From a virus: a stretch of DNA of 64,000 nt. Shown here piece after piece: positions 1 to 64,000 of the stretch. The DNA lies in the IMG/VR virus record IMGVR_UViG_3300037069_000769, positions 1 to 64,000 of that record, one strand, 5' to 3'. The number at the start of each line of letters is the position of its first letter. Position 1 is the stretch's first letter. Under the pieces are notes generated by a model. That model searched no databases, had not been told where the DNA came from, and saw only the letters and a program-made list of their open reading frames with translations. The position numbers were made by a program, and so were the translations under genes.

Positions 1-238
1 GTCAGCCAAGACTGGTGTGCGGCCTGCGTTAGTTGCTGCTGAGACCTGCGATCGATTGCTCGGCAAGGAGTGGGCCAAAGCTAACGAGTTGAAGCGAGTG
101 CGAGCGGTGATAGTGCTCAGTCTCCCTGACCCATTTGGACAGTCGCTCGGGATTACAGAGAGTGAGTTCCAAGACATTGTAGCTCAGTTGCGTGCTCAGA
201 TCAGAATTCGAGACGCGGGAAACCCATCAAACCCGAGC

Positions 239-741
239 TAGTCTGACTGTCAGTAGCATCCTGTGTGCATGCTATTGAAGTTGTATGGTAAAGCCTGCTG
301 CTTAGCTTTGTATTGCTAAGTATGCGGGCTTTTGTTGTTTAGTGTGAGTACGTATCTGGGGAGTATTAGAGTTTAGGTTGGGTGTAAGCTTCGGGCAGAA
401 TAGAAAGTACGTAGAGCATGCCTGCCTGAAAATATGTGCCAACTGTGCGAACTGTGCGAACTGTGCAAACTGTGCAAACTGTGCAAACTGTGCAAACTGT
501 GCAAACTGTGCCAACTGTGCGAACTGTGCGAACTGTGCGAACTGTGCGAACTGTGCAAACTGTGCAAACTGTGCAAACTGTGCAAACTGTGCAAACTGTG
601 CGAACTGTGCAAACTGTGCAAACTGTGCAAACTGTGCCAACTGTGCCAACTGTGCGAACTGTTGCGGGAGAAGATCAGCCTCAGAGACGCGGGATAAACC
701 TCAAACTAGATATAGTCTGAGTGTAAGCAGCATCCTGTGTG
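239..741. repeat. 29-bp imperfect direct repeats (239-267 and 713-741) bracketing the 9-mer array
   Basis: TAGTCTGACTGTCAGTAGCATCCTGTGTG versus TAGTCTGAGTGTAAGCAGCATCCTGTGTG, 3 mismatches. Confidence 0.85.
435..662. repeat. Tandem array of ~25 x 9-bp units TGTGC(A/G/C)AAC
   Basis: Directly visible. Only one position of the unit varies. The A variant contains TGCAAAC, the half-site of the dispersed palindrome. Confidence 0.97.
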
Positions 742-1359
742 ATGTTGATTTAGACTTAATTGAGTGTGCATAGCGGTAGAGCCTAGTGGGAGTAGTCCTG
801 CTGGGCTCAGTTCGTTGATGCTTCAGAGAGCGTCTGGGCTGTAATAGAGTTATGGGTGTTACCTCTTATTAAGTGCTGCCCCGCAGTAGGCACTAGACGT
901 AACTGCTTACGGCATAACGACTTACGTCTAGTGCCTATGCCGCATGCTGCTACCTCGGGTGCAAGAGTAATGTTACAATGCTTGCAAGTGAGTCAGATTG
1001 CAAACGTTTGCACAAGCGGGAAACACCTTGAAATCACCACAAGACTGCTTGCTCAGCAACCCCTGCGAGGGAGTTTCGGGCAACACACCTAAGATAATAC
1101 CTAAGTATATAAGTGCAGGCTAAATACCACAAGCGGGCAAACACTAAGAATATATTCCTGACTAAGTATCTAAGTTACTAAGAGAATAAGAGTATATAGG
1201 TTAAGAGGCTAAATAACACGGTCAGGCGAACGCTCTATTAACCTATATACCATATTCGGGCCAACCGCTCTAATTACACTCGCAGGCCCAAACACCACAA
1301 TATACACATATTACATAATAGATATAACTACTATATACATCCTATATTACTCAATACGT

Positions 1360-1501
1360 CTATCCCTCACGTTTTACCCATCCGTTAAACTCGGTCGGCT
1401 TTACCCCTCTGCTAAACTCCGCTCACTTTACCCATCCGTTAAACTCCGCGAACTTTACCCCGTTCGCCTATCCCTCACGGTTTACTCATCTGTTCTATCC
1501 C
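1360..1501. repeat. ~5 degenerate 27-bp tandem repeats (iteron-like)
   Basis: Units such as TTTACCCATCCGTTAAACTCGGTCGGC / TTTACCCCTCTGCTAAACTCCGCTCAC / TTTACCCATCCGTTAAACTCCGCGAAC. Confidence 0.8.
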
Positions 1502-2304
1502 TTAACTATGAGAGCAACCCATACAAACCCTTCAAATCCCCCATTCTGCATAGTCGGGCCAACCCACCCAACCATTATAACCCTTATATCTGACCTATCT
1601 TACCATACTTACCTATCTGACACACTTGATATAACCTCTACACCTGCCTGAAAAGCTCCATTTGACCTATTCGACCCAAAAGTTGCACTCTGCCTAACTG
1701 ATGTAACCTGCCTATCCCACCCATCTGGCCCAATTGAGTGCCCATTTCAGCAGTGTGGAGTTGCAAAACTATCAAAGCTTATGCTTTTTATTTTTTCTAG
1801 TAACTTTTTAGCCTAAGTATATCCACTTTTCGCCTCCTAGATCGCCATTTTCTCTTACTTTCGCCTAATTTAGCTCGGGTAGACCGTACTCTTCGGTGGA
1901 ATACCGACTCTTTAGCTTGACACTGTCAAAAAAGTGTAGTCAAATTGATGACAGTCTCTTCTCGGGACTCCCGTTTTCTCACGTTCTCTCCCGTAATATC
2001 ACTTGCAAACGTTTGCACGGGCTAGGTTAGACTAAAAGTCACTTTTTAACTTTTCGTTTATCCTTAAGTCAATTTTTAAGCCTCAAAAACACAGGAATTT
2101 ACTGCATGTAAGCTTACGGGTAAAGTCTACCGGTAGCTCGCATGGAGGGGTCGGGTGAACGCCCTACATATAACCCGCTTTGAAGCATAGTCGGGCTCTC
2201 CCTGATACACCTAAATACACCTAGGTAGGGGACTCGCGGGCCTCCCGCCCAAAACCGCTTATTCTTCATTCTTCTGACTTACGGTTCTCGAAACTTCTAC
2301 CTTA

Positions 2305-2333
2305 TTGACATTGCGATAAACGTATGCTATAAT
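2305..2333 (+). promoter_or_regulatory. Consensus sigma70-type promoter driving the paralogue array
   Basis: TTGACA-17 nt-TATAAT, a perfect consensus with TG extended -10, upstream of the first ORF at 2402. Confidence 0.9.
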
Positions 2334-2401
2334 TACACTATGGGCCCGATTACCCGAAAAACTAGCTTCCAAGATCAGATAGATTTTCTTCGGTTGGAAC
2401 A

Positions 2402-2608
2402 ATGACTGGATTCAAGTTTAAGGTCGGAGATGCTGTTACTATCTCGGGAGGAATTTACATCATCTTAGACATTTATACCGAGATAAACGGGTTCATCAAA
2501 TGGCATGTTATGGGGTGTAGAACTGGAAAGCTTACTACGTGGATGCCCCATATCTACGAGTGTAGGCTGGTAGATCAAGAAGAATTTCTCAACATTGAGA
2601 ACGGGTGA
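2402..2608 (+). CDS. Small paralogue-array protein (xxVGD...QEEFLxxE)
   Basis: FKVGD near the N-terminus and DQEEFLNIE at the C-terminus. Confidence 0.8.
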   Translation: MTGFKFKVGDAVTISGGIYIILDIYTEINGFIKWHVMGCRTGKLTTWMPHIYECRLVDQEEFLNIENG

Positions 2609-2622
2609 TGCGTGGTTGACCG

Positions 2623-2886
2623 ATGAGTTACCTTCCTTACGATTTGAAGTTGCGTGAGCTTTTTGAGGTGGGCGACGTAGTGATCTTGGGTAAAGGGTTA
2701 CTACTGATAGTAGATTGTTTCTACGATCCTCTAACCACTGGGCAATTTTGTGTGGTTGACAGTACGGACGGCAGACGTGGGGATGTATGGCCTCCCGCTC
2801 AATCCGAGTATCGGACTATCGCCCAAGAGATATTCCTTCAAGTTGAGACAGAGTTGGATAGGGTAAGTGCGTTGGGAGTTAGGTAG
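2623..2886 (+). CDS. Small paralogue-array protein
   Basis: FEVGD...AQEIFLQVE. Confidence 0.8.
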   Translation: MSYLPYDLKLRELFEVGDVVILGKGLLLIVDCFYDPLTTGQFCVVDSTDGRRGDVWPPAQSEYRTIAQEIFLQVETELDRVSALGVR

Positions 2887-3134
2887 TGCAAACGTTTGCA
2901 AAAGACCTTAAAGTCGGCGACGTCGTACACTTCCCATCTCTTGCCAAAGACGGCAGTGTATTGTGGCTCGTTGTTGACATTGCCATCACCCAGTCTCTCG
3001 CGGGAAGACGTGTCTGGACACTGTTTTCCGGAATTCACTCACTGAATGTTACCGCTGTTGATCGTCTCACCGCCATATACGACTTAGTACCTCAAGAAGC
3101 TTTCCTGCTGGCGGAGAATCAGTATGCCGGTTAG
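2886..3134 (+). CDS. Small paralogue-array protein
   Basis: LKVGD...PQEAFLLAE. The GTG start overlaps a palindrome copy. Confidence 0.78.
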   Translation: MQTFAKDLKVGDVVHFPSLAKDGSVLWLVVDIAITQSLAGRRVWTLFSGIHSLNVTAVDRLTAIYDLVPQEAFLLAENQYAG

Positions 3135-3146
3135 GTGTCTTGATGA

Positions 3147-3245
3147 AGTGACAGTGGAACACCTGCTGACGCAGTTGCTTGGGACTACCCGTACACCGTA
3201 ATCCCACAAGAAGAGTTCATTGGTCAAGAAAATGCTGGATATTAA
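3147..3245 (+). pseudogene. C-terminal remnant of a paralogue-array gene
   Basis: Start-less frame ...YTVIPQEEFIGQENAGY*, preceded by two in-frame TGA stops and overlapping the next ATG (3232). Confidence 0.6.
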
Positions 3246-3477
3246 GGTGGGAGACTGTTTTGCGGTATCCGGGTTAGCGTACGGTTCTGATGGAACTCCC
3301 AAGGTTGAGGTGGTTGTAGTTCTTGAGGTTTACACCGTAGCGGGGCGGATTGTGCGGTTAAAGACTGATCGAGCAGACGGTCAGCGTGTGAACTTCGCTC
3401 CTACTGGCGTTGCTCTTAGATCGATCCCTCAGAAAACGTTTTTGTCAGAGGAACGCTGTGAAGCCCGAAGACATTAA
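3232..3477 (+). CDS. Small paralogue-array protein
   Basis: DIKVGD...PQKTFLSEE. ATG at 3232 preferred as start. Confidence 0.8.
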   Translation: MLDIKVGDCFAVSGLAYGSDGTPKVEVVVVLEVYTVAGRIVRLKTDRADGQRVNFAPTGVALRSIPQKTFLSEERCEARRH

Positions 3478-3676
3478 AGTCGGGATGACCGTGAGACTGA
3501 CTAGCTCTCGACTGGCTTTAGTGCTTGAAATTTTTACAGGGCATTACGGAGAGATGCGAGCAGAGGTGCGTACTCCGGGAGGACTGCTAGGGAACTGTTC
3601 TCTCACTGATATAGTTGAGCAGCATTCTCAGCAGGAGTACCTTGAGGTAGAAGGCCGTTGGAATAACGATACTTAG
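3458..3676 (+). CDS. Small paralogue-array protein
   Basis: DIKVGM...SQQEYLEVE. GTG at 3458 preferred as start. Confidence 0.75.
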   Translation: MKPEDIKVGMTVRLTSSRLALVLEIFTGHYGEMRAEVRTPGGLLGNCSLTDIVEQHSQQEYLEVEGRWNNDT

Positions 3677-3697
3677 GAAATTTGCAAACGTTTGCAC

Positions 3698-3931
3698 ATG
3701 ACGTATCGGTCCATGAAATTCGCTGATGACTTCCAGCCGGGAGATGTGTTCTACACTGAGGATGAACTCTGCTTAGTAGTAGATACTCAGATACCTTCAG
3801 GAGACAAGGATTACTTCATCAAGCTGTGGGTGGTAAGCTCGATTGGAAACTGCCTAACTGTTGAGTACGATATAGCTACTTTGGTGGAAGTTCGGAGCCA
3901 AGAGGAATTCCTTAATGCAGAAAACTCCTGA
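3698..3931 (+). CDS. Small paralogue-array protein
   Basis: DFQPGD...SQEEFLNAE. Confidence 0.8.
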   Translation: MTYRSMKFADDFQPGDVFYTEDELCLVVDTQIPSGDKDYFIKLWVVSSIGNCLTVEYDIATLVEVRSQEEFLNAENS

Positions 3932-4870
3932 CCAATTTGTGCCCGGAGACGTGTTTGAATTTTCTCCCGGAAGTGTAGACACCCTGTATTGCGTATTAGT
4001 GCTTAATATATCTAGCACTAATGGAACTAAAAAAATCAATAAATTTTGTAATAAATTTATTGATTTTAGATAAATTTAATTACGCAAGCACCCAAGATAA
4101 ACCCGCATCATCAATATAAAGGAAGAAAACATGAAACTTACAATACGAAAATGCGAACTCACGGGCGCTGGGTGGTATATAATCGAACGAGCCGTGCCGA
4201 GATGGACGGTAGAAAATGGAGAGCGGTTTTCTGATGCTGATGTTGAGGGCAGGGGAGCGGAAATGCTTGCAATTGCTGACGCTATTAAAAATCGAGGGCA
4301 TGTGGCATTTCGAAGATGTGCGGTAAATGTCGTCAATGAACGAGTTTTCTTTTGGAGTCCGAGGAATAGTTCCCACTATGGTGAATGCAATCTCTCGGAA
4401 GCGGACGAATTGGCAGAACTCATTTTGAACACTGTCCCTCCAAGGTAACACTCAAACAACTTGTAGTAAATTTATCGTATTTAGATAAATTTACTTACGT
4501 CTGCACAACAGGTGATTGTCCCGCTAATCAATTTCCTAAAATTAGTCATCCCCTTGAGAATGTAACATTCAAACTCAATGGAAAACCAAATGAAAACTGG
4601 ATTGCGACAGGCGATTGCACGGAGGTGTATCAACGTAGGCTACAGGATAGCTATGTATCTGGCTGTTGATTAGTCATCCCTTTGTTACATCAATTCAAAC
4701 CGTTTTCGGTAAGGGATAGAGTCTATAAAGACAGCAAGACCACGCACGGTATCAATTTTATTTAATACCGCGTTGGTCTTTGCCATAATCTATCCATTAC
4801 TATCCTGCGGGAGCCCGAAGAATTTTTACGCATCGAGCTTGAGAATAGTCTTTACTTTGATGTCTACTGA
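3915..4870 (+). pseudogene. Paralogue-array gene split by an AT-rich insertion
   Basis: The N-half MQKTPDQFVPGDVFEF... (3915-~4030) runs into an AT-rich hairpin. The C-half ...ILREPEEFLRIE...* (4766-4870) ends in a TGATG overlap with the next gene. Confidence 0.6.
4131..4448 (+). CDS. Hypothetical protein carried in the AT-rich insertion
   Basis: 105-aa ORF with AAGGAAG upstream, flanked by AT-rich hairpins at 4032-4067 and 4465-4495. Confidence 0.75.
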   Translation: MKLTIRKCELTGAGWYIIERAVPRWTVENGERFSDADVEGRGAEMLAIADAIKNRGHVAFRRCAVNVVNERVFFWSPRNSSHYGECNLSEADELAELILNTVPPR

Positions 4871-5127
4871 TGATAAAAACTTCAGATGAGATACGGCCCG
4901 GAGACGTGTTCTGGCATCCCCGAGGGGAATTCTATATGGTACTGGAGTATACCCGCGAAGACTTAAGTGGCCCTTGGGCAGATGGCATACCTGACGTGTT
5001 GGGAACTGCTCACGTACAGTACGAGACAGGCGAAATAAACGAGACTCTGTACTTCACTTCTAATAGAGTTTACACGTTTCCCCAGCTTATCTTCCTCGAA
5101 GCAGAATCTGCAAACGTTTGCAAATGA
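4870..5127 (+). CDS. Small paralogue-array protein
   Basis: EIRPGD...PQLIFLEAE. Confidence 0.8.
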   Translation: MIKTSDEIRPGDVFWHPRGEFYMVLEYTREDLSGPWADGIPDVLGTAHVQYETGEINETLYFTSNRVYTFPQLIFLEAESANVCK

Positions 5128-5345
5128 GTAGAATTGTCTCCAAATTTTCTGAGTTGTGTCCGGGTGACTGCATTCACCTAATTAAGTTTGACGTTTGGGC
5201 CGTAGTTATATCTCCGCACTTCAAGTTCGATGGACGTATTGATGCCGTGCTGGCTATGAACGGCGGTGGGGGCATCGATACTGTTTGTGAAACGATAACT
5301 TGGGAAGTAGTTCCGCAAGTCGAATTCCTTAGACGAGAAGGATAA
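5124..5345 (+). CDS. Small paralogue-array protein
   Basis: ELCPGD...PQVEFLRRE. Confidence 0.78.
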   Translation: MSRIVSKFSELCPGDCIHLIKFDVWAVVISPHFKFDGRIDAVLAMNGGGGIDTVCETITWEVVPQVEFLRREG

Positions 5346-5348
5346 ACG

Positions 5349-5759
5349 ATGAGCTTAGAGTTAATCGAAACCTGTATGAAGGATTATCCACTGCATACTC
5401 CTGACTGCGTGATTAAGTTTAGAGAAACTCATGCCATCTTTATCGGGTGGTTTTCCCGAGGTGACGGGTTCACGCAGCGAAAGGAGTCTGACTTATTGGA
5501 ATTGCAGATTGAGGGGCAAACTTGCTACATTAACTCAATTCAACTACAGCGTGAGAATTGTGGTGTAGGGTTGGGGTATGCCCTTTATATGAAAGCTGAG
5601 GAAATAGCTCGGGCACTCAAATGTACTTCTATGCAGATGACGCCTTCAGGTTGGGTATTAGGTGCTGGGGAGAATGCGGGCGAGACTAGGATGGACTATT
5701 GCATTCGGAAACTCCGATATTGGCAGATTTCGGAGTGGGAGGTATGCAAGAGATTATGA
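5349..5759 (+). CDS. GNAT-family acetyltransferase-like protein
   Basis: YINSIQLQRENCGVGLGYALYMKAEEIAR resembles GNAT acetyl-CoA-binding motif A (Q/RxxGxG). Confidence 0.6.
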   Translation: MSLELIETCMKDYPLHTPDCVIKFRETHAIFIGWFSRGDGFTQRKESDLLELQIEGQTCYINSIQLQRENCGVGLGYALYMKAEEIARALKCTSMQMTPSGWVLGAGENAGETRMDYCIRKLRYWQISEWEVCKRL

Positions 5760-6028
5760 GTGGGAGCCCCCTAGCAGAACGGCTATGGTTATCTGAGATG
5801 CCTATAGGCCAAGCTTTCCTAAGACACGGTTCGCACGTTAGTATGTGGCTACTGCTTGACTGGCACATAACGTTTGACAGGTATTGGGCAGTGATAGTTC
5901 CTTGGAATGACCCCAAGGGTTGGACGTGCATGTCTAACGAGATGTACGATCTGGTATCGGCTGAAGAGTTGATAGCCTACGAGCGTGCAGCGGATGGGCT
6001 CCACTTAATCGCTGAGATAACGCTATGA
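5756..6028 (+). CDS. Divergent paralogue-array protein
   Basis: EMPIGQ...WLLLD...LVSAEELIAYE. Confidence 0.6.
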   Translation: MSGSPLAERLWLSEMPIGQAFLRHGSHVSMWLLLDWHITFDRYWAVIVPWNDPKGWTCMSNEMYDLVSAEELIAYERAADGLHLIAEITL

Positions 6029-6273
6029 GTGTTCCGTCTACAGACTGGCCTTTGCGGATGCAAAATGCTGTACAGCTACAGATTGGGGATGTGTTATATA
6101 GGGCGTTGAACCTTAACCTGATTTACGAAGTTCAGCACAGTGAGTACCTCATTAAGTTATGGGCATTCTCTCCGGAGCATTCTCATCGCTGTTTTGAGCT
6201 ACCTCACTTAGATCGGGTGGAAGTGCACACGCAAGAAGAGTTTTTACACTGCGAGAAAACATGGGGCTTGTAA
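6025..6273 (+). CDS. Small paralogue-array protein
   Basis: QLQIGD...TQEEFLHCE. Confidence 0.78.
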   Translation: MSVPSTDWPLRMQNAVQLQIGDVLYRALNLNLIYEVQHSEYLIKLWAFSPEHSHRCFELPHLDRVEVHTQEEFLHCEKTWGL

Positions 6274-6494
6274 TTCGGGTCAAGGATATAAAACCGGGTG
6301 ACTGTGTTCGGCTGGGAGATATGCACTATTTTCTTGTAGTAGATGTGCGGAAATTACCTAGGACAACAGAGCTTATCGGAGAGACCGCAGCTACTTGGAT
6401 GTATAACACCCAAACCCCCGAGTACGTGCCTCCCGAAGAATTTCTAAAGTATGGACGCATGATTGAGAAGGTGACTGATGGGACACATTCCTGA
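6261..6494 (+). CDS. Small paralogue-array protein
   Basis: DIKPGD...FLVVD...PPEEFLKYG. Confidence 0.78.
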   Translation: MGLVIRVKDIKPGDCVRLGDMHYFLVVDVRKLPRTTELIGETAATWMYNTQTPEYVPPEEFLKYGRMIEKVTDGTHS

Positions 6495-6756
6495 AGCCTA
6501 CGAAGAAAATTTCATTCCCGTTACTAAGTTAGTGGCCGGGAATGTGATCCTCTACTTAGGCAAGGTCCACCTTGTTTTGAACGCGGGCAGAGGTGTTAGA
6601 CGTCGTGACTCCGGCAACTATCTCTGCGTGACCTTACAACTTCAATGTGAGGTCAGGTATGAGGTACAGATCGAGTTGGGCAACCGATTTCAAATCCTTC
6701 CTGACGAAGTGTTCATCGAGGCCGAGCGTACCGGGAACTGGGAATACAGGGTATGA
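6478..6756 (+). CDS. Divergent paralogue-array protein
   Basis: KLVAGN...HLVLN...LPDEVFIEAE. Confidence 0.68.
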   Translation: MGHIPEAYEENFIPVTKLVAGNVILYLGKVHLVLNAGRGVRRRDSGNYLCVTLQLQCEVRYEVQIELGNRFQILPDEVFIEAERTGNWEYRV

Positions 6757-6768
6757 GTAGTCTACCCC

Positions 6769-6797
6769 TTGACGCCGCGAAGTTTCCTTGATATACT
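6769..6797 (+). promoter_or_regulatory. sigma70-type promoter
   Basis: TTGACG-17-TATACT, intergenic. Confidence 0.75.
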
Positions 6798-6838
6798 CGA
6801 ATTAACGGAGGAGATTACTTCAAACTGGTGTGGGTGAT

Positions 6839-7237
6839 ATGGGCAAAGACATTTACTATGACGAGCATGATACGGGTAGGTGGGTTCGATATTCAAACTC
6901 TAAGGCATGGGTAACTGTCGATAAGACAGACTTAGAGTTTGGGTACACCACTTTTCGTTATGCTCCTGTTCCTTTTGAGGCTGGGCATGAGTCATTTCCT
7001 TGGGCGTTACTCGCGAAGACCGAACAGCGTGAGAGCGAGTTCGTATTTGGGAGAGCAAGTTCCGCAGTGCACGCATTGCACATTGCTGTGGACGTTAGAG
7101 GATTTCTCTCTCAGGACTACTCGATCCGGGTAACTCACGGACTGCTTGTGTGCATGATGGTGGAATTACCTCTCAATGATCCACTACAGCGACTTCCGTG
7201 GAAGTATTTGTTCGAGGAAGACGGATTCCCTCTTTGA
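6839..7237 (+). CDS. Hypothetical protein
   Basis: ORF downstream of the promoter, in gene-dense context. Confidence 0.6.
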   Translation: MGKDIYYDEHDTGRWVRYSNSKAWVTVDKTDLEFGYTTFRYAPVPFEAGHESFPWALLAKTEQRESEFVFGRASSAVHALHIAVDVRGFLSQDYSIRVTHGLLVCMMVELPLNDPLQRLPWKYLFEEDGFPL

Positions 7238-7257
7238 AAACGTTTGCAGGATTTGAG

Positions 7258-7509
7258 ATGACCATTCCGGACAAATCGTTTGGGGAGATGCTGAAAGCTC
7301 ACCGCATACGGAGTGGGGTGTCTCAGCGAGCTATGGCCAACATCTTGGGCGTAGATAACTCGTTCCTGTGCTTGGTGGAGAAGGGTAAACGTTTTCCTTC
7401 GACTGAGATGATGAAAACGTTTGCACAGAGACTCGGCTGTCGGGCAGTAGTAACATTCTTTCGTGAGACTAACGGTGATCCCGAGATCATCGGTAGTGGT
7501 TTGCTCTAA
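7258..7509 (+). CDS. XRE/Cro-family HTH DNA-binding protein
   Basis: FGEMLKAHRIRSGVSQRAMANILGVDNSFLCLVEKGKRFPS is a typical HTH_3 pattern. Confidence 0.88.
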   Translation: MTIPDKSFGEMLKAHRIRSGVSQRAMANILGVDNSFLCLVEKGKRFPSTEMMKTFAQRLGCRAVVTFFRETNGDPEIIGSGLL

Positions 7510-7519
7510 AGGAGAAACT

Positions 7520-7885
7520 ATGGGTTTAGCTGTAGCTGTTGTGACTGTCGCAGACGAACTTCTGGGAGTTAGTGCCAACGGCGGAACTACTTACGAGTTT
7601 CCCGCCGCTCCCATCACGGAAGGGGATAATCCTGCTGACGTGGCGGCTCGGGCTCTCAAGGAGATGACGGGACTTGATGCCGAGGTCGTCCAGTACTTTT
7701 GTGAGTGGAGGGATGAGCACGCTGAGGAGGTGAACTATCTCTTTAAGATTCCTCTTGTTTCTGGCACGATTTCGCCTCCAATTGGGTTGACGGTATCCAT
7801 ACTTCCCGTGTTTGGTGGGGCCAACTTGCAGAACTTCAACAAGTTTTCCTCCGGTTGGATTCGGGCAGTCCGGGACTACTCTTGA
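7520..7885 (+). CDS. NUDIX-fold protein with a degenerate Nudix box
   Basis: YEFPAAPITEGDNPADVAARALKEMTGL aligns to GX5EX7REUXEEXGU but lacks several catalytic Glu. AAGGAG SD upstream. Confidence 0.6.
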   Translation: MGLAVAVVTVADELLGVSANGGTTYEFPAAPITEGDNPADVAARALKEMTGLDAEVVQYFCEWRDEHAEEVNYLFKIPLVSGTISPPIGLTVSILPVFGGANLQNFNKFSSGWIRAVRDYS

Positions 7886-7970
7886 TAATCTCGTGGCATG
7901 TGCTGCGGGATTTTTTCGTCTCTATTGCTGGGGCGAAAATTTTGTGGTATAATACGGATCGGATTCAAGT

Positions 7971-8327
7971 ATGACAGACATTTTAGACGGAGCTTCCGTA
8001 TCGGTGGGAAATGAGGCCATCCCGCTGGAGCAGTTTCAGTACGCAAAGTGGTTCATCCGAGAATGCGGATCATTGAGTCAGGCTCGATTGGTGCTGAATT
8101 CTCTGATTCCCGCCTCAACTTCTAATACGGAGTACAATCGACATGCGTCTCCTAGAGACGGAAACGGCGGAGTTCCAAGATCAGGAGATGTTGGAGCAGT
8201 TCCCAAACCGCGAAGAGGTCGAAAACGCAAACAGGAAGCAGTTGGTGCGGTGGCACACCCTTCTGAGGGAGCCTCAGACCCTAACGGAACGCAGCCTGTT
8301 GGAGAGAGTGATCGAGCGGATCAATGA
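7971..8327 (+). CDS. Hypothetical protein
   Basis: Follows TGnTATAAT. Helical N-domain with a disordered tail that overlaps the next ORF. Confidence 0.55.
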   Translation: MTDILDGASVSVGNEAIPLEQFQYAKWFIRECGSLSQARLVLNSLIPASTSNTEYNRHASPRDGNGGVPRSGDVGAVPKPRRGRKRKQEAVGAVAHPSEGASDPNGTQPVGESDRADQ

Positions 8328-8397
8328 GACGGCTCCGGAGGGCATCCCGCATCAGGAGTGTAAACCTGTGCAGGGTACAAGCGAGGAAGCCAACTAG
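8143..8397 (+). CDS. Hypothetical protein
   Basis: GGAG SD upstream. Amphipathic helical composition. Confidence 0.55.
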   Translation: MRLLETETAEFQDQEMLEQFPNREEVENANRKQLVRWHTLLREPQTLTERSLLERVIERINETAPEGIPHQECKPVQGTSEEAN

Positions 8398-8425
8398 CAA
8401 TTTGCAAACGTTTGCAGGATAAGTA

Positions 8426-8989
8426 ATGATTACATTTGTTTGGGCGGGTGCTCAGTGGTCAGTCGATGTGGATGGGGCCGTTTTGAAGACGAAGCCTCAG
8501 CCCATTAAATGCGAGGCGGGAGAAGTATCTGACCTCGTGATCGTAGCTCGATGGTTTCCGACAACTCCCCCGAAGGCGATGGGTGTCGAGAGGTACACCG
8601 GGCCGGAAGCTGAAGCTCTCGTTGCCAAAATGGACAAGAAGATCGAGAAGCCGGCAAGCATTGGACCGCCGCTTCTGAAATCGATTACTACTCCTGAGGC
8701 CAAGACGTTTCAAATCGTGTCTCGCCCGATGACTCTGTACGAGATTAGAGAGCGGGTAACTGAAGGGAAGTGGTTGACCGTTTACATGGAGGTGCCTCTG
8801 CACGAGTTCCTTGAGCGAAGCATGCACGGCTTCAACGACTACATTCAATTTGCTCTGACGGCACCTACAGTTATGCAGGCCCTCAGTGACTGGAATTTTA
8901 GAATTGTTGGGCACTTGGACCCCTCATCCGAGTGCAAGGTGGGTGCCGCAATTCTTGAGGTGAAGGTTAATGTTTCAGAATGCCTCTGA
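8426..8989 (+). CDS. Hypothetical protein (FxWAG...WxPTTPP domain)
   Basis: N-domain paralogous to 9329-9568. Confidence 0.7.
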   Translation: MITFVWAGAQWSVDVDGAVLKTKPQPIKCEAGEVSDLVIVARWFPTTPPKAMGVERYTGPEAEALVAKMDKKIEKPASIGPPLLKSITTPEAKTFQIVSRPMTLYEIRERVTEGKWLTVYMEVPLHEFLERSMHGFNDYIQFALTAPTVMQALSDWNFRIVGHLDPSSECKVGAAILEVKVNVSECL

Positions 8990-9426
8990 ACGATGTTGAA
9001 ATCAGGTTACCTCAGAGCGTGCTCGGGCGACTGTTTAAGTACGCCAAGCGGGAGCGGGTTCCGGTGGGGGTACTTGTAAGTAGAGCAATCGATTGGTATT
9101 ATCACGTTATCGAGGGCAAACCCCTCTGGAAAGGACACATGAAATCAGAAAGATACGCGGCCCGAAAGGCTGTTTCGTATTTGGTGGAAGCTGAAGCTTC
9201 GGTGTCGGACATGCTTCACGACGAAGTGTTCACCCCTGAAGAAGCTGACACCTACAAGACTTTGCTGATTCAGGCTCAGCAGAAGATTCGTGAGCGAGTT
9301 CCCAATCTCTTCACTGAAAGCCCCGGCAATGGTCAAGTTCACTTGGGCGGGAGAGGAGTGGGAGACGGAGGTGAATCCGGAGGAGTTGAAGCTTCACCGG
9401 CCCCTGATACGTCTGGGAGCGAGTGA
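8980..9426 (+). CDS. Hypothetical protein with possible N-terminal ribbon-helix-helix
   Basis: VEIRLPQSVLGRLFKYAKRERVPVGVLVSRAIDWY resembles a CopG/RHH pattern. Confidence 0.55.
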   Translation: MPLNDVEIRLPQSVLGRLFKYAKRERVPVGVLVSRAIDWYYHVIEGKPLWKGHMKSERYAARKAVSYLVEAEASVSDMLHDEVFTPEEADTYKTLLIQAQQKIRERVPNLFTESPGNGQVHLGGRGVGDGGESGGVEASPAPDTSGSE

Positions 9427-9568
9427 CGTTTGGTTGCAGATTGTTAAGTGGTGGCCTACTACTCCACCAATTCCCAACGAGTTAATTGAGGTTCAGTTTG
9501 ACTTATTCTCTGGACGAGAGTCACCTTACAATGAACCTCATTTGGTAGCCTCCCTAATCGAGGCGTAG
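9329..9568 (+). CDS. Hypothetical protein (FxWAG...WWPTTPP domain)
   Basis: Paralogue of the 8426 N-domain. Confidence 0.65.
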   Translation: MVKFTWAGEEWETEVNPEELKLHRPLIRLGASDVWLQIVKWWPTTPPIPNELIEVQFDLFSGRESPYNEPHLVASLIEA

Positions 9569-9600
9569 ATTGCAAACGTTTGCAATAGAAGGGAACTGAG

Positions 9601-10590
9601 ATGTGTTTGTCGAGTACGTTTACGCAAGAGCAGTTGGCCCAACATCTTCCTGACGGGGAGGAGTTCATCGCTTATAAGAGCGTGAACCGTAGTGCGAATA
9701 CGGGAAAAGCCCGGCTAGTGAGTCCCGTGTACTCTTATGAGTGGGCACCGGGAGTGCTCACGTCAGAGGGACACGGTACGGATGCTGGATTCTATCTGTG
9801 CTTGGTGAAACCCGGTATTCAGATTAAGGAAAGTGATCGTGATCGTTCTCGGCGTATTCTGAAGTTTAAGGTTCGTCGCGAGGACATCCTCAAGGGCGGG
9901 CCGGATACGATTTTCGGTCACACCTGCGTGTGTGTTGTGGTTCGCAGAGTCGAACTTCTCAAGGAAGATTTTGAGATCGCTCTGGGGGAGGATGAGCAGG
10001 TCTTTATGACCGAGGCTCTTGCCATTGCTGGGGACACGCCTGACAAGATTCCCAAGTTGGCTGAGGAGCGTAAGGTTGAGACGGATGCCGCAGTTTCCAA
10101 AGTTGAGGAGACTGCGGAGAAGGAGCGTGAGGCTCGCGAGGCTGAAAACGCACGGTCTAAGGAGATTCAGCGTGAGACTGATGCCAAGGCCGAATCCACC
10201 GCTTCCGCAGTTAAGAAAACCGCACGGAAGACTGCGGCAACCCGGAAGGCCGTGAAGACTGCTGTTAAGAAGTCGAAGATGGCCCTCGGGAAATCGGGAG
10301 CAACTGCGGTAAAGAAAGCTGCGGCCTCCAAGAAGAAAGCGGCTGCCAAGGATGCGACTGCGATCAAGAAGAAGGTTAAGGCCGCAACGAAGGGTGCAAA
10401 GAAGGTTACAAAGGCTCCTGCAAAGAAAACTCCGGTCAAGAAGTCGGGAGCCAAGAAGCCGGCTCGGTTTGGGAGGTATGACGATATGTCTACCGAAGAC
10501 TTGCGAACGGCGGCAAAGGTGATGGGTGTCAAGGGCACGGTTAAGATGGATCGTGTTGCCCTGCTGAAGGCCCTGAAGAAGTTGGCGTAA
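9601..10590 (+). CDS. Histone H1-like Lys/Ala-rich protein with C-terminal Rho-N-like domain
   Basis: Long KKAA/KKTA region. The C-terminus YDDMSTEDLRTAAKVMGVKGTVKMDRVALLKAL resembles the Rho N-terminal domain. Confidence 0.72.
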   Translation: MCLSSTFTQEQLAQHLPDGEEFIAYKSVNRSANTGKARLVSPVYSYEWAPGVLTSEGHGTDAGFYLCLVKPGIQIKESDRDRSRRILKFKVRREDILKGGPDTIFGHTCVCVVVRRVELLKEDFEIALGEDEQVFMTEALAIAGDTPDKIPKLAEERKVETDAAVSKVEETAEKEREAREAENARSKEIQRETDAKAESTASAVKKTARKTAATRKAVKTAVKKSKMALGKSGATAVKKAAASKKKAAAKDATAIKKKVKAATKGAKKVTKAPAKKTPVKKSGAKKPARFGRYDDMSTEDLRTAAKVMGVKGTVKMDRVALLKALKKLA

Positions 10591-10643
10591 GTTCGGTCTG
10601 CGTTGACCCCCTAACTTTAACTGTTCGGTAGGAGATTCTGAGA

Positions 10644-11594
10644 ATGTCGAGCAATGGTGAGAGTACCTCGGTCGCTAGGACGACTGCGGGCAAGTTGGGA
10701 ACTACGGAGAGGACCCGCATTGAGAAGTTGATCTCGGAAAGGCGGGATTCTCTCATTGACCATGTTAAGGATTTGCGGAACTTTACGGTCGAGGCCAACC
10801 GAGATAAGCCTTTCTCTCGGCAGACCGACGTGAGTAATCTCAAGCTCAAGAAGCAGGCCATCGAGTTCAAGAAGACTCAGATTGCGTCCCGCGAGAAGGA
10901 GAAGTTGGTCGCAGTTCAGGCTGTTCTGAGGGCCAAGGCTGCTCGACGACTTCAGCGGCTTAACAGTCTGCTGAAGCAGGCCGAGCAGACTCTTGCTGAC
11001 GAGTTGTCCACGGCTTCGATCGAAGTAGGCCGGGAGTTTGCAACTGAGCATGAGGAGTTGCGGCGTAGTCTTTCGGACATTGATGCCGAAATCCAAGAAC
11101 TGACTCGGGCTGAGGAGGCTGAGAAGTTCATCCGTCAGGCTGCGATCGATGTGAATTTCAGCAAGTTGGAGGCTGAGATTCGGGATCGGGCTACCGCAGG
11201 TATCGAAGACCTGTGGACAATGAGCGGTAATGGCGATGAGGCCCGTCAGGCATTGCGACGGCTGCCGGACATTAGCACTTTCAAGGATCGAGTAAATCCG
11301 GACCATTTCTTCAGCCTATTCGACAGTACGGCCAAAACGCTCAGCCTCAAAGAAGTTCGATGTTCTCGATGCGAGAACGTCAATGTCATCGTGAAGGCAG
11401 GACAACTGTTCTGTCAGAGCTGCGGGCGATACTTCAGAGCAGATGATGCTCACAAAGTATTGGCCCTCCCCGGATTGTCCGAAATGTTGGACAATCCTCA
11501 GACTGCCTCACCCAAGTTGGAGTCAGGGATCGAACTGGCTCGGGACATTGCAAATCTTACCGTGCAGGCTTCTGATCCTGCTACGGCCTCGTAA
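10644..11594 (+). CDS. Coiled-coil protein with C-terminal Zn ribbon
   Basis: Heptad-rich sequence. CSRC...CQSC motif. Confidence 0.75.
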   Translation: MSSNGESTSVARTTAGKLGTTERTRIEKLISERRDSLIDHVKDLRNFTVEANRDKPFSRQTDVSNLKLKKQAIEFKKTQIASREKEKLVAVQAVLRAKAARRLQRLNSLLKQAEQTLADELSTASIEVGREFATEHEELRRSLSDIDAEIQELTRAEEAEKFIRQAAIDVNFSKLEAEIRDRATAGIEDLWTMSGNGDEARQALRRLPDISTFKDRVNPDHFFSLFDSTAKTLSLKEVRCSRCENVNVIVKAGQLFCQSCGRYFRADDAHKVLALPGLSEMLDNPQTASPKLESGIELARDIANLTVQASDPATAS

Positions 11595-11633
11595 GTGGGT
11601 CAGGACTCCGAGTAGGGTATTATTCCGAATCGC

Positions 11634-11662
11634 TTGACTTTTTGTCGGCCCTTTGGGATACT
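11634..11662 (+). promoter_or_regulatory. Possible sigma70-type promoter
   Basis: TTGACT-17-GATACT, intergenic. Confidence 0.5.
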
Positions 11663-11707
11663 ACGCCTACTCGGTTTCCGTTTATGGATTTCCTACTTGA
11701 GGGCACC

Positions 11708-12067
11708 ATGTCGAAATTTGATGTGCTTATCCAGAGAGTCATTGGAAGACTGGTACGAGTGAACTACGCTCCCGCTACATTTGTGCGGGGCACTATCACT
11801 GCTGCTGAGTATGTGGATAGGCGTCTCAGTAGTACTGGCGACAGGTTTATCTGTCAGTTCAAGATAACCGTCGAGGTGCGGGTCAAGGAGGGCCTAAGTT
11901 ACCGAACTTTTGTGGTGGAAGACCTGCCCCGCTCGAACGCTTCGGTTCGGGAGATTCAGGAGAACATTGCCACTCTGCGGAAGTTTGGGATGGTGAAGGA
12001 AGCGGAGATGCAGGAGAAGGTTCTCGGAGCGTATACCGAGATAAAGGTTGTCGCCTTCGACGACTAA
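11708..12067 (+). CDS. Hypothetical protein
   Basis: GAGGG SD upstream of ATG at 11708. Confidence 0.65.
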   Translation: MSKFDVLIQRVIGRLVRVNYAPATFVRGTITAAEYVDRRLSSTGDRFICQFKITVEVRVKEGLSYRTFVVEDLPRSNASVREIQENIATLRKFGMVKEAEMQEKVLGAYTEIKVVAFDD

Positions 12068-12085
12068 ACTTTGCAAACGTGTGCA

Positions 12086-12316
12086 ATGGGTATAAATCGA
12101 TTAACTGATTCCCAAATTCGGGAAAAACTGGAAGAGATTGATGAAGATGATGATCTAACGGTCACGGCTTATGAGGCAGACTTCCTGAATAACATTATGT
12201 ATAGTTATCAGGGACCCCTGTCCGAGAAGCAGCGTGAGGTCGCACTTCGCATGATCGCCCAGTATCTCGACGAGGAATCCTCTGACGAAGTGGAAAACGA
12301 TGAAGACGATGAGTAG
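12086..12316 (+). CDS. Small acidic hypothetical protein
   Basis: Highly acidic, with an LSEKQ motif common in phage proteins. Confidence 0.65.
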   Translation: MGINRLTDSQIREKLEEIDEDDDLTVTAYEADFLNNIMYSYQGPLSEKQREVALRMIAQYLDEESSDEVENDEDDE

Positions 12317-12698
12317 TACGTTGAAGCTCTCATACCGCCGATTTGTGCGAGCGGTAGAAGATCAAAACTCGTATTTTGAGGAGATGGCTCAGAAAGTTAG
12401 GTCTTGGGCCTCGGGCTGGTTTGGGGAAAAGTTGACTATGGAATCGGGTCTCGGAGAGGACATTCTTCTTCCGATTCACGCGGAGAAGGTTCCTGAGTAC
12501 ATGGATCGAGGGTATTGGGTAACCCGAGATGAGGCTCGAAGACCTTATCTGACCCTGCGACCGACGGAGTTCACGATCACCATGACCAAGGATATTGACC
12601 GTATCCTCTTAGTGGCCGATCTACTGGAAGCCTGCGGGGACAACTTTGCGGTGATCCAGTTTGTTGACAACGTGTTGACGGAGGTTGCGGGCGTATGA
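12309..12698 (+). CDS. Hypothetical protein
   Basis: Translationally coupled to neighbours. Confidence 0.65.
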   Translation: MSSTLKLSYRRFVRAVEDQNSYFEEMAQKVRSWASGWFGEKLTMESGLGEDILLPIHAEKVPEYMDRGYWVTRDEARRPYLTLRPTEFTITMTKDIDRILLVADLLEACGDNFAVIQFVDNVLTEVAGV

Positions 12699-13645
12699 AA
12701 AAGCAGCCGATGCTTGCACCGAACGAGTGCATCGATTTCGACGAGTTGACATATCCGGTATTAGCATCTCCCAAGCTTGATGGGGTTCGGGTGATTGCTT
12801 ATCAGGGTGTCGCCTATTCTCGCGAGTGGAAGCCGTTTGGGGCAGCGGTGCAGTATCGGCTGCGATCCATTCTCGACCTTAGTCGTCGCCTCAACTTGGT
12901 GCTGGATGGGGAGCTTTATGCTCACGGGATCAAGTTTAATGAGTTGATGTCCCTTATCAAGCCCTCTGCTCCATCCTTGACTCAGAGAGTGCAGCTTCAT
13001 GTTTTTGATTGCGTACCTGAGTCGGAGTGGGGTAGCTGCTCAACTGCATTTGCTACTAGGTACGAGATGTACCTCGGATTGCAACGCTTTGGGCTGACGG
13101 ACTGGCAAGCGTTGATTCACAGTATGAATCACACTGAGATAGGATTGCGGGATTATTTCAAAGCTATGCTGGTATTGGGCTATGAAGGTCTAATGGTACG
13201 GGCATTGTTGAGTCCGTACAAGCATGGTCGGGCAACTTTGAATGAGGGTTACATCTACAAGTTTAAGGAGTGGGTGACCCTTGATGCTCAGATCATTGGC
13301 TTTGAGCAGGGGACTCGGATGAGGGAGTCTGTCCGCACCGGAGAACGCGAGCGGGATGAGATGGGCTATCTCAAACGAACCTCCAAGCAGGAGACGCGGG
13401 AGAAAGTCGAAGAGATCGGAACAGTTAAGGTCCGCACTGCTGAGGGTATGGTGTGCGGTGTGGGGTTCAAAAAGAACTCCGGTCTTTACGAACTCATTAA
13501 GTGGGCAAACCGTAACGAGTTCATGGGCAAGTGGGTTGAGTTTGAGTTCATGAGTCATGGGGCGAAGGATAAGCCTCGGTTCGGTAGGATTACCCGGTTA
13601 CGACCTGATTTGGATGGTGAGCATGTTTCGTCTGGCCAGTCCTAA
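12695..13645 (+). CDS. ATP-dependent DNA ligase
   Basis: Motif I SPKLDGVR, LDGEL, FDC, EGLM, YKFK and a C-terminal KPRF. Confidence 0.93.
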   Translation: MKKQPMLAPNECIDFDELTYPVLASPKLDGVRVIAYQGVAYSREWKPFGAAVQYRLRSILDLSRRLNLVLDGELYAHGIKFNELMSLIKPSAPSLTQRVQLHVFDCVPESEWGSCSTAFATRYEMYLGLQRFGLTDWQALIHSMNHTEIGLRDYFKAMLVLGYEGLMVRALLSPYKHGRATLNEGYIYKFKEWVTLDAQIIGFEQGTRMRESVRTGERERDEMGYLKRTSKQETREKVEEIGTVKVRTAEGMVCGVGFKKNSGLYELIKWANRNEFMGKWVEFEFMSHGAKDKPRFGRITRLRPDLDGEHVSSGQS

Positions 13646-14564
13646 CGATGTTGTTGGTAAGGGTGTTCATCGCTCAGGATGGCCGGAGGTTTTGCAAACG
13701 TTTGCAAAGCATACGTCACCTAAGGGTATCCTGCTCGACGATTTTGTTGAACGAAGTTTCACGTATCGGCCTATGGCTCAGCCTTACCGCGAGCCGTGGA
13801 TGGGCATCTTTCATCACCCTGTCGATGTACCTATCTGGCTGCATCAGAAAAATACCTACGATTGGATTTTTTCTCAAAAGCTGTGGCAGGAGAGTCACCC
13901 AAATCTGGTAGCTGGGATTGCATTAAGTGAGCAGGCCGCTAATTATCTGAGTGACAAGCTTGATCGGCCTTTCTACGCCTTGAAGCATCCGACGGCTCTG
14001 AATGTGCCTCAGTTTACACTTAAGACGTTCAAAGATAATCGCTTCAAGAAGTTGGTTCAGGTTGGGTCATTTCTTCGGAACACTGAGTTGATCTCTCAGA
14101 TTCCTTTGAATTTCCTTGTGCGGGCTAAACTCGGTACAGACTTGCCTTGGGTGAAGCGATACGAGCAGCAGGTTAAGCGATACTGGCAAATTGAGCGTAC
14201 TCGTACTGAGACTAGAGCCGGGGCTATCTGTCATATCCCTCGATGCACTAACTCCGAGTATGACGAGGTTCTAAGCTCCAATGTTGTGTGTATGGAGTTT
14301 TTTGCTGCCTCTGCCAGTAATGCGGTAGTGGAGTGTTTGGTCCGTCGAACGCCTCTAATTGTTAATCGGCTGCCGTCAATTGAGGAGTATCTTGGGAAAG
14401 ATTACCCTCTGTACTTCACTGACATGTGGGACATTACTGACTGTCTTGACCTCCGTGCCGTGATGGAGGCCCACGAGTATTTGATGACGTTGGGGACTAC
14501 AAAGTACGAGTTTAGTTACTTTGCCTCCAAAGTTGCCGAGATATGTAAGTATTACACTCCTTAA
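13614..14564 (+). CDS. Glycosyltransferase-like hypothetical protein
   Basis: GT-B-like C-terminus (ASASNAVVECLVRRTPLIVNRLPSIEEYLG). Confidence 0.55.
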   Translation: MVSMFRLASPNDVVGKGVHRSGWPEVLQTFAKHTSPKGILLDDFVERSFTYRPMAQPYREPWMGIFHHPVDVPIWLHQKNTYDWIFSQKLWQESHPNLVAGIALSEQAANYLSDKLDRPFYALKHPTALNVPQFTLKTFKDNRFKKLVQVGSFLRNTELISQIPLNFLVRAKLGTDLPWVKRYEQQVKRYWQIERTRTETRAGAICHIPRCTNSEYDEVLSSNVVCMEFFAASASNAVVECLVRRTPLIVNRLPSIEEYLGKDYPLYFTDMWDITDCLDLRAVMEAHEYLMTLGTTKYEFSYFASKVAEICKYYTP

Positions 14565-14572
14565 GGGATACC

Positions 14573-15409
14573 ATGACCTACACGATGTTTCGCATTATCG
14601 GTAATGAGATTCCGGGCCGACATGCCGAAGGCCAGAATTTCAGGAATCTTGAGTACATCCTTGAGAATGAGATTTTTCCCGAGAATTGTATGAAGGTTTT
14701 TGTCTTGAATCGAATTTACGATCAAGACTACTATGAGACATTGCGTAACCGGATTGTGGGGAAGTATAGAAACGTTGTGCAGTTTACGATCCCCTTCGAG
14801 GTCTCTGAGTTCAATCGACGCTCAACAGATATTGGGAAGTTGAAGTATCTCACCAACATCAATGGGGCGAGAAACGAATGCCTGACAGCAGCTAGTCCGG
14901 ATGAGGTTGCTCTGGTGCTGGACGGAAACTGCTTTTTCACTCCGGGAGGCTGGCGGGCGTTCGATGAGAATGTTCGGGCTAATTCTCGGGACGAAGCGTA
15001 TGCGATCCGGATGTCTCGGATTATAAGCTTTACGCAGTTAGACCCTCATGCTCTTCCCCGATGTAATGAGGAGTACTATTATCCTAACGGTAGGTCTATC
15101 TTCGGATTGACTGAACCTCAACTTGCCTTTAACTCTTCGACGAAACTGCGGTTTGATGAGGAGTTGCTGTACGGAGATTGCGATAAGGCTGAGATGCTTG
15201 TACGTCTTGGCTTTCCCGGCATCTGGGATCAGTGGTATCGTAAGCCGGTTGAGCCGATAGAGTTCTTTGGGAAAACCAAGTTGTGCGGGTGGTGTTACCG
15301 GTTACCGTCCGGAAATGACCGGGCGGATCAAAACAATATGGAGAGGGCTAAGTCTCGGATGGCGGGCCTCTCGGAACTCCTCAAGAAAGTGCAGGAAGTT
15401 TGTGTTTGA
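14573..15409 (+). CDS. Hypothetical protein, possible GT-A glycosyltransferase-like
   Basis: NGARNECL...LVLDGNCF pattern reminiscent of GT2-like folds. Confidence 0.5.
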   Translation: MTYTMFRIIGNEIPGRHAEGQNFRNLEYILENEIFPENCMKVFVLNRIYDQDYYETLRNRIVGKYRNVVQFTIPFEVSEFNRRSTDIGKLKYLTNINGARNECLTAASPDEVALVLDGNCFFTPGGWRAFDENVRANSRDEAYAIRMSRIISFTQLDPHALPRCNEEYYYPNGRSIFGLTEPQLAFNSSTKLRFDEELLYGDCDKAEMLVRLGFPGIWDQWYRKPVEPIEFFGKTKLCGWCYRLPSGNDRADQNNMERAKSRMAGLSELLKKVQEVCV

Positions 15410-16100
15410 GCAAGGCATCACCTTTGATTTGTCGGATGCTGAGAACTGGTTTCAAAAGCACAATGTTGGGGAACCTCATCACAACTTTCGGTATCTCCGG
15501 TCCTTGCAAGCTCTAAGCGGCATGGGCCTCGGGAAATCCGTGCAGATATTAGAGATTGGGAGCGGAGGGCCCTTCTCTGATTACCTCAAGACGCAAGGTT
15601 TGGCTATAGTTAGTACTGGAGCCTTGGATTTGAGGTACATCGACACTTCAAAGTTGAGTGCTTATCAGGAATACGATCTGATCCTTTGTATGGAGGTAAT
15701 GGAACATCTTAAGGATCGAGAGGACTCTCCTGTGGCTGATTGGGCGGGCTCAGGTCAAAAGAACTTGATGAAGTTCATGTACGAGAGTCTCAAACGGGGC
15801 GGAAGACTCTTTCTGACGACTCCGAACGTGTGCAGTTATCATAACATCATCCGACTGGTTCAGTGTCGGCACCCTTTCATGTACGAGCTGCATGTTCGGG
15901 AGATGTCTCCGAAGGATGTGGAAGTCTTGGTTCATGGTATTGGTTTCCGCATGGTCTCACTTAAGACCGAGGTGGTTTGGAACTACCACAAGACTAGGGA
16001 CACGGACGTAAAGGAGGTCAAGTACTTTTTGGAGAATGTTGGACTGGCTGATCCGCATCTTCGAGGTGATTGTATCTTTGCCATTGCTGCCCGCCCCTAA
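15402..16100 (+). CDS. Class I SAM-dependent methyltransferase
   Basis: ILEIGSG, YDLILCMEVMEHL, LKRGGRLFLTTPN. Confidence 0.88.
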   Translation: MFEQGITFDLSDAENWFQKHNVGEPHHNFRYLRSLQALSGMGLGKSVQILEIGSGGPFSDYLKTQGLAIVSTGALDLRYIDTSKLSAYQEYDLILCMEVMEHLKDREDSPVADWAGSGQKNLMKFMYESLKRGGRLFLTTPNVCSYHNIIRLVQCRHPFMYELHVREMSPKDVEVLVHGIGFRMVSLKTEVVWNYHKTRDTDVKEVKYFLENVGLADPHLRGDCIFAIAARP

Positions 16101-16107
16101 AGGTTAT

Positions 16108-16178
16108 TTACCGTGCAAACGTTTGCACGGTAATTTTTTGTTGATGCCCTTGACAAGTTTCTGAGATACTGCTATGAT
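16108..16178 (+). promoter_or_regulatory. 26-bp perfect palindrome (extended motif copy) followed by a sigma70-type promoter
   Basis: TTACCGTGCAAACGTTTGCACGGTAA at 16108-16133. TTGACA(16150)-17-TATGAT. Confidence 0.75.
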
Positions 16179-16205
16179 TAGGGTGTCTCTTACGAAAGGG
16201 GAATC

Positions 16206-16472
16206 ATGCCAATGCCTCAATATGGATCGCCTAAAGGTGAGTTGAGTCCGGGGGAAATTCGTAATTTTGCGTGGAAGGCCGGAGCGGCTGTAGTCGCAGC
16301 TTTGTTCACCTTTACTGCTCAGTACCTTAGCGGGTTGCAGCTTGAGCAACCTTGGACTATTATTGTCCCACTCGTGTGCGGTGGGTTACTGGACATGGCT
16401 CGGCATCTTGGAACGGACACGACGCCTGCCAAACCCAAACAGGAGATTACCGATGAGAGTGTGGGCAAGTAG
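16206..16472 (+). CDS. Small membrane protein, holin-like
   Basis: Two hydrophobic segments and a charged C-terminus, 88 aa. Confidence 0.55.
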   Translation: MPMPQYGSPKGELSPGEIRNFAWKAGAAVVAALFTFTAQYLSGLQLEQPWTIIVPLVCGGLLDMARHLGTDTTPAKPKQEITDESVGK

Positions 16473-16809
16473 AGCCGGACTGGCGGCTGCACTGCTTGGT
16501 GTTGTTGCGTACATCGCCAGCTTTTGTGTGCCTATGGACACCGGCGGTGCATGGTACGCCCAAGTGTTCGGATTGATGCTTGGCGGTGTTGCCGTGTACG
16601 TCGGGTCCAATTTCCGCACGATTAAGCGGAAAGCGGGGTTGACGGTGGTCCCTGAGATTGAGCCGCTCCAGCAGCGAGATTTGGAGTGTTTTAACCATTT
16701 GACTGAGCGAATGGCTATGTCAGGAGACAAGGATGGGATCGAGGCGTGCAAACGTTTGCAAGATTGTCTGTTCAATCTGCACTACGGTCATTTGAAGCCT
16801 GAGGAGTGA
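16453..16809 (+). CDS. Membrane protein with two N-terminal TM helices
   Basis: AGLAAALLGVVAYIASF and VFGLMLGGVAVYVG. AGGAG SD upstream. Confidence 0.65.
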   Translation: MRVWASRAGLAAALLGVVAYIASFCVPMDTGGAWYAQVFGLMLGGVAVYVGSNFRTIKRKAGLTVVPEIEPLQQRDLECFNHLTERMAMSGDKDGIEACKRLQDCLFNLHYGHLKPEE

Positions 16810-17303
16810 TTATGAGATACATCCTTCTGGCATTGGCCGGGGCGATGTTGACTGGGTGCAGTTTGTTCCCTGTTGATATGTCGAAGACTCCGACCAAGCC
16901 CGGAAAAGGTAAGGTCGTTCAGGTCGATGTGCCCGATGAGACTTTCGGACTTGATACGAAGATTCCGAAGGTCATGCACAATCGTAAGAGTGCTTTGCAG
17001 CTTGCGGCTGTGTGCGATCAATACGCTCGGGCAATCGAATACGACGGGGAAAAGGATGAACCCCTGTTGAGAACTACGGACGATGTGGGCAGACGTTTCA
17101 AGGCTATGAATGATTATGCGTGGCATGGTCCCAACACCTTGGCCCCTCCTGACTTCAAGTCTTTAACGTCTAAGTTGATGAAGGATCAGCTCGACTCTGA
17201 CGGAACCAGCCCTGAGTTGACAAAAGAAAAACGTGCCTTAGCGGTCTCAGTGTTTGAGGCCATCGCTTACGGTCTTAAGCAGGTGCAAGACGATGGCGAC
17301 TGA
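16806..17303 (+). CDS. Lipoprotein
   Basis: Signal peptide with lipobox LTG-C. Confidence 0.75.
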   Translation: MIMRYILLALAGAMLTGCSLFPVDMSKTPTKPGKGKVVQVDVPDETFGLDTKIPKVMHNRKSALQLAAVCDQYARAIEYDGEKDEPLLRTTDDVGRRFKAMNDYAWHGPNTLAPPDFKSLTSKLMKDQLDSDGTSPELTKEKRALAVSVFEAIAYGLKQVQDDGD

Positions 17304-18246
17304 ATTCTTCGGATGGGAACCTAATCCGCAGGGTGTTGAGGATTATATCAATGATCCTCGTAACAAACATCCTGTGTTTATGGTGTCTGCTCACGCTCTT
17401 ATGCGAGATTATGAGCAGAAGGACACCATGCTTTACGAAAACCTGCTGTGGGCTGACCCCAACTACCAACGCGGTCGTCAGTTGATCGGCGATTGTGTGT
17501 CATGGGGATGCGAGCTTGGTTGCACTACTAACATGGCTAAAGCCTTACGAAAAATCGGTCGTAGGGATTTGTTCATTCCTGCGGCCACTGAGTCTATTTA
17601 TGGGGGTGCTCGTGTTGAGGCTCTCCGTAAGCAGTCCGGAGGTTGGAATGATGGTGCATATGGGGCAGCGGCTGCTACGTGGGTGAGGGAGTGGGGTATC
17701 GTTCAGCGTAAGGATTACAGTGCTCAAACTGGAAATCCTGAGCATGACCTGCGGCAGTACAGCGGGCAGCGGGCGAAGCAGTGGGGTAATTACGGATGCG
17801 GGGGAGCTAAGGATAAAGGCAAACTTGACGAGCTTGCCAAGGAATTCCCTGTAAAGACTACAAGCATTGTACACAGTTTCGACGAAATTGCGGCTGCTAT
17901 TGCTGGTGCTAAGGTTCCTGTAACCATTGCCAGTAACTACGGCACCGATATGCGTCGGGACAAGAACGGATTCTGCCGATGGAACGCCTCATGGGGGCAC
18001 CAAATGGTGCTTATTGCTGTGAGATTCGGAGCAAGGCCGGGAGCATTGTGTGCTCAATCTTGGGGACCGCAAGTAGCATCAGGCCCCAAGTATCCTGAAA
18101 CCATGCCTGACAATATCGCCGGGTTTACTTGGTGGATTCCCGCAGAGGATTGCGATCGAATTGCCAAGCAGGGCGACTCTCACGCCTTGGGAGACGTTGA
18201 GGGCTGGAAAATTGATCCCTTTGAGTGGGATGACGTTTGGGGGTAA
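17293..18246 (+). CDS. Papain-like (C1-type) cysteine peptidase
   Basis: QLIGDCVSWG (oxyanion Gln and catalytic Cys), WGHQMVLI (His), QSWG. Confidence 0.75.
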   Translation: MATEFFGWEPNPQGVEDYINDPRNKHPVFMVSAHALMRDYEQKDTMLYENLLWADPNYQRGRQLIGDCVSWGCELGCTTNMAKALRKIGRRDLFIPAATESIYGGARVEALRKQSGGWNDGAYGAAAATWVREWGIVQRKDYSAQTGNPEHDLRQYSGQRAKQWGNYGCGGAKDKGKLDELAKEFPVKTTSIVHSFDEIAAAIAGAKVPVTIASNYGTDMRRDKNGFCRWNASWGHQMVLIAVRFGARPGALCAQSWGPQVASGPKYPETMPDNIAGFTWWIPAEDCDRIAKQGDSHALGDVEGWKIDPFEWDDVWG

Positions 18247-18250
18247 ACAT

Positions 18251-19165
18251 ATGCGGAACTTTGTGTTCGTGCTGCTGTTGATCGTAGGATGCAACTATCA
18301 GACTACGAGTGCTGGATCACTTGTGGATTCTGCTGATGCAGTGGCCTACGTCGCCGTAGATTTTGCATTTATCGATCTGGATGCGTCACCTATTCCGAAG
18401 AAACCGGTTACTCCTGATTCTGGAGGACGAGGTGCGTACAAATCCCCAGCTAAGGCAGTGCAAACGTTTGCAAATCCTACTGCGGCGGATGACGATTGCC
18501 CAACTTGTCCTCCTGCAAAGAAAAAGCCGGTACGTCGAGCGTACTTTTATAGTGCGACATGGTGCGAACCGTGTATCCCCGTGCAGGTGGCTCTGAAGCG
18601 GATTGCTAAGGAGAAGGGGCTTAAGTTTGGGGAGTACAACGATAGGGCGTCGGATGACGTTGAGCATGTTGATATTGATCGAGATAAGATTAAGAAGAAA
18701 ATTCTCGATGTGCCAACCCTCATTATCTACGACGGATTGGAGGAGGTGTGGAGGGGGTCGGGTAAGTCCGATCTGACCTACGGTGCGATGAAGGCTGCAT
18801 TTGAGTTGCCCTCAGCGGTGAAGGATACGCCACCCAAGGTCTCCATGTTTAACAAGATGCAGGGAATCTACCAATCCCGCTGGTCTTGGCCCGGTAAGCA
18901 GTGGGCGGGAACGTGTACTTTGTCCTTGCAGAATTTGGAGTCCCATCTGCACGGATCAATTCACCACTTGAACACTGAGGGTATGACCTACGGTCAAATG
19001 CTCCAGTATCATGATAGCTGGCATAGTACGTACGGGCCGCGAAGTAGCCGCCCCGAGACGGCTGCGAGGGGAGCGGCTCAATCGTCTACTAGCAGCCGAC
19101 GTATTTTTTCGTTCCGGAGTGGCAACTGCCCCAACGGACGTTGCCCGACTCGAAGGAGAGCGTAA
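18251..19165 (+). CDS. Thioredoxin-domain lipoprotein
   Basis: Lipobox IVG-C, FYSATWCEPC, VPTLII cis-Pro motif, C-terminal CPNGRCP. Confidence 0.78.
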   Translation: MRNFVFVLLLIVGCNYQTTSAGSLVDSADAVAYVAVDFAFIDLDASPIPKKPVTPDSGGRGAYKSPAKAVQTFANPTAADDDCPTCPPAKKKPVRRAYFYSATWCEPCIPVQVALKRIAKEKGLKFGEYNDRASDDVEHVDIDRDKIKKKILDVPTLIIYDGLEEVWRGSGKSDLTYGAMKAAFELPSAVKDTPPKVSMFNKMQGIYQSRWSWPGKQWAGTCTLSLQNLESHLHGSIHHLNTEGMTYGQMLQYHDSWHSTYGPRSSRPETAARGAAQSSTSSRRIFSFRSGNCPNGRCPTRRRA

Positions 19166-19485
19166 TGCCTAGACCTGTTCAAGGCTTCAACCTTGGAAGT
19201 TGGTATGAAATCAAGAATATCCGTCCCAGTCTCGATATGGTTATCGAGTACTTAAAGGGCGGGAAGCAGTTGGCTCCGGGAGTAACGTTTGAGGCTCACA
19301 GTCAGCTTAACATGAGCGTCTCTCTTGACGGGGAAACGATCAATGTTACTTTTGAAGAACCTCACCCGCAAATCAAGACTCCCATCGGGCTGAAGCCTAA
19401 AATTCTCGGAGCCGTGATTACCAAGAACTCGGTGACCCTTAAGGTGACTCAGTTCCCTGACCCGACTCTCAAGGTGGTGTCATAA
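19165..19485 (+). CDS. Hypothetical protein
   Basis: TAATG coupling at both ends. Confidence 0.65.
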   Translation: MPRPVQGFNLGSWYEIKNIRPSLDMVIEYLKGGKQLAPGVTFEAHSQLNMSVSLDGETINVTFEEPHPQIKTPIGLKPKILGAVITKNSVTLKVTQFPDPTLKVVS

Positions 19486-19886
19486 TGCCCGAAGTTGGGA
19501 TGTATCCCCAGAGTGCTGCGGTAGGGGATGTGCAGGATTGGATCGTAGCTAATGGTAGGTATAAGGGGGCTAAAGCCGAGCATGCTCGCTCGATTTCGTC
19601 GATGGCCCACGAGTACATTGCTCAGAATGCGGGCGGGTACGATCCCAACTCTCGGGCTGATCGCAAAGCGTTTGCTAAAGATTTGAAGACGTACTTAAGG
19701 GCTAACTACCCACCTAAGCAGGGTGGTCCTAAGCCTGTTGGGTTTATCTTCGAGAGCGTCATTCTGATGGCGATAATCTCGTTTGTGGTGCAGAAAATTT
19801 GCGAATGGTTGTGGGAGAGGTACTGGCACAATGTCTCACAGATGAGGCAAGGTTATGGTATGAGCCCCCTGCAAAATTCGCAGTAA
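19485..19886 (+). CDS. Hypothetical protein with C-terminal hydrophobic helix
   Basis: VGFIFESVILMAIISFVVQKICEWLW. Confidence 0.65.
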   Translation: MPEVGMYPQSAAVGDVQDWIVANGRYKGAKAEHARSISSMAHEYIAQNAGGYDPNSRADRKAFAKDLKTYLRANYPPKQGGPKPVGFIFESVILMAIISFVVQKICEWLWERYWHNVSQMRQGYGMSPLQNSQ

Positions 19887-19893
19887 ATCTCTA

Positions 19894-19922
19894 TTGACAT
19901 TCTTTCGACGTTTTGATATAAT
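19894..19922 (+). promoter_or_regulatory. Consensus sigma70-type promoter
   Basis: TTGACA-17-TATAAT with TG extension. Confidence 0.88.
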
Positions 19923-19942
19923 AAAAAGAAAGGTCGAAAACG

Positions 19943-20167
19943 ATGTCAAACGAGCTTGCAGTTCCCCGATTTTTTGGAGGGCATGAGGCAACGGAGCAGG
20001 ATGTCGATCTTCTCATGTATCTTTTATTCTTGACCTTGAGTGATCCGGGTCGGCATGAGGTTATGAGAGTGGTGGACGATCTCGGAGACCTTGGTAGACC
20101 TCCTGTGGAAAAAATGCGGGCGATCATCGCAGTTGCGAACGATCTCCCATTTGTCGGGGAATTATGA
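19943..20167 (+). CDS. Hypothetical protein
   Basis: Directly after the promoter. AAAGG SD upstream. Confidence 0.55.
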   Translation: MSNELAVPRFFGGHEATEQDVDLLMYLLFLTLSDPGRHEVMRVVDDLGDLGRPPVEKMRAIIAVANDLPFVGEL

Positions 20168-20319
20168 GTTTAGGCATGGTATTTGCACTATAATCGTACG
20201 GTGCAAACGTTTGCAAAACCTGTAGCTGTAGCTTACTGTGAACAATTCGCTCACTAATTCAGGCGGAGTCTTACCCCAACGTGGGGCAGGGCTCTGCCTT
20301 TCACAGTTTAAGGGCTGCT

Positions 20320-20925
20320 ATGTTTTGTCTTCCAGACAAGGAAATGGTCGTTTTCGATTTGGAGACGACCGATCACCAAGTAGCGGACGCAGCGGGAGTG
20401 GTTCCCGATATTGTTGAGGTTGGGGCTCTGCATATTGACAGACACTTTGAAATTTTGGGGAAGTTCGAGACTCTGGTATGCCCTAGTAACTTGGACTCCT
20501 TTACAGAGTTCTCCGAGGAACTGACCGGAATCCGGCGGAAGGATTTGGAGACTGCCCCCTCGTGGTCTGACGTATGCAGCAAGTTTACCAAATTTACGAG
20601 AGGTATGGGTCTTAAGCTCTGTTCGTGGGGAATAGGCAAAGACATTGCGACACTTGAGTCGGCTTACAAGCGAAGGAGAATTCACTACCCCCACAATTAC
20701 GTCACCATTGATGCTTTGTCTATCATGTATGGCTACTGCATGCAGACTGGCGTCAACGTAGGAGGATGGGGTCTGCGAGCAGCCTGTAGCAGATTTAACG
20801 TCCAGCGTAAGGTTAAGCATAGGGCATTGCCTGACGCATTGGCGGTGGTGCATCTGTTTAAGGCTCTTGCGGACTTGTGTGACGAGGATGATACGCAGAC
20901 GGATTACAAAATCCATTGCGTATAG
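20320..20925 (+). CDS. DEDDh 3'-5' exonuclease (DnaQ/RNase T-like)
   Basis: VFDLETT, LTGI, HRALPDA. Confidence 0.9.
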   Translation: MFCLPDKEMVVFDLETTDHQVADAAGVVPDIVEVGALHIDRHFEILGKFETLVCPSNLDSFTEFSEELTGIRRKDLETAPSWSDVCSKFTKFTRGMGLKLCSWGIGKDIATLESAYKRRRIHYPHNYVTIDALSIMYGYCMQTGVNVGGWGLRAACSRFNVQRKVKHRALPDALAVVHLFKALADLCDEDDTQTDYKIHCV

Positions 20926-20975
20926 AGACGAAGGGCAATAGCACCTGCCCGCTTCCCCTAAGCAAAGGTCACAGG

Positions 20976-21455
20976 ATGTATCGGGACGAAGTACCCAACT
21001 CGGTGCGGAGACTGCCGAAAGAGGAGCGTATACGCTACTACGAGCGGCAAGTTTCTCGTGTTTTGCCCGCTATGACTTTCATTGAGTGGCTGCATACAGG
21101 CTACACTCCGGAAGAGATGCGGGAAAAGCTGGTTGAAATCCGGGCGGAAATGCGAGAGGTCGAAGCTCGGATCGCCGTGCTAACCTCCTCTGACATGCAG
21201 GATTTGAAGAGTGATTTGGAAACTCACGTTTCCGAGATTCGTCAGATCATCAAATGCCGCACGATGATTTTAATCGGCAAGCCTGACTGCTCTGGCACCA
21301 ATTACCCGAATAACGTGCAAGAACTTACGAACTTGCTGAATCGTCGGGTGGCTGAGGCTCGGGCCGTCGAGGATAGGATCACTACTGTGTGTGCGGCGTT
21401 GCGGATCGATCCTAAACCGCACTTGATGCTGCACAAGGTCATGGTTCGGAGATAG
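20976..21455 (+). CDS. Hypothetical coiled-coil protein
   Basis: ORF in operon context. Confidence 0.6.
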   Translation: MYRDEVPNSVRRLPKEERIRYYERQVSRVLPAMTFIEWLHTGYTPEEMREKLVEIRAEMREVEARIAVLTSSDMQDLKSDLETHVSEIRQIIKCRTMILIGKPDCSGTNYPNNVQELTNLLNRRVAEARAVEDRITTVCAALRIDPKPHLMLHKVMVRR

Positions 21456-21456
21456 C

Positions 21457-21924
21457 ATGTTTGGATGGCTTTTCCCTAAGCGAAGCGTATCTGTTCAGAT
21501 TGGGTTTGGTGAGGCGTGTGATCGTCTTACTATTTTGCAGTTGAAGATCGATCACGCTACCAGTGACGTTCGGAAACTGCTTACGCGAGAGTTTGCGTTG
21601 ATCCATGCTCAGTTGTACCACGCTGGATTTTTTAGCGTGCCTTACGTGCAAACGTTTGCACTTGAGCTAGCTCAAATCAATCGAGAGCTTTGGTATACTG
21701 AGAATCAGATACGCGAGTTAGGTGGGGACGGAGCCTACGATCCCGAGCATGCAAAACATCTTCTTTGGTGCGAGGCCGCTCGTCGGGTTTACACTAAAAA
21801 CGGCGAGCGTGCCTCGTGTAAGAGGAGCATTGATAACGTTATGCAGTCAAAGGTCATGGAGGTCAAACTTTACGGGAGCAGTAATGACAGAAGTGGACAC
21901 TCGGGTGAGAAATCTCCTAGCTAG
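21457..21924 (+). CDS. DUF6165-like protein
   Basis: GEACDRLTILQLK...INRELWYTENQIR...ARRVYTKNGERA..KR.I pattern, recalled from the DUF6165 family. Confidence 0.65.
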   Translation: MFGWLFPKRSVSVQIGFGEACDRLTILQLKIDHATSDVRKLLTREFALIHAQLYHAGFFSVPYVQTFALELAQINRELWYTENQIRELGGDGAYDPEHAKHLLWCEAARRVYTKNGERASCKRSIDNVMQSKVMEVKLYGSSNDRSGHSGEKSPS

Positions 21925-22225
21925 TAAGCCTGAAGTTGGAGATGTTCTCACCTCAAAGGATGGGGAAAGCGTACCCGTCACTATCGATGTTCGTCCAGAT
22001 TCAGGTAAAGGTGTGACTGAAGTCTGGTTCGTGAATGCCTGTGTTGATCCCGAAGGTACTGGCTGGTATTTATCATCCGTGTCTCGGGGTTTGAAGATTT
22101 TGATTTCTCTCACATCACAAGATGTGCTTCGGGAGAAGTTTGGGCAAAACCTCATCACCGTTGTTTCTCTGAAAGTCGTGCGTAAGACGCCCAAGGGCAC
22201 GGCATTGATTGCGGAGTTAGCATGA
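21884..22225 (+). CDS. Hypothetical protein
   Basis: GGAG SD upstream of ATG at 21884. Confidence 0.6.
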   Translation: MTEVDTRVRNLLASKPEVGDVLTSKDGESVPVTIDVRPDSGKGVTEVWFVNACVDPEGTGWYLSSVSRGLKILISLTSQDVLREKFGQNLITVVSLKVVRKTPKGTALIAELA

Positions 22226-22647
22226 ACATTCAAATGTACGGCCTGCGGGAGCTTCCCAAGGAAGTTCGTACCAGCTTCACCTTGCCGGGCAATCCGTATT
22301 GTCTGACTAACCGGGATACCCTGAAGTACCTCTCTGACCTTGGTATCTTCTTCTACCGGGATGAGCTTAACGGAACTGCCGTTTTGATTCCCACCCCCGA
22401 AGGTGAGAGCATTCACCAGCGAAATGACTTTTCGGCGTTCAAGTTTGCGTGTATCGTTTCTGAGCCTGATAGGGATTGTAATCATCAGGTGCCGATGTCT
22501 GTAGCTCGGTGGCCTGCGACCTCTGAGGATCGTAGGCAAGCTGTGGCTGAGTATGAGGCTCGTCACGGTGACGACCGTGTGTGGCTGGAGTGGAATAAAC
22601 CTGTCCAAGTTAAGGAGCTGGATACCTCGCGAGTTCAACTCCTGTAG
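22222..22647 (+). CDS. Hypothetical protein
   Basis: ATGA overlap with the previous gene. Confidence 0.65.
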   Translation: MNIQMYGLRELPKEVRTSFTLPGNPYCLTNRDTLKYLSDLGIFFYRDELNGTAVLIPTPEGESIHQRNDFSAFKFACIVSEPDRDCNHQVPMSVARWPATSEDRRQAVAEYEARHGDDRVWLEWNKPVQVKELDTSRVQLL

Positions 22648-22658
22648 GGTGACTTGAG

Positions 22659-23207
22659 TTGAGTCGAGATGGCCTGAGTACGATGAGAGAACCCGATCAA
22701 GAATCTCTTGTGTACCTTAAGGGGTTTGCACCCTTTGAGGTCCATATTACCCAAAACCCTCATGAACCCTCTCACGAGGAACAAAGACTTGGGGGATTTC
22801 GATGCGAGTTGTGCGGTGCCATAGTAACGCTGATTGCCGTATGCAAGACGCAGCGGCTACCGGGTAAAGAGTTTTATTGTTGCTTGGGACTCTGTGCTGA
22901 AAGATTGCTCGGGGCATCACAGTATGTGAAGGTGTGCGGGCAGTCTGTCGATCTTTCAACAACGGATAAGAGCCTTCTCAGCGAGCTATCTCCTGAGGAG
23001 GCTCTTGCGTTAGTAGGCTCTAAGGAAGCCGCCCATGTTGCTCGTTTGGCACAAGGGTTTGAAAACTCTCGAATTTCCTTGACTTCTCCGGGAATCGTAG
23101 GTATACTAACACAATACCGACGATGCGGAATTTTAAGTCGGGGTCAGTTTCTTACGTTGTGGCAATACGTGTCAGCTTGTGGAAAGGAATTGAAGTGTCG
23201 AAGTTAA
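22659..23207 (+). CDS. Hypothetical protein with Cys motifs (possible Zn finger)
   Basis: CELCG...CLGLCAE. Confidence 0.55.
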   Translation: MSRDGLSTMREPDQESLVYLKGFAPFEVHITQNPHEPSHEEQRLGGFRCELCGAIVTLIAVCKTQRLPGKEFYCCLGLCAERLLGASQYVKVCGQSVDLSTTDKSLLSELSPEEALALVGSKEAAHVARLAQGFENSRISLTSPGIVGILTQYRRCGILSRGQFLTLWQYVSACGKELKCRS

Positions 23208-23677
23208 AAGATATTCCGTCAAACCCGGAAGACCTGAAAGCTTACTACAAAAAGCTCAAGGATAAGGAGCTTCGGCTGGAGGGCGACCTCGCAATTAACG
23301 ATGATCCCGACTTGGAGGATGCCATTATGGGCATCATCCTTGCACTGCATGATGTGAAGGAGATCGATAGCAAGATTCGGGTAGTGGAGCGGCCCAGTGC
23401 GGATGTTGAGAGTCGGATCGTTGCTCTCAAGGGTCAAGTTGCTCTGTACGAATCCAGACTTGAGGCTGTGAAGGCCACCCTTAAGGAGTTGGAAAGCGGT
23501 GGCGGTAAATTCCATCGGATGAGTGGGGATTACGTCACTGCTCTCAAGAACCTGCGGGATCAGGTGCTGAAATGGAAGGACCGCTTCGAGGCTCAGGGAG
23601 TAAATCTACTTGAGCTGATTCCCACTCTGTCGGAGTTCGCGGCAAAATTCGACAGTTTGCCGGAGGAAACCGCGTAA
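23195..23677 (+). CDS. Hypothetical coiled-coil protein
   Basis: AAGGA SD before GTG at 23195. Confidence 0.62.
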   Translation: MSKLKDIPSNPEDLKAYYKKLKDKELRLEGDLAINDDPDLEDAIMGIILALHDVKEIDSKIRVVERPSADVESRIVALKGQVALYESRLEAVKATLKELESGGGKFHRMSGDYVTALKNLRDQVLKWKDRFEAQGVNLLELIPTLSEFAAKFDSLPEETA

Positions 23678-23684
23678 AATCCTC

Positions 23685-23713
23685 TTGACTTACTCGCCAA
23701 TTTGAGGTATAAT
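23685..23713 (+). promoter_or_regulatory. sigma70-type promoter
   Basis: TTGACT-17-TATAAT. Confidence 0.82.
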
Positions 23714-23759
23714 ACAACCTACAAATCGGCCACCAACCCAACCACGAGGAGACGGGTAA

Positions 23760-24029
23760 ATGGCGGGAGTATTAGAACGTCGTCGGATGCTCAAGGAGAT
23801 TGTTGACGACTTGAAGGACGGATGTGCCGTTTTCGAGTATTCAGTGCCTGAATTGGCAGCCCTTGCTGGAGTCAGTCCCACGACAGTGTATCGCCTCTTT
23901 GAGGGGACCACAAAATACCCACGATTTGAGACGCTGGTGAAGATCGCCGATGTGCTGAACTATGCGATCTATTTCCAGAAGAAGACTGTGCCCCTTTCTC
24001 GGGCAAAGAAGACGGCTAAGATCGGGTAG
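23760..24029 (+). CDS. XRE-family HTH DNA-binding protein
   Basis: SVPELAALAGVSPTTVYRLFEGTTKYPRFETLVKIADVL. Confidence 0.88.
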   Translation: MAGVLERRRMLKEIVDDLKDGCAVFEYSVPELAALAGVSPTTVYRLFEGTTKYPRFETLVKIADVLNYAIYFQKKTVPLSRAKKTAKIG

Positions 24030-24129
24030 CGTCCGCCGATCCTTTGAACCTGATCCCGAACCTCTGGAGTAGTCATGCCGTTTCCGTAGCTACGAGGAGC
24101 CAAGTGTACTATGGTAAGTATAATAGTTT

Positions 24130-24570
24130 GAAATCCAAATCACGTCCCTACGGTTTGGTGACAGAAGGTGAAGTGCGAGGCTCATGAGAGTGAGCCGGGA
24201 GTGGTTGTGTGAGATTGTCATCACAATGACCCGAGTGAGTATTTAAGTGCTGTAGGCCAACTATGAGGTTAATCCCAGATATGATCTGTATATTGACCTA
24301 ACCTTGCAGCTACTCAAGTGGCTCGGCGGGATGTCAGGGGTGAACTGACCGCACTTTGACTGAAGTCGTATCCGGAATCCCGGAGAGTAGTGACCAAAGC
24401 ACGAGAGAACGAGAAACTGCTTTGAATTTTACCTTTTGGAGGTGTGTGATGAAGTAGTTCGCTAAAACCGTCGGTGAGGCAGTCTTCGCAAAGGTCAGCA
24501 CGCTAGTCTGTTATAAGGAGGTGCCACTATGAGCATTTCGCAGAGTTTGCAAAGCGTGCTGACCTTTTTA
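24130..24570 (+). ncRNA. Putative large structured non-coding RNA
   Basis: ORF-free ~570-nt gap containing at least 10 nested helices found by eye, including a GNRA-capped hairpin and long-range closing stems. Confidence 0.65.
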
Positions 24571-24601
24571 CTTTTGCAAACGTTTGCACGAAAGGATACT
24601 C

Positions 24602-25093
24602 ATGTCGGAAGTACCCGACACCTCAGCACCTGAATCCGTTGCTCCCTTTGAGTCTGGTCCCGTATCGAGTGACGGGAGCTTGCTGCCCGAGACTGCGGGG
24701 ACGCCGGCAGAGCCCGCCAAACCTTCGGCACCGCGAGTGTCCGAGGTGGGAGTTCGGGAGCATATCGCACGCCTGACCGGCGATTTGCCCGCCAGAATTA
24801 AGCATCTGGAAGAGATGGCTCGAAGTGAGAAGCACGCCATCGATTCCAAGTGCAAGGCTCAGGCTCATTCGGAGAAGGCCGAAGTTGACCGCCGACTTCG
24901 CGAGGATAAGAAGACTCTCCGCAAGGCCATGAATACGGCCCTCAGTCAGTGGAATGCGGTGCTGGTCAAGTTGGAGAAAGACCCGCACCCCCTGTTTGAG
25001 GAGGAAGATTGGGAAACACCTCCCGGAGGAGCGTCCGAGACGCCGGACCTGAGAGACCCGGCAAAAACCGAACCTGAGGTCTCAGCTCCCTGA
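24602..25093 (+). CDS. Hypothetical protein (Pro-rich disordered ends, helical core)
   Basis: AAGGA SD upstream of ATG at 24602. Confidence 0.65.
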   Translation: MSEVPDTSAPESVAPFESGPVSSDGSLLPETAGTPAEPAKPSAPRVSEVGVREHIARLTGDLPARIKHLEEMARSEKHAIDSKCKAQAHSEKAEVDRRLREDKKTLRKAMNTALSQWNAVLVKLEKDPHPLFEEEDWETPPGGASETPDLRDPAKTEPEVSAP

Positions 25094-25120
25094 TTTGTCA
25101 CATCAAGCATCCTACCCCGT

Positions 25121-25157
25121 GGAGGGCATCGATTCGGTCGGTGCCCTCCTTCTTTTT
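25121..25157 (+). terminator. Intrinsic terminator
   Basis: GGAGGGCATCGA-loop-TCGGTGCCCTCC followed by TTCTTTTT. Confidence 0.8.
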
Positions 25158-25167
25158 GTAATTCACC

Positions 25168-25196
25168 TTGACACCGAAAGTCGGGTGAGGTATACT
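25168..25196 (+). promoter_or_regulatory. sigma70-type promoter upstream of the csrA-like gene
   Basis: TTGACA-17-TATACT. Confidence 0.82.
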
Positions 25197-25235
25197 TAAA
25201 TTCGTTCGGTTACTATTTTTTGAAAGGAGTCTGCA

Positions 25236-25547
25236 ATGTTGGTGCTCTCTCGGAAGAAGGATGAACGGGTTGCTGTTACTCTTGAGTCTATGATTCGCAA
25301 GCTTGCTAAGGAGGTGTACGACAGAAGTAAGCGGGGCGAAAGTCTCGCCGACATTCAGGACGACCTGATCGCTAACGGTGAGCGTCTCAGTATCGTTTGC
25401 GTTGAACTTCGCGGAGATAAGGTCCGCTTGGGCTTCGAGGCCAGTCGGGACTGGACTATTCACCGGGATGAGGTTCAAGCTGCGGTGGATAAGGAGAAGA
25501 CGGATGTCGAGCATAGCTCTGCTAACCTTTGCGAAGAATCACGCTGA
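25236..25547 (+). CDS. csrA: CsrA/RsmA-family translational regulator with internal insertion
   Basis: MLVLSRKKDE... and ...VELRGDKVRLGFEASRDWTIHRDEV match the CsrA signature. About 30 extra residues lie between them. Confidence 0.85.
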   Translation: MLVLSRKKDERVAVTLESMIRKLAKEVYDRSKRGESLADIQDDLIANGERLSIVCVELRGDKVRLGFEASRDWTIHRDEVQAAVDKEKTDVEHSSANLCEESR

Positions 25548-26160
25548 GCATGGGTCAAACTACGTCGATATGGTGAGACCCTGCTTAGACAGCCGTAGAT
25601 CGTATGCTGCAAAGCACGGGTTTACTCTGTATGATGATGTTCTCCCTTACTACGATCCGACGAGACCTGCGTCATGGTCGAAGCTTCGGATGATTGCTGC
25701 GGTTCTGCACAAGCACGAGTGGGTATTTTGGTCTGATGCAGACGTGCTGGTCACTGAATCCGGAGTTCGGATTGAGGACATTTTGTCGTGGTTTGACACT
25801 TCCAAGGACTTCATCATCGCGGAGGATTTGGGCGGAGTTCCTGTAAATTGCGGGAACTTTTTTGTGAGGAATAGTCCGTGGGCTCACGAATTCCTCAAAC
25901 GGTGGTGGGATCAGACCCACATGATAAACTCCGAATGGTGGGAGCAATCGGCCCTGATCGAGTTATTGAAGACTCCTGAAGTTCGGGAACACTTTCAGAT
26001 TACTCAGGATCGAAGAATGTTTAACGCTTACCCCAAGGAGCGATTTAACACACCTTCTGATTTAGCTTGGCAGCCGGGTGACTTCCAGTTGCACATTTCA
26101 GGGGTACGGGGCCAAGAGTTCGTGAACATTCTTAATCTGTATCTTCCGCAGTGTAGGTGA
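25504..26160 (+). CDS. GT34 (MNN10/GMA12-like) glycosyltransferase
   Basis: SWSKL, WVFWSDADVL (DxD), NCGNFFVRNS, WEQSAL. Confidence 0.82.
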   Translation: MSSIALLTFAKNHAEHGSNYVDMVRPCLDSRRSYAAKHGFTLYDDVLPYYDPTRPASWSKLRMIAAVLHKHEWVFWSDADVLVTESGVRIEDILSWFDTSKDFIIAEDLGGVPVNCGNFFVRNSPWAHEFLKRWWDQTHMINSEWWEQSALIELLKTPEVREHFQITQDRRMFNAYPKERFNTPSDLAWQPGDFQLHISGVRGQEFVNILNLYLPQCR

Positions 26161-26163
26161 GTA

Positions 26164-26784
26164 ATGTACTGGCGGGAATTGCTTAAGTACGCGGAGCATG
26201 ATCTCAAGTGGGCTATGGATGAGCTTCATATTGAGTGGCTCCGAGAAATTCTTGGTTTCGGATTTAAGAGAACGTTGGAGATTGGTAGCTATAACGGCTC
26301 CAGTTTGACAGCGTTTCTTGATGCGAAGAGTTGTGGAGATGTTACGGAGGTCCATGTCTGCGATGTTCATGTACGGCAGCCGTTACTCCACGTCATAGCT
26401 GCGTCTGAGATTGAAGTAATCCTGCATCAGCGAAGAAGTGTGGACCTTCTCACTGAGGATTCAAATTTTGAGTTCGTGCTTGTGGATGGGGATCATTCGA
26501 TTGAGAATGTTCGTAAGGAGATGACTCTCCTACTGGCGTCTGGGGTCGAGAGCATCTTTGTCCACGATACTACGGCTCGGGTAGCTAAGTATCCTCATGT
26601 GGAGGGTAGTGAGATAGCTAAGACTATGCTCATGGGCTCTCCGGCTTACTACTGTCTGGAGGACTCAATTCCTCGACCGGGGATGGCGACAGACAGAGGA
26701 GCACTTTTTGCAACTCAATATGCTGATATTTTTGAGTATGCTCGGAGTGCGTATTACGAGATTTTTTGCAAACGTTTGCACTGA
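26164..26784 (+). CDS. Class I SAM methyltransferase (Methyltransf_24-like)
   Basis: LEIGSYNGSS, FVLVDGDHS, VHD. Confidence 0.82.
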   Translation: MYWRELLKYAEHDLKWAMDELHIEWLREILGFGFKRTLEIGSYNGSSLTAFLDAKSCGDVTEVHVCDVHVRQPLLHVIAASEIEVILHQRRSVDLLTEDSNFEFVLVDGDHSIENVRKEMTLLLASGVESIFVHDTTARVAKYPHVEGSEIAKTMLMGSPAYYCLEDSIPRPGMATDRGALFATQYADIFEYARSAYYEIFCKRLH

Positions 26785-26793
26785 AAGGCAGAC

Positions 26794-27384
26794 ATGGGAA
26801 AACAAGTATTGGCGATTCCGACGGAGCTTCTGTTCAGCCGCATCGAACGTCGGGATGCGTTTACCGGATTCGACGAGTACCCCCTGACGTGTAGTCAGCT
26901 CTTTGCTGGTGCTGAGTTCATTGATCGTGAGCAGGCCGAGCATGACCCCAGCTATAAGCAGATTATCCCGTATGGGGTGATTCGGGGACTTCGAGGCATT
27001 CTCTGCTATCAGCGAGGGGACGGTTCTGACGAGTCCCGACTGGTGGCAAAGCATTCGTTCGGATTCGGGGGCCACGTTGAGCCGTCGGACGGCAAGAATC
27101 TGCTAATGTGCATGATTCGGGAGTTGAGTGAGGAGCTGCTGTTCGGAGATATTCCGTTCTGTATCTCACCGGCTGGAATTGTCAATGAGGATTTCACCGA
27201 AGTCGGCACCGTGCATGTTGGGATGGTGTACTCCATCGTGGTACATGAGGCCGTACTGGTGAGCGGGGAAACGGACATTGCCAATCTCCGCTGGGAGGCT
27301 GCGGAGCAGATGGAAGAAAAGAAAGAACTCGGCCTCTGGGAAGGTTGGAGCAAGTTGCTCATGGATGGAGGTTTGCATGTCTGA
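26794..27384 (+). CDS. NUDIX-family phosphoesterase
   Basis: AEHDPSYKQIIPY, GFGGHVE, RELSEEL, VHVG. Confidence 0.85.
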   Translation: MGKQVLAIPTELLFSRIERRDAFTGFDEYPLTCSQLFAGAEFIDREQAEHDPSYKQIIPYGVIRGLRGILCYQRGDGSDESRLVAKHSFGFGGHVEPSDGKNLLMCMIRELSEELLFGDIPFCISPAGIVNEDFTEVGTVHVGMVYSIVVHEAVLVSGETDIANLRWEAAEQMEEKKELGLWEGWSKLLMDGGLHV

Positions 27385-27784
27385 AGAACAACTCAAACCC
27401 GAAAAGTCCCTTGACGTGCTTGCGAAAGCCGCTAAGGAGTTGCACGATGTTCTCGCCAAGACTGTGGGAACTTTGAAGGTTTCCGCTGTCGAGACTCCGG
27501 AAGGGATGATGCCCCACCCCTCGTGGGTGCTGGATCGTCTTATCAAGACCTCGGGTCAAACTGTTGACCTTCTCCATAAGATTCACTACGTCGAGGCCGT
27601 AGTTATGGGGATTCTCTCCAGACTGGACACTGAAATTGCTGATTCGGTGTATGAGCATGCGGCTGTAACTTTGGGTAAGCAGTCGGCCCAGTACCTTGAG
27701 GTTGCGGCAAGACGGGAAGCCGAGGCTCAAAGTAAGCTCATTCTTCCCGTAGGTGCGGAAACTTTAGCTGTTCCTAAGAGGTAG
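27377..27784 (+). CDS. Hypothetical protein
   Basis: GGAGG SD upstream of ATG at 27377. Confidence 0.65.
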   Translation: MSEEQLKPEKSLDVLAKAAKELHDVLAKTVGTLKVSAVETPEGMMPHPSWVLDRLIKTSGQTVDLLHKIHYVEAVVMGILSRLDTEIADSVYEHAAVTLGKQSAQYLEVAARREAEAQSKLILPVGAETLAVPKR

Positions 27785-27786
27785 CC

Positions 27787-28329
27787 ATGCGATCACTGCT
27801 GGTTGGAGATTTCACGGAGACTGAGGTTCTCGAAGCTAAGCGTGGAGACTGCGAGGTATTCGCAGCCAACCGAGTAGGGAATCTTGGGTACACAGATGGG
27901 GCCTTCGAGTGTGGGTTAGAGGACTGTACCGATGTGCTGCTGTTGATGCAGAAGCTTAACGACAGTGGGGTGATATTCGACGTAGTGCATTTCAGATGCA
28001 TGAACTCTCGACCCGCTCCCGATACCGCGAATGATCTGGTTGACTTTCTATCGGCAGTGGCTCAGAACTACATAATTCCTCTGACGCTACCAAAGCTTCT
28101 GAGAAGTGCTGGCCGGCTCAGTACCTCTGCTTATTTTGTGTATTGGCAGTATCTGAGTCGAAATGCGTGGGCCTCACGAGTTCAGAGTGACATACTTTGT
28201 GGGTGTGAGTCTGCCAAGCCCCTATGTCCCGGTCTTACTTTTGTGGGCGTAAAGGCTGGTGGCCCTCCTATGCGGGATGTTCACTCTCGACTGATGCGAG
28301 GGAACGTACCTTCGGGAATTATTCTCTAA
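27787..28329 (+). CDS. Hypothetical protein
   Basis: GAGG SD, operon context. Confidence 0.55.
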   Translation: MRSLLVGDFTETEVLEAKRGDCEVFAANRVGNLGYTDGAFECGLEDCTDVLLLMQKLNDSGVIFDVVHFRCMNSRPAPDTANDLVDFLSAVAQNYIIPLTLPKLLRSAGRLSTSAYFVYWQYLSRNAWASRVQSDILCGCESAKPLCPGLTFVGVKAGGPPMRDVHSRLMRGNVPSGIIL

Positions 28330-28336
28330 TTCCCTC

Positions 28337-28365
28337 TTGACACGCTGTCACTCTTTTGAGATAAT
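28337..28365 (+). promoter_or_regulatory. sigma70-type promoter
   Basis: TTGACA-17-GATAAT. Confidence 0.72.
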
Positions 28366-28397
28366 ACGGGGGTAAACTTTAACTGTACGGAAGGAGT

Positions 28398-29459
28398 ATG
28401 AGTACATTGATTAAACAGTTCGAGGTGAAGGCGGACCCCACAGTCTATTACGTTGCAATCTCTGCCATCCAAAAGTGTATCCGGCGAGGCGACGTTGAGA
28501 GGGCTGTGAACTTTGCTCGGCTCGCATGGCAGTGCGATCCCTACAAAGTCTGGTGTCGGTTGTGGGTAATCCTCTTCGAGGATTGTGCCCGAAACGAGCA
28601 GGCCCTCAGAGCGTTTTACGAGCATCGAAAGGGGTACAACAAATTCGAGGATTTGATGCCGCTGGTGGCCCTTCTTGCAAATGGGCCACACGACAGAATG
28701 CCCTGTTCGCTGTCGTGTATGGTCAATGGGAGAGACCCGGTAAAGTTTGCCCATTACGATCTGGTCCTGCGGGACAAATTTCCCGCTCTGGCCAAGTTCA
28801 CTGCTGCCACCCGATCCGACCCAAAGGATGCCCTTTCGTACTATGAGCAATTTGGTTTCGAGTTTGCATTCGAGGGCCACGACTTCTCATGGGTGGTTGA
28901 GTTGTGTCGAAGATCGTTGAAATTTGACCGGGAGAATTTCTCAGCCGCAGTCCCCTTCTTCTTCTCGAAGGGGGTGTATCAAGCTACGGAAGCTCGGATT
29001 GCGGAATGTGCACCTCTTACGATGCTTTGGGACTTCCTCCCGATGGAGTGCTTGGACGGTCACACGAGACCGGGCAAGATCACAATCAGCACCTTCCTTA
29101 AGTATAAGCGAGAGGGTTACCCTTTCCTGACTGATGACAAGGTGCTGTCTGAGTTCGTGTTCTTCAATGAGGGGTGGTTGTATCGGAACTATGACCCGTA
29201 CCCCTTTAACTTCTCCCGCTTGCAGTTGGAGATGACGCCGTATCCGGGTAAGTCCGACTCAAGTGCCTTCGATATGTGGATAGGCCCGTGGGCAGATTTG
29301 ATGCGGAAGGAAGTGATTCCGGAGCTTCACAAAGTTCGGACGTGGGCCATTGAGAAGACTTGCCCGAATGAAATTCGGGAAATGAAGCGTCTATATCAGG
29401 CCGACTTCATAAAGGGTGAAGATGCTCTCAGTTCTGTTTCTTCTCTGGTTCGTAGTTAG
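28398..29459 (+). CDS. Protein with MgsA/RarA C-terminal-like helical domain
   Basis: ISAIQKCIRRGDVERA...WCRLWVILFED resembles RarA SAxxKSxRGSD...RRLxxxAxED. No Walker motifs seen. Confidence 0.65.
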   Translation: MSTLIKQFEVKADPTVYYVAISAIQKCIRRGDVERAVNFARLAWQCDPYKVWCRLWVILFEDCARNEQALRAFYEHRKGYNKFEDLMPLVALLANGPHDRMPCSLSCMVNGRDPVKFAHYDLVLRDKFPALAKFTAATRSDPKDALSYYEQFGFEFAFEGHDFSWVVELCRRSLKFDRENFSAAVPFFFSKGVYQATEARIAECAPLTMLWDFLPMECLDGHTRPGKITISTFLKYKREGYPFLTDDKVLSEFVFFNEGWLYRNYDPYPFNFSRLQLEMTPYPGKSDSSAFDMWIGPWADLMRKEVIPELHKVRTWAIEKTCPNEIREMKRLYQADFIKGEDALSSVSSLVRS

Positions 29460-29463
29460 GTCA

Positions 29464-29674
29464 ATCCCGGACCCAAAGACCTACACCCGAGAAGTCTACC
29501 ATTTGACCGAGGTTGTTGCCTCAGCTAACTCCCCTGTGAGGGGTTTCCCGAGCGGCTTTCTGTAGCTCTAGGGTCCGGGATGGGGGTTGGGTGCTAGGCT
29601 TAGGTTAAAACAGTTACCGCCATTTCTGTCTCCCCTAGGCTGGGCTTAAGAGGGTTCGACTCCTTCTTCCCCCA
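29464..29674 (+). ncRNA. Two-domain structured RNA with a tRNA-like T-arm/3' end
   Basis: 11-bp stem 29464-74/29571-81 enclosing branched hairpins, followed by GGGGG...GAGGG-TTCGACT-CCTTC-TTCCCCCA. Confidence 0.55.
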
Positions 29675-29701
29675 CTTTTGCAAACGTTTGCAAGGAACAC
29701 T

Positions 29702-30112
29702 ATGAAGTATACAATCTGCGTTGATCTTGATGCAACCTTGGCTCAGTATGACGGTTGGAAAGGTGTAACGGAGATTGGGGACCCCTTTCCGGGTGCTGCT
29801 GAGTTTATGGCCTCTTTGAAGGCCCAGTACAATGTTGTTGTGTACACCACGAGAACTAATCTCGGCATTAACTGTGCTGAGGTTCCTGTGGGCACGGACT
29901 GCAAAGAGTACTTGATTGGGTTGATTGAGGCTTGGTTGACCGAGCATAAGATTCCCTTCGATAGCGTATTTGCAGGTCAGGGGAAACCCTTGTTTACGGC
30001 GTTGGTGGATGACCGGGCTGTATCTTGTCAGCCTGCTGCTAATCCTAACGCTTACGATGAGGTACTGAAAACTCTGAATTGCAAACGTTTGTACGGAGTA
30101 GCAAATGGGTAA
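29702..30112 (+). CDS. HAD-superfamily phosphatase-like protein
   Basis: CVDLDATL (DxD), YTTR, KP...VDDRA. Confidence 0.8.
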   Translation: MKYTICVDLDATLAQYDGWKGVTEIGDPFPGAAEFMASLKAQYNVVVYTTRTNLGINCAEVPVGTDCKEYLIGLIEAWLTEHKIPFDSVFAGQGKPLFTALVDDRAVSCQPAANPNAYDEVLKTLNCKRLYGVANG

Positions 30113-30230
30113 AGCCTTTCGTACGTGGTGGCGGAGGCTACGCAAAGAGTGGGAATGGTTGTTCGGCCAGTCTCAGCCCAAACCAATGTCTAAATTCCAC
30201 CACAGAGTTCTTTCGTGGAGTTACTCCGGT

Positions 30231-30584
30231 ATGAGTCTTGTTGCGAAAGTGAAGCTGTCATGGACTCCCTGCTCTGATCCCAAGATCACGGAGCAGAGGA
30301 TTCAGGTGACGGTCGGGGAAGTTGCTGGGGATGTGAAGGCTTTGCCTCCGACTCTTGGCGAGTTGGTGTTGGATGGCGTGCCCGCAAGTTCGCACCTGCA
30401 TGTTCGGGGCACGACTTACAACGGTTCGATGGAGTCGGATGCTCGCGTGTTTGACTTCGATCTGGGTGACTTGTCGAAGCCGTTGGCAATGGACGGGTTC
30501 TCGGTGAACGTCATGGAAGTTACCGACACCGCGATACCTCCGGTGCCGGTTGATCCAAACGCTCCTGCTTCGCCCCCTGCGTAA
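30231..30584 (+). CDS. Small beta-sandwich (FN3-like) protein
   Basis: VKLSWTP...HVRGTTYNGSMES pattern. The start could be 30105. Confidence 0.55.
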   Translation: MSLVAKVKLSWTPCSDPKITEQRIQVTVGEVAGDVKALPPTLGELVLDGVPASSHLHVRGTTYNGSMESDARVFDFDLGDLSKPLAMDGFSVNVMEVTDTAIPPVPVDPNAPASPPA

Positions 30585-30602
30585 GTTGTCGGGTGAGTCG
30601 AT

Positions 30603-30637
30603 GGTTGCGGAGAGCATGAGTTCTCCGCAACCTTTTT
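30603..30637 (+). terminator. Intrinsic terminator
   Basis: GGTTGCGGAGAGC-ATGA-GTTCTCCGCAACC-TTTTT. Confidence 0.85.
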
Positions 30638-30671
30638 GTGTTTCCCGAGTATTAAGTAAGGAAAGTTGAGT

Positions 30672-31817
30672 ATGATTAAGGGCATTCAAGTCGGATTCGA
30701 CAAGACTGTGCAGGAAGCGGTCGTGAGAAACGTAGCTCAGGTGATGGCTACGGGGAGATTGATCCACGACACGTTTATTCCCAAATTTGAGGAAATCCTC
30801 ACCTCGATGACTGGGAAGAAAATTGCCCGTCTCTTCTCCTCTGACACAGCAGCACAGGAGTTACTCTTTCATGCCCTTGAGATTCGCGGACTCTGCCACT
30901 CTGAGCAGACAACCGTGATCTTCCAAGCCAACGGGTTTCCGTCTCCCGCATTTGCAGCGGTTCGGGCGGGGTACGCTGTGGGATGGGTTGACGTTGACCC
31001 GGAGACACTGGACATTGATTTGGGCCACCTTGAGCACTTGTGTCAGCAGCTTAAGAGTCAGGGCTCTTGGATTATCCTGAATGTGATGTCCACAGCGGGC
31101 CGGATTCCCGGAAATCTGCCGAAACTTTTATCCCTGTGTGCCCGGTACAATGTGCTGGTGATTGACGATGCGGCCCACAGTTTCGGATCACGCCGAGGGG
31201 AGGTTGGGGCCGGGACGTGGGGAGACTTTACGGTCTTTTCGTTTTACGCAACTAAGCCCATGTGTTGCGGTGAGGGCGGTGCCATCGTCTCTGACGACGT
31301 GGAGACGGTCGAGGCCTGCGAGTATCTGGCTCGGTACGGCAAGAAGAATCAGTTCGGGCCTCCGGTATGTGATTGGATGGGTTGGAGTAGTCGCCCAACT
31401 GAGTTGCTGGCCGCAGCAGCCGTGGGAATCTTCGGGGGATTTGCTGCCGCTACGGATCGTCGTCAGCAAGTGGCACTGAAGTACTTGAGTGATCTGCCCC
31501 CGAAGTACTTCCATCAGTACGACTTTGCTGGAAGCAACTTTTATAAGTTCCCGGTCCTGCCTAAGACGCCTATCGACCGGGAGAGATTTAAGACGGAGAT
31601 GAAGTCTCGGGGTGTGGAGATGTCGGCGGGTGTGTACGATTTCCCAACGTACCGTCAGCCGGCCTTTGGGGACAGTTTCAGATCGACTTACCTACCGGGA
31701 GCCGAGAAGTTTTGCCCTCAGCATCTGTGCCTCCCGATGCACGAGTTCCTTTCAGAGGGCGATGTCACCCACGTAATCAAGGCAGCAGTCGAGTCTTACG
31801 AGGCTCTCAGTGAGTAA
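30672..31817 (+). CDS. DegT/DnrJ/EryC1/StrS PLP-dependent sugar aminotransferase
   Basis: DDAAHSFG, FSFYATKPMCCGEGG (PLP Lys), LCLPMH. Confidence 0.92.
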   Translation: MIKGIQVGFDKTVQEAVVRNVAQVMATGRLIHDTFIPKFEEILTSMTGKKIARLFSSDTAAQELLFHALEIRGLCHSEQTTVIFQANGFPSPAFAAVRAGYAVGWVDVDPETLDIDLGHLEHLCQQLKSQGSWIILNVMSTAGRIPGNLPKLLSLCARYNVLVIDDAAHSFGSRRGEVGAGTWGDFTVFSFYATKPMCCGEGGAIVSDDVETVEACEYLARYGKKNQFGPPVCDWMGWSSRPTELLAAAAVGIFGGFAAATDRRQQVALKYLSDLPPKYFHQYDFAGSNFYKFPVLPKTPIDRERFKTEMKSRGVEMSAGVYDFPTYRQPAFGDSFRSTYLPGAEKFCPQHLCLPMHEFLSEGDVTHVIKAAVESYEALSE

Positions 31818-31926
31818 GGCTGATTGAAGGTATGCACAACAAGCATGCCCATTAGCCGGGTACACGTTGGGACTATGGACCCAACGTGTATCTTTATGTT
31901 GAAGTTCTTTTAAGCTGGAGAAGCTT

Positions 31927-33204
31927 ATGCGGATAGTGTTCCTGAAGCCCCCGTTCTTTCGCTTGGTCGGGAGCCACAATAACAAGATTCCGGTAGAGTT
32001 GAGTTACTGGCGGGGCGAGGCCACTCAATTGGGTGCAGAGACGTTCCTGTATAATGCTGACTACACGCCTGCGACCCGTTTTTGGTCGTGGCGTACTCTC
32101 TTCCAGCGTACTGACCTCTTCAAGCAGGCTGTGGATGGGGCAGCCGACCCCATGCTTTATGAGACGTTGGAATGTGTCTTGTCTCTCAAACCTGACGTAG
32201 TGGTTATCTCCAGCGATGATGTGTTTATCCCGACTGTGTGTCTGGATAACGCCTTTGTAAACGCTCGCCTAGCTCGGATGTTTCGGGTTCAGGGTGTTCG
32301 AACTGTTGGAGTTGGAAAATTTTTTAGCTCTGATATTCAGTTCGCCGAGAGTTTTGACCTGATCCTTAGGGGTGGGCCAAATACTGTCGGGGCTCGAATG
32401 ATTATGAGTGGGGTTGAGGGGGTACAGGATTGTGGGGCATGGGAACCTACTACCATGCCTAACATTTCTGAGGTGCTACCGGTTCCGGCTGCGATGGATT
32501 CCAGTTACGTGGTAACCCGTCGAGGGTGCAGTTTCCCCTGCTCATTCTGCTACAATACGTTAGTGTCTCCCCGATTTATCCGGAGACCCGTTGAGAATGT
32601 TCGGGATGACATTCTCAGCCGTATGCAGTCAGGACGATCTAAGTTCTATCTGACGGATCAGATATTCACAATTCACAACGATCATTTGAGAAATCTGCAT
32701 AAGTGTTTCTCCGAGAGTCCGGTTAGAGAGTGTACGTTCACCGTTGAAGGTCGATCCGAGTTGATTGCTCGTGATCCCGCAATGGTGGAGATGCTCAGAA
32801 AGCTGAACGTGACTGTCGTCAAGATGGGCGTGGAGAATGTCGGGGCCAAGTTTAACGCAACTAGCGAGAAGGATCAGAAGACCGACGGAATCCGCCATGC
32901 TGCAAAACTCCTTAAGGATGCTGGCATTCATGTGGTGGCTTACCTGCTCCTTGGAGGTGAAACATCCGTTGAGGAATACGAGGAGACTCTCGCATTCTGT
33001 AAAGAGGTCGGATTCGATTCCTACGTGATTAACGTGTGGAGTTATCCGATGGATGAACTTACCACTGCCAAATATCGGTACGATGCTCACTTCAGTACTG
33101 AGAAGTTGAAGCGTTGGGAAATTCCTATGGAGATTGTTGAGAAGTATCTTGATCTCCATGCGTCAAAGGGCGGCAATCCGAATCTCTCCTTCTTTGGGCT
33201 GTGA
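31927..33204 (+). CDS. Radical SAM protein with B12-binding-like N-domain
   Basis: RGCSFPCSFC (CxxxCxxC), MGVEN, YLLLG. Confidence 0.85.
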   Translation: MRIVFLKPPFFRLVGSHNNKIPVELSYWRGEATQLGAETFLYNADYTPATRFWSWRTLFQRTDLFKQAVDGAADPMLYETLECVLSLKPDVVVISSDDVFIPTVCLDNAFVNARLARMFRVQGVRTVGVGKFFSSDIQFAESFDLILRGGPNTVGARMIMSGVEGVQDCGAWEPTTMPNISEVLPVPAAMDSSYVVTRRGCSFPCSFCYNTLVSPRFIRRPVENVRDDILSRMQSGRSKFYLTDQIFTIHNDHLRNLHKCFSESPVRECTFTVEGRSELIARDPAMVEMLRKLNVTVVKMGVENVGAKFNATSEKDQKTDGIRHAAKLLKDAGIHVVAYLLLGGETSVEEYEETLAFCKEVGFDSYVINVWSYPMDELTTAKYRYDAHFSTEKLKRWEIPMEIVEKYLDLHASKGGNPNLSFFGL

Positions 33205-34589
33205 GTATGATCCGACGACTTCTGTGTATCCCTGCTATCTCGACTCGATTTGAGGTGTGGCGGGAAAGTGATTTCATCGTGTATTTTCAACTGGCCAAAG
33301 AGTGGCCGGATGTTTTCGTTTATATTCCGGTGAATAGTGAAGCCGAAATCCCTAAGGAGTATAAGCTTCCTAATGTCGGATACCTTCAGGTGGGACGGTG
33401 GTTTCCGTTCGGTGCTAGTCAGGCTCTGATCTCCGATGAGCTTTATGGCCTGTTTAATCCCATCAATGGGAAGTATCAGGTCGATGCGATCATAACATCG
33501 AAGACTGTTGCTGCCTCTTTAATGAAACGTTTGTACTGGTTGACCGGAACAGTATCGGTGCCGGTGTTGATCCTTGAACCCAAGGCTGCGGGGTTGGGAT
33601 TTACTCACGATGAGGAGACTGAGGTAGACCTTAAACTTCGATCCCTTTCGTACTCGGAGTGTCCGACGTTTTTTGCTACCAAACGAGAGAAAGAGATGGC
33701 CGTCGGGGAAGCTCGACGGCATCTCGTATCGTCTGGGGTAGAGAAGGTGATTCGTAATGGGGTAGTTCGATCTCAAGGCATTCCAGCTCAGTACGTTGCA
33801 AACGTTTGCAAAAAGGTCGAGAAGTTTTCTAACTTCAGCCTTTTGTTTGCCGCTCGATTCAACTCGAACAAGCGATGGCAGGATGTGATGGACGTGTTCG
33901 AGGATTACAAGAAAAGTAATCGCGACGTCGAGCTGCATGCAGTTGGGCCCAAACCCCCGGACCTGCTTTTCAGTAGGTACAAGTCAGTAAAAGTTCACGC
34001 ATCTTTGCCGTACCCTGAGTACGTTGAGATGCTGAACCGATGTCACGTCAGCGTATCGATGAGTGATGAGGAGGGGTTTGCCGCGGGGTGGGCCGAGCAG
34101 ATTTGTACGGGGAACCCTGTGCTCCTCCCTGACAAACCGTGGGCTCACGCTTTGACGTACACTGGCGGAGACTCTTATCCGTTTCTGTATAAGAGTAAGA
34201 CCGAGCTGCTTGCCCTGATTAAGTGGTGTCAGCAGAACTACGGTAAAGCTAGGGTGATGATGTTGCCTTTTTCGGAGTACTTTGTAAAGAATCACGACAT
34301 CGCAGCAGTTGCCAGTGACATCCTGAAGGTGGTTGATCGAGCCTGCGAGGGAACCTACGATGGGTTTCACCATTGGAAGATCAGATTGGCCGCAATTATT
34401 CGGGAGATGCCCTTTCAAACGTTTACTATTTCTGACCTGATTGAAGCTGCTGGGAAGCAGGGGATCATTTTGGGATCAGAGGTGAAAGAGTATAGCTTAG
34501 GTTCCGCACGCAACGTGTATCGTTGGCTGTGTTCCCACTATACGATGATGTACGGACTGGACACTGCCTTTAAGAAGGGTGAAGTATGA
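33201..34589 (+). CDS. GT-B (GT4-like) glycosyltransferase
   Basis: AARFNSNKRW, EEGFAAGWAEQICTGNPV (Ex7E motif). Confidence 0.78.
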   Translation: MSMIRRLLCIPAISTRFEVWRESDFIVYFQLAKEWPDVFVYIPVNSEAEIPKEYKLPNVGYLQVGRWFPFGASQALISDELYGLFNPINGKYQVDAIITSKTVAASLMKRLYWLTGTVSVPVLILEPKAAGLGFTHDEETEVDLKLRSLSYSECPTFFATKREKEMAVGEARRHLVSSGVEKVIRNGVVRSQGIPAQYVANVCKKVEKFSNFSLLFAARFNSNKRWQDVMDVFEDYKKSNRDVELHAVGPKPPDLLFSRYKSVKVHASLPYPEYVEMLNRCHVSVSMSDEEGFAAGWAEQICTGNPVLLPDKPWAHALTYTGGDSYPFLYKSKTELLALIKWCQQNYGKARVMMLPFSEYFVKNHDIAAVASDILKVVDRACEGTYDGFHHWKIRLAAIIREMPFQTFTISDLIEAAGKQGIILGSEVKEYSLGSARNVYRWLCSHYTMMYGLDTAFKKGEV

Positions 34590-35341
34590 GCGGAGTAGAA
34601 CATCGCGAGATCAAGTTAATTGATCCGATCCGGGTGAAGATTAACCAAATTCATCCTAATGAGTGGAACCCTAATCAGCAGTCAGACGAAACGTTTAACA
34701 TGCTGGTAGAGGAAATCCGTGAGGATGGTTTCGACCATCCCGTGAACCTCGTGCCCTGTGAGTGTGGGGAGATTGCGGGACTACACTACAAGTTAATTGG
34801 TGGGGAGCATCGATGGCGATCTGCTCACGTTTTGGGGATGCCCGAAATTCTCGCGGTAGTGCATACGGATTGGGACGAAATTCAGCAAAAATTGAAGACT
34901 GTCCGACGCAACCTGCTGTCTGGCGATCTGAACCCTCAGAAGTTTACGGAGTTGGTTCGATCTCTCGATGGACGTATAGACCGGGCATCCCTCCCGAAGC
35001 TTATGGGCTTTACTGATGATCGGGAGTTTGAGAAGTCTCTCTTGAAGGACTCAAGTAAGGCTCGGGATAAATCCTTCGTTGACAGTCTCATGGACGATGC
35101 TAAGAAGGCTAAAGTTGCGACTGACACGATTACCGACATCGTGGCCAACATTTTTGCTGGTAGTGATGAGACTCTTCCTGCCAACTTTTTGCTGTTCGGA
35201 TATAAAGGTAAGACTCATCTCTGCGTACTGTGTGATGAGCAGACGTGGAAAGCTGTGACTGGGATGATCGATCAGATTAAGTTGGACGGGACAAGAGTCA
35301 CAGAGTTTTTGACCGAGGCCATTGAACGTAAGTTGTCTTGA
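34586..35341 (+). CDS. ParB/Srx N-terminal domain protein
   Basis: IHPNEWNPN, GFDHPV, LIGGEHRWR. Confidence 0.85.
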   Translation: MSGVEHREIKLIDPIRVKINQIHPNEWNPNQQSDETFNMLVEEIREDGFDHPVNLVPCECGEIAGLHYKLIGGEHRWRSAHVLGMPEILAVVHTDWDEIQQKLKTVRRNLLSGDLNPQKFTELVRSLDGRIDRASLPKLMGFTDDREFEKSLLKDSSKARDKSFVDSLMDDAKKAKVATDTITDIVANIFAGSDETLPANFLLFGYKGKTHLCVLCDEQTWKAVTGMIDQIKLDGTRVTEFLTEAIERKLS

Positions 35342-35351
35342 GGTTTCCAGC

Positions 35352-35990
35352 ATGACTGAAGATGTGATTAAACCACTTCACGAACTGTTGGAGTCGGTAA
35401 GCCGTAGGGACATTGACGAGACACCTGCGGAAAAGAAGTTGCGGGAGCTTAAAAGTCTCCCTGATGACGATAAGTACGCTAAGGTGTTTGAGTTAAAGAT
35501 GCGAGGGGTGCCGGCAAGCTCCATATCCCGCATCTTTGATGTCGATACTAGCACCGTTCATAGATGGCTTCGACAGTACGCTGAGAGTTACCGTACGCGG
35601 ATCGAGCAGGAACCTGCTGCCAACATCATCGCCGAGTCTATGCAATTCCTTAACGCAATTGAGGAGTTGTGTTTATATGAGGTCGATCAAATTACTACTG
35701 AGGAAACCCGCACTGACCCTAAGACGGGTGAGGTACTACGGGTAACTTCGGTTCAAAGTAATGGGGTGAAGGTAAAGTACATCCAATCTGTCCTTAAGGC
35801 TCGTCAGATGATGTTGGACCTACTGGTTCAAACTGGCGTACTGCCGAGGGAGAGTTCTGATATGTACAAACGCATGGAAGCTGAGAAGAAGATCGATGAG
35901 ACTGATTTGAGTAAGGTTGCTGATGCCACCTCTCGTGAGGAATTGGAACGGCGACTTGTTGAAGCTTTAAGTAAGGATATGAAGCTGTAA
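35352..35990 (+). CDS. Probable terminase small subunit (HTH)
   Basis: HTH (ISRIFDVDTSTVHRWL) immediately upstream of TerL with TAATG coupling. Confidence 0.65.
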   Translation: MTEDVIKPLHELLESVSRRDIDETPAEKKLRELKSLPDDDKYAKVFELKMRGVPASSISRIFDVDTSTVHRWLRQYAESYRTRIEQEPAANIIAESMQFLNAIEELCLYEVDQITTEETRTDPKTGEVLRVTSVQSNGVKVKYIQSVLKARQMMLDLLVQTGVLPRESSDMYKRMEAEKKIDETDLSKVADATSREELERRLVEALSKDMKL

Positions 35991-38752
35991 TGTTTGAGCA
36001 CCTTCCTGCTACATCAGCCGCTGGGGAAATGCTGTCTGGACTAACAGATCAGCAAGTCAAACGACTCACTAAGTTGTTAGACATTCGACGAGCCCGCATC
36101 ACGTTTGCTACTGAGCATCATGTGAATACTCGCGGGGATCGAATGGACTTTGCTCATTATCCTCATATCAAGGCTCTGTACAATAGTTTGGCCTCGACTA
36201 TCGTATTGCAGGGCTCAGTTCAAAGTTTCAAGGCCCAACCTCTAACCGCCAAGGTTCATACGCCTAGCGGCTGGAAACTGATGGGCGACTTGAGGGTGGG
36301 CGACACCGTAAGCACTCCTGACGGTGCAAACGCTTGCATTACTGCTGTTCAGCCTCAAGGAACTGTGAGAATCTACAAGCTCAAGTTCTCTGACGGTCGA
36401 GTAGTGGAGGCTTGTGGGGATCACCTCTGGAAAGTGCGAGGTTCGCGTAGAATCTTCAAAGCTTGTCGGGGCTTGTGTTACGATGCACCTAAAGCTTCGG
36501 AGGTTGTTGACACTAATACTATTGCTAAGAGAATGTGTTCGGGCGAACGTTTCAGCGTCCCGTTGACTTTGCCGGTGGAGAAGCCTGCAACGAGTGTTAC
36601 GCTTGATCCCTATTTTGTAGGATTGATGCTTGGTGACGGAGAACTCGGCAAGACTAACTTGCGATTCATTACTACCGAATCTGAGTTGGTGACGGCTGTA
36701 AATGCAAGTGTATATCGTTGGGGGCTGAAGCTTCAGCAGTACAAAGATACGGCCAATCATCACTTTATTCGAGGTGAGAATTCGATCTCTAATCTGGGGG
36801 CTCAGTTGCTCCGAGATCAGTTTGAGAAGTTAAGGTTGCTTGGGACCGATAGCTTTTCAAAGTTTATTCCCGCCTCGTATAAGGAAGGGTCTATTGAGCA
36901 GAGACTCGCATTACTGCAAGGTTTGATGGATACTGACGGCGTTACGGGTTCAACTGAGATTCGCATTTCGTCGAAGCAGTTGGCTCTTGACATTCAGGAG
37001 ATTGTGTGGTCATTGGGAGGAGTTGCGTCGATTACTCCGCGTGAGACGTACTACACGAAAGAGGGTGGTAAGGTTGCGGGAGCGACTTCGTTTATCGTAG
37101 CAATCTCCCACCCACACCCCAGCATGCTTTACCGTCTGACGAGTAAGCGGGCTGCTGTGTCCGACGACCACCGTCGAACTGACACAATGGGGCCGACGAT
37201 TGAGGAGATTATCTGTGTAGGTGAAAAGCCTGCTCAATGTATTGTTCTCGATCATCCCGAGCATTTGTATCTGACAGATGGGTACACGGTTACCCATAAT
37301 AGTGAATGGGCAGTAATCGACCATTTTGCGGCAGCCTTTACCGGGCTGTCGGTGTTTTTTGTTGTGCCTAAGTATGAGGCCCGCACAACGTACGTTCAGA
37401 ACCGAATCAACAAGTGCGTGCAGAGTGTTCCCGAGTACAAGCGGATCATTGGGGCAGGTTTCTTTGACTCGGTGCAGATGAAGTCGTTCGGCAAAGGTTC
37501 CGTTAAATACGTCGGGTCGAACGTACTGGCTGACTTCAAAGAATACCCTGCTGATATGATCGTGGTGGAGGAGGTCGATCAGTGCGATAAGGATAATGTT
37601 GCTTACGCCAATGATCGACTGATGGCCTCACCCTATCAGTTTAAGCGTTACTTGGGTAACCCTACGCACAAAGGCAAGGGTATTAACGCTTACTTTCAGG
37701 AGTCAGATCAGCGGGAGTGGTATGTCCCGTGCATGATCTGCGGAGAGTACTCAGAGCTTGATTGGTTTAACGTGGTGGTCGAGGCGATCTTTGACAAGGA
37801 AGGTCATATCGTTGATTATCGACTTCGGGATAAGGAGTGGTCAGTCGGGTGTCGCCGAGATATTCACTTGATGTGCCCAAAATGTAGTGGGCAGTTGGAA
37901 CGTGCAAGTGACCGGGGCGAATGGAGACCTAAGAATCAGGGCCACCCTATTGAGGGTTACCATATCTCACAGCTTTGCAGCCCCATCAACTCTGTCGCAT
38001 CCATGTGGCAGGAGTTCCGAGCGTCGCTGACAGACCCAACGCGACTCCAGAAGTTCTACAACTCATATCTGGGATTGCCCTTTGAGGCTGCGGGCAATAA
38101 GATTACGTCGGAGCTTCTTGCGGCTTGCTCTGACCTCGACTACAAGTTTGTAATTCAGCCTGATTGTGCCTTTATTTCGGGAGACGGTGACGAAGGTCCA
38201 TGCAGCATGGGTGTGGACGTTGGGGGCAACTTGGATGTGCGTATCTCTCGAATTGAGAAGAACAAACGTCGTGCTGTGTATATGGGTAAAGTCAAGCACA
38301 TCGACGAAGTGTACAGTCTAATTGAGAGGTACAACGTCGAGAAGTGTGTTATCGACTCTGGGCCTGAGACGGCTTTGGTTCAGGACTTTCAAGATAACGC
38401 TACCTGCGATGTGTGGGCCTGTCGGTACGGCAGTGAGGGCTCCGATAAACGTCGTCGGTATGATACCTCTGACAAGGTGATTAGCATTGACAGAACTGAG
38501 GCGTTGGATCGCTCGTTCAGTCAAATCAGGCAGAAGAAGAACATTCTGCCCGTGAATTTCACTGAGATTTTGGACGGGCAGTACGTGTCCGAGATGTGTG
38601 ATCCTGTTCGCTCGATGGTCGAGGATGATCGGGGAAATAGTAAGTTCGAGTGGACTAAGTGTAAAGATCACCAGCGACATTGTGACACCTATGACATGCT
38701 GGCGGCTCAGTTGATTATGGAAGCAACGTTAGACGACATTTCCATTGGTTGA
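35990..38752 (+). CDS. Terminase large subunit (lambda gpA-like) containing an intein
   Basis: Walker A-like QSFK/SE, Walker B VVEEVD, GNPT, Zn motifs (CxxC), nuclease MGVDVG. Confidence 0.9.
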   Translation: MFEHLPATSAAGEMLSGLTDQQVKRLTKLLDIRRARITFATEHHVNTRGDRMDFAHYPHIKALYNSLASTIVLQGSVQSFKAQPLTAKVHTPSGWKLMGDLRVGDTVSTPDGANACITAVQPQGTVRIYKLKFSDGRVVEACGDHLWKVRGSRRIFKACRGLCYDAPKASEVVDTNTIAKRMCSGERFSVPLTLPVEKPATSVTLDPYFVGLMLGDGELGKTNLRFITTESELVTAVNASVYRWGLKLQQYKDTANHHFIRGENSISNLGAQLLRDQFEKLRLLGTDSFSKFIPASYKEGSIEQRLALLQGLMDTDGVTGSTEIRISSKQLALDIQEIVWSLGGVASITPRETYYTKEGGKVAGATSFIVAISHPHPSMLYRLTSKRAAVSDDHRRTDTMGPTIEEIICVGEKPAQCIVLDHPEHLYLTDGYTVTHNSEWAVIDHFAAAFTGLSVFFVVPKYEARTTYVQNRINKCVQSVPEYKRIIGAGFFDSVQMKSFGKGSVKYVGSNVLADFKEYPADMIVVEEVDQCDKDNVAYANDRLMASPYQFKRYLGNPTHKGKGINAYFQESDQREWYVPCMICGEYSELDWFNVVVEAIFDKEGHIVDYRLRDKEWSVGCRRDIHLMCPKCSGQLERASDRGEWRPKNQGHPIEGYHISQLCSPINSVASMWQEFRASLTDPTRLQKFYNSYLGLPFEAAGNKITSELLAACSDLDYKFVIQPDCAFISGDGDEGPCSMGVDVGGNLDVRISRIEKNKRRAVYMGKVKHIDEVYSLIERYNVEKCVIDSGPETALVQDFQDNATCDVWACRYGSEGSDKRRRYDTSDKVISIDRTEALDRSFSQIRQKKNILPVNFTEILDGQYVSEMCDPVRSMVEDDRGNSKFEWTKCKDHQRHCDTYDMLAAQLIMEATLDDISIG
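36233..37300 (+). mobile_element. Intein (356 aa) with LAGLIDADG homing endonuclease, class-3 signature
   Basis: Begins AQPL and ends VTHN|S. LAGLIDADG motifs GLMLGDG and LQGLMDTDG. Trp (DHLW), Cys (AQCI) and Thr (VTHN) triad. Confidence 0.9.
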
Positions 38753-38779
38753 ATTTGCAAACGTTTGCACGAGGATTTC

Positions 38780-40630
38780 ATGGCGAACGAGAATACTGAT
38801 CCCATCGTTCTTGAGGAGGGGCACCCTCTCTCTAAGGCAATTCAAGAGGCTGCTCTTGAGGTTGGGGAAACGGATGAGACCGTCATCGAGGAGATTTTTA
38901 TCACTGATAACGGTGAGGGCGGCGATAAGCTCATGTCTGAGCTGGAGATCATCAAGTCCGTGCTGGCTTCTAGCATGTCGGGATTTGATAGCACTAAGAT
39001 TCACAGGGAGGTGAATAATGCCGCCATGTTCGACATGACGAAGACGGCAGACGTGTCTAAGTCTATTGTTGACGGCTCAACTCAGAGCGATTCCGAACTA
39101 GGTTGGAATGACCTGTCCATGTATCAGGTTGTTGAGCCTCCGTATCCGCCCCAGTTGATGTCAGCATTTTTGGAGGTGGATTCGACCCACTTCCGATGTG
39201 TTCGTACTAAGGTGACGGATGCAGTCGGTAAGGAGTACATGATTGAGCCTGTAACCCTGCCTGACGGCACGCCCTATAAGCCGTTTGAGGGGGAGATTAC
39301 TAAGCAAGTTGAAGCTGAGATCACGGAAGTTAAAAACTTCATTGACGATTGCAATGAGATTATTGGCTTCGACGGTGTGCTCGAACGGGTGGGCATGGAC
39401 TATGAGGCTATCGGTTGGGGAGCGATCGAAGTTATTCGTGGTCGGGATATGAAGGTTAAAAAACTTGCCCATCTTCCGGCATCTCGTATCCGAGTGTTGC
39501 GAGGGTGGGGAGGCTTCGTCGAATCTTTGGTAAATGGCAAGTTTATTTACTATCAGAACTTTGGGGACAAGGTTGTATCCACGACAGAAACTGATCCGTT
39601 TACTGATAGACCTGTAGCATATGATCCTAAACGTGACGGCACCTTGAATGGTAGTAGTGCCAAGTGGAGTTTGATCGATAGGCATTCCGGAAAGCCTACT
39701 GCCGATTTCAGCAATTCGGCTAACGAGGTTATTTGGATTCCTCGACACCACTGCTCGACCATCTATTACGGGTTGACCGACGTGTTGCCGGCTCTCGGTG
39801 ATCTGCTGGCGAATGTGCATATCCGGGATTACTTGCTACAGTTCTTTGAGCATAACACGATTCCACGGTATGCAATCATCATCAAGGGAGCTAAGATTGC
39901 TGACGGGGTGAAGAAGGAGATTCTCAAATTCTTCAGCGATCATATCAAAGGCAAGGCCCATAAGACTCTGATTATTCCCATCCCTGCGGTACGCGGTGAG
40001 GTGGAGATTAAGTTCGAGAAGCTTGCTGCGGATGTGACTGAGGGCTCGTTTCAAGATACCCGAAAGAACAACTCTCAGGGCATCCTTACTGCTCACGGTG
40101 TTAGTCCCGCTATTATCGGCATTAACGATGCGGCAAGTCTTGGCTCAGGTAAGGGTATGTCCCAAGCCGAAATCTACAAGGATCGCATCGTAACGCCGTC
40201 TCAGCGGCGATTTGCTCGACCTCTGAACCGATTATTCCGGATTGGACTCGGAATCAAGATTGTAGCTCTGAAGTTTAGCCCTCTCGACATTCGAGATTTG
40301 GAAGCTGAGATGCAGATTTACACCGGTTATCTTGATAAAGGTTGCATGACTATCAATGGGGTTATTAAGAAAGTCGGCCTTGGTGATCCCATTGAGGGCG
40401 GTGATCGAGCCTTTATTGTGTTGCCGCACATTGGGATACAGTTTGTCGATGAGATGACTACTCAGGTGAGTCAGCAAATGCAAGACTTGCAGGATCAAGT
40501 AGACTCTGCAAAGCAGGAGCTTCAGAACCGGGCACTCCAACAGAAGGCTCAGCAGGCAGCACAGAATGGTCAAAAACCTCAGCAATCCGCCAAGTCTTCT
40601 AAGTCTGCCAACAGTGGAGCTGGAAAATAG
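38780..40630 (+). CDS. Portal protein (PBSX/HK97-like)
   Basis: Follows TerL. YYGLTD, FFEHNTIP, ILTAHGVSP, MTINGV motifs. Confidence 0.88.
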   Translation: MANENTDPIVLEEGHPLSKAIQEAALEVGETDETVIEEIFITDNGEGGDKLMSELEIIKSVLASSMSGFDSTKIHREVNNAAMFDMTKTADVSKSIVDGSTQSDSELGWNDLSMYQVVEPPYPPQLMSAFLEVDSTHFRCVRTKVTDAVGKEYMIEPVTLPDGTPYKPFEGEITKQVEAEITEVKNFIDDCNEIIGFDGVLERVGMDYEAIGWGAIEVIRGRDMKVKKLAHLPASRIRVLRGWGGFVESLVNGKFIYYQNFGDKVVSTTETDPFTDRPVAYDPKRDGTLNGSSAKWSLIDRHSGKPTADFSNSANEVIWIPRHHCSTIYYGLTDVLPALGDLLANVHIRDYLLQFFEHNTIPRYAIIIKGAKIADGVKKEILKFFSDHIKGKAHKTLIIPIPAVRGEVEIKFEKLAADVTEGSFQDTRKNNSQGILTAHGVSPAIIGINDAASLGSGKGMSQAEIYKDRIVTPSQRRFARPLNRLFRIGLGIKIVALKFSPLDIRDLEAEMQIYTGYLDKGCMTINGVIKKVGLGDPIEGGDRAFIVLPHIGIQFVDEMTTQVSQQMQDLQDQVDSAKQELQNRALQQKAQQAAQNGQKPQQSAKSSKSANSGAGK

Positions 40631-41708
40631 CCTTAGGCACGCTCAACGCAAGATCATCATCGTAAAGGCCGCTACTTCCGGTATGCGGTTAATGCTGGAA
40701 GATGCGTTTCAGGATCAGCTTCAGAGATTCATTCGGGCATGGCACGTTCGGCTTAGTCGTCACCTTGAAAGTGTTGAGTACTTCAAACGTGCTGTGACCG
40801 ATGCTCGAATCCTTAAAGCTAAGAGTACCTCAATAAGCGATCTTAGGCGTAGAGTTAATACCTCGTTCGCCTCTGATCTTGATCCGCTGCTGGAAGAGTT
40901 TCGACGCATTATTGTTACTGCTCCTATTGAGAAGTACTATGTGCGATGGGCACCTCTGGTGTTTAGCTTAGGGGCTGTGACAACTCTGAACACGTTTGGA
41001 GTACATGCTCGAAGTCCCGCTCTTGAGACTTTTCTTAGGGTGGGTGTTGTCTCCAAGGCGTCGGGGGGCGAAGATTTTACGTTTGAGTTGAGTGATGCTG
41101 CGATTATCCATGCCTTAGAGAGTCGTGGTATTATCGTAGGTGCGGGCTTAACTCACGACATTATCGAGGATGCTCGAAGCTTAATCCGAGACAAGGTGTA
41201 CTTGGGAGGCTCGGATGTTGCTGACATTGCTGAGGAGCTGGCTTCTGCCCACGCTATAGCTGACTGGCGTGCTTTGTCTATCGCTAGAACTGAGACGCAG
41301 GCCGCGTTCAACCTTGCATCGTATCGGATGTTTGAGCGGTCAGGCGTACAGAAACAGTTCTGGGTCACAGTTGGAGATAACCGGGTAAGACCTCAGCACG
41401 TAGCTAATGAGGAAGCCGGAGCAGTTCAGATAGGTGTACCTTTTCCTAGCGGTCAGCTTCATCCGGGAGACGGGCCACTATCTGTTAATTGTAGATGCAG
41501 CCTTCTCCCTGACTTGAGTGATCCGTCGATCTTGTTGAACCCTTGGGATGGGAAGTCTGGACCGTTCTTATCTACGGATGCTGGAGCAACCTTGCCGGCT
41601 GTTCGACGATTTAGTAAGAGATTGTCAATTCCGCATGGTATCGCTCCGGGAGTGTCAGACGCCCGAGTTGACTTGGCAGATGAAGAGTTACTCTTTCCTG
41701 AAGAGTGA
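40566..41708 (+). CDS. Head morphogenesis protein (Mu F / SPP1 gp7-like)
   Basis: IARTET, WVTVGDNRVRPQH, NCRC. Start uncertain. Confidence 0.85.
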   Translation: MVKNLSNPPSLLSLPTVELENSLRHAQRKIIIVKAATSGMRLMLEDAFQDQLQRFIRAWHVRLSRHLESVEYFKRAVTDARILKAKSTSISDLRRRVNTSFASDLDPLLEEFRRIIVTAPIEKYYVRWAPLVFSLGAVTTLNTFGVHARSPALETFLRVGVVSKASGGEDFTFELSDAAIIHALESRGIIVGAGLTHDIIEDARSLIRDKVYLGGSDVADIAEELASAHAIADWRALSIARTETQAAFNLASYRMFERSGVQKQFWVTVGDNRVRPQHVANEEAGAVQIGVPFPSGQLHPGDGPLSVNCRCSLLPDLSDPSILLNPWDGKSGPFLSTDAGATLPAVRRFSKRLSIPHGIAPGVSDARVDLADEELLFPEE

Positions 41709-41763
41709 TACCTGTTAATAAGATACGAATTGTCAGCCCCCTTAAAGATTTTTTAGGCGGGGG

Positions 41764-41792
41764 TTGACAGTTCCTTTTTTACAGTGTAGACT
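41764..41792 (+). promoter_or_regulatory. Possible sigma70-type promoter overlapping a terminator-like hairpin (41731-41780)
   Basis: TTGACA-17-TAGACT. The TGTCAGCCCCC...GGGGGTTGACA stem is followed by a T-run. Confidence 0.55.
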
Positions 41793-41857
41793 GGGTGAAT
41801 TGCGGCAGTGGTGGTTGGTACTTAGTTTCACATTCCTTTTGCAAACGTTTGCAAACT

Positions 41858-42430
41858 ATGAGTAACCTGCGGGCAGTTCTTAGTCAGCCTTCGTTTACAG
41901 CCTTATCCGATGCTGATGCTTTATCTGCGTTGGAGACACCTGTAATTAAGACTGATAACACTCCTTACACTTGGAGTGGGCTATCAACTCGATTGATTAT
42001 GAACGGCATGTCGTCGAACATGATTATCGGGCTCGATGCGTGGGTCACTTCTATTAATAACTACGGCGGTGCAATGCTCCGTAACTGGCTCAATTCGGGG
42101 GGCATTGATTTCACACTCGATAGTGTTCGGGAGAATCTGAGCACTCTCCGGCCCAACCTTGACGATACTGGTAAGGCTTACATCGACGCTCTATTGACGG
42201 TGGGTCAGTGGGTGATTCCTTACTGGCAGGATCAAGGGATTCTCACCAGTGACTTCGGTAACGGTCTTACTCCCCAACTAAGTGACGTGCAGACCGTTCG
42301 GGCAACCATCGCATCTGATGCACTTAGAGCTAAATGCTCTGATGCCTATAACTCGCTTGTTGTGGCGATGAATGCCGGCACCGTGACGACATGGCAGCAG
42401 GTTCAGGCTTTGATCGCAGGCATTAGGTAA
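41858..42430 (+). CDS. Hypothetical protein
   Basis: ATG directly after a palindrome copy. Confidence 0.65.
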   Translation: MSNLRAVLSQPSFTALSDADALSALETPVIKTDNTPYTWSGLSTRLIMNGMSSNMIIGLDAWVTSINNYGGAMLRNWLNSGGIDFTLDSVRENLSTLRPNLDDTGKAYIDALLTVGQWVIPYWQDQGILTSDFGNGLTPQLSDVQTVRATIASDALRAKCSDAYNSLVVAMNAGTVTTWQQVQALIAGIR

Positions 42431-42690
42431 GACGGCCACAGTTTCATCTAAGTTAGAGGCACGGAGCATGCTCATCTAAAACTGCATATCCCCCGCTGGA
42501 TTCCCAGTGAATTCCACAGGTCTCACTCACGAAGAAGTGATGCGTTCGTGTGAGGAGTCGCGAGTCGCGAATGGTGCGAACTTCCAACCATCGTTGATCG
42601 GCGAATGCGTTCGCATCAACGGGAAGACGTTTCAGATTACCGACGTTCCCGACTATCACTCTTTAACCGTACAGCCGGTGACCTTCTGAA

Positions 42691-44103
42691 ATGGCCATAA
42701 ACGCTACGGCAGTCTGGCGAGTACGAACCGGAGGCAATGATGCTAATGGAGCCGGATACGATGCGGGCATTTCAGGAGCCGGTGTTGACTACAGTCAGCA
42801 GGATTCGCCTGTCCTCACTTTGACGGACATTGCGTGCTCAAATACTACTACAGTTACTAGTGCCACCGGCGGATTTACGTCGGCAATGATCGGCAATGCG
42901 GTTCGGATCACGGGCGGTGGGGCGACCTCGGGATATTACTACATTACCGCTGTCGCGAGTTCGACAAGCATCACGGTGCACACGACACCAGGAGCAGTGA
43001 CCAACGGCACGGGTAAGGTTGGCGGAGGGGCGGCGACACCCGCAAGGTTGCTCAACATTTCCAACGCAGCAGGTGATAAAGTCGTCCCCGGGAACATTGT
43101 GTATATCCGAGGCAGCGGGTCGTTCACACCATCAACGAACGACTATACGACTACGGGATTCACGCAACTGGCTGTCGGAGACCAGACCAGCGGCCAAATT
43201 CAGGTGATTGGTGAGAATGGGATGCCTCGCTTGGGTTCCAATGGGCTCATGTGGTATCAGGCGACGGAAGTGTTATTCAAAAATCTCTATTTAGTCGCGT
43301 CTTCAAATTCAAACGGAAATCTTGGCATTTTGAATTTCAATGCGGGGGGGGCGGTCATTGGGTGCGTGGTGGACATGGCTGGGCAAGGTGGACTCAAGGG
43401 CATCCTTGGAATCTCAAATGGCGTTGTGTCTGGATGCGAAATCAAGGGCGGCGCGTCAGGGGCGTCTTCTGGCGCTGACGGGGTTTCGCCTGGGAGCTAC
43501 GGGGCGACCGTTTTCGGGAACTATATTCACGACGTTGGAGGTGTGGCGCTATCGCTATCTGGATTTATGCACCGTGCGCATCAAAACATTATTTCTGGCT
43601 CTTGGGGCGATTCAGTGTCACTCTCTTTAGCCTCAGCGACGTACGGTTGCGAATTCTTCAATAACACCATCGACGCTGGACATGGGCACGGAATCAATTT
43701 CGCCTCCCAAGCGGCTGTTGCGACCTGGTCGGCCTACAACAACATCATCTCGAACCATGCCGGTGCGAGCAAATTCGGGATGATCGTCACGAGCGGGGTG
43801 ACTGCAACCAGCGACCGGATGAAGAAACTCATCGACTACAACAACTTCTATGGCAACACCTCAAACTACAGTAACATCTCTGCTGGTCCGAATGATCTCG
43901 CTCTCGACCCTCAGTATGTGAATCAGCCGGGTAGGGATTTCCGCCTGAGTGGCTCGAACATGAAGGCCAATGGGTATCCGGGATTGTTCTTGAATGCCGG
44001 GTCGAATCAGGCTTATGTGGACCGTGGGGCATTGCAGTCGCAGGCGAGTGGCGGATCGGGCGGCATCCTCCACCAGCCTAATTTCAACGGAGGCTACGAA
44101 TGA
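42691..44103 (+). CDS. Right-handed beta-helix protein (possible virion spike/appendage)
   Basis: Gly/Ser/Asn-rich PbH1-like repeats (GNYIHD, NNTID, NNIIS, YNNFYGN) and DPQY..DFRL. Confidence 0.72.
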   Translation: MAINATAVWRVRTGGNDANGAGYDAGISGAGVDYSQQDSPVLTLTDIACSNTTTVTSATGGFTSAMIGNAVRITGGGATSGYYYITAVASSTSITVHTTPGAVTNGTGKVGGGAATPARLLNISNAAGDKVVPGNIVYIRGSGSFTPSTNDYTTTGFTQLAVGDQTSGQIQVIGENGMPRLGSNGLMWYQATEVLFKNLYLVASSNSNGNLGILNFNAGGAVIGCVVDMAGQGGLKGILGISNGVVSGCEIKGGASGASSGADGVSPGSYGATVFGNYIHDVGGVALSLSGFMHRAHQNIISGSWGDSVSLSLASATYGCEFFNNTIDAGHGHGINFASQAAVATWSAYNNIISNHAGASKFGMIVTSGVTATSDRMKKLIDYNNFYGNTSNYSNISAGPNDLALDPQYVNQPGRDFRLSGSNMKANGYPGLFLNAGSNQAYVDRGALQSQASGGSGGILHQPNFNGGYE

Positions 44104-44747
44104 GCCGTCGCAAAATTGTTGCGGGCACTGCCAGTAATCTTATACCTGTGTTCGTGAGGGATACTAGTAAGACTGACGGTTCTGGATTATCTGTAGCTTA
44201 CAACGCCTCCGGCCTAACTGCTGAGTATCGTCGTAAGGGATCATCGTCTTGGACCTCAATCAGCGTTGTTACGAAAACCCTCGGAGTATTCACAAGTGGG
44301 GGTTGGTGTGCGGACGGCAGCTTAACCGGAGCCCATGAGTTTGCTCCCCCTGACGCTGCTTTTGCTGCTGGGGCAACTTCGGTAGCTCTCAGAGTGTACG
44401 GTGTAACTAATATGTTACCCGTGCTTCTTGAGTTTGAGTTGATGACTTTTAACGATCAGGCTGCTGGAGGTAAAGTACCTGTAGCGGCTAAGGGATTGGC
44501 GATAAGTAACTTCGGCTTCATTATGCGAAGTTCAACGTCTAAGGCCCCGACTCCCGGTTTGACTGTGACGGCTCAGAGAAGTTTGGACGGTGCAGCGTTT
44601 GGGGCCTGTGATAACTCTCCCTCGGGTATCGGTAGCGGGGCATACAGTATCAATCTAAGCACCGCTGACACCAACGCTAACGTAGCGATGTATATGTTTA
44701 CGGCTACTGGAGCTGATCCGACCTTTGTTGAGATGCTTTTTCAATGA
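44100..44747 (+). CDS. Putative virion structural protein
   Basis: Beta-rich, Ser/Thr/Gly-rich. ATGA coupling. Confidence 0.6.
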   Translation: MSRRKIVAGTASNLIPVFVRDTSKTDGSGLSVAYNASGLTAEYRRKGSSSWTSISVVTKTLGVFTSGGWCADGSLTGAHEFAPPDAAFAAGATSVALRVYGVTNMLPVLLEFELMTFNDQAAGGKVPVAAKGLAISNFGFIMRSSTSKAPTPGLTVTAQRSLDGAAFGACDNSPSGIGSGAYSINLSTADTNANVAMYMFTATGADPTFVEMLFQ

Positions 44748-45496
44748 TGATCTTTTGCGGTAACGCGATTGTCGAGGAAAGGTACTTTGAAGGGGATTGG
44801 GGCACTGAACTGCGGGGTTTTTCAGACTCCTTAACTTTGCAAACGTTTGCAATTTTTTTGAGTTCTGTTACGCGGCAGGGTTTTGAAGCTATCAATTTAC
44901 CGTCTGTCAGTAGTGCGTCAGGTTCAGTAGGGGTTGGGGTAGTTGGAAGTCTCAGTGCCTCAGCGACTGGCAACCTACAGAGTGGTGATGTGGTGGGAGT
45001 TGTAGCCGACCTTGAGTTAAGTGTCGCAAATTTGTATGCTACCTCAGGGGTTGTGAGTGCTGAGGTATCATTTGCTGCGAACTCGGTGTGCGAACTTCTT
45101 CTGACTGCGGTTAATCAACTTCACGAGGTTATTGAATCTGATGCCGTAGCTAGTGAGATAATGTCGGCTCAAAATGAGCTTGTGGGTAGTCTAACTGAGA
45201 TCGTTCGGGCTGGCTTATTGGGGCAGTTGTCAAATTCAATCGCGGATCAGATGACCTTAGGGATTTCGGCCGAGATTGCGTTTTCTGCCGGCAAGCATTA
45301 CATTGAGAGTTTTGCCCTAGCCGTGTTGTCCCAACTGGAGCTTGCTGGGGTCTCCGGACGAACGTTTAACGTATTGAGGGTGTTGGGCGAAGCTTTTAAG
45401 CAAGCTCTAATGTCCATCGAATCTCTCACGCAAGGTGACATGATTGATGAGACGCTTCGAGATAGCGATCTAACTGACGAAACATTTCTTCCTTGA
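44744..45496 (+). CDS. Hypothetical protein (start uncertain)
   Basis: Long Ser/Ala/Glu-rich ORF in the structural block. Confidence 0.5.
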   Translation: MMIFCGNAIVEERYFEGDWGTELRGFSDSLTLQTFAIFLSSVTRQGFEAINLPSVSSASGSVGVGVVGSLSASATGNLQSGDVVGVVADLELSVANLYATSGVVSAEVSFAANSVCELLLTAVNQLHEVIESDAVASEIMSAQNELVGSLTEIVRAGLLGQLSNSIADQMTLGISAEIAFSAGKHYIESFALAVLSQLELAGVSGRTFNVLRVLGEAFKQALMSIESLTQGDMIDETLRDSDLTDETFLP

Positions 45497-45507
45497 GGGT
45501 GGCACAT

Positions 45508-46365
45508 ATGAAGTGGCTGTTTCAACTGATCTCCGCTCTGTACCGTGCCTATACCCCCGGCAGCTTGTTCGGTCAGACTACCGTTTTGAACTTCAAGTCT
45601 GAGTGTAGAGATTCAGATGGGAAACTTCGCTGGACGGATGATGTAAACCTCCCAGTGGTGATTGCTGGCAATATCCTTCCGCTATTGGGGCTGTTTGTAG
45701 CGTTGTCGCTGCTAGTGCCATACGGCAGTTGGATCGCCTTGGGGTTAGTGACCACCGCGGGCCTCAATAAGTTGCTTGACGCAACCGTTAAGACTGGTTT
45801 GACTTCGCCCGCATGGTACGTTGGGCTTATTGGGGCTAAAGTTACTGACGGTGCGATGACGGCATCGTCGGCTACTTTGACTTCGGCAAGTAATCCGTTT
45901 GCATCCGGTGATGTTGGCTTGCATATCATTGTTCGTGGTGCGGGAGCGGCTGGAGCCGATCTTTACACTACGATCAGTGCTTATACTAATGCTGGCCAAG
46001 TTACTCTGGCGGCTACGGCTGGGACAACTGTAAGTGGGGCTGGGGTAGCCTTCGATCCCCGTCCTGCTGACACGATGGCCTCGCATTCGTTTGTAAGTGT
46101 TACTCCGTTCAGTAACTCTACTCGACCTGCTTGGACTCCGGGCAGCATCTCTGCGGGGTCTGTGAGTAATTCGGGTTCTCCCGCAGTGTTCACCGTCAAT
46201 GCTTCGTCATACGTGTTCGGGGCGTTTCTTGCTGACGATAGCGGTGTTAGCGGTACTACCGGAACTCTGTACGGAGGATCAATGTTTACTGGAGGTATCG
46301 CTCGGCAGGTGGCCAGTGGTGATACTTTGACTGTAACTGGGACTCTTACAGTGACGGCAGCATGA
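45508..46365 (+). CDS. Putative virion structural protein
   Basis: VTTAGLNKLLD...WYVGL...GDTLTVT, a pattern common to phage structural proteins. Confidence 0.65.
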   Translation: MKWLFQLISALYRAYTPGSLFGQTTVLNFKSECRDSDGKLRWTDDVNLPVVIAGNILPLLGLFVALSLLVPYGSWIALGLVTTAGLNKLLDATVKTGLTSPAWYVGLIGAKVTDGAMTASSATLTSASNPFASGDVGLHIIVRGAGAAGADLYTTISAYTNAGQVTLAATAGTTVSGAGVAFDPRPADTMASHSFVSVTPFSNSTRPAWTPGSISAGSVSNSGSPAVFTVNASSYVFGAFLADDSGVSGTTGTLYGGSMFTGGIARQVASGDTLTVTGTLTVTAA

Positions 46366-46721
46366 CCACAACCTTTGAGGTAGATCAGGGAACATCTGCT
46401 AGATACTCTGCTACTCTGGTGGATGAGAATAGTGACCCCATTTCTGGGGCCGATCTCTTTTCATTAGTGTTGACGCTAACTGCTGCTGATGGGAGTTATA
46501 TTAACTCTCGAAATAGTCAGAATGTGTTAAACGCTAATGGAGTGACTGTGGATGATAGTGGGGTATTAGTGTGGGACTTGGCTCCCGCAGATAATCCTAT
46601 TGTAAGCTCTATCGGGCTCGGTGGGGTTGAGGAGCACGACGCTCTATTTGAGTTTACGTGGTCGGGTGGGGCAAAAGCTGCCAAGCATCGAATTTCCCTG
46701 CTGGTAACTAAGTTGAAATAG
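46362..46721 (+). CDS. Putative structural protein (BppU N-like beta domain)
   Basis: FEVDQGTS...LVDENSDPI, beta-rich. Confidence 0.55.
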   Translation: MTTTFEVDQGTSARYSATLVDENSDPISGADLFSLVLTLTAADGSYINSRNSQNVLNANGVTVDDSGVLVWDLAPADNPIVSSIGLGGVEEHDALFEFTWSGGAKAAKHRISLLVTKLK

Positions 46722-46756
46722 TGCAAACGTTTGCAATTTCCTCACAGGTGTGTAGC

Positions 46757-48277
46757 ATGGCAAATGCTGACGGTAAAGAGCTTCTGATGCTTAGCTCCCC
46801 TGTGGGCTTTGTGCTGGAGGAGGTGGATGCGACTCAGACACCTTTAGCGATTAAAGGATTTGTGTCTGTGGAGAGTAAGGACCGCAGTGGGGACTTTGTT
46901 CCCGCTGATGGCTTCTCGATTCAGCAGTTTATGTCGGCTCCGACGATGCTGGTGAATCATGCTTACTGGAACGATGAATTCGGTAATAAGGTTGGAGTCG
47001 GAAGACCTCTTTCCTTGACCGTTGCTAAGCTTGCTTCCATTGCTGGAGACGATGCTAACTGGGCCATCCTCGACGCTGTTAGCGGAGAGCAGGTTAATAC
47101 TTTTCCGAAAGCTAAGGTTCCCAATTTGACTGCTGGGGACCGTGGTTTGTTTGTAACCGCCGAGGTGACTAGATGGGATGTCGCTCAGATGGTTGCTCGG
47201 GGAGAGCTGGGAGCCTTCTCATGGAGGGGATTGGCTCAAGTTGATTACGTTGTGGGAAAAAACAGTGAGATCATACGTCGTCTGACCGGCATTGATTTGT
47301 GGGAAGTTAGTCTTGTAAACGTTCCCAACAACCCCAACGCTACATTCACTGTCGGTAAGAGTGTTCAGGGAGTTCGTGTTGCCAAGTCCCGCTTTGAGGG
47401 GGCTGGAGTAGCTTCAGAGTATCTAAAGTGTCATGGCGTTTGCCCATGTGACTTGCGTGAGGATAGCGATTTCTATTACGCATCTTTGAAGCCTGTGTCA
47501 TCCTTTGCGGCCAAATCCTTGGTATTGACTAAGATGGCTGATGGGGTGGAGATGATTGCCGGAGAAACTGCTGCACCTCCTATGAGTACGATTGCGTGGG
47601 ACGAACGTGCTTTAGGTGCTGAACTTGTTGCAAAACTCGCTTTATTTGAAAAGGAAGGGACGATGACTGAAGCTGCCAAAACGGCACCCGCTGCTGAGGG
47701 TACTGTTGTGAATCCTCCTGCTGCGACTGACGTCGCGAACGCTGCGGGCAAGAAGAAGTCTCAAAAGGACTGTGGGCCGAGTCAGACCTACGATCCCGAT
47801 CAGGACGAGTGCGTTGCTTCCAAGACCGCTGAGTCTGCCGAAGCCGCGATGAAGAATTTGGGCGAGATGCTTGCCACTAAGACGGTTGAAGGACTCACTG
47901 CCGCTTTGACCCCGGTCTTCGCTGAGATGACCAAGTCCATGACGACCCTCTCTGAGGGTATGCAGAGTATTGCCACCAAGATGGCTGAGTCTCCGACGGC
48001 TGCACCCGCTGCCGCTCCTGTGACGACTCCGGCTGTCGAAACGGCTAAAAACGAAGTCGTATCGGACCCCGTTACCGTATCGAAGTCCGCCGAAGCCTTG
48101 CAGGCCATTTTGGCTCCGCTGGTCAAAGTGGTCGCGGATGTGCAGAAGGCTGTTGATACCGTGTCAAAGACGACTCCGGCCCCGATTGTTCGGGATGAGC
48201 GTATTGACACGTCGAAGACTGTTGCTGAGTCGCCGAATTCGGTGTTCGACAACATCTTTGCGTTCACCAAGAAGTAA
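46757..48277 (+). CDS. Prohead protease (HK97-type) fused to scaffold-like C-terminus
   Basis: IKGFVS...DRSGD, NH, AFSW, LWEVSLVNVPNNPNA. Ala/Thr/Pro-rich tail. Confidence 0.85.
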   Translation: MANADGKELLMLSSPVGFVLEEVDATQTPLAIKGFVSVESKDRSGDFVPADGFSIQQFMSAPTMLVNHAYWNDEFGNKVGVGRPLSLTVAKLASIAGDDANWAILDAVSGEQVNTFPKAKVPNLTAGDRGLFVTAEVTRWDVAQMVARGELGAFSWRGLAQVDYVVGKNSEIIRRLTGIDLWEVSLVNVPNNPNATFTVGKSVQGVRVAKSRFEGAGVASEYLKCHGVCPCDLREDSDFYYASLKPVSSFAAKSLVLTKMADGVEMIAGETAAPPMSTIAWDERALGAELVAKLALFEKEGTMTEAAKTAPAAEGTVVNPPAATDVANAAGKKKSQKDCGPSQTYDPDQDECVASKTAESAEAAMKNLGEMLATKTVEGLTAALTPVFAEMTKSMTTLSEGMQSIATKMAESPTAAPAAAPVTTPAVETAKNEVVSDPVTVSKSAEALQAILAPLVKVVADVQKAVDTVSKTTPAPIVRDERIDTSKTVAESPNSVFDNIFAFTKK

Positions 48278-48344
48278 GTTCCAATCTCAACTGCATTGTC
48301 GCTTTGCAAACGTTTGCAAGGGTCACTTTTTTCTGGGGTGTTGA

Positions 48345-49346
48345 ATGACTGCTGAAATCAAGCTTCCGCTTGGCCAGATGTTTTCGAAGTCGGCAATTGA
48401 CGAGACTTCGTTGCCGAACTCCATTCTGAATCGCCAGCAAGCGAATCGATTCATTGACATGGTCGTCGATGAAGCCATTCTGATGAAGAATGTGCGGGTG
48501 GTTCGTACGGATACGAACAAGGGCGAAATCAACAAGTTGGACCTTGGCACCATTGTGACGCAGGGTGCCAGCACTACGAGTCGGGCAACCACTCGTATTC
48601 CGACTGAGAAGGTCGTGACCTATGATACTGAGAAGTATCGGTCGGCCTTCGATCTGAAGACGGACTTCATGGAGGATAACCTTGAGAAGGGCGGAGCCCG
48701 CGATACTCTGCTCGGGATGTTCTCGAAGCGTATGGCAATCGATACTGAGTTGGCTGCCATCGAAGGTGATAGCACGCTCGCGACCGGCGACTCTCAGTCT
48801 GACGAGAACAACCTGCTCGGCGTGAACGACGGATTCAGCAAGATTTTGCTGGCCAACGTTCCCAGTGCTCAGCAGGTGGATGCAAGTGGAGATGCTCCGA
48901 GCAAGCGGCTCTACTACGAGATGAAGCGTCGGATTCCCTCGCGTTATCGCGTTGCGAAACCCGATTACGTGTGGATCGTTCCGTCGGGGCCTGCTGATAA
49001 GTGGAAGCTGGACTGGTCGGATCGTGAAACCGTGGGTGGCGACTCGGCCTTGTCTTCGGGTCTGGTCCCCGGCCCGTGGGGCATTCCGATGCTCGAAGTC
49101 CCGCTGATGCCCGAAGACCTGAGCTTCGGCACCATCGGCACGGATGGATGCCAGATTTGGCTGACCCCGCTCAAGAACCTGATCTACTTTGTCCAGCGGG
49201 ACATCACGATCGAGTTCGACCGCCGCCCGCGTCAGGACGTGTGGGAAGTGACCATCCACTTCCGAGTGGACTTCGAGATTGAGAATACGGAGTTGGTCAT
49301 CATGGCGAAGAATGTTTCGCTGAGTGGCTCCGACTATACCGGCTAA
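48345..49346 (+). CDS. Major capsid protein (HK97 fold)
   Basis: LNRQQANRFID, EDNLE, NDGF, position after the protease, strong codon bias. Confidence 0.88.
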   Translation: MTAEIKLPLGQMFSKSAIDETSLPNSILNRQQANRFIDMVVDEAILMKNVRVVRTDTNKGEINKLDLGTIVTQGASTTSRATTRIPTEKVVTYDTEKYRSAFDLKTDFMEDNLEKGGARDTLLGMFSKRMAIDTELAAIEGDSTLATGDSQSDENNLLGVNDGFSKILLANVPSAQQVDASGDAPSKRLYYEMKRRIPSRYRVAKPDYVWIVPSGPADKWKLDWSDRETVGGDSALSSGLVPGPWGIPMLEVPLMPEDLSFGTIGTDGCQIWLTPLKNLIYFVQRDITIEFDRRPRQDVWEVTIHFRVDFEIENTELVIMAKNVSLSGSDYTG

Positions 49347-49413
49347 TCCCCGATGTTTGGGCGGCTACTGTGAGCGAAATCTCCGGTAGCCGCCTCTTCC
49401 TTGTGAGGTGCAC

Positions 49414-50589
49414 ATGGATGGGTTCAAGGTAGTGGATGGGGAAGAACCTCGTGCCTCGATTCCTGACGGGTGGTTCAGTAAGTCAGATGGTCCCCCTCTT
49501 AGAGTTGCGTTGAAGTTTGTTGGCGGAGTTGGTGACATTACGATGGCTATAGGGGGCACAGCTTCAGCCCTCGACGGGCGGTCTTGTTTCGTTGACGCCT
49601 TTGTTCTGCCTCACCAAGTTAAGTATGCTGCGATACTCTCAGGCATTCGTAAGGCATACCCCGTTGCAAGTTGGAATGAGCCTGAAACACGTTTTCAGTA
49701 TGATGTGGTCATTGACTTCGCAGGTGTTCTGAATAACGCCCGAAGCTTGAAGGCCAAAGATTACTACGAATTGATTAGCGAGCGGGTGGGCACGTTAGTC
49801 AAGCCGGGATCGTATTTGGGATTTACGTTTAAGCCTCAACCGGTAGCATGTGTGGCACTTCACCCCGGAGCAAGTAACCCGAACCGACGTTGGCCTTATT
49901 CAAATTGGGATAAGTTAGCATACATGCTGGCATCCCGAGAGCTAGAAGTGTTGTGGCTTGGAACCCGTGACGATTACGGGTTTAACGACGAGAAATGCGG
50001 AATTTGGAAGCTGAGTGATTACTACGAAGATTTGGTAACTCAGACCAAGAAGCTTGCCACGTTCCGATATTTCATTGGAAATGATTCAGGATTTGCACAC
50101 ATCGCCGGCCTGCTAGGCGTACCCGGAGTGGTACTGTTTAGTTCGACCCACCCCGACGATGTGATTGCGAGATACGATTCTTTGAGAGGTGTTCACCGAT
50201 TCGATTTAGTCGGAGAGCCTACTCGAAGTTTGGATAAGAAAGACCGGAGGTCATTGGACGCACTGGAGGCACTTACTCCAGAAGACGTGTTGAATGCCAC
50301 CCCTTTCAAGGATACTCCTGATAAGCAGCAGATAAAAAGGCCGCTGCCTGCTCGAAGACGCAAGATTGTTTTGGTTGGGTCGATCCCACTTGCTGACCGT
50401 TTGTACGAGTTCTTAGCCGATCTATATGATGTGGAACGGAGTAAGAATGTGTCAGAGAACTTAGAGTACGATGGACTCTTGGTTATCTCTGAGGCTGGTT
50501 GTGAATTACGAACGGCAAAAAACGTAAGTAGGGTAAACGTGAGTGACTTTGAAAACGTCACTAGGGCAATCCGTGAACGACTTGCGTAG
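49414..50589 (+). CDS. GT9 (heptosyltransferase-like) glycosyltransferase
   Basis: GGVGD, LHPGAS..RRWP, FIGNDSGFAHIAGLLGVPGVVLF. Confidence 0.88.
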   Translation: MDGFKVVDGEEPRASIPDGWFSKSDGPPLRVALKFVGGVGDITMAIGGTASALDGRSCFVDAFVLPHQVKYAAILSGIRKAYPVASWNEPETRFQYDVVIDFAGVLNNARSLKAKDYYELISERVGTLVKPGSYLGFTFKPQPVACVALHPGASNPNRRWPYSNWDKLAYMLASRELEVLWLGTRDDYGFNDEKCGIWKLSDYYEDLVTQTKKLATFRYFIGNDSGFAHIAGLLGVPGVVLFSSTHPDDVIARYDSLRGVHRFDLVGEPTRSLDKKDRRSLDALEALTPEDVLNATPFKDTPDKQQIKRPLPARRRKIVLVGSIPLADRLYEFLADLYDVERSKNVSENLEYDGLLVISEAGCELRTAKNVSRVNVSDFENVTRAIRERLA

Positions 50590-50640
50590 AAAGCTTCACC
50601 TATGAGCGGAGGCAAGAGCCCCCGGAAAGGAGGTCTTGAG

Positions 50641-51198
50641 ATGGACGAGACCCCCGTAACGGAGAACAGGGTACTTCACAGTAGAATCAACGACATTGAG
50701 GATGATGTTCAAGGGTTCGGGCAACAGCTAGCTAGCGTCAAGTCCGAGGTAGCTCATATCTCACTCGGGCTTGACAAGTTAGCTAAGGGCTTTGAAACTT
50801 TTGCCAGTTCGGTCAGTGTTAGTAACAAACCGAACTGGCAGACGATCGCAGCGTGGGCTGGCCTTGTTATCGGTATCATGGGGTCTTTGGGATACCTATA
50901 CCAACAGCCTTTACAGCAGCGATTGGATAAGATCGACGGAGATATGCCTGCCATACGGCGGGCTACTGCTGAATACCAAGTAAAGTTTGATGGGATCGAG
51001 CGAGAGATCGTACTTCGGGAAGAACTTCAACAGGAACGCCTGAAGAGACTTGACGAAAAGATCGATCTGTACACCAAACTTTCCATTTACGAGCGAGAGC
51101 ATCAACGATCATGGCAGTTACCGCCAACACGACTACCGTCAGCTCCACTGGGCAAGAAGTTTATGTCGGAGATACTGGATGCACCCTCTTCACCGTGA
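50641..51198 (+). CDS. Coiled-coil protein with central TM helix
   Basis: IAAWAGLVIGIMGSLGYLY flanked by heptads. Confidence 0.65.
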   Translation: MDETPVTENRVLHSRINDIEDDVQGFGQQLASVKSEVAHISLGLDKLAKGFETFASSVSVSNKPNWQTIAAWAGLVIGIMGSLGYLYQQPLQQRLDKIDGDMPAIRRATAEYQVKFDGIEREIVLREELQQERLKRLDEKIDLYTKLSIYEREHQRSWQLPPTRLPSAPLGKKFMSEILDAPSSP

Positions 51199-51419
51199 CG
51201 GTGCCTTCAACTTCAACGCAGGACGCCCTTGTGAACGTGGCGGGCCTGCACTCCCGATCTACGGACAGCAACAGCACTCCTGTTGACTTCTTCCGCGTGC
51301 GTAAGGGAGCTACCCAAACGTTTCGCATGGAGAAGGGCGGTATTCGCCGAGTGTTTATCAAGGGTGATAGCGGGAATGCTACTGTTGACTGGGGTGTTAC
51401 AGGACGTACCTCTTTCTAG
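51111..51419 (+). CDS. Putative structural protein
   Basis: Thr/Ser/Val-rich beta protein. Confidence 0.55.
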   Translation: MAVTANTTTVSSTGQEVYVGDTGCTLFTVTVPSTSTQDALVNVAGLHSRSTDSNSTPVDFFRVRKGATQTFRMEKGGIRRVFIKGDSGNATVDWGVTGRTSF

Positions 51420-51428
51420 GTGGACCGT

Positions 51429-52127
51429 ATGGGAAACTACGCAACCGTAGCAGATGTCCGAAACTTCAAAGTTGCTGGTCAGCCTATCGACCTCTCGGGG
51501 TTGACTGACGTTGATATTGAGGACGACATTGCTTTGGCTGAAGAGGTGGTGGAATTAGTTACGGGGGACATCTTTTACGTTAAGACAGAGACGAATAAGT
51601 TCGACGGATCGGGCCTTTATTCTCTGCACTTTGTCCCTCAGATTCCCTACCAGTTGTTGAGTGTCACCTCGATTGAGGATGTTGATCCCGGCAGTCAGGT
51701 GATGTACACTTACCAACCCACTGACTTCGTGGTGTATCCCTACCATATCGAGTTGACACAGGAATGCGGTGATCCGCGTTACAACTTTGGTAGGTCGGGT
51801 GTTTGGCCCCGAGGTCAGCAAAACATCGTGATTGCGGGAACGTGGGGCAATGCCACCTGCCCTGCGGCAATCAGACGGGCAGTAGTTTTGCTCACTCTTG
51901 AGAGGATCATGCCGGGATCAACTCAAATGATTCCTGACGGGATTGCTCAAGCTCAGTGGCCTGACTATCTCGTGACGTTCAAAGGTCGAGCAGCTCAAGG
52001 AATTACGACAGGGTACGTTGAGGTGGATTTGCTGCTTGAGAAGCACATCAACCATAACGGTATGTTCATCGTGGTGCCCGATCAGAAGCAGACCTATGAC
52101 GGTAACCGGATCAAACTGGTGCACTAA
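51429..52127 (+). CDS. Head-tail connector/adaptor protein
   Basis: N-terminal YATVADV and GTWG..CPAAIRRAV pattern. Position in the neck cluster. Confidence 0.7.
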   Translation: MGNYATVADVRNFKVAGQPIDLSGLTDVDIEDDIALAEEVVELVTGDIFYVKTETNKFDGSGLYSLHFVPQIPYQLLSVTSIEDVDPGSQVMYTYQPTDFVVYPYHIELTQECGDPRYNFGRSGVWPRGQQNIVIAGTWGNATCPAAIRRAVVLLTLERIMPGSTQMIPDGIAQAQWPDYLVTFKGRAAQGITTGYVEVDLLLEKHINHNGMFIVVPDQKQTYDGNRIKLVH

Positions 52128-52243
52128 CATGAAAAATTGGGGTTTGATACTGTTGGGAATTTTGCTTGGAGCTGCTCCTTTTCTGTTGGTGCTCTTGTAC
52201 GTTTGGTTACTGTTCGCAACTGAAAGTCCTATAGGAGATACTC

Positions 52244-52540
52244 ATGTCGGTTCGTGCGAAGTTTACGTGCTACGAAAAAATCCCCGCGACTGCTCCAGAC
52301 TGCGATGGCGGTCAGGTCAAGTTGAGAGCGGTGATCGACGGCAGTGCTGAGAATGAGGCGTTCTTTCACTACACGCCTTACGGCGAGTTGTCGATGGGAA
52401 CGATCAATCAGGCCGCATTCGATCAGTTTGAGGTAGGGAAGCAGTACTATCTCGACATCTCTTCGGCTGAAGTCCCAACTGTCGCAACTCGTGAGAAGAC
52501 TCCGGATGAAGAGGCTTCTGATCCCAGATACTGCGGTTGA
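52244..52540 (+). CDS. Hypothetical protein
   Basis: AGGAG SD. SVRAKF.C...ENEAFF.YTP.G motif. Confidence 0.7.
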   Translation: MSVRAKFTCYEKIPATAPDCDGGQVKLRAVIDGSAENEAFFHYTPYGELSMGTINQAAFDQFEVGKQYYLDISSAEVPTVATREKTPDEEASDPRYCG

Positions 52541-52566
52541 TTTTGCAAACGTTTGCACGGTGATCT

Positions 52567-52947
52567 ATGCCCGCAATTCCCTTGTTTGGTCTGCCTCACA
52601 AGATTGACGTTTACAAACTGGCGGATGCTGACGACGGGGCAGGGGGCGTTATTCCGGGAGGAGCTAGAACTAATCTCTACACTGGGCTTAGGGCTAGAAT
52701 CTCCCGGATGGTGGACAAAGACGAAAACGAACTTTTTGGTCAAGCAACCGGGGAACATTGGCGAGTTGTAGTTGCCCCAAGCAGTATCCCCAAAGGATGC
52801 TTCATCACCCTAAACGCCAATTGTATTCCGGCTCCTCTTGACCAAGGCGAGGTATGTCAGGTGATCTACGCCAAGAAGGAGATCGATCACGTAGGCAACC
52901 ATAACCACACTTCAGTAGTTATGCACCTATGGACTGGTGACAAGTGA
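52567..52947 (+). CDS. Head-closure (stopper)-like protein
   Basis: Size, position and DDGAGG motif. Confidence 0.55.
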   Translation: MPAIPLFGLPHKIDVYKLADADDGAGGVIPGGARTNLYTGLRARISRMVDKDENELFGQATGEHWRVVVAPSSIPKGCFITLNANCIPAPLDQGEVCQVIYAKKEIDHVGNHNHTSVVMHLWTGDK

Positions 52948-53441
52948 CCGCAGTACTCTCAGTAACTCTGGATAGTTTAGGTACTATTGACGCTCGCATT
53001 GCTGTGATGATGGCCTCATTTCCCCAAAGATTGGGGCAGGCCATGTTCACTTCAGCGTACGATACGGTAGTGCCTGCGGTTCAAGCTCAGATCAGAGCTA
53101 ACACCTCAGTCTTTCGAGGTGGGTTGCATCAGCGAGTATCTCCCTCAGTTACAGTAAGTAACACTGGTGCAGTTCTCGTAATCGGGTCTTTGGGAGTTCA
53201 GTACGGATTGTTCGTGGAGGAGGGAAGTCTTCCTCGCGTAATGAGTGCGGCGGAAATTAGGCAGATGCCCGCATGGGTAATGGCTAAGGGAATTACGCCT
53301 GATCCCGTAATAGCTGCAAGGATTGCATGGAACATTATCCGAGCAATTCAGTCAAAGGGAAATAAACCTCACCCGTATCTTGTGCCCGCGTGGGTAGCAA
53401 CACGGGATGCGTTCTTTGCTGGCGTCTTAGCGAGGTTCTAG
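52944..53441 (+). CDS. HK97 gp10-like neck/tail protein
   Basis: YGLFVEEG...GNKPHPYLVPA. Confidence 0.7.
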   Translation: MTAVLSVTLDSLGTIDARIAVMMASFPQRLGQAMFTSAYDTVVPAVQAQIRANTSVFRGGLHQRVSPSVTVSNTGAVLVIGSLGVQYGLFVEEGSLPRVMSAAEIRQMPAWVMAKGITPDPVIAARIAWNIIRAIQSKGNKPHPYLVPAWVATRDAFFAGVLARF

Positions 53442-53442
53442 T

Positions 53443-53889
53443 ATGCTGGACGCTTTGTACAATGCAATCATTCAAAAACTTCGAGGCGACGGGCAGCTTG
53501 TTAGCTTAACTGAGCATACTGTTTCCCCGCCTGACTTTCGGATAGGTAGAGGGCATCCCACTACGGTAGGCAAAAAGCCTTACCTTGCCGTAGATGCTAT
53601 GGTCTCCACCCCATTGACTCCTGATGTATCGGCAGTTGAGAAAGCACGCATAGTTTTTACTGCGATCTCCTCTGATCCGGTAAAGTGCATGCAAATTGCT
53701 GGACGAGTAAAGGCTCTCCTGAGTAATCAAACGCCTCGTGACTATTGGAACTTCACAAACTCCAGTATTGTAAACAAAGGCACGACCTACAAGGGTTACG
53801 GTAAGATTCTTGAGTATGATGACAACTTGAAATGTTACAGCACCGAAGTTCATGCGGATGCTGTTTGGTCAGACGGCCCCTGTAGTTGA
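53443..53889 (+). CDS. Tail terminator-like protein
   Basis: Position before the tail tube. ALYNAI..KL...PYL pattern. Confidence 0.6.
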   Translation: MLDALYNAIIQKLRGDGQLVSLTEHTVSPPDFRIGRGHPTTVGKKPYLAVDAMVSTPLTPDVSAVEKARIVFTAISSDPVKCMQIAGRVKALLSNQTPRDYWNFTNSSIVNKGTTYKGYGKILEYDDNLKCYSTEVHADAVWSDGPCS

Positions 53890-53907
53890 TTCAGTTTGGA
53901 GAGTTAA

Positions 53908-54390
53908 ATGTCTGGAAATGCTAACAACATCTTGGTTGGAGCCGCACAGGTTTCGATCAACGGAAGTGATGTTGGGTACACCAAAGGCGGCAGTCAGGTT
54001 CGCTACGAGCCTGAATTTCTTGACATCATGGCCGATCAGGCTATTGGTGTGGTCAAGAAAAACCGTACTTCTGAACGCATGTACGTGAAGTTTACGGTGC
54101 TGGAGGTGACTCTGGCTCGTATCCGACAGGCGTTTATGATGCCCTCCGCTAACTTGAGCGGCAGCACGTTGACCCTCGGATACAACTCTGCCTGTTGGAC
54201 GGATCAGGTGGCGTTGGTTCTCGTTGGTGTGTCTCCGTCATGCGGAACCCGTACCTTCACCTTCTCCAACTGTACCACCTTCGGCAAGAAGGAGTACAAC
54301 ATGAAGCGTGAGGAAGAGACCATGTTCGAGATGGAGTTTGAAGTCTTGAAGAATTCCAGTGGAGTCTTCGGGACGATCATTGACTCGTAA
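53908..54390 (+). CDS. Major tail tube protein
   Basis: NILVGAA...VGYTKGG...FGTIIDS, typical of siphoviral tube proteins. Confidence 0.75.
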   Translation: MSGNANNILVGAAQVSINGSDVGYTKGGSQVRYEPEFLDIMADQAIGVVKKNRTSERMYVKFTVLEVTLARIRQAFMMPSANLSGSTLTLGYNSACWTDQVALVLVGVSPSCGTRTFTFSNCTTFGKKEYNMKREEETMFEMEFEVLKNSSGVFGTIIDS

Positions 54391-54402
54391 AGGGGGTGAT
54401 CC

Positions 54403-54630
54403 TTGAGTCACACGGCAAGTAGTGAGACAGGTTCATACGTTAAGACTGAGGTGGATCATCTCGGCATTTCGACGTATGAGGAATTGCAGGCTTTCCGTGC
54501 TCTGCCCCGACGGCTGGGTAACATGAACACGGCATTGGCTGCGGTTGCTACTGCTCGAAGAAAGCAGTGGCAGAGTCGTAAGCGGATGAGAAGTGATGCT
54601 CTCCGCTTGTTCCGTGAGGGACAGTTGTAG
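54403..54630 (+). CDS. Hypothetical basic protein
   Basis: GGGGTG SD before TTG, fills the gap. Confidence 0.45.
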   Translation: MSHTASSETGSYVKTEVDHLGISTYEELQAFRALPRRLGNMNTALAAVATARRKQWQSRKRMRSDALRLFREGQL

Positions 54631-54679
54631 GAAGTGCAAACGTTTGCACTCCAGTTCTTGAGTTTGGGAGTTTCAAAGC

Positions 54680-55051
54680 ATGGGACATGATTTTTCATTC
54701 GCCGGGGGTATGGGTGACTTCACGGTCACCAAGAGTAACCCTTCGGGCAATATCGTGAAGTTCACGATTACCGACTCGGGACATCTGCTGACCACCAGTA
54801 AGATGATTCGCTCGGTGCTGGAAGACGCCATCGACCAGTTCATCGCCATTGAGCGTGCTGATCTGAACACTAACGGCGACTCTTCCGTGAAGGGTTACGA
54901 TCAGTACGATCCCCGCCATGTCGGTGATGGGTACGGTGCGTTCACTTGGAACTTCGCCGGCAAGTATGCTCAGGTTACCCTGACCGCTCTGACTAACATT
55001 GCGGCCACTGGTACGATCACTGTCAGTATTCCTTACGGGGATACGGTCTAA
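54680..55051 (+). CDS. Hypothetical (structural?) protein
   Basis: GGAG SD, highly expressed-type codon usage. Confidence 0.65.
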   Translation: MGHDFSFAGGMGDFTVTKSNPSGNIVKFTITDSGHLLTTSKMIRSVLEDAIDQFIAIERADLNTNGDSSVKGYDQYDPRHVGDGYGAFTWNFAGKYAQVTLTALTNIAATGTITVSIPYGDTV

Positions 55052-55094
55052 CGCAAACTGAGTGGTTTGCAAACGTTTGCACTGGAGTAAGAGT

Positions 55095-55412
55095 ATGAGC
55101 ACCGATACGATTGATCCTCTCACAAATCAGCCGTCAACCACCTTCCGCACCAAAGATACGGCACAAGCGGCCTTTCTTTGGTGTCGGACAGGTGTGAAAT
55201 TGTTAAGCGTCGAAGGTCAAGGGAAGACTGTGTTCTTCTCGTTTCATGTTCCGTTGGATGAGCGGGACATGACTGCCCTCGTCCTATCTTATGCAAATGG
55301 TGAGACTACGGTCGAGCCCAAACTGTTTGTGCAAAAGCAGAATGATCTCCGTGATCTGATCCACGGCATTCTGAAGATGCCCAAACGTGATACGAAAGAG
55401 GTACGAACATGA
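55095..55412 (+). CDS. DUF5659-like hypothetical protein
   Basis: FRTKDTAQAAFL...VFFSF...VEPKLF pattern. Confidence 0.55.
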   Translation: MSTDTIDPLTNQPSTTFRTKDTAQAAFLWCRTGVKLLSVEGQGKTVFFSFHVPLDERDMTALVLSYANGETTVEPKLFVQKQNDLRDLIHGILKMPKRDTKEVRT

Positions 55413-55867
55413 GTATTGAATCCGCAATCAAGGCAGACGTTGAAGCTGTTGGCGGTAAGGTTCTCTCCGAAGCTGAGCGTATGTTCAACTTGGGCGAGAC
55501 CATTGTTACCAAGACTTTGGGCAAAATCACCGTCAAAGAATTGTCGCTTGAGAGTCTGCTCGGAATGAGTCAGTCACTCGTGGCGATTTTAGGGGAAGTC
55601 CAAACCCTTGCGGCAAAGCTCGGCCCGAAAGCTGACCCCTTCGCATGGGTGTCCGCCGTTCTCACTGATCCCAAGCTGATGGACGTGTTGAAGTCCCTCG
55701 CCGCCGCAGCGACTGGGATCGATGTGAGTAAGTTCAACAATCTTCCCATTTCTGATTGGGTGAAGATCGGAACTTCGCTTGCCCATGTGACTGACTTTGC
55801 GGAGATTCAGCAGCTTTTTCAAATGATTCTCCCGACTCTTCAGGCTCTGAAGCCGAGTTCGCCGTAA
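55409..55867 (+). CDS. Tail assembly chaperone (gpG-like)
   Basis: Upstream of the tape measure, followed by an overlapping -1 frame. Confidence 0.7.
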   Translation: MSIESAIKADVEAVGGKVLSEAERMFNLGETIVTKTLGKITVKELSLESLLGMSQSLVAILGEVQTLAAKLGPKADPFAWVSAVLTDPKLMDVLKSLAAAATGIDVSKFNNLPISDWVKIGTSLAHVTDFAEIQQLFQMILPTLQALKPSSP

Positions 55868-56184
55868 ACAATGCGGCTCAACTGGTAGACGAGTTAGCTC
55901 GGGAGTATAGTTGGACTGTTGAATATATTATCAGCAAGTCCTACCATCAGTTAAAAGAGTTGCAGAATCAGATAGAGATACGGCGATACTACGACCGTCG
56001 CCTACTCTGCCTGATCCAAAGAGCATCCTCGGGGATGGCACCCGCTTCTGACATTGAAGGGTTTTTGAATACTCTGAAACCTACCATTAGAGGAAAGAGG
56101 ACGCAACCCTCGCTGGTGCCTGATTTCGAGGGCCCAAGTTTCGTCGATACCGACGGAATTTTCAGCTACAACAGCAAGGGGTGA
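55795..56184 (+). CDS. Tail assembly chaperone frameshift extension (gpGT-like)
   Basis: The -1 frame is open from ~55795 (LVDELAREYSWTVEYI motif) without a good start. CTTTTTC at 55814-55820. Confidence 0.6.
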   Translation, partial: LCGDSAAFSNDSPDSSGSEAEFAVNNAAQLVDELAREYSWTVEYIISKSYHQLKELQNQIEIRRYYDRRLLCLIQRASSGMAPASDIEGFLNTLKPTIRGKRTQPSLVPDFEGPSFVDTDGIFSYNSKG

Positions 56185-56187
56185 CTC

Positions 56188-59100
56188 GTGGCGTTCACCG
56201 ACACTTTAGGTCAAGCGGTAATCCGTGTTGTCGCTGACATTAGCGGAGCCCTCAGCGGCCTTCGTGCTCTCGGTGCGGCTGTAAACCAATTTGGAAATAC
56301 CGTGGCCAGCGTTGGTCGCGGTATTTCCTCATTTGGTGCGTCTGCCGCCATTCTCTCAGCATCTTTGACAGGGTTGTTCACTCCTACCATTCTGGACGGT
56401 AGTAAGTTCGAGCAAACCATGTCAGCGGTCAAGGCCGTTGTCGATGATCTCGCAAAAGACATTGGCGATGCTAAAGGTAACTTCGATACCCTGACCGATG
56501 CTGCCCGTGCTTTGGGTAACGGTAAGTACGGCCCTGTTGCCGTCGCCGAAGCTATGAAGTCGTTGGGTCAAGCGGGCCTAACGTCTAGTCAAATCTTGGC
56601 AGGTATCAAACCTGTGCTTGATTTGGCGGCTGCCGGCGAGATGCAACTCGGGGCTGCGGCTGACCATGCTGCCGACTCTATGAATGCGTTCGGTCTGAGA
56701 GCTTCAGACTTGAACCGCGTCGTAGATGCTATGGCGGCTGCTGCTTCTGCTTCGACCATTAACATCAGCGACATGGCGGAGACGTTGAAATACGCCTCCC
56801 CGCTTGCTGCTGCCTTGGGTCAAAGTATTGAAAGCGTGTCCACCGGTATCGGTCTGCTAGGTAATGCAGGCTTGAAAGGTTCGATGGCCGGCACCGGTCT
56901 GGCCCACGTCTTCCAGCAGTTAAGTAAGAAGGCTGACGAAGCTGATGAGATGCTTCGACGATACGGGTCGAGCTTTGCTGCTGTTGATCCGCAGGTTAAA
57001 TCGCTCACTGAGATTGTGTTGGAGTTTCAGCGTGTAGGTGTATCTACTGCTGATATGATGGACTTCTTCGGAGCGTTCGCTGGCCGAGCTATGCTCAGCT
57101 TGAAGAACACTACGACTGAGGCCATTGCCAAAATGACTGAAGCTTTGCAGAACAATCTCGGCTCTGCCGCAGATCAGGCTGCAATCCGACTACAGAACGT
57201 CAGGGGAACATGGGCTGAGTTGCGGTCTGCTTTGCAGAATCTGAACATCGAAGTCTTTAATGCTATGAAGCAGCAGATTTCGGAGGTTCTTAAGACTGCT
57301 ACGCAACTCATTATTAAGTTCCAACTTTGGGCAAGTGAAAACTCCAAAATCGTCGCCACTATTGGCACGGTTGCTGGAGGATTGGCCGCGTTCGCTGCGG
57401 CAGTCGCTGCTGTCGGCGTGCCTCTCGGCGTAACCGTTATGGCCTTGGGTAACCTTGCAGCGGCAGCAGGAACTGTCATTGCAGCCCTCGGAAATATCGA
57501 AGTTGCTATCGGGGCGGGACTTGCTGCGGCCTTTACCGGGTTGCTCATTCCCATCCTAATATCGTTGGGCCAGCACTTCGACGAACTCAAGGAGATTGCA
57601 TCTCTGACATGGACTCAGGGAATTGAGCCCTTTATCGCAGGTATGCAGGAAGGATTTCCTACTGCTCTCGCCGGGGTGCAGGAAGCCTTTAGTGGACTTA
57701 ATACCGCCGTTGGGGGTGCTCTCGGTCATTGGAAGGAAGCCCTTCAGAATCTTGACCCCGCAAAAGTTTCTGACTTTGGCAATCTTTTTGTTCAGATTAT
57801 GGGGCAGATCGCTGAAGCTGTAATTAACGCTTCGACGATCATCGTCAAAAACCTGAAGCTGATCTACGAAGGGTTGAAATTGGTTATCCCCGGATTGGGG
57901 GTAGTGTTCGATCTTTCTGAGAAATTGTTAGGTGAGGCCAGCGGAGGAGCGGCTGAGGTCAAGAAATCCTACGATGAACTCGTAGCAATCTTCGATGAGT
58001 TGAAGCTTCGGGCCGACGCCTTCACTGAGAGTAGTGGGGAACAGGTTGAGAATGCTCGAAAGGTAGTCAAAGAGCAGCAGGAACTCGTCTCACTGTTGGA
58101 GCGTCAAAGCCACCTCAAACCTTCAGAATTTGGGAAGCTTGGGGATTTGATGGATCGTAACCCGAACATGCGGGGCGATCTTGAGAACTCTGTAGATGCT
58201 ACGAAGGCTCAACTCACTAAGGCTGAGCAAGAGCTTGCTAAGGCAAAAGCGGCCCAGCGTGATCTTGCTCCCAATTCCGATCTTTATGCTCAGGCCGGAG
58301 AACGTATCCGTGCTTTGACCGAGGTCGTACGTCGATGGCGGGACACTCTTGCAACTGCTGAACGAAACCTTAAAGACTTCGACAAAGCGTTGGAAGATAA
58401 CCCCGGCATGCTCGATAAGGATGCTGACGGGTTCCGAAAGCTTTCTGCCGAGTTGCGGGAATACGAAGCAGCAATTAACAAAGCTAAAGCTGCTCAAGAG
58501 GCGATGGGCAAGGGTGAGAACAAGTTCCAGCGTGCTGTTGACTCCATTGACGAGCCTAAGCAAACGGGAACGGCTGGCGAGCTTCAAAAAGCTGACCAAC
58601 TTAAGGAGAAAAACGAGGAGATTCTCAAGCAGCGTAGGGAGCAACTCTCTGCGATGATTGAAGGTATGGAAGCTGCTGGAGCGATGAACGACCGGTTTGA
58701 CGATCAGATTAAGAAGCTGAAGGAGCAGCGAGAACTTCACAAGGATAACGCTGAAAAGGTTGCAGAACTCGATAAGCGTTTGAAGGTGTTGAACGATGCT
58801 CAGCAGGCAGCCAACGCTAATCGGATCGAGAGTGAACTCAGGGTTAAGGAATTGCGGGAGGATCGTGATAAAGTAGACGAGCTTCTTATCAAGAATCAGG
58901 CCAATACTGAGGATAAGAAGACTAAGATCATGGAGCAGGCTGAGCAGAAGCGTAAAGCTCACTTGCTCGACCTCGAAGCTGATGCTGCCCGCGAGAAGGG
59001 TAATCACACTCTACAGGCTAAGAAGGAAGCTGAGAAGTTTCTTGAGGAGGAAAAGAAAAAGCTTGACGATTTGTATCAGCTTGACGGCGTAAACGACGCT

Positions 59101-60216
59101 AAGATCACGGCTGAACGTCAAGCGGCTGAGGAGGCTGCTGAACGCAAAGCCCAAGCGATGCGTGAGAAGGGTATCAAGGAAGACGCTCAGGCCAAGAAGA
59201 AAAAGGCTAAGGATGTTCTCGGGGATGCTGAGAAAGCTGCTGAGCAATCACTCGCAAAGCAGGTTCATTCGGTCGAGCAGTTGTACGCCTTGTATCAGGC
59301 CATTGCAGCTATTCGACGGGATCAGGAGCATCGGGCTGAGATGGCTGCTCTGAAAGCATTGGAGTTGGAACGTCAAGCCCAGAATAAAGCGGCTAAGGCT
59401 GTTGCACGTCCTACCGACGCAGTTGCTCAAAACCGTGCCCTTCAGGCTCAGAACGCTGCACGAGTAGCTAAAGCTTTTGCCAGTGCTCGGGCTAATCAAG
59501 CCGGAGTTGAAGACCCGTTTGGGGAAGCATCCGATCTCGGGATGAAAGTCCATGAGAATCAGGTACGGAATTCGGCCCGAGCTGCTGTTAATCTTCGCAA
59601 GACGATTGACGGGGCTCTTGATACTATCTTCTCCCGCTTTGAGGAATTGCAGGAGCGGATTTCCAGCGTAGGAGAAACGCTAGCCACCTCATTCGGGTCT
59701 GACAAGTTTCAGCCCCTTATTGACGGCGTGTACGAGTTACGCGACAATATCATTAACGCTTTGGATAGTATTCAGAACGAATTCACGTTCGCTCCTGAGA
59801 AATGGTCGTCAGCCTTTTTGGCAGCGTGGCAGGGAGCGGCCCAGCAAATCGTCGATGCTGTAATCTCCACGATGGAGCAAATTAAGCATGAGATGGACCC
59901 CGAAACTAAGCATAGCCCTTCACTGGTCGATGTTTGGAATATGAACGTTGATACTGTTCGGGGAGGTATCAATCGAATCGGGTCAGTGCTGTCTAAGTTT
60001 GGCCCGCAAATGTCGGGGCTAAGTTTGGGAACTTTGGTTCACCCCAGACCTCATCCGATGATTGCGGGAGTTCCGACTCAAGTTGGGTCATCTTCGACCA
60101 TTAACGACCATCGAAGTATGACCATGCACGTAAACACCTCGTACGGTCTTGCTGACATGAAGCGTCATGTCGGTAATGTCATCGGGGATGCCTTTGCTGC
60201 CAAGGGAACTCGTTAA
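56188..60216 (+). CDS. Tape measure protein (TP901-type core)
   Basis: 1342 aa, FEQTMSAVKAV, ETLKYASPLA, GLKGSMAGT, long coiled coil. Confidence 0.93.
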   Translation: MAFTDTLGQAVIRVVADISGALSGLRALGAAVNQFGNTVASVGRGISSFGASAAILSASLTGLFTPTILDGSKFEQTMSAVKAVVDDLAKDIGDAKGNFDTLTDAARALGNGKYGPVAVAEAMKSLGQAGLTSSQILAGIKPVLDLAAAGEMQLGAAADHAADSMNAFGLRASDLNRVVDAMAAAASASTINISDMAETLKYASPLAAALGQSIESVSTGIGLLGNAGLKGSMAGTGLAHVFQQLSKKADEADEMLRRYGSSFAAVDPQVKSLTEIVLEFQRVGVSTADMMDFFGAFAGRAMLSLKNTTTEAIAKMTEALQNNLGSAADQAAIRLQNVRGTWAELRSALQNLNIEVFNAMKQQISEVLKTATQLIIKFQLWASENSKIVATIGTVAGGLAAFAAAVAAVGVPLGVTVMALGNLAAAAGTVIAALGNIEVAIGAGLAAAFTGLLIPILISLGQHFDELKEIASLTWTQGIEPFIAGMQEGFPTALAGVQEAFSGLNTAVGGALGHWKEALQNLDPAKVSDFGNLFVQIMGQIAEAVINASTIIVKNLKLIYEGLKLVIPGLGVVFDLSEKLLGEASGGAAEVKKSYDELVAIFDELKLRADAFTESSGEQVENARKVVKEQQELVSLLERQSHLKPSEFGKLGDLMDRNPNMRGDLENSVDATKAQLTKAEQELAKAKAAQRDLAPNSDLYAQAGERIRALTEVVRRWRDTLATAERNLKDFDKALEDNPGMLDKDADGFRKLSAELREYEAAINKAKAAQEAMGKGENKFQRAVDSIDEPKQTGTAGELQKADQLKEKNEEILKQRREQLSAMIEGMEAAGAMNDRFDDQIKKLKEQRELHKDNAEKVAELDKRLKVLNDAQQAANANRIESELRVKELREDRDKVDELLIKNQANTEDKKTKIMEQAEQKRKAHLLDLEADAAREKGNHTLQAKKEAEKFLEEEKKKLDDLYQLDGVNDAKITAERQAAEEAAERKAQAMREKGIKEDAQAKKKKAKDVLGDAEKAAEQSLAKQVHSVEQLYALYQAIAAIRRDQEHRAEMAALKALELERQAQNKAAKAVARPTDAVAQNRALQAQNAARVAKAFASARANQAGVEDPFGEASDLGMKVHENQVRNSARAAVNLRKTIDGALDTIFSRFEELQERISSVGETLATSFGSDKFQPLIDGVYELRDNIINALDSIQNEFTFAPEKWSSAFLAAWQGAAQQIVDAVISTMEQIKHEMDPETKHSPSLVDVWNMNVDTVRGGINRIGSVLSKFGPQMSGLSLGTLVHPRPHPMIAGVPTQVGSSSTINDHRSMTMHVNTSYGLADMKRHVGNVIGDAFAAKGTR

Positions 60217-60258
60217 ACTTGCAAACGTTTGCAAAACTTCAGTTAAGAGTGACGACAC

Positions 60259-60648
60259 ATGACTTGGCCTAAGATTGCTACGCTGAATGGCACTAACCTG
60301 CCCGTTCAGTTTTCATACAAGCCGTACATCCCGAAGAAGCGTAACACCACGACAGCAACTGCTAACGGTGTTGTGATTCAGTACGCGAATCCTCAGATTG
60401 TGCATGGTGAGGGAACTCTTCCTTTCACCATTCCGGGATGTACACCACCGGAGTATCAGACTCTCTGGACCCTGTACAATACCTCAACCCCAACAGGCTA
60501 CACGTTTGTTGGGTATTGGGGAGAAACCCTGACCGTGTATTTCTCCACTTTGGATGAACCCACGGTCAGGAGCAGATTCTTTGACGTTTCAGGAATGCTG
60601 CAAGTATTGAGTATCGATGTAGATTACAATCCCGAGTGTGAGGGGTAA
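60259..60648 (+). CDS. Distal tail-like protein
   Basis: Small beta protein directly after the tape measure. Confidence 0.55.
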   Translation: MTWPKIATLNGTNLPVQFSYKPYIPKKRNTTTATANGVVIQYANPQIVHGEGTLPFTIPGCTPPEYQTLWTLYNTSTPTGYTFVGYWGETLTVYFSTLDEPTVRSRFFDVSGMLQVLSIDVDYNPECEG

Positions 60649-60650
60649 GC

Positions 60651-63167
60651 ATGGGTTCCGAAGTAAGTCAATATCTGTACAGTTACGCCATCCAGCCTTC
60701 GAGAGATTGGAGGTACGACTACGCACTTGATATTCCGTTGTTAATTGCTCCCCGCAATAATACGAATATGTGCGTAGAAAATATCGACTGGCTGCTTGAC
60801 GGCACTCCGTTTGAGGAAGGTGGGAACAGCGGTATTGACTTGGTGTGGACTTCAGTAACGGGAGCGGAGTATTACATCCTTCAGTGGTGTAACAACTCTA
60901 GCTTCCGTGGGCCTACGTTACGAGCCCTGCAAGTTGCTGACTCCGGCAACCTGTACACAACCTACACGCTGAAGTATATCACCGATGTATGGTACGGTGA
61001 GACCATCTATTGGCGGGTGATTGCGTATAACACTCACGGTGGAGTTGGAGCTAAGTCGGATACTTGGCAGGCCACTTACGACTGTCCCGGAGGTAACAAG
61101 TCTAAGCAGCCTCAAAAGCCGAGCAACAACGACAGTCAAATCTGTGACAAGTTCGGAGTTCGGATTACTCTGGACGGTCCTGAGCATATGATGTGCTGCG
61201 ATAAGCAGATGTACACACTGAATGCTCAGTACTCGTGCACCGCTGATGATGGGGCACCGATCACAATTTATGCTGTGAACTATGCGATCGCTCAGGGATC
61301 GGTAGGCGGCGTATCAATCATTCAGCAGAATGACAAGTTAGTAGTCGTCGAGATTGCGGCCACAGCTACTAACAGCTTTACCCTGACTGCCTCTATTACG
61401 TTCCAAGTCACTACTGACGAAGGGACTAAGTTTTTTACGTGCACCGGGCACAAGAAGATTTACACAGACTGTCTGACAGGTAAGGCCAGTGAAAAACCTT
61501 GGCTGAAGCTTGCGTATTACCCTTTGCCCGGCGTGGTGTTCTACACCGATCCATTCTACTCGGGAGATATGGTAGGCACGGACGACACGATGGACCCCGG
61601 TCTAGCAGTTCCGGGTATTCTTGGTCAGGCTCCTTACTGCGTTTCAAATATCCATGACGGGCTTCTTGCCAGTCTTGGGCAGAATGGGGCATACTCTGTT
61701 GACCTGATTGCCGTCGGTCCAGTAATTGAGATCAATCGAACCTACAATTACTTCTATTACGATAATGGAGGGTGCTCCAGCGGCATCCCTATCGGAGAAC
61801 TCACGTATCAGATCAATGAGGCCCGCGTTCATATTCCGGTAGGATGTGGTCTGTGGTACGATGCTGAGTACGGGCTCCGTGCTGACAAACGTATGGCCGG
61901 TCGAGGATTGGGTTGGGGCTCAGACGCTTGGGGAGCTAGTACGGATCATCGGAGAGACTGTCAGTTAGGCATTCACACTTGTGGAGGATTTTTCGGGTTT
62001 AATACCTACCTAGGTGGTCCCGATGGAGCTTGCGATGGGTGTCCTCCGGGAACCTCTCCCCAAGATTTCGGTATCGGCGAAGCATTGTTTCCGATTGCAA
62101 GCGAGTTGATCGATAACGTATTTCTGGGTAACACTCCCGCACTTCCCAACACTGATCCCGTATCTGCTAGCGGCGGTCCTATTGTCATGGGATGGACTGC
62201 GGCCTCAATGGGCTCGCTGGATAGTACTTGGTGTGGGTCCGGATACGTTCTTGCCCTCAATTACGACTGCTCTTTGAAGGTTACTGCTGGTGCGGGTTGG
62301 GCAAATCAAACCGCTCTTGGAGTAGATACCGACCATCTTGCGGGCAGAGGTCTTCTCACTCAGATAGACGAGCTTTGTGATAAACTGCAAGTTGACTTAG
62401 GTTGCGGTTTGGCCCTTGATGGTAATCAGATTGTCATAAACGGCTCAGACCTTGGAGGTGCGGGCATCGCAGCGGGAAGTGGGTGCTCGTTAAGTGTTAT
62501 CACCGGATGTGGTACTTACATCGATCCAGATACGCACGCTGTCACGTTTAATGGCTCTGACGTAGCTGGAAACGGTCTGGTTGTTGGGGGAACGGGGTGC
62601 TCTCTTGATGTGAATCCCGGTTGCGGTATCTACATTTCAGCCGATCAAGTTACCGTCAAACGTGATGACCTTATTGGGAATGGGTTGAAAGCTGGATACG
62701 GTACGTGTTCGATTGACATTAACTACGGTTGTGGTCTCACCTTGTCCTATGGTGCTCTGATCGTCAATAAGTCAACTTTGGCAGGCAAGGGGCTGCAAGC
62801 TGCGGGCTTATCTTCGTCCTGTGCTCTTGACGTGTTTGTGGGATGCCACCTCACTATTGAGACCGATAACAGTATTGGGGTAAGTACTGACGACGGCTTG
62901 TGTGGTGACGGTCTTACAAATGGAACTAGCGGTTCCTGTGAGAACATTAATATCAATCCCGGATGTGGTTTGAAGATCAGTGGAGGCACGGGAACGGGCG
63001 GAGCTGTAATGGTAGATAACTCTGCTCTTGCCGGTGCCCACCTTGTAACCTCAGGAACTTGTGCTCTTGCTGTGAATGTTACTTCCCAAACTGTAGTTAC
63101 GGGAGTAACCTGTAATGGTGATGGGACGATTACAGTAACTACCGCAACGGTAAATGTCGTGGTGTGA
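60651..63167 (+). CDS. Tail/fibre protein with FN3-like N-region and Cys/Gly-rich repeats
   Basis: YWRVIAYN FN3-like motif. Repeated GxGL...C.L.V..GCG units. Confidence 0.7.
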   Translation: MGSEVSQYLYSYAIQPSRDWRYDYALDIPLLIAPRNNTNMCVENIDWLLDGTPFEEGGNSGIDLVWTSVTGAEYYILQWCNNSSFRGPTLRALQVADSGNLYTTYTLKYITDVWYGETIYWRVIAYNTHGGVGAKSDTWQATYDCPGGNKSKQPQKPSNNDSQICDKFGVRITLDGPEHMMCCDKQMYTLNAQYSCTADDGAPITIYAVNYAIAQGSVGGVSIIQQNDKLVVVEIAATATNSFTLTASITFQVTTDEGTKFFTCTGHKKIYTDCLTGKASEKPWLKLAYYPLPGVVFYTDPFYSGDMVGTDDTMDPGLAVPGILGQAPYCVSNIHDGLLASLGQNGAYSVDLIAVGPVIEINRTYNYFYYDNGGCSSGIPIGELTYQINEARVHIPVGCGLWYDAEYGLRADKRMAGRGLGWGSDAWGASTDHRRDCQLGIHTCGGFFGFNTYLGGPDGACDGCPPGTSPQDFGIGEALFPIASELIDNVFLGNTPALPNTDPVSASGGPIVMGWTAASMGSLDSTWCGSGYVLALNYDCSLKVTAGAGWANQTALGVDTDHLAGRGLLTQIDELCDKLQVDLGCGLALDGNQIVINGSDLGGAGIAAGSGCSLSVITGCGTYIDPDTHAVTFNGSDVAGNGLVVGGTGCSLDVNPGCGIYISADQVTVKRDDLIGNGLKAGYGTCSIDINYGCGLTLSYGALIVNKSTLAGKGLQAAGLSSSCALDVFVGCHLTIETDNSIGVSTDDGLCGDGLTNGTSGSCENININPGCGLKISGGTGTGGAVMVDNSALAGAHLVTSGTCALAVNVTSQTVVTGVTCNGDGTITVTTATVNVVV

Positions 63168-63260
63168 CCTAGCGGGATCACCTCAAATGTGCTACAATAC
63201 CCTGAGTCTCATTTGAGGCTTGGGGTTTTTCTTTTGCAAACGTTTGCACGGAGTTTAGGT

Positions 63261-63683
63261 ATGCCATCAACAACTTTTGCTTGTGCTTGTTGCGGCGGGG
63301 GCGGCGGGGGATGTTCCGCATGTACCGGAGTCGGGTCTACCTTAACGGTAACTATCAGCAATGCCCCAAACCTAGTTTGCGGCACGTGTAGTGTTATTAC
63401 GACACCTCGTACTGTGACTAAGATTGCAGACTGCGAGTGGGAGTCATCTACGTTTAATACTTGCAGTAGGACTTGGAAGCTGGGGGTGATTGTCTTTACC
63501 TCTGCGGGAGTACGCCACGTCCGAGTATCTCTTACTTGCGTATCAGCGGGATGTTCTGATCTGATCTCGTGGACAACTCCGGCTCCTAATGCGTGTCCTC
63601 CTCAATCCGGCATTCCGGTAGATGGTGGCGGTGGGGGCTCGGCCGCTTGCGACTTCAGTGCTAGCACGGCAGCCGTTGCTTAA
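63261..63683 (+). CDS. Small Cys-rich protein
   Basis: CACCGGGGGGCSAC N-terminus, many Cys. Confidence 0.6.
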   Translation: MPSTTFACACCGGGGGGCSACTGVGSTLTVTISNAPNLVCGTCSVITTPRTVTKIADCEWESSTFNTCSRTWKLGVIVFTSAGVRHVRVSLTCVSAGCSDLISWTTPAPNACPPQSGIPVDGGGGGSAACDFSASTAAVA

Positions 63684-63701
63684 ACTTTCTCATATTTACT
63701 A

Positions 63702-63730
63702 TTGACACCATGTCAATATATCGTTATAAT
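63702..63730 (+). promoter_or_regulatory. Consensus sigma70-type promoter
   Basis: TTGACA-17-TATAAT. The -35 is part of the inverted repeat TATTGACA-CCA-TGTCAATA. Confidence 0.85.
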
Positions 63731-63815
63731 AAACTAACGTTTACACCGTTGGGGGAAAGTATATACATTACTCAACATTGCAAACGTTTTCACAAATCTA
63801 CTAAGAATACCCGAT

Positions 63816-64000
63816 ATGACACAAGAAAAACACAAAACGGGCGGTGATTCTGGGTTGCCCGAACCTTTGCCAAGGGTGTACGTCATTCTTCTGAATACCA
63901 AAGCAGGCCCGGCTGTTCGGGAAATGCTGCGTCGGGAATGGAACGAGCAAGTAGCGGGCTCTCCTATCTCTGGCATTCCTTTGGTGATACTCGGGCCGGG
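63816..64000 (+). CDS. Hypothetical protein, truncated by the window end
   Basis: ATG at 63816 (MTQEKHKTGG...) open to the end of the window, downstream of the promoter. Confidence 0.5.
   Translation, partial: MTQEKHKTGGDSGLPEPLPRVYVILLNTKAGPAVREMLRREWNEQVAGSPISGIPLVILGP

Follow-up and report, generated by a model that had tools for sequence, protein, structure and literature searches.

Does the gene-free interval between two orphan genes of an uncultured soil siphophage specify a large structured RNA, and would such an RNA belong to a described class? The original prediction had placed at 24130-24570 a large, multi-branched non-coding RNA upstream of the csrA region, possibly of the GOLLD or ROOL type or of a new class. 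The window, i.e. the whole stretch of DNA that was analysed, covers the initial 64 kb of an IMG/VR virus contig of 102,321 bp that comes from soil metagenomes and is 80% complete according to CheckV. It contains portal and tape-measure protein genes, and all long ORFs of the phage contig lie on the + strand; this coding strand is G+U-rich and folds well throughout. The large terminase subunit (TerL; 35990-38752, + strand, 920 aa) carries a fused N-terminal helicase/primase-like domain. Annotations as helicase-loader, primase and 'DarB-like' fall on its N-terminal ~440 residues, and no other part of the protein matches the jumbo phages of Vibrio, Klebsiella and Aeromonas (~30% identity). The nearest isolated phages reach only ~30% identity, across part of TerL, while the closest metagenomic relatives, none of them cultured, have a TerL that is 59-66% identical over the best-aligned segment.

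The contig has only four + strand gaps of at least 250 nt without a 60-aa ORF, and the gene-free interval 24030-24583 (554 nt) is one of them. The longest + strand ORF inside it is 47 aa, and each + frame contains 7-14 stop codons between 24030 and 24489, which leads us to reject a recent pseudogene. No frame across 24000-24500 scores positive in codon-usage log-odds derived from the long ORFs of the phage itself, whereas both flanking genes do so in the correct frame. Searches of Pfam and PHROGs with the short ORFs of the gap gave no match. The gap is truly non-coding. A replication origin with iterons was also rejected, as no direct-repeat family was found.

The genes and signals that surround the gap are the following.

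23685-23713, + strand: sigma-70-like promoter TTGACT-17-TATAAT, 11/12 consensus, which likely feeds the structured region
23760-24029, + strand: Xre/Cro-type HTH gene, 89 aa (Pfam HTH_3, 2.1e-08; PHROG transcriptional regulator)
24119-24124, + strand: TATAAT hexamer, a weak internal promoter candidate with a best -35 of only 3/6, uncalled by the promoter scan
24490-24567, + strand: long hairpin of 78 nt, about -37 kcal/mol, in which a perfect basal stem of 15 bp encloses a structured interior of 48 nt
24575-24588, no strand assigned: palindrome copy TGCAAACGTTTGCA, directly 5' of the next gene's SD
24602-25093, + strand: orphan ORF of 163 aa, coding score positive, with a canonical terminator at 25121-49
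25236-25547, + strand: CsrA-family gene (Pfam PF02599, 47 bits vs a cut-off of 27; residues 48-84 of 103)

The TATAAT at 24119-24 and the palindrome behind the hairpin, both pointed out by the original prediction, are present in the sequence. Since this TATAAT has no acceptable -35 and no terminator was found between the HTH stop codon (24029) and the hairpin at 24490, co-transcription from 23685-23713 is more likely than a separate gene. Stop codon and hairpin are 461 nt apart, more than 10 times the usual spacing in this phage, where the other terminator-like hairpins (16108, 25121, 30603 and 31858; n = 4) stand 8-41 nt past stop codons. The 15-bp stem (24490-504/24553-67) is, as claimed, perfect: its arms are 100% complementary, they pair with a probability of 0.97, and the U-run UUACUUUU follows directly 3' of the stem. 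This inverted repeat is one of three such in 64 kb, and the hairpin is the sole clearly non-random element of the region. A G+C-rich stem followed by UUACUUUU is the anatomy of an intrinsic terminator, and the hairpin may be terminator-like or a processing site; the terminator scan missed it because its loop limit is 3-8 nt, against a structured loop of 48 nt. The promoter scan called nothing between the hairpin and the 163-aa ORF. As this ORF scores as coding but has no promoter, the hairpin must let some transcription through or be processed, which lends an attenuator some credit. More widely, near-consensus sigma-70 promoters on the + strand at 16150, 19894, 23079, 23685, 25168 and 28337 cut 16150-28365 into short operons, several of them behind hairpin terminators (16108, 25121).

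We folded 24100-24600 by minimum free energy (MFE) and partition function; the figures given below are mean pair probabilities.

24144-24475, + strand: structured core of 332 nt, with 24150-59/24461-71 as closing helix
24150-59/24461-71, + strand: outer closing helix, probability only ~0.4
24170-24357, + strand: five-way junction subdomain, most helices 0.92-0.99; z -3.69 against dinucleotide shuffles for the 196-nt domain 24166-24361
24170-77/24350-57, + strand: 8-bp helix closing the junction, 0.92
24179-96, + strand: GAGA-loop hairpin, 0.99
24204-27, + strand: hairpin, 0.95
24231-24329, + strand: long arm of the junction in the predicted fold
24249-56/24303-10, + strand: helix in the long arm, 0.75
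24266-73/24292-99, + strand: helix with an inner CAGAU/AUCUG, 0.97/0.94
24333-49, + strand: hairpin of 5 bp with the 7-nt loop GGGUGAA, 0.96
24371-84, + strand: hairpin of 5 bp with an AAUC loop, 0.97
24385-24414, + strand: purine-rich, mostly single-stranded segment with a weak 3-bp helix, 0.35
24415-24459, + strand: hairpin holding an SD-like GGAGG and a mini-ORF; helix 24430-44, 0.89
24449-24457, + strand: two-codon mini-ORF AUG AAG UAG, with the strong SD-like GGAGG before its AUG at optimal spacing (24438-24457)
24515-24633, + strand: region of a 34-codon ORF, AUG 24529, with a perfect SD at optimal spacing (SD and AUG, 24515-24531)

The junction thus consists of an 8-bp helix that encloses four arms, and the hairpins 24371-84 and 24415-59 come after it. 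Nearly all of the helices listed by the original prediction were recovered, mainly with probabilities of 0.75-0.99; two of them, GAGTA/TACTC and CAAAGCA/TGCTTTG (24395-424), lie outside the MFE fold and compete with it. The outer helix, originally drawn as 24150-61/24459-71, was found slightly shortened and, at ~0.4, is weaker. The hairpin 24333-49 was considered as a T-arm: it abuts the closing helix in the same manner, but its loop does not have the T-loop pattern and we rejected this identification. A multi-branched non-coding RNA candidate does emerge as had been proposed, being non-coding, with a branched predicted fold and a terminator-like hairpin at its end.

How far does the fold exceed chance? 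On the + strand, the MFE of the core is -113.6 kcal/mol (z -3.54 against dinucleotide shuffles) and beats 100/100 shuffles, whereas the - strand reaches -90.3 (z -2.73), in agreement with the earlier proposal of a + strand RNA. The same shuffle test was applied to 41 evenly spaced 332-nt + strand windows of the phage genome, which gave a mean z of -1.75 (sd 1.55), with 6/41 windows at or below -3.55. Thus, the core does fold better than its shuffles, but the advantage is only modest when set against the genome's own windows. When the MFE of 615 windows was regressed on base composition, the core had a residual z of -1.2 and ranked 71/615. Its positional entropy and ensemble diversity are among the best 10% of genome windows, and it is in the best 15% for the share of nucleotides paired at p>0.9. 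The core fold is somewhat better defined than average and no outlier, and its folding statistics lie in the upper range of ordinary coding windows in this phage genome. The ornate predicted fold alone is therefore no evidence, because a shuffle z of about -3.5 is common in the coding sequence of this G+U-rich genome.

Two other parts of the contig deserve mention here. Beyond the window, the contig stretch 70883-71380 holds the ORF-free gap 70911-71350, which has the second-strongest composition-adjusted fold of the 615 windows, with a residual z of -3.25, and judged in this way it surpasses 24144-24475 as a candidate structured RNA; Rfam gave no match at gathering score there. Near the start of the window, 1093-2401 (1.3 kb) has no + strand ORF of at least 60 aa and none of at least 100 aa on either strand; the palindrome occurs there at 999 and 2004, and 1192-1250 holds a 16-bp inverted repeat.

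The palindrome itself is dispersed: allowing at most 1 mismatch, TGCAAACGTTTGCA occurs 53 times in the 102-kb contig, and the palindrome 16-mer gives 67 strand-matches in the window vs 0.37 expected. Copies include 24575-24588, 26767-80, 29679-92 and 38756-69; in nearly all cases a start codon follows 10-25 nt downstream, with the SD just 3' of the copy, and copies are also found directly after tRNA-like sequences. From this placement, the palindrome looks like intercistronic punctuation, either a processing or stabilising hairpin or a site for a dimeric protein. A T-arm-like GGTTCGAnTCC occurs immediately 5' of palindrome copies at 29650-29692 in the window and at about 66990-67035 and 68966-69053 in the contig; among these three sites, a tRNA is called only at 68966-69037 (50 bits in Rfam; the ARAGORN call has an odd anticodon loop), and the other two are tRNA-like but uncalled.

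To place the element among known RNAs, we used Rfam 15 (4,227 models, including GOLLD, ROOL, OLE, tmRNA, RNase P, introns and riboswitches). cmscan gave no match at gathering score over the full 64-kb window, and at E<=10 in 23900-24800 it returned only a 12-bit chance fragment of a snoRNA inside the HTH gene. None of the families that the original prediction had named for this comparison (GOLLD, ROOL, OLE, tmRNA, RNase P, introns) was matched. Membership of GOLLD or ROOL finds no support in the element itself either, which is 330-450 nt long and does not stand beside a tRNA island. Known riboswitch and leader families were rejected on the same Rfam result, and no antiterminator helix competing with 24490-24567 is seen in the equilibrium fold. 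A tRNA or tmRNA was rejected since ARAGORN finds no gene in the window. We likewise rejected a retron or DRT ncRNA (no reverse transcriptase, PF00078, in the 102-kb contig), a bacterial Y RNA (no TROVE/Ro60 match, PF05731, in the contig) and an omega RNA or reRNA (the TnpB-type PF07282 gives only a sub-threshold match of 10.7 bits, 59 kb distant). The region is thus an unproven orphan candidate and not a GOLLD/ROOL-type RNA.

Homologues were sought at the levels of sequence, structure and neighbourhood. blastn of 24040-24620 against 50,697 phage records found no homologue; exact and degenerate patterns gave a single match in IMG/VR (L050), attributable to chance; two purine/pyrimidine-tolerant patterns found nothing in JGI metagenome contigs; and one pattern gave 10 matches in GTDB genome contigs, all chance according to R1, a covariance model built from the junction domain. 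Neither blastn nor R1 matched anything in five TerL-related phage contigs fetched whole, and no second copy was found in the rest of the phage's own contig. The flanking proteins (89-aa HTH and 163-aa ORF), used as baits in IMG/VR and in a collection of 5.8 billion proteins, retrieved only their own clusters, so that both are orphans; three contigs carry an identical flanking protein. In the related phages G001, G002 and G004, the syntenic interval, 3' of the homologue of a 184-aa coiled-coil protein, holds packed ORFs with no gap larger than ~230 nt. Because no homologue was found and the flanking proteins are orphans, the element and its neighbours appear to be specific to one phage. The lack of a homologue in the collections searched also means that there is no covariation support and no sign of selection on the structure. 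Sequencing runs with the stretch comprise three soil metagenomes, its probable source, and two with identical low-depth fragments; the source metagenomes reach a word depth of about 217x over the contig, no variant was seen in the stretch among these five, and the runs listed for it include no RNA run. An antisense target within the phage was rejected as well, since the best complement in the rest of its + strand (17/18 nt at 25520-37, E 0.14) is at chance level.

What, then, is the region? Our leading reading, to which we would nevertheless give somewhat less than an even chance, is a functional, lineage-specific structured phage RNA, either a domain of the 3' UTR or a 3' UTR-derived RNA. In its favour, the interval is non-coding and a rare gap, the terminator spacing is 461 nt, the fold beats its shuffles and does so better on the + strand, where all genes lie, the ensemble is in the best 10% for definition, and a 15-bp hairpin with a U-run ends a unit that a strong upstream promoter would feed with no terminator between. 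Against it stand a z that is ordinary for the genome (6/41; rank 71/615), the lack of any homologue, the tightly packed genes of G001, G002 and G004, the absence of an acceptable promoter of its own and a closing helix at ~0.4. Almost as likely, and plausible though short of an even chance, is a functionless spacer followed by a terminator: leftover DNA of a fast-turnover accessory region, such as an old decayed gene or a cassette junction, in which function would be confined to the terminator hairpin and the palindrome, and the fold would be typical of any G+U-rich 330-nt piece of this genome. Genome windows do fold nearly as well, orphan genes flank the interval on both sides, relatives lack it entirely, and no conservation was found in any collection searched. 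But phage genomes are compact, terminators elsewhere in this phage stand 8-41 nt after stops, the structure definition is in the top 10%, and any decay would be old given that no residual coding signal is left.

A third possibility, which we regard as distinctly unlikely, is a cis-acting intercistronic attenuator, such that the 163-aa ORF would be expressed only by read-through of 24490-24567, at a level set by the upstream structure or by a ribosome or protein bound to the SD-like AAGGAGGUG in its hairpin. The order of structured domain, terminator, SD and ORF would suit such a device, as would the lack of a promoter-like site between hairpin and ORF and the perfect SD and AUG (24515-24531) in the hairpin loop, which would let a ribosome occupy the 3' arm. 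However, no antiterminator pairing was found against a stem of probability 0.97, there is no match to a known riboswitch, T-box or leader model, codon usage scores negative for the 34-codon ORF, and SD+ATG pairs at non-gene sites number ~30 in the genome. It is very unlikely that the gap encodes very small proteins (47 aa at 24044, 33 aa at 24356, 34 aa at 24529): strong SDs do stand ahead of the AUGs at 24449 and 24529, but codon-usage scores are negative in all frames, no family matches, the AUG at 24449 opens an ORF of two codons, and the 34-codon ORF begins in the terminator loop and crosses the 3' arm and the palindrome. As for the csrA region of the original prediction, it is there: a genuine CsrA-family gene (25236-25547) lies 700 nt downstream, with its own consensus promoter at 25168-96. 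A CsrB/RsmZ-like sponge for this phage homologue could thus be imagined, and a few GGA motifs are found at loop edges (24374, 24438, 24517). Known CsrA sponges carry many GGA-loop hairpins, and GGA is not enriched here: there are 6 motifs in 427 nt, whereas the genome background is 9.0 +/- 3.2 and 87% of windows contain at least 6. We therefore rejected the sponge as highly improbable. Least credible of all, even taken jointly, is a divergent member of a described class (GOLLD, ROOL, OLE, raiA, tmRNA, RNase P, group I/II intron, retron/DRT ncRNA, Y RNA or omega RNA), for which there is only the general resemblance of a large branched phage RNA, set against the empty Rfam search at E<=10, the negative ARAGORN result, the absence of a split gene and of any reverse transcriptase, TROVE/Ro60 or TnpB-type gene, and a size unlike that of GOLLD.

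If the structured-RNA reading is correct, polymerase from the 23685 promoter would read through the HTH gene, meet no terminator and enter the gap, and the TATAAT at 24119 may contribute transcripts of its own. The RNA would then fold, on thermodynamic grounds, into a multi-branched domain of ~330 nt made of the five-way junction 24170-24357 and two hairpins, and the transcript would end or be cut at the hairpin 24490-24567 and its U-run. The product would be a long structured 3' UTR or a derived RNA of ~450 nt, whose role would be that of a stable domain at the 3' end or of a phage RNA acting in trans. The more specific proposal of a so-far single-member class of ncRNA, ~330-450 nt long, with a five-way junction, co-transcribed with the Cro-like gene, released at the long terminator or processing hairpin beside the dispersed palindrome and acting in trans during infection of the soil host, is tentative and on the unlikely side. 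Were the element real, the small group of large phage ncRNAs would gain an orphan structured member, from a lineage without any cultured relative (TerL matches of 59-66%, all metagenomic), and its position next to a Cro-like regulator and a phage CsrA would suggest that an accessory DNA-modification module is controlled at the RNA level. At present, the main use of the region is as a caution against relying on shuffle z-scores for ornate folds.

How does the candidate compare with known systems? ROOL has multiple conserved pseudoknots and forms a homo-oligomeric cage. With GOLLD and ROOL, the candidate shares that it is phage-encoded and non-coding, with a multi-branched predicted fold and no associated protein; unlike them, it leaves the Rfam models unmatched and has no conserved family, and so lacks the covariation by which those classes are defined. 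GOLLD RNAs are in many cases longer than 800 nt, and both GOLLD and ROOL are often found near tRNA islands (PMC12286853), whereas the structured part here measures 332 nt, or ~450 nt including the hairpin, and no tRNA island adjoins it (ARAGORN: none in the window, the only called tRNA being at contig 68966-69037). CsrB and RsmZ have in common with the locus the csrA-family gene nearby, and differ from it by their GGA motifs, which here are at or below background frequency. The resemblance to T-box, cobalamin and M-box leaders lies in the succession of a structured domain, a terminator hairpin, and an SD with a promoterless ORF. The candidate departs from these leaders in that it has neither an Rfam match nor a competing antiterminator helix, its terminator stem is very long (15 bp perfect, in a 78-nt hairpin) and it stands between two cistrons, not behind a promoter. 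Small RNAs that are derived from 3' UTRs or co-transcribed with genes are a general class in bacteria and phages. Although the candidate is far longer (~450 nt) than typical 3' UTR sRNAs and has no seed/target complementarity beyond chance within the phage, it shares with them its place 3' of a small regulator gene, a possible weak internal -10 element, the lack of a terminator in between and the use of the same intrinsic terminator.
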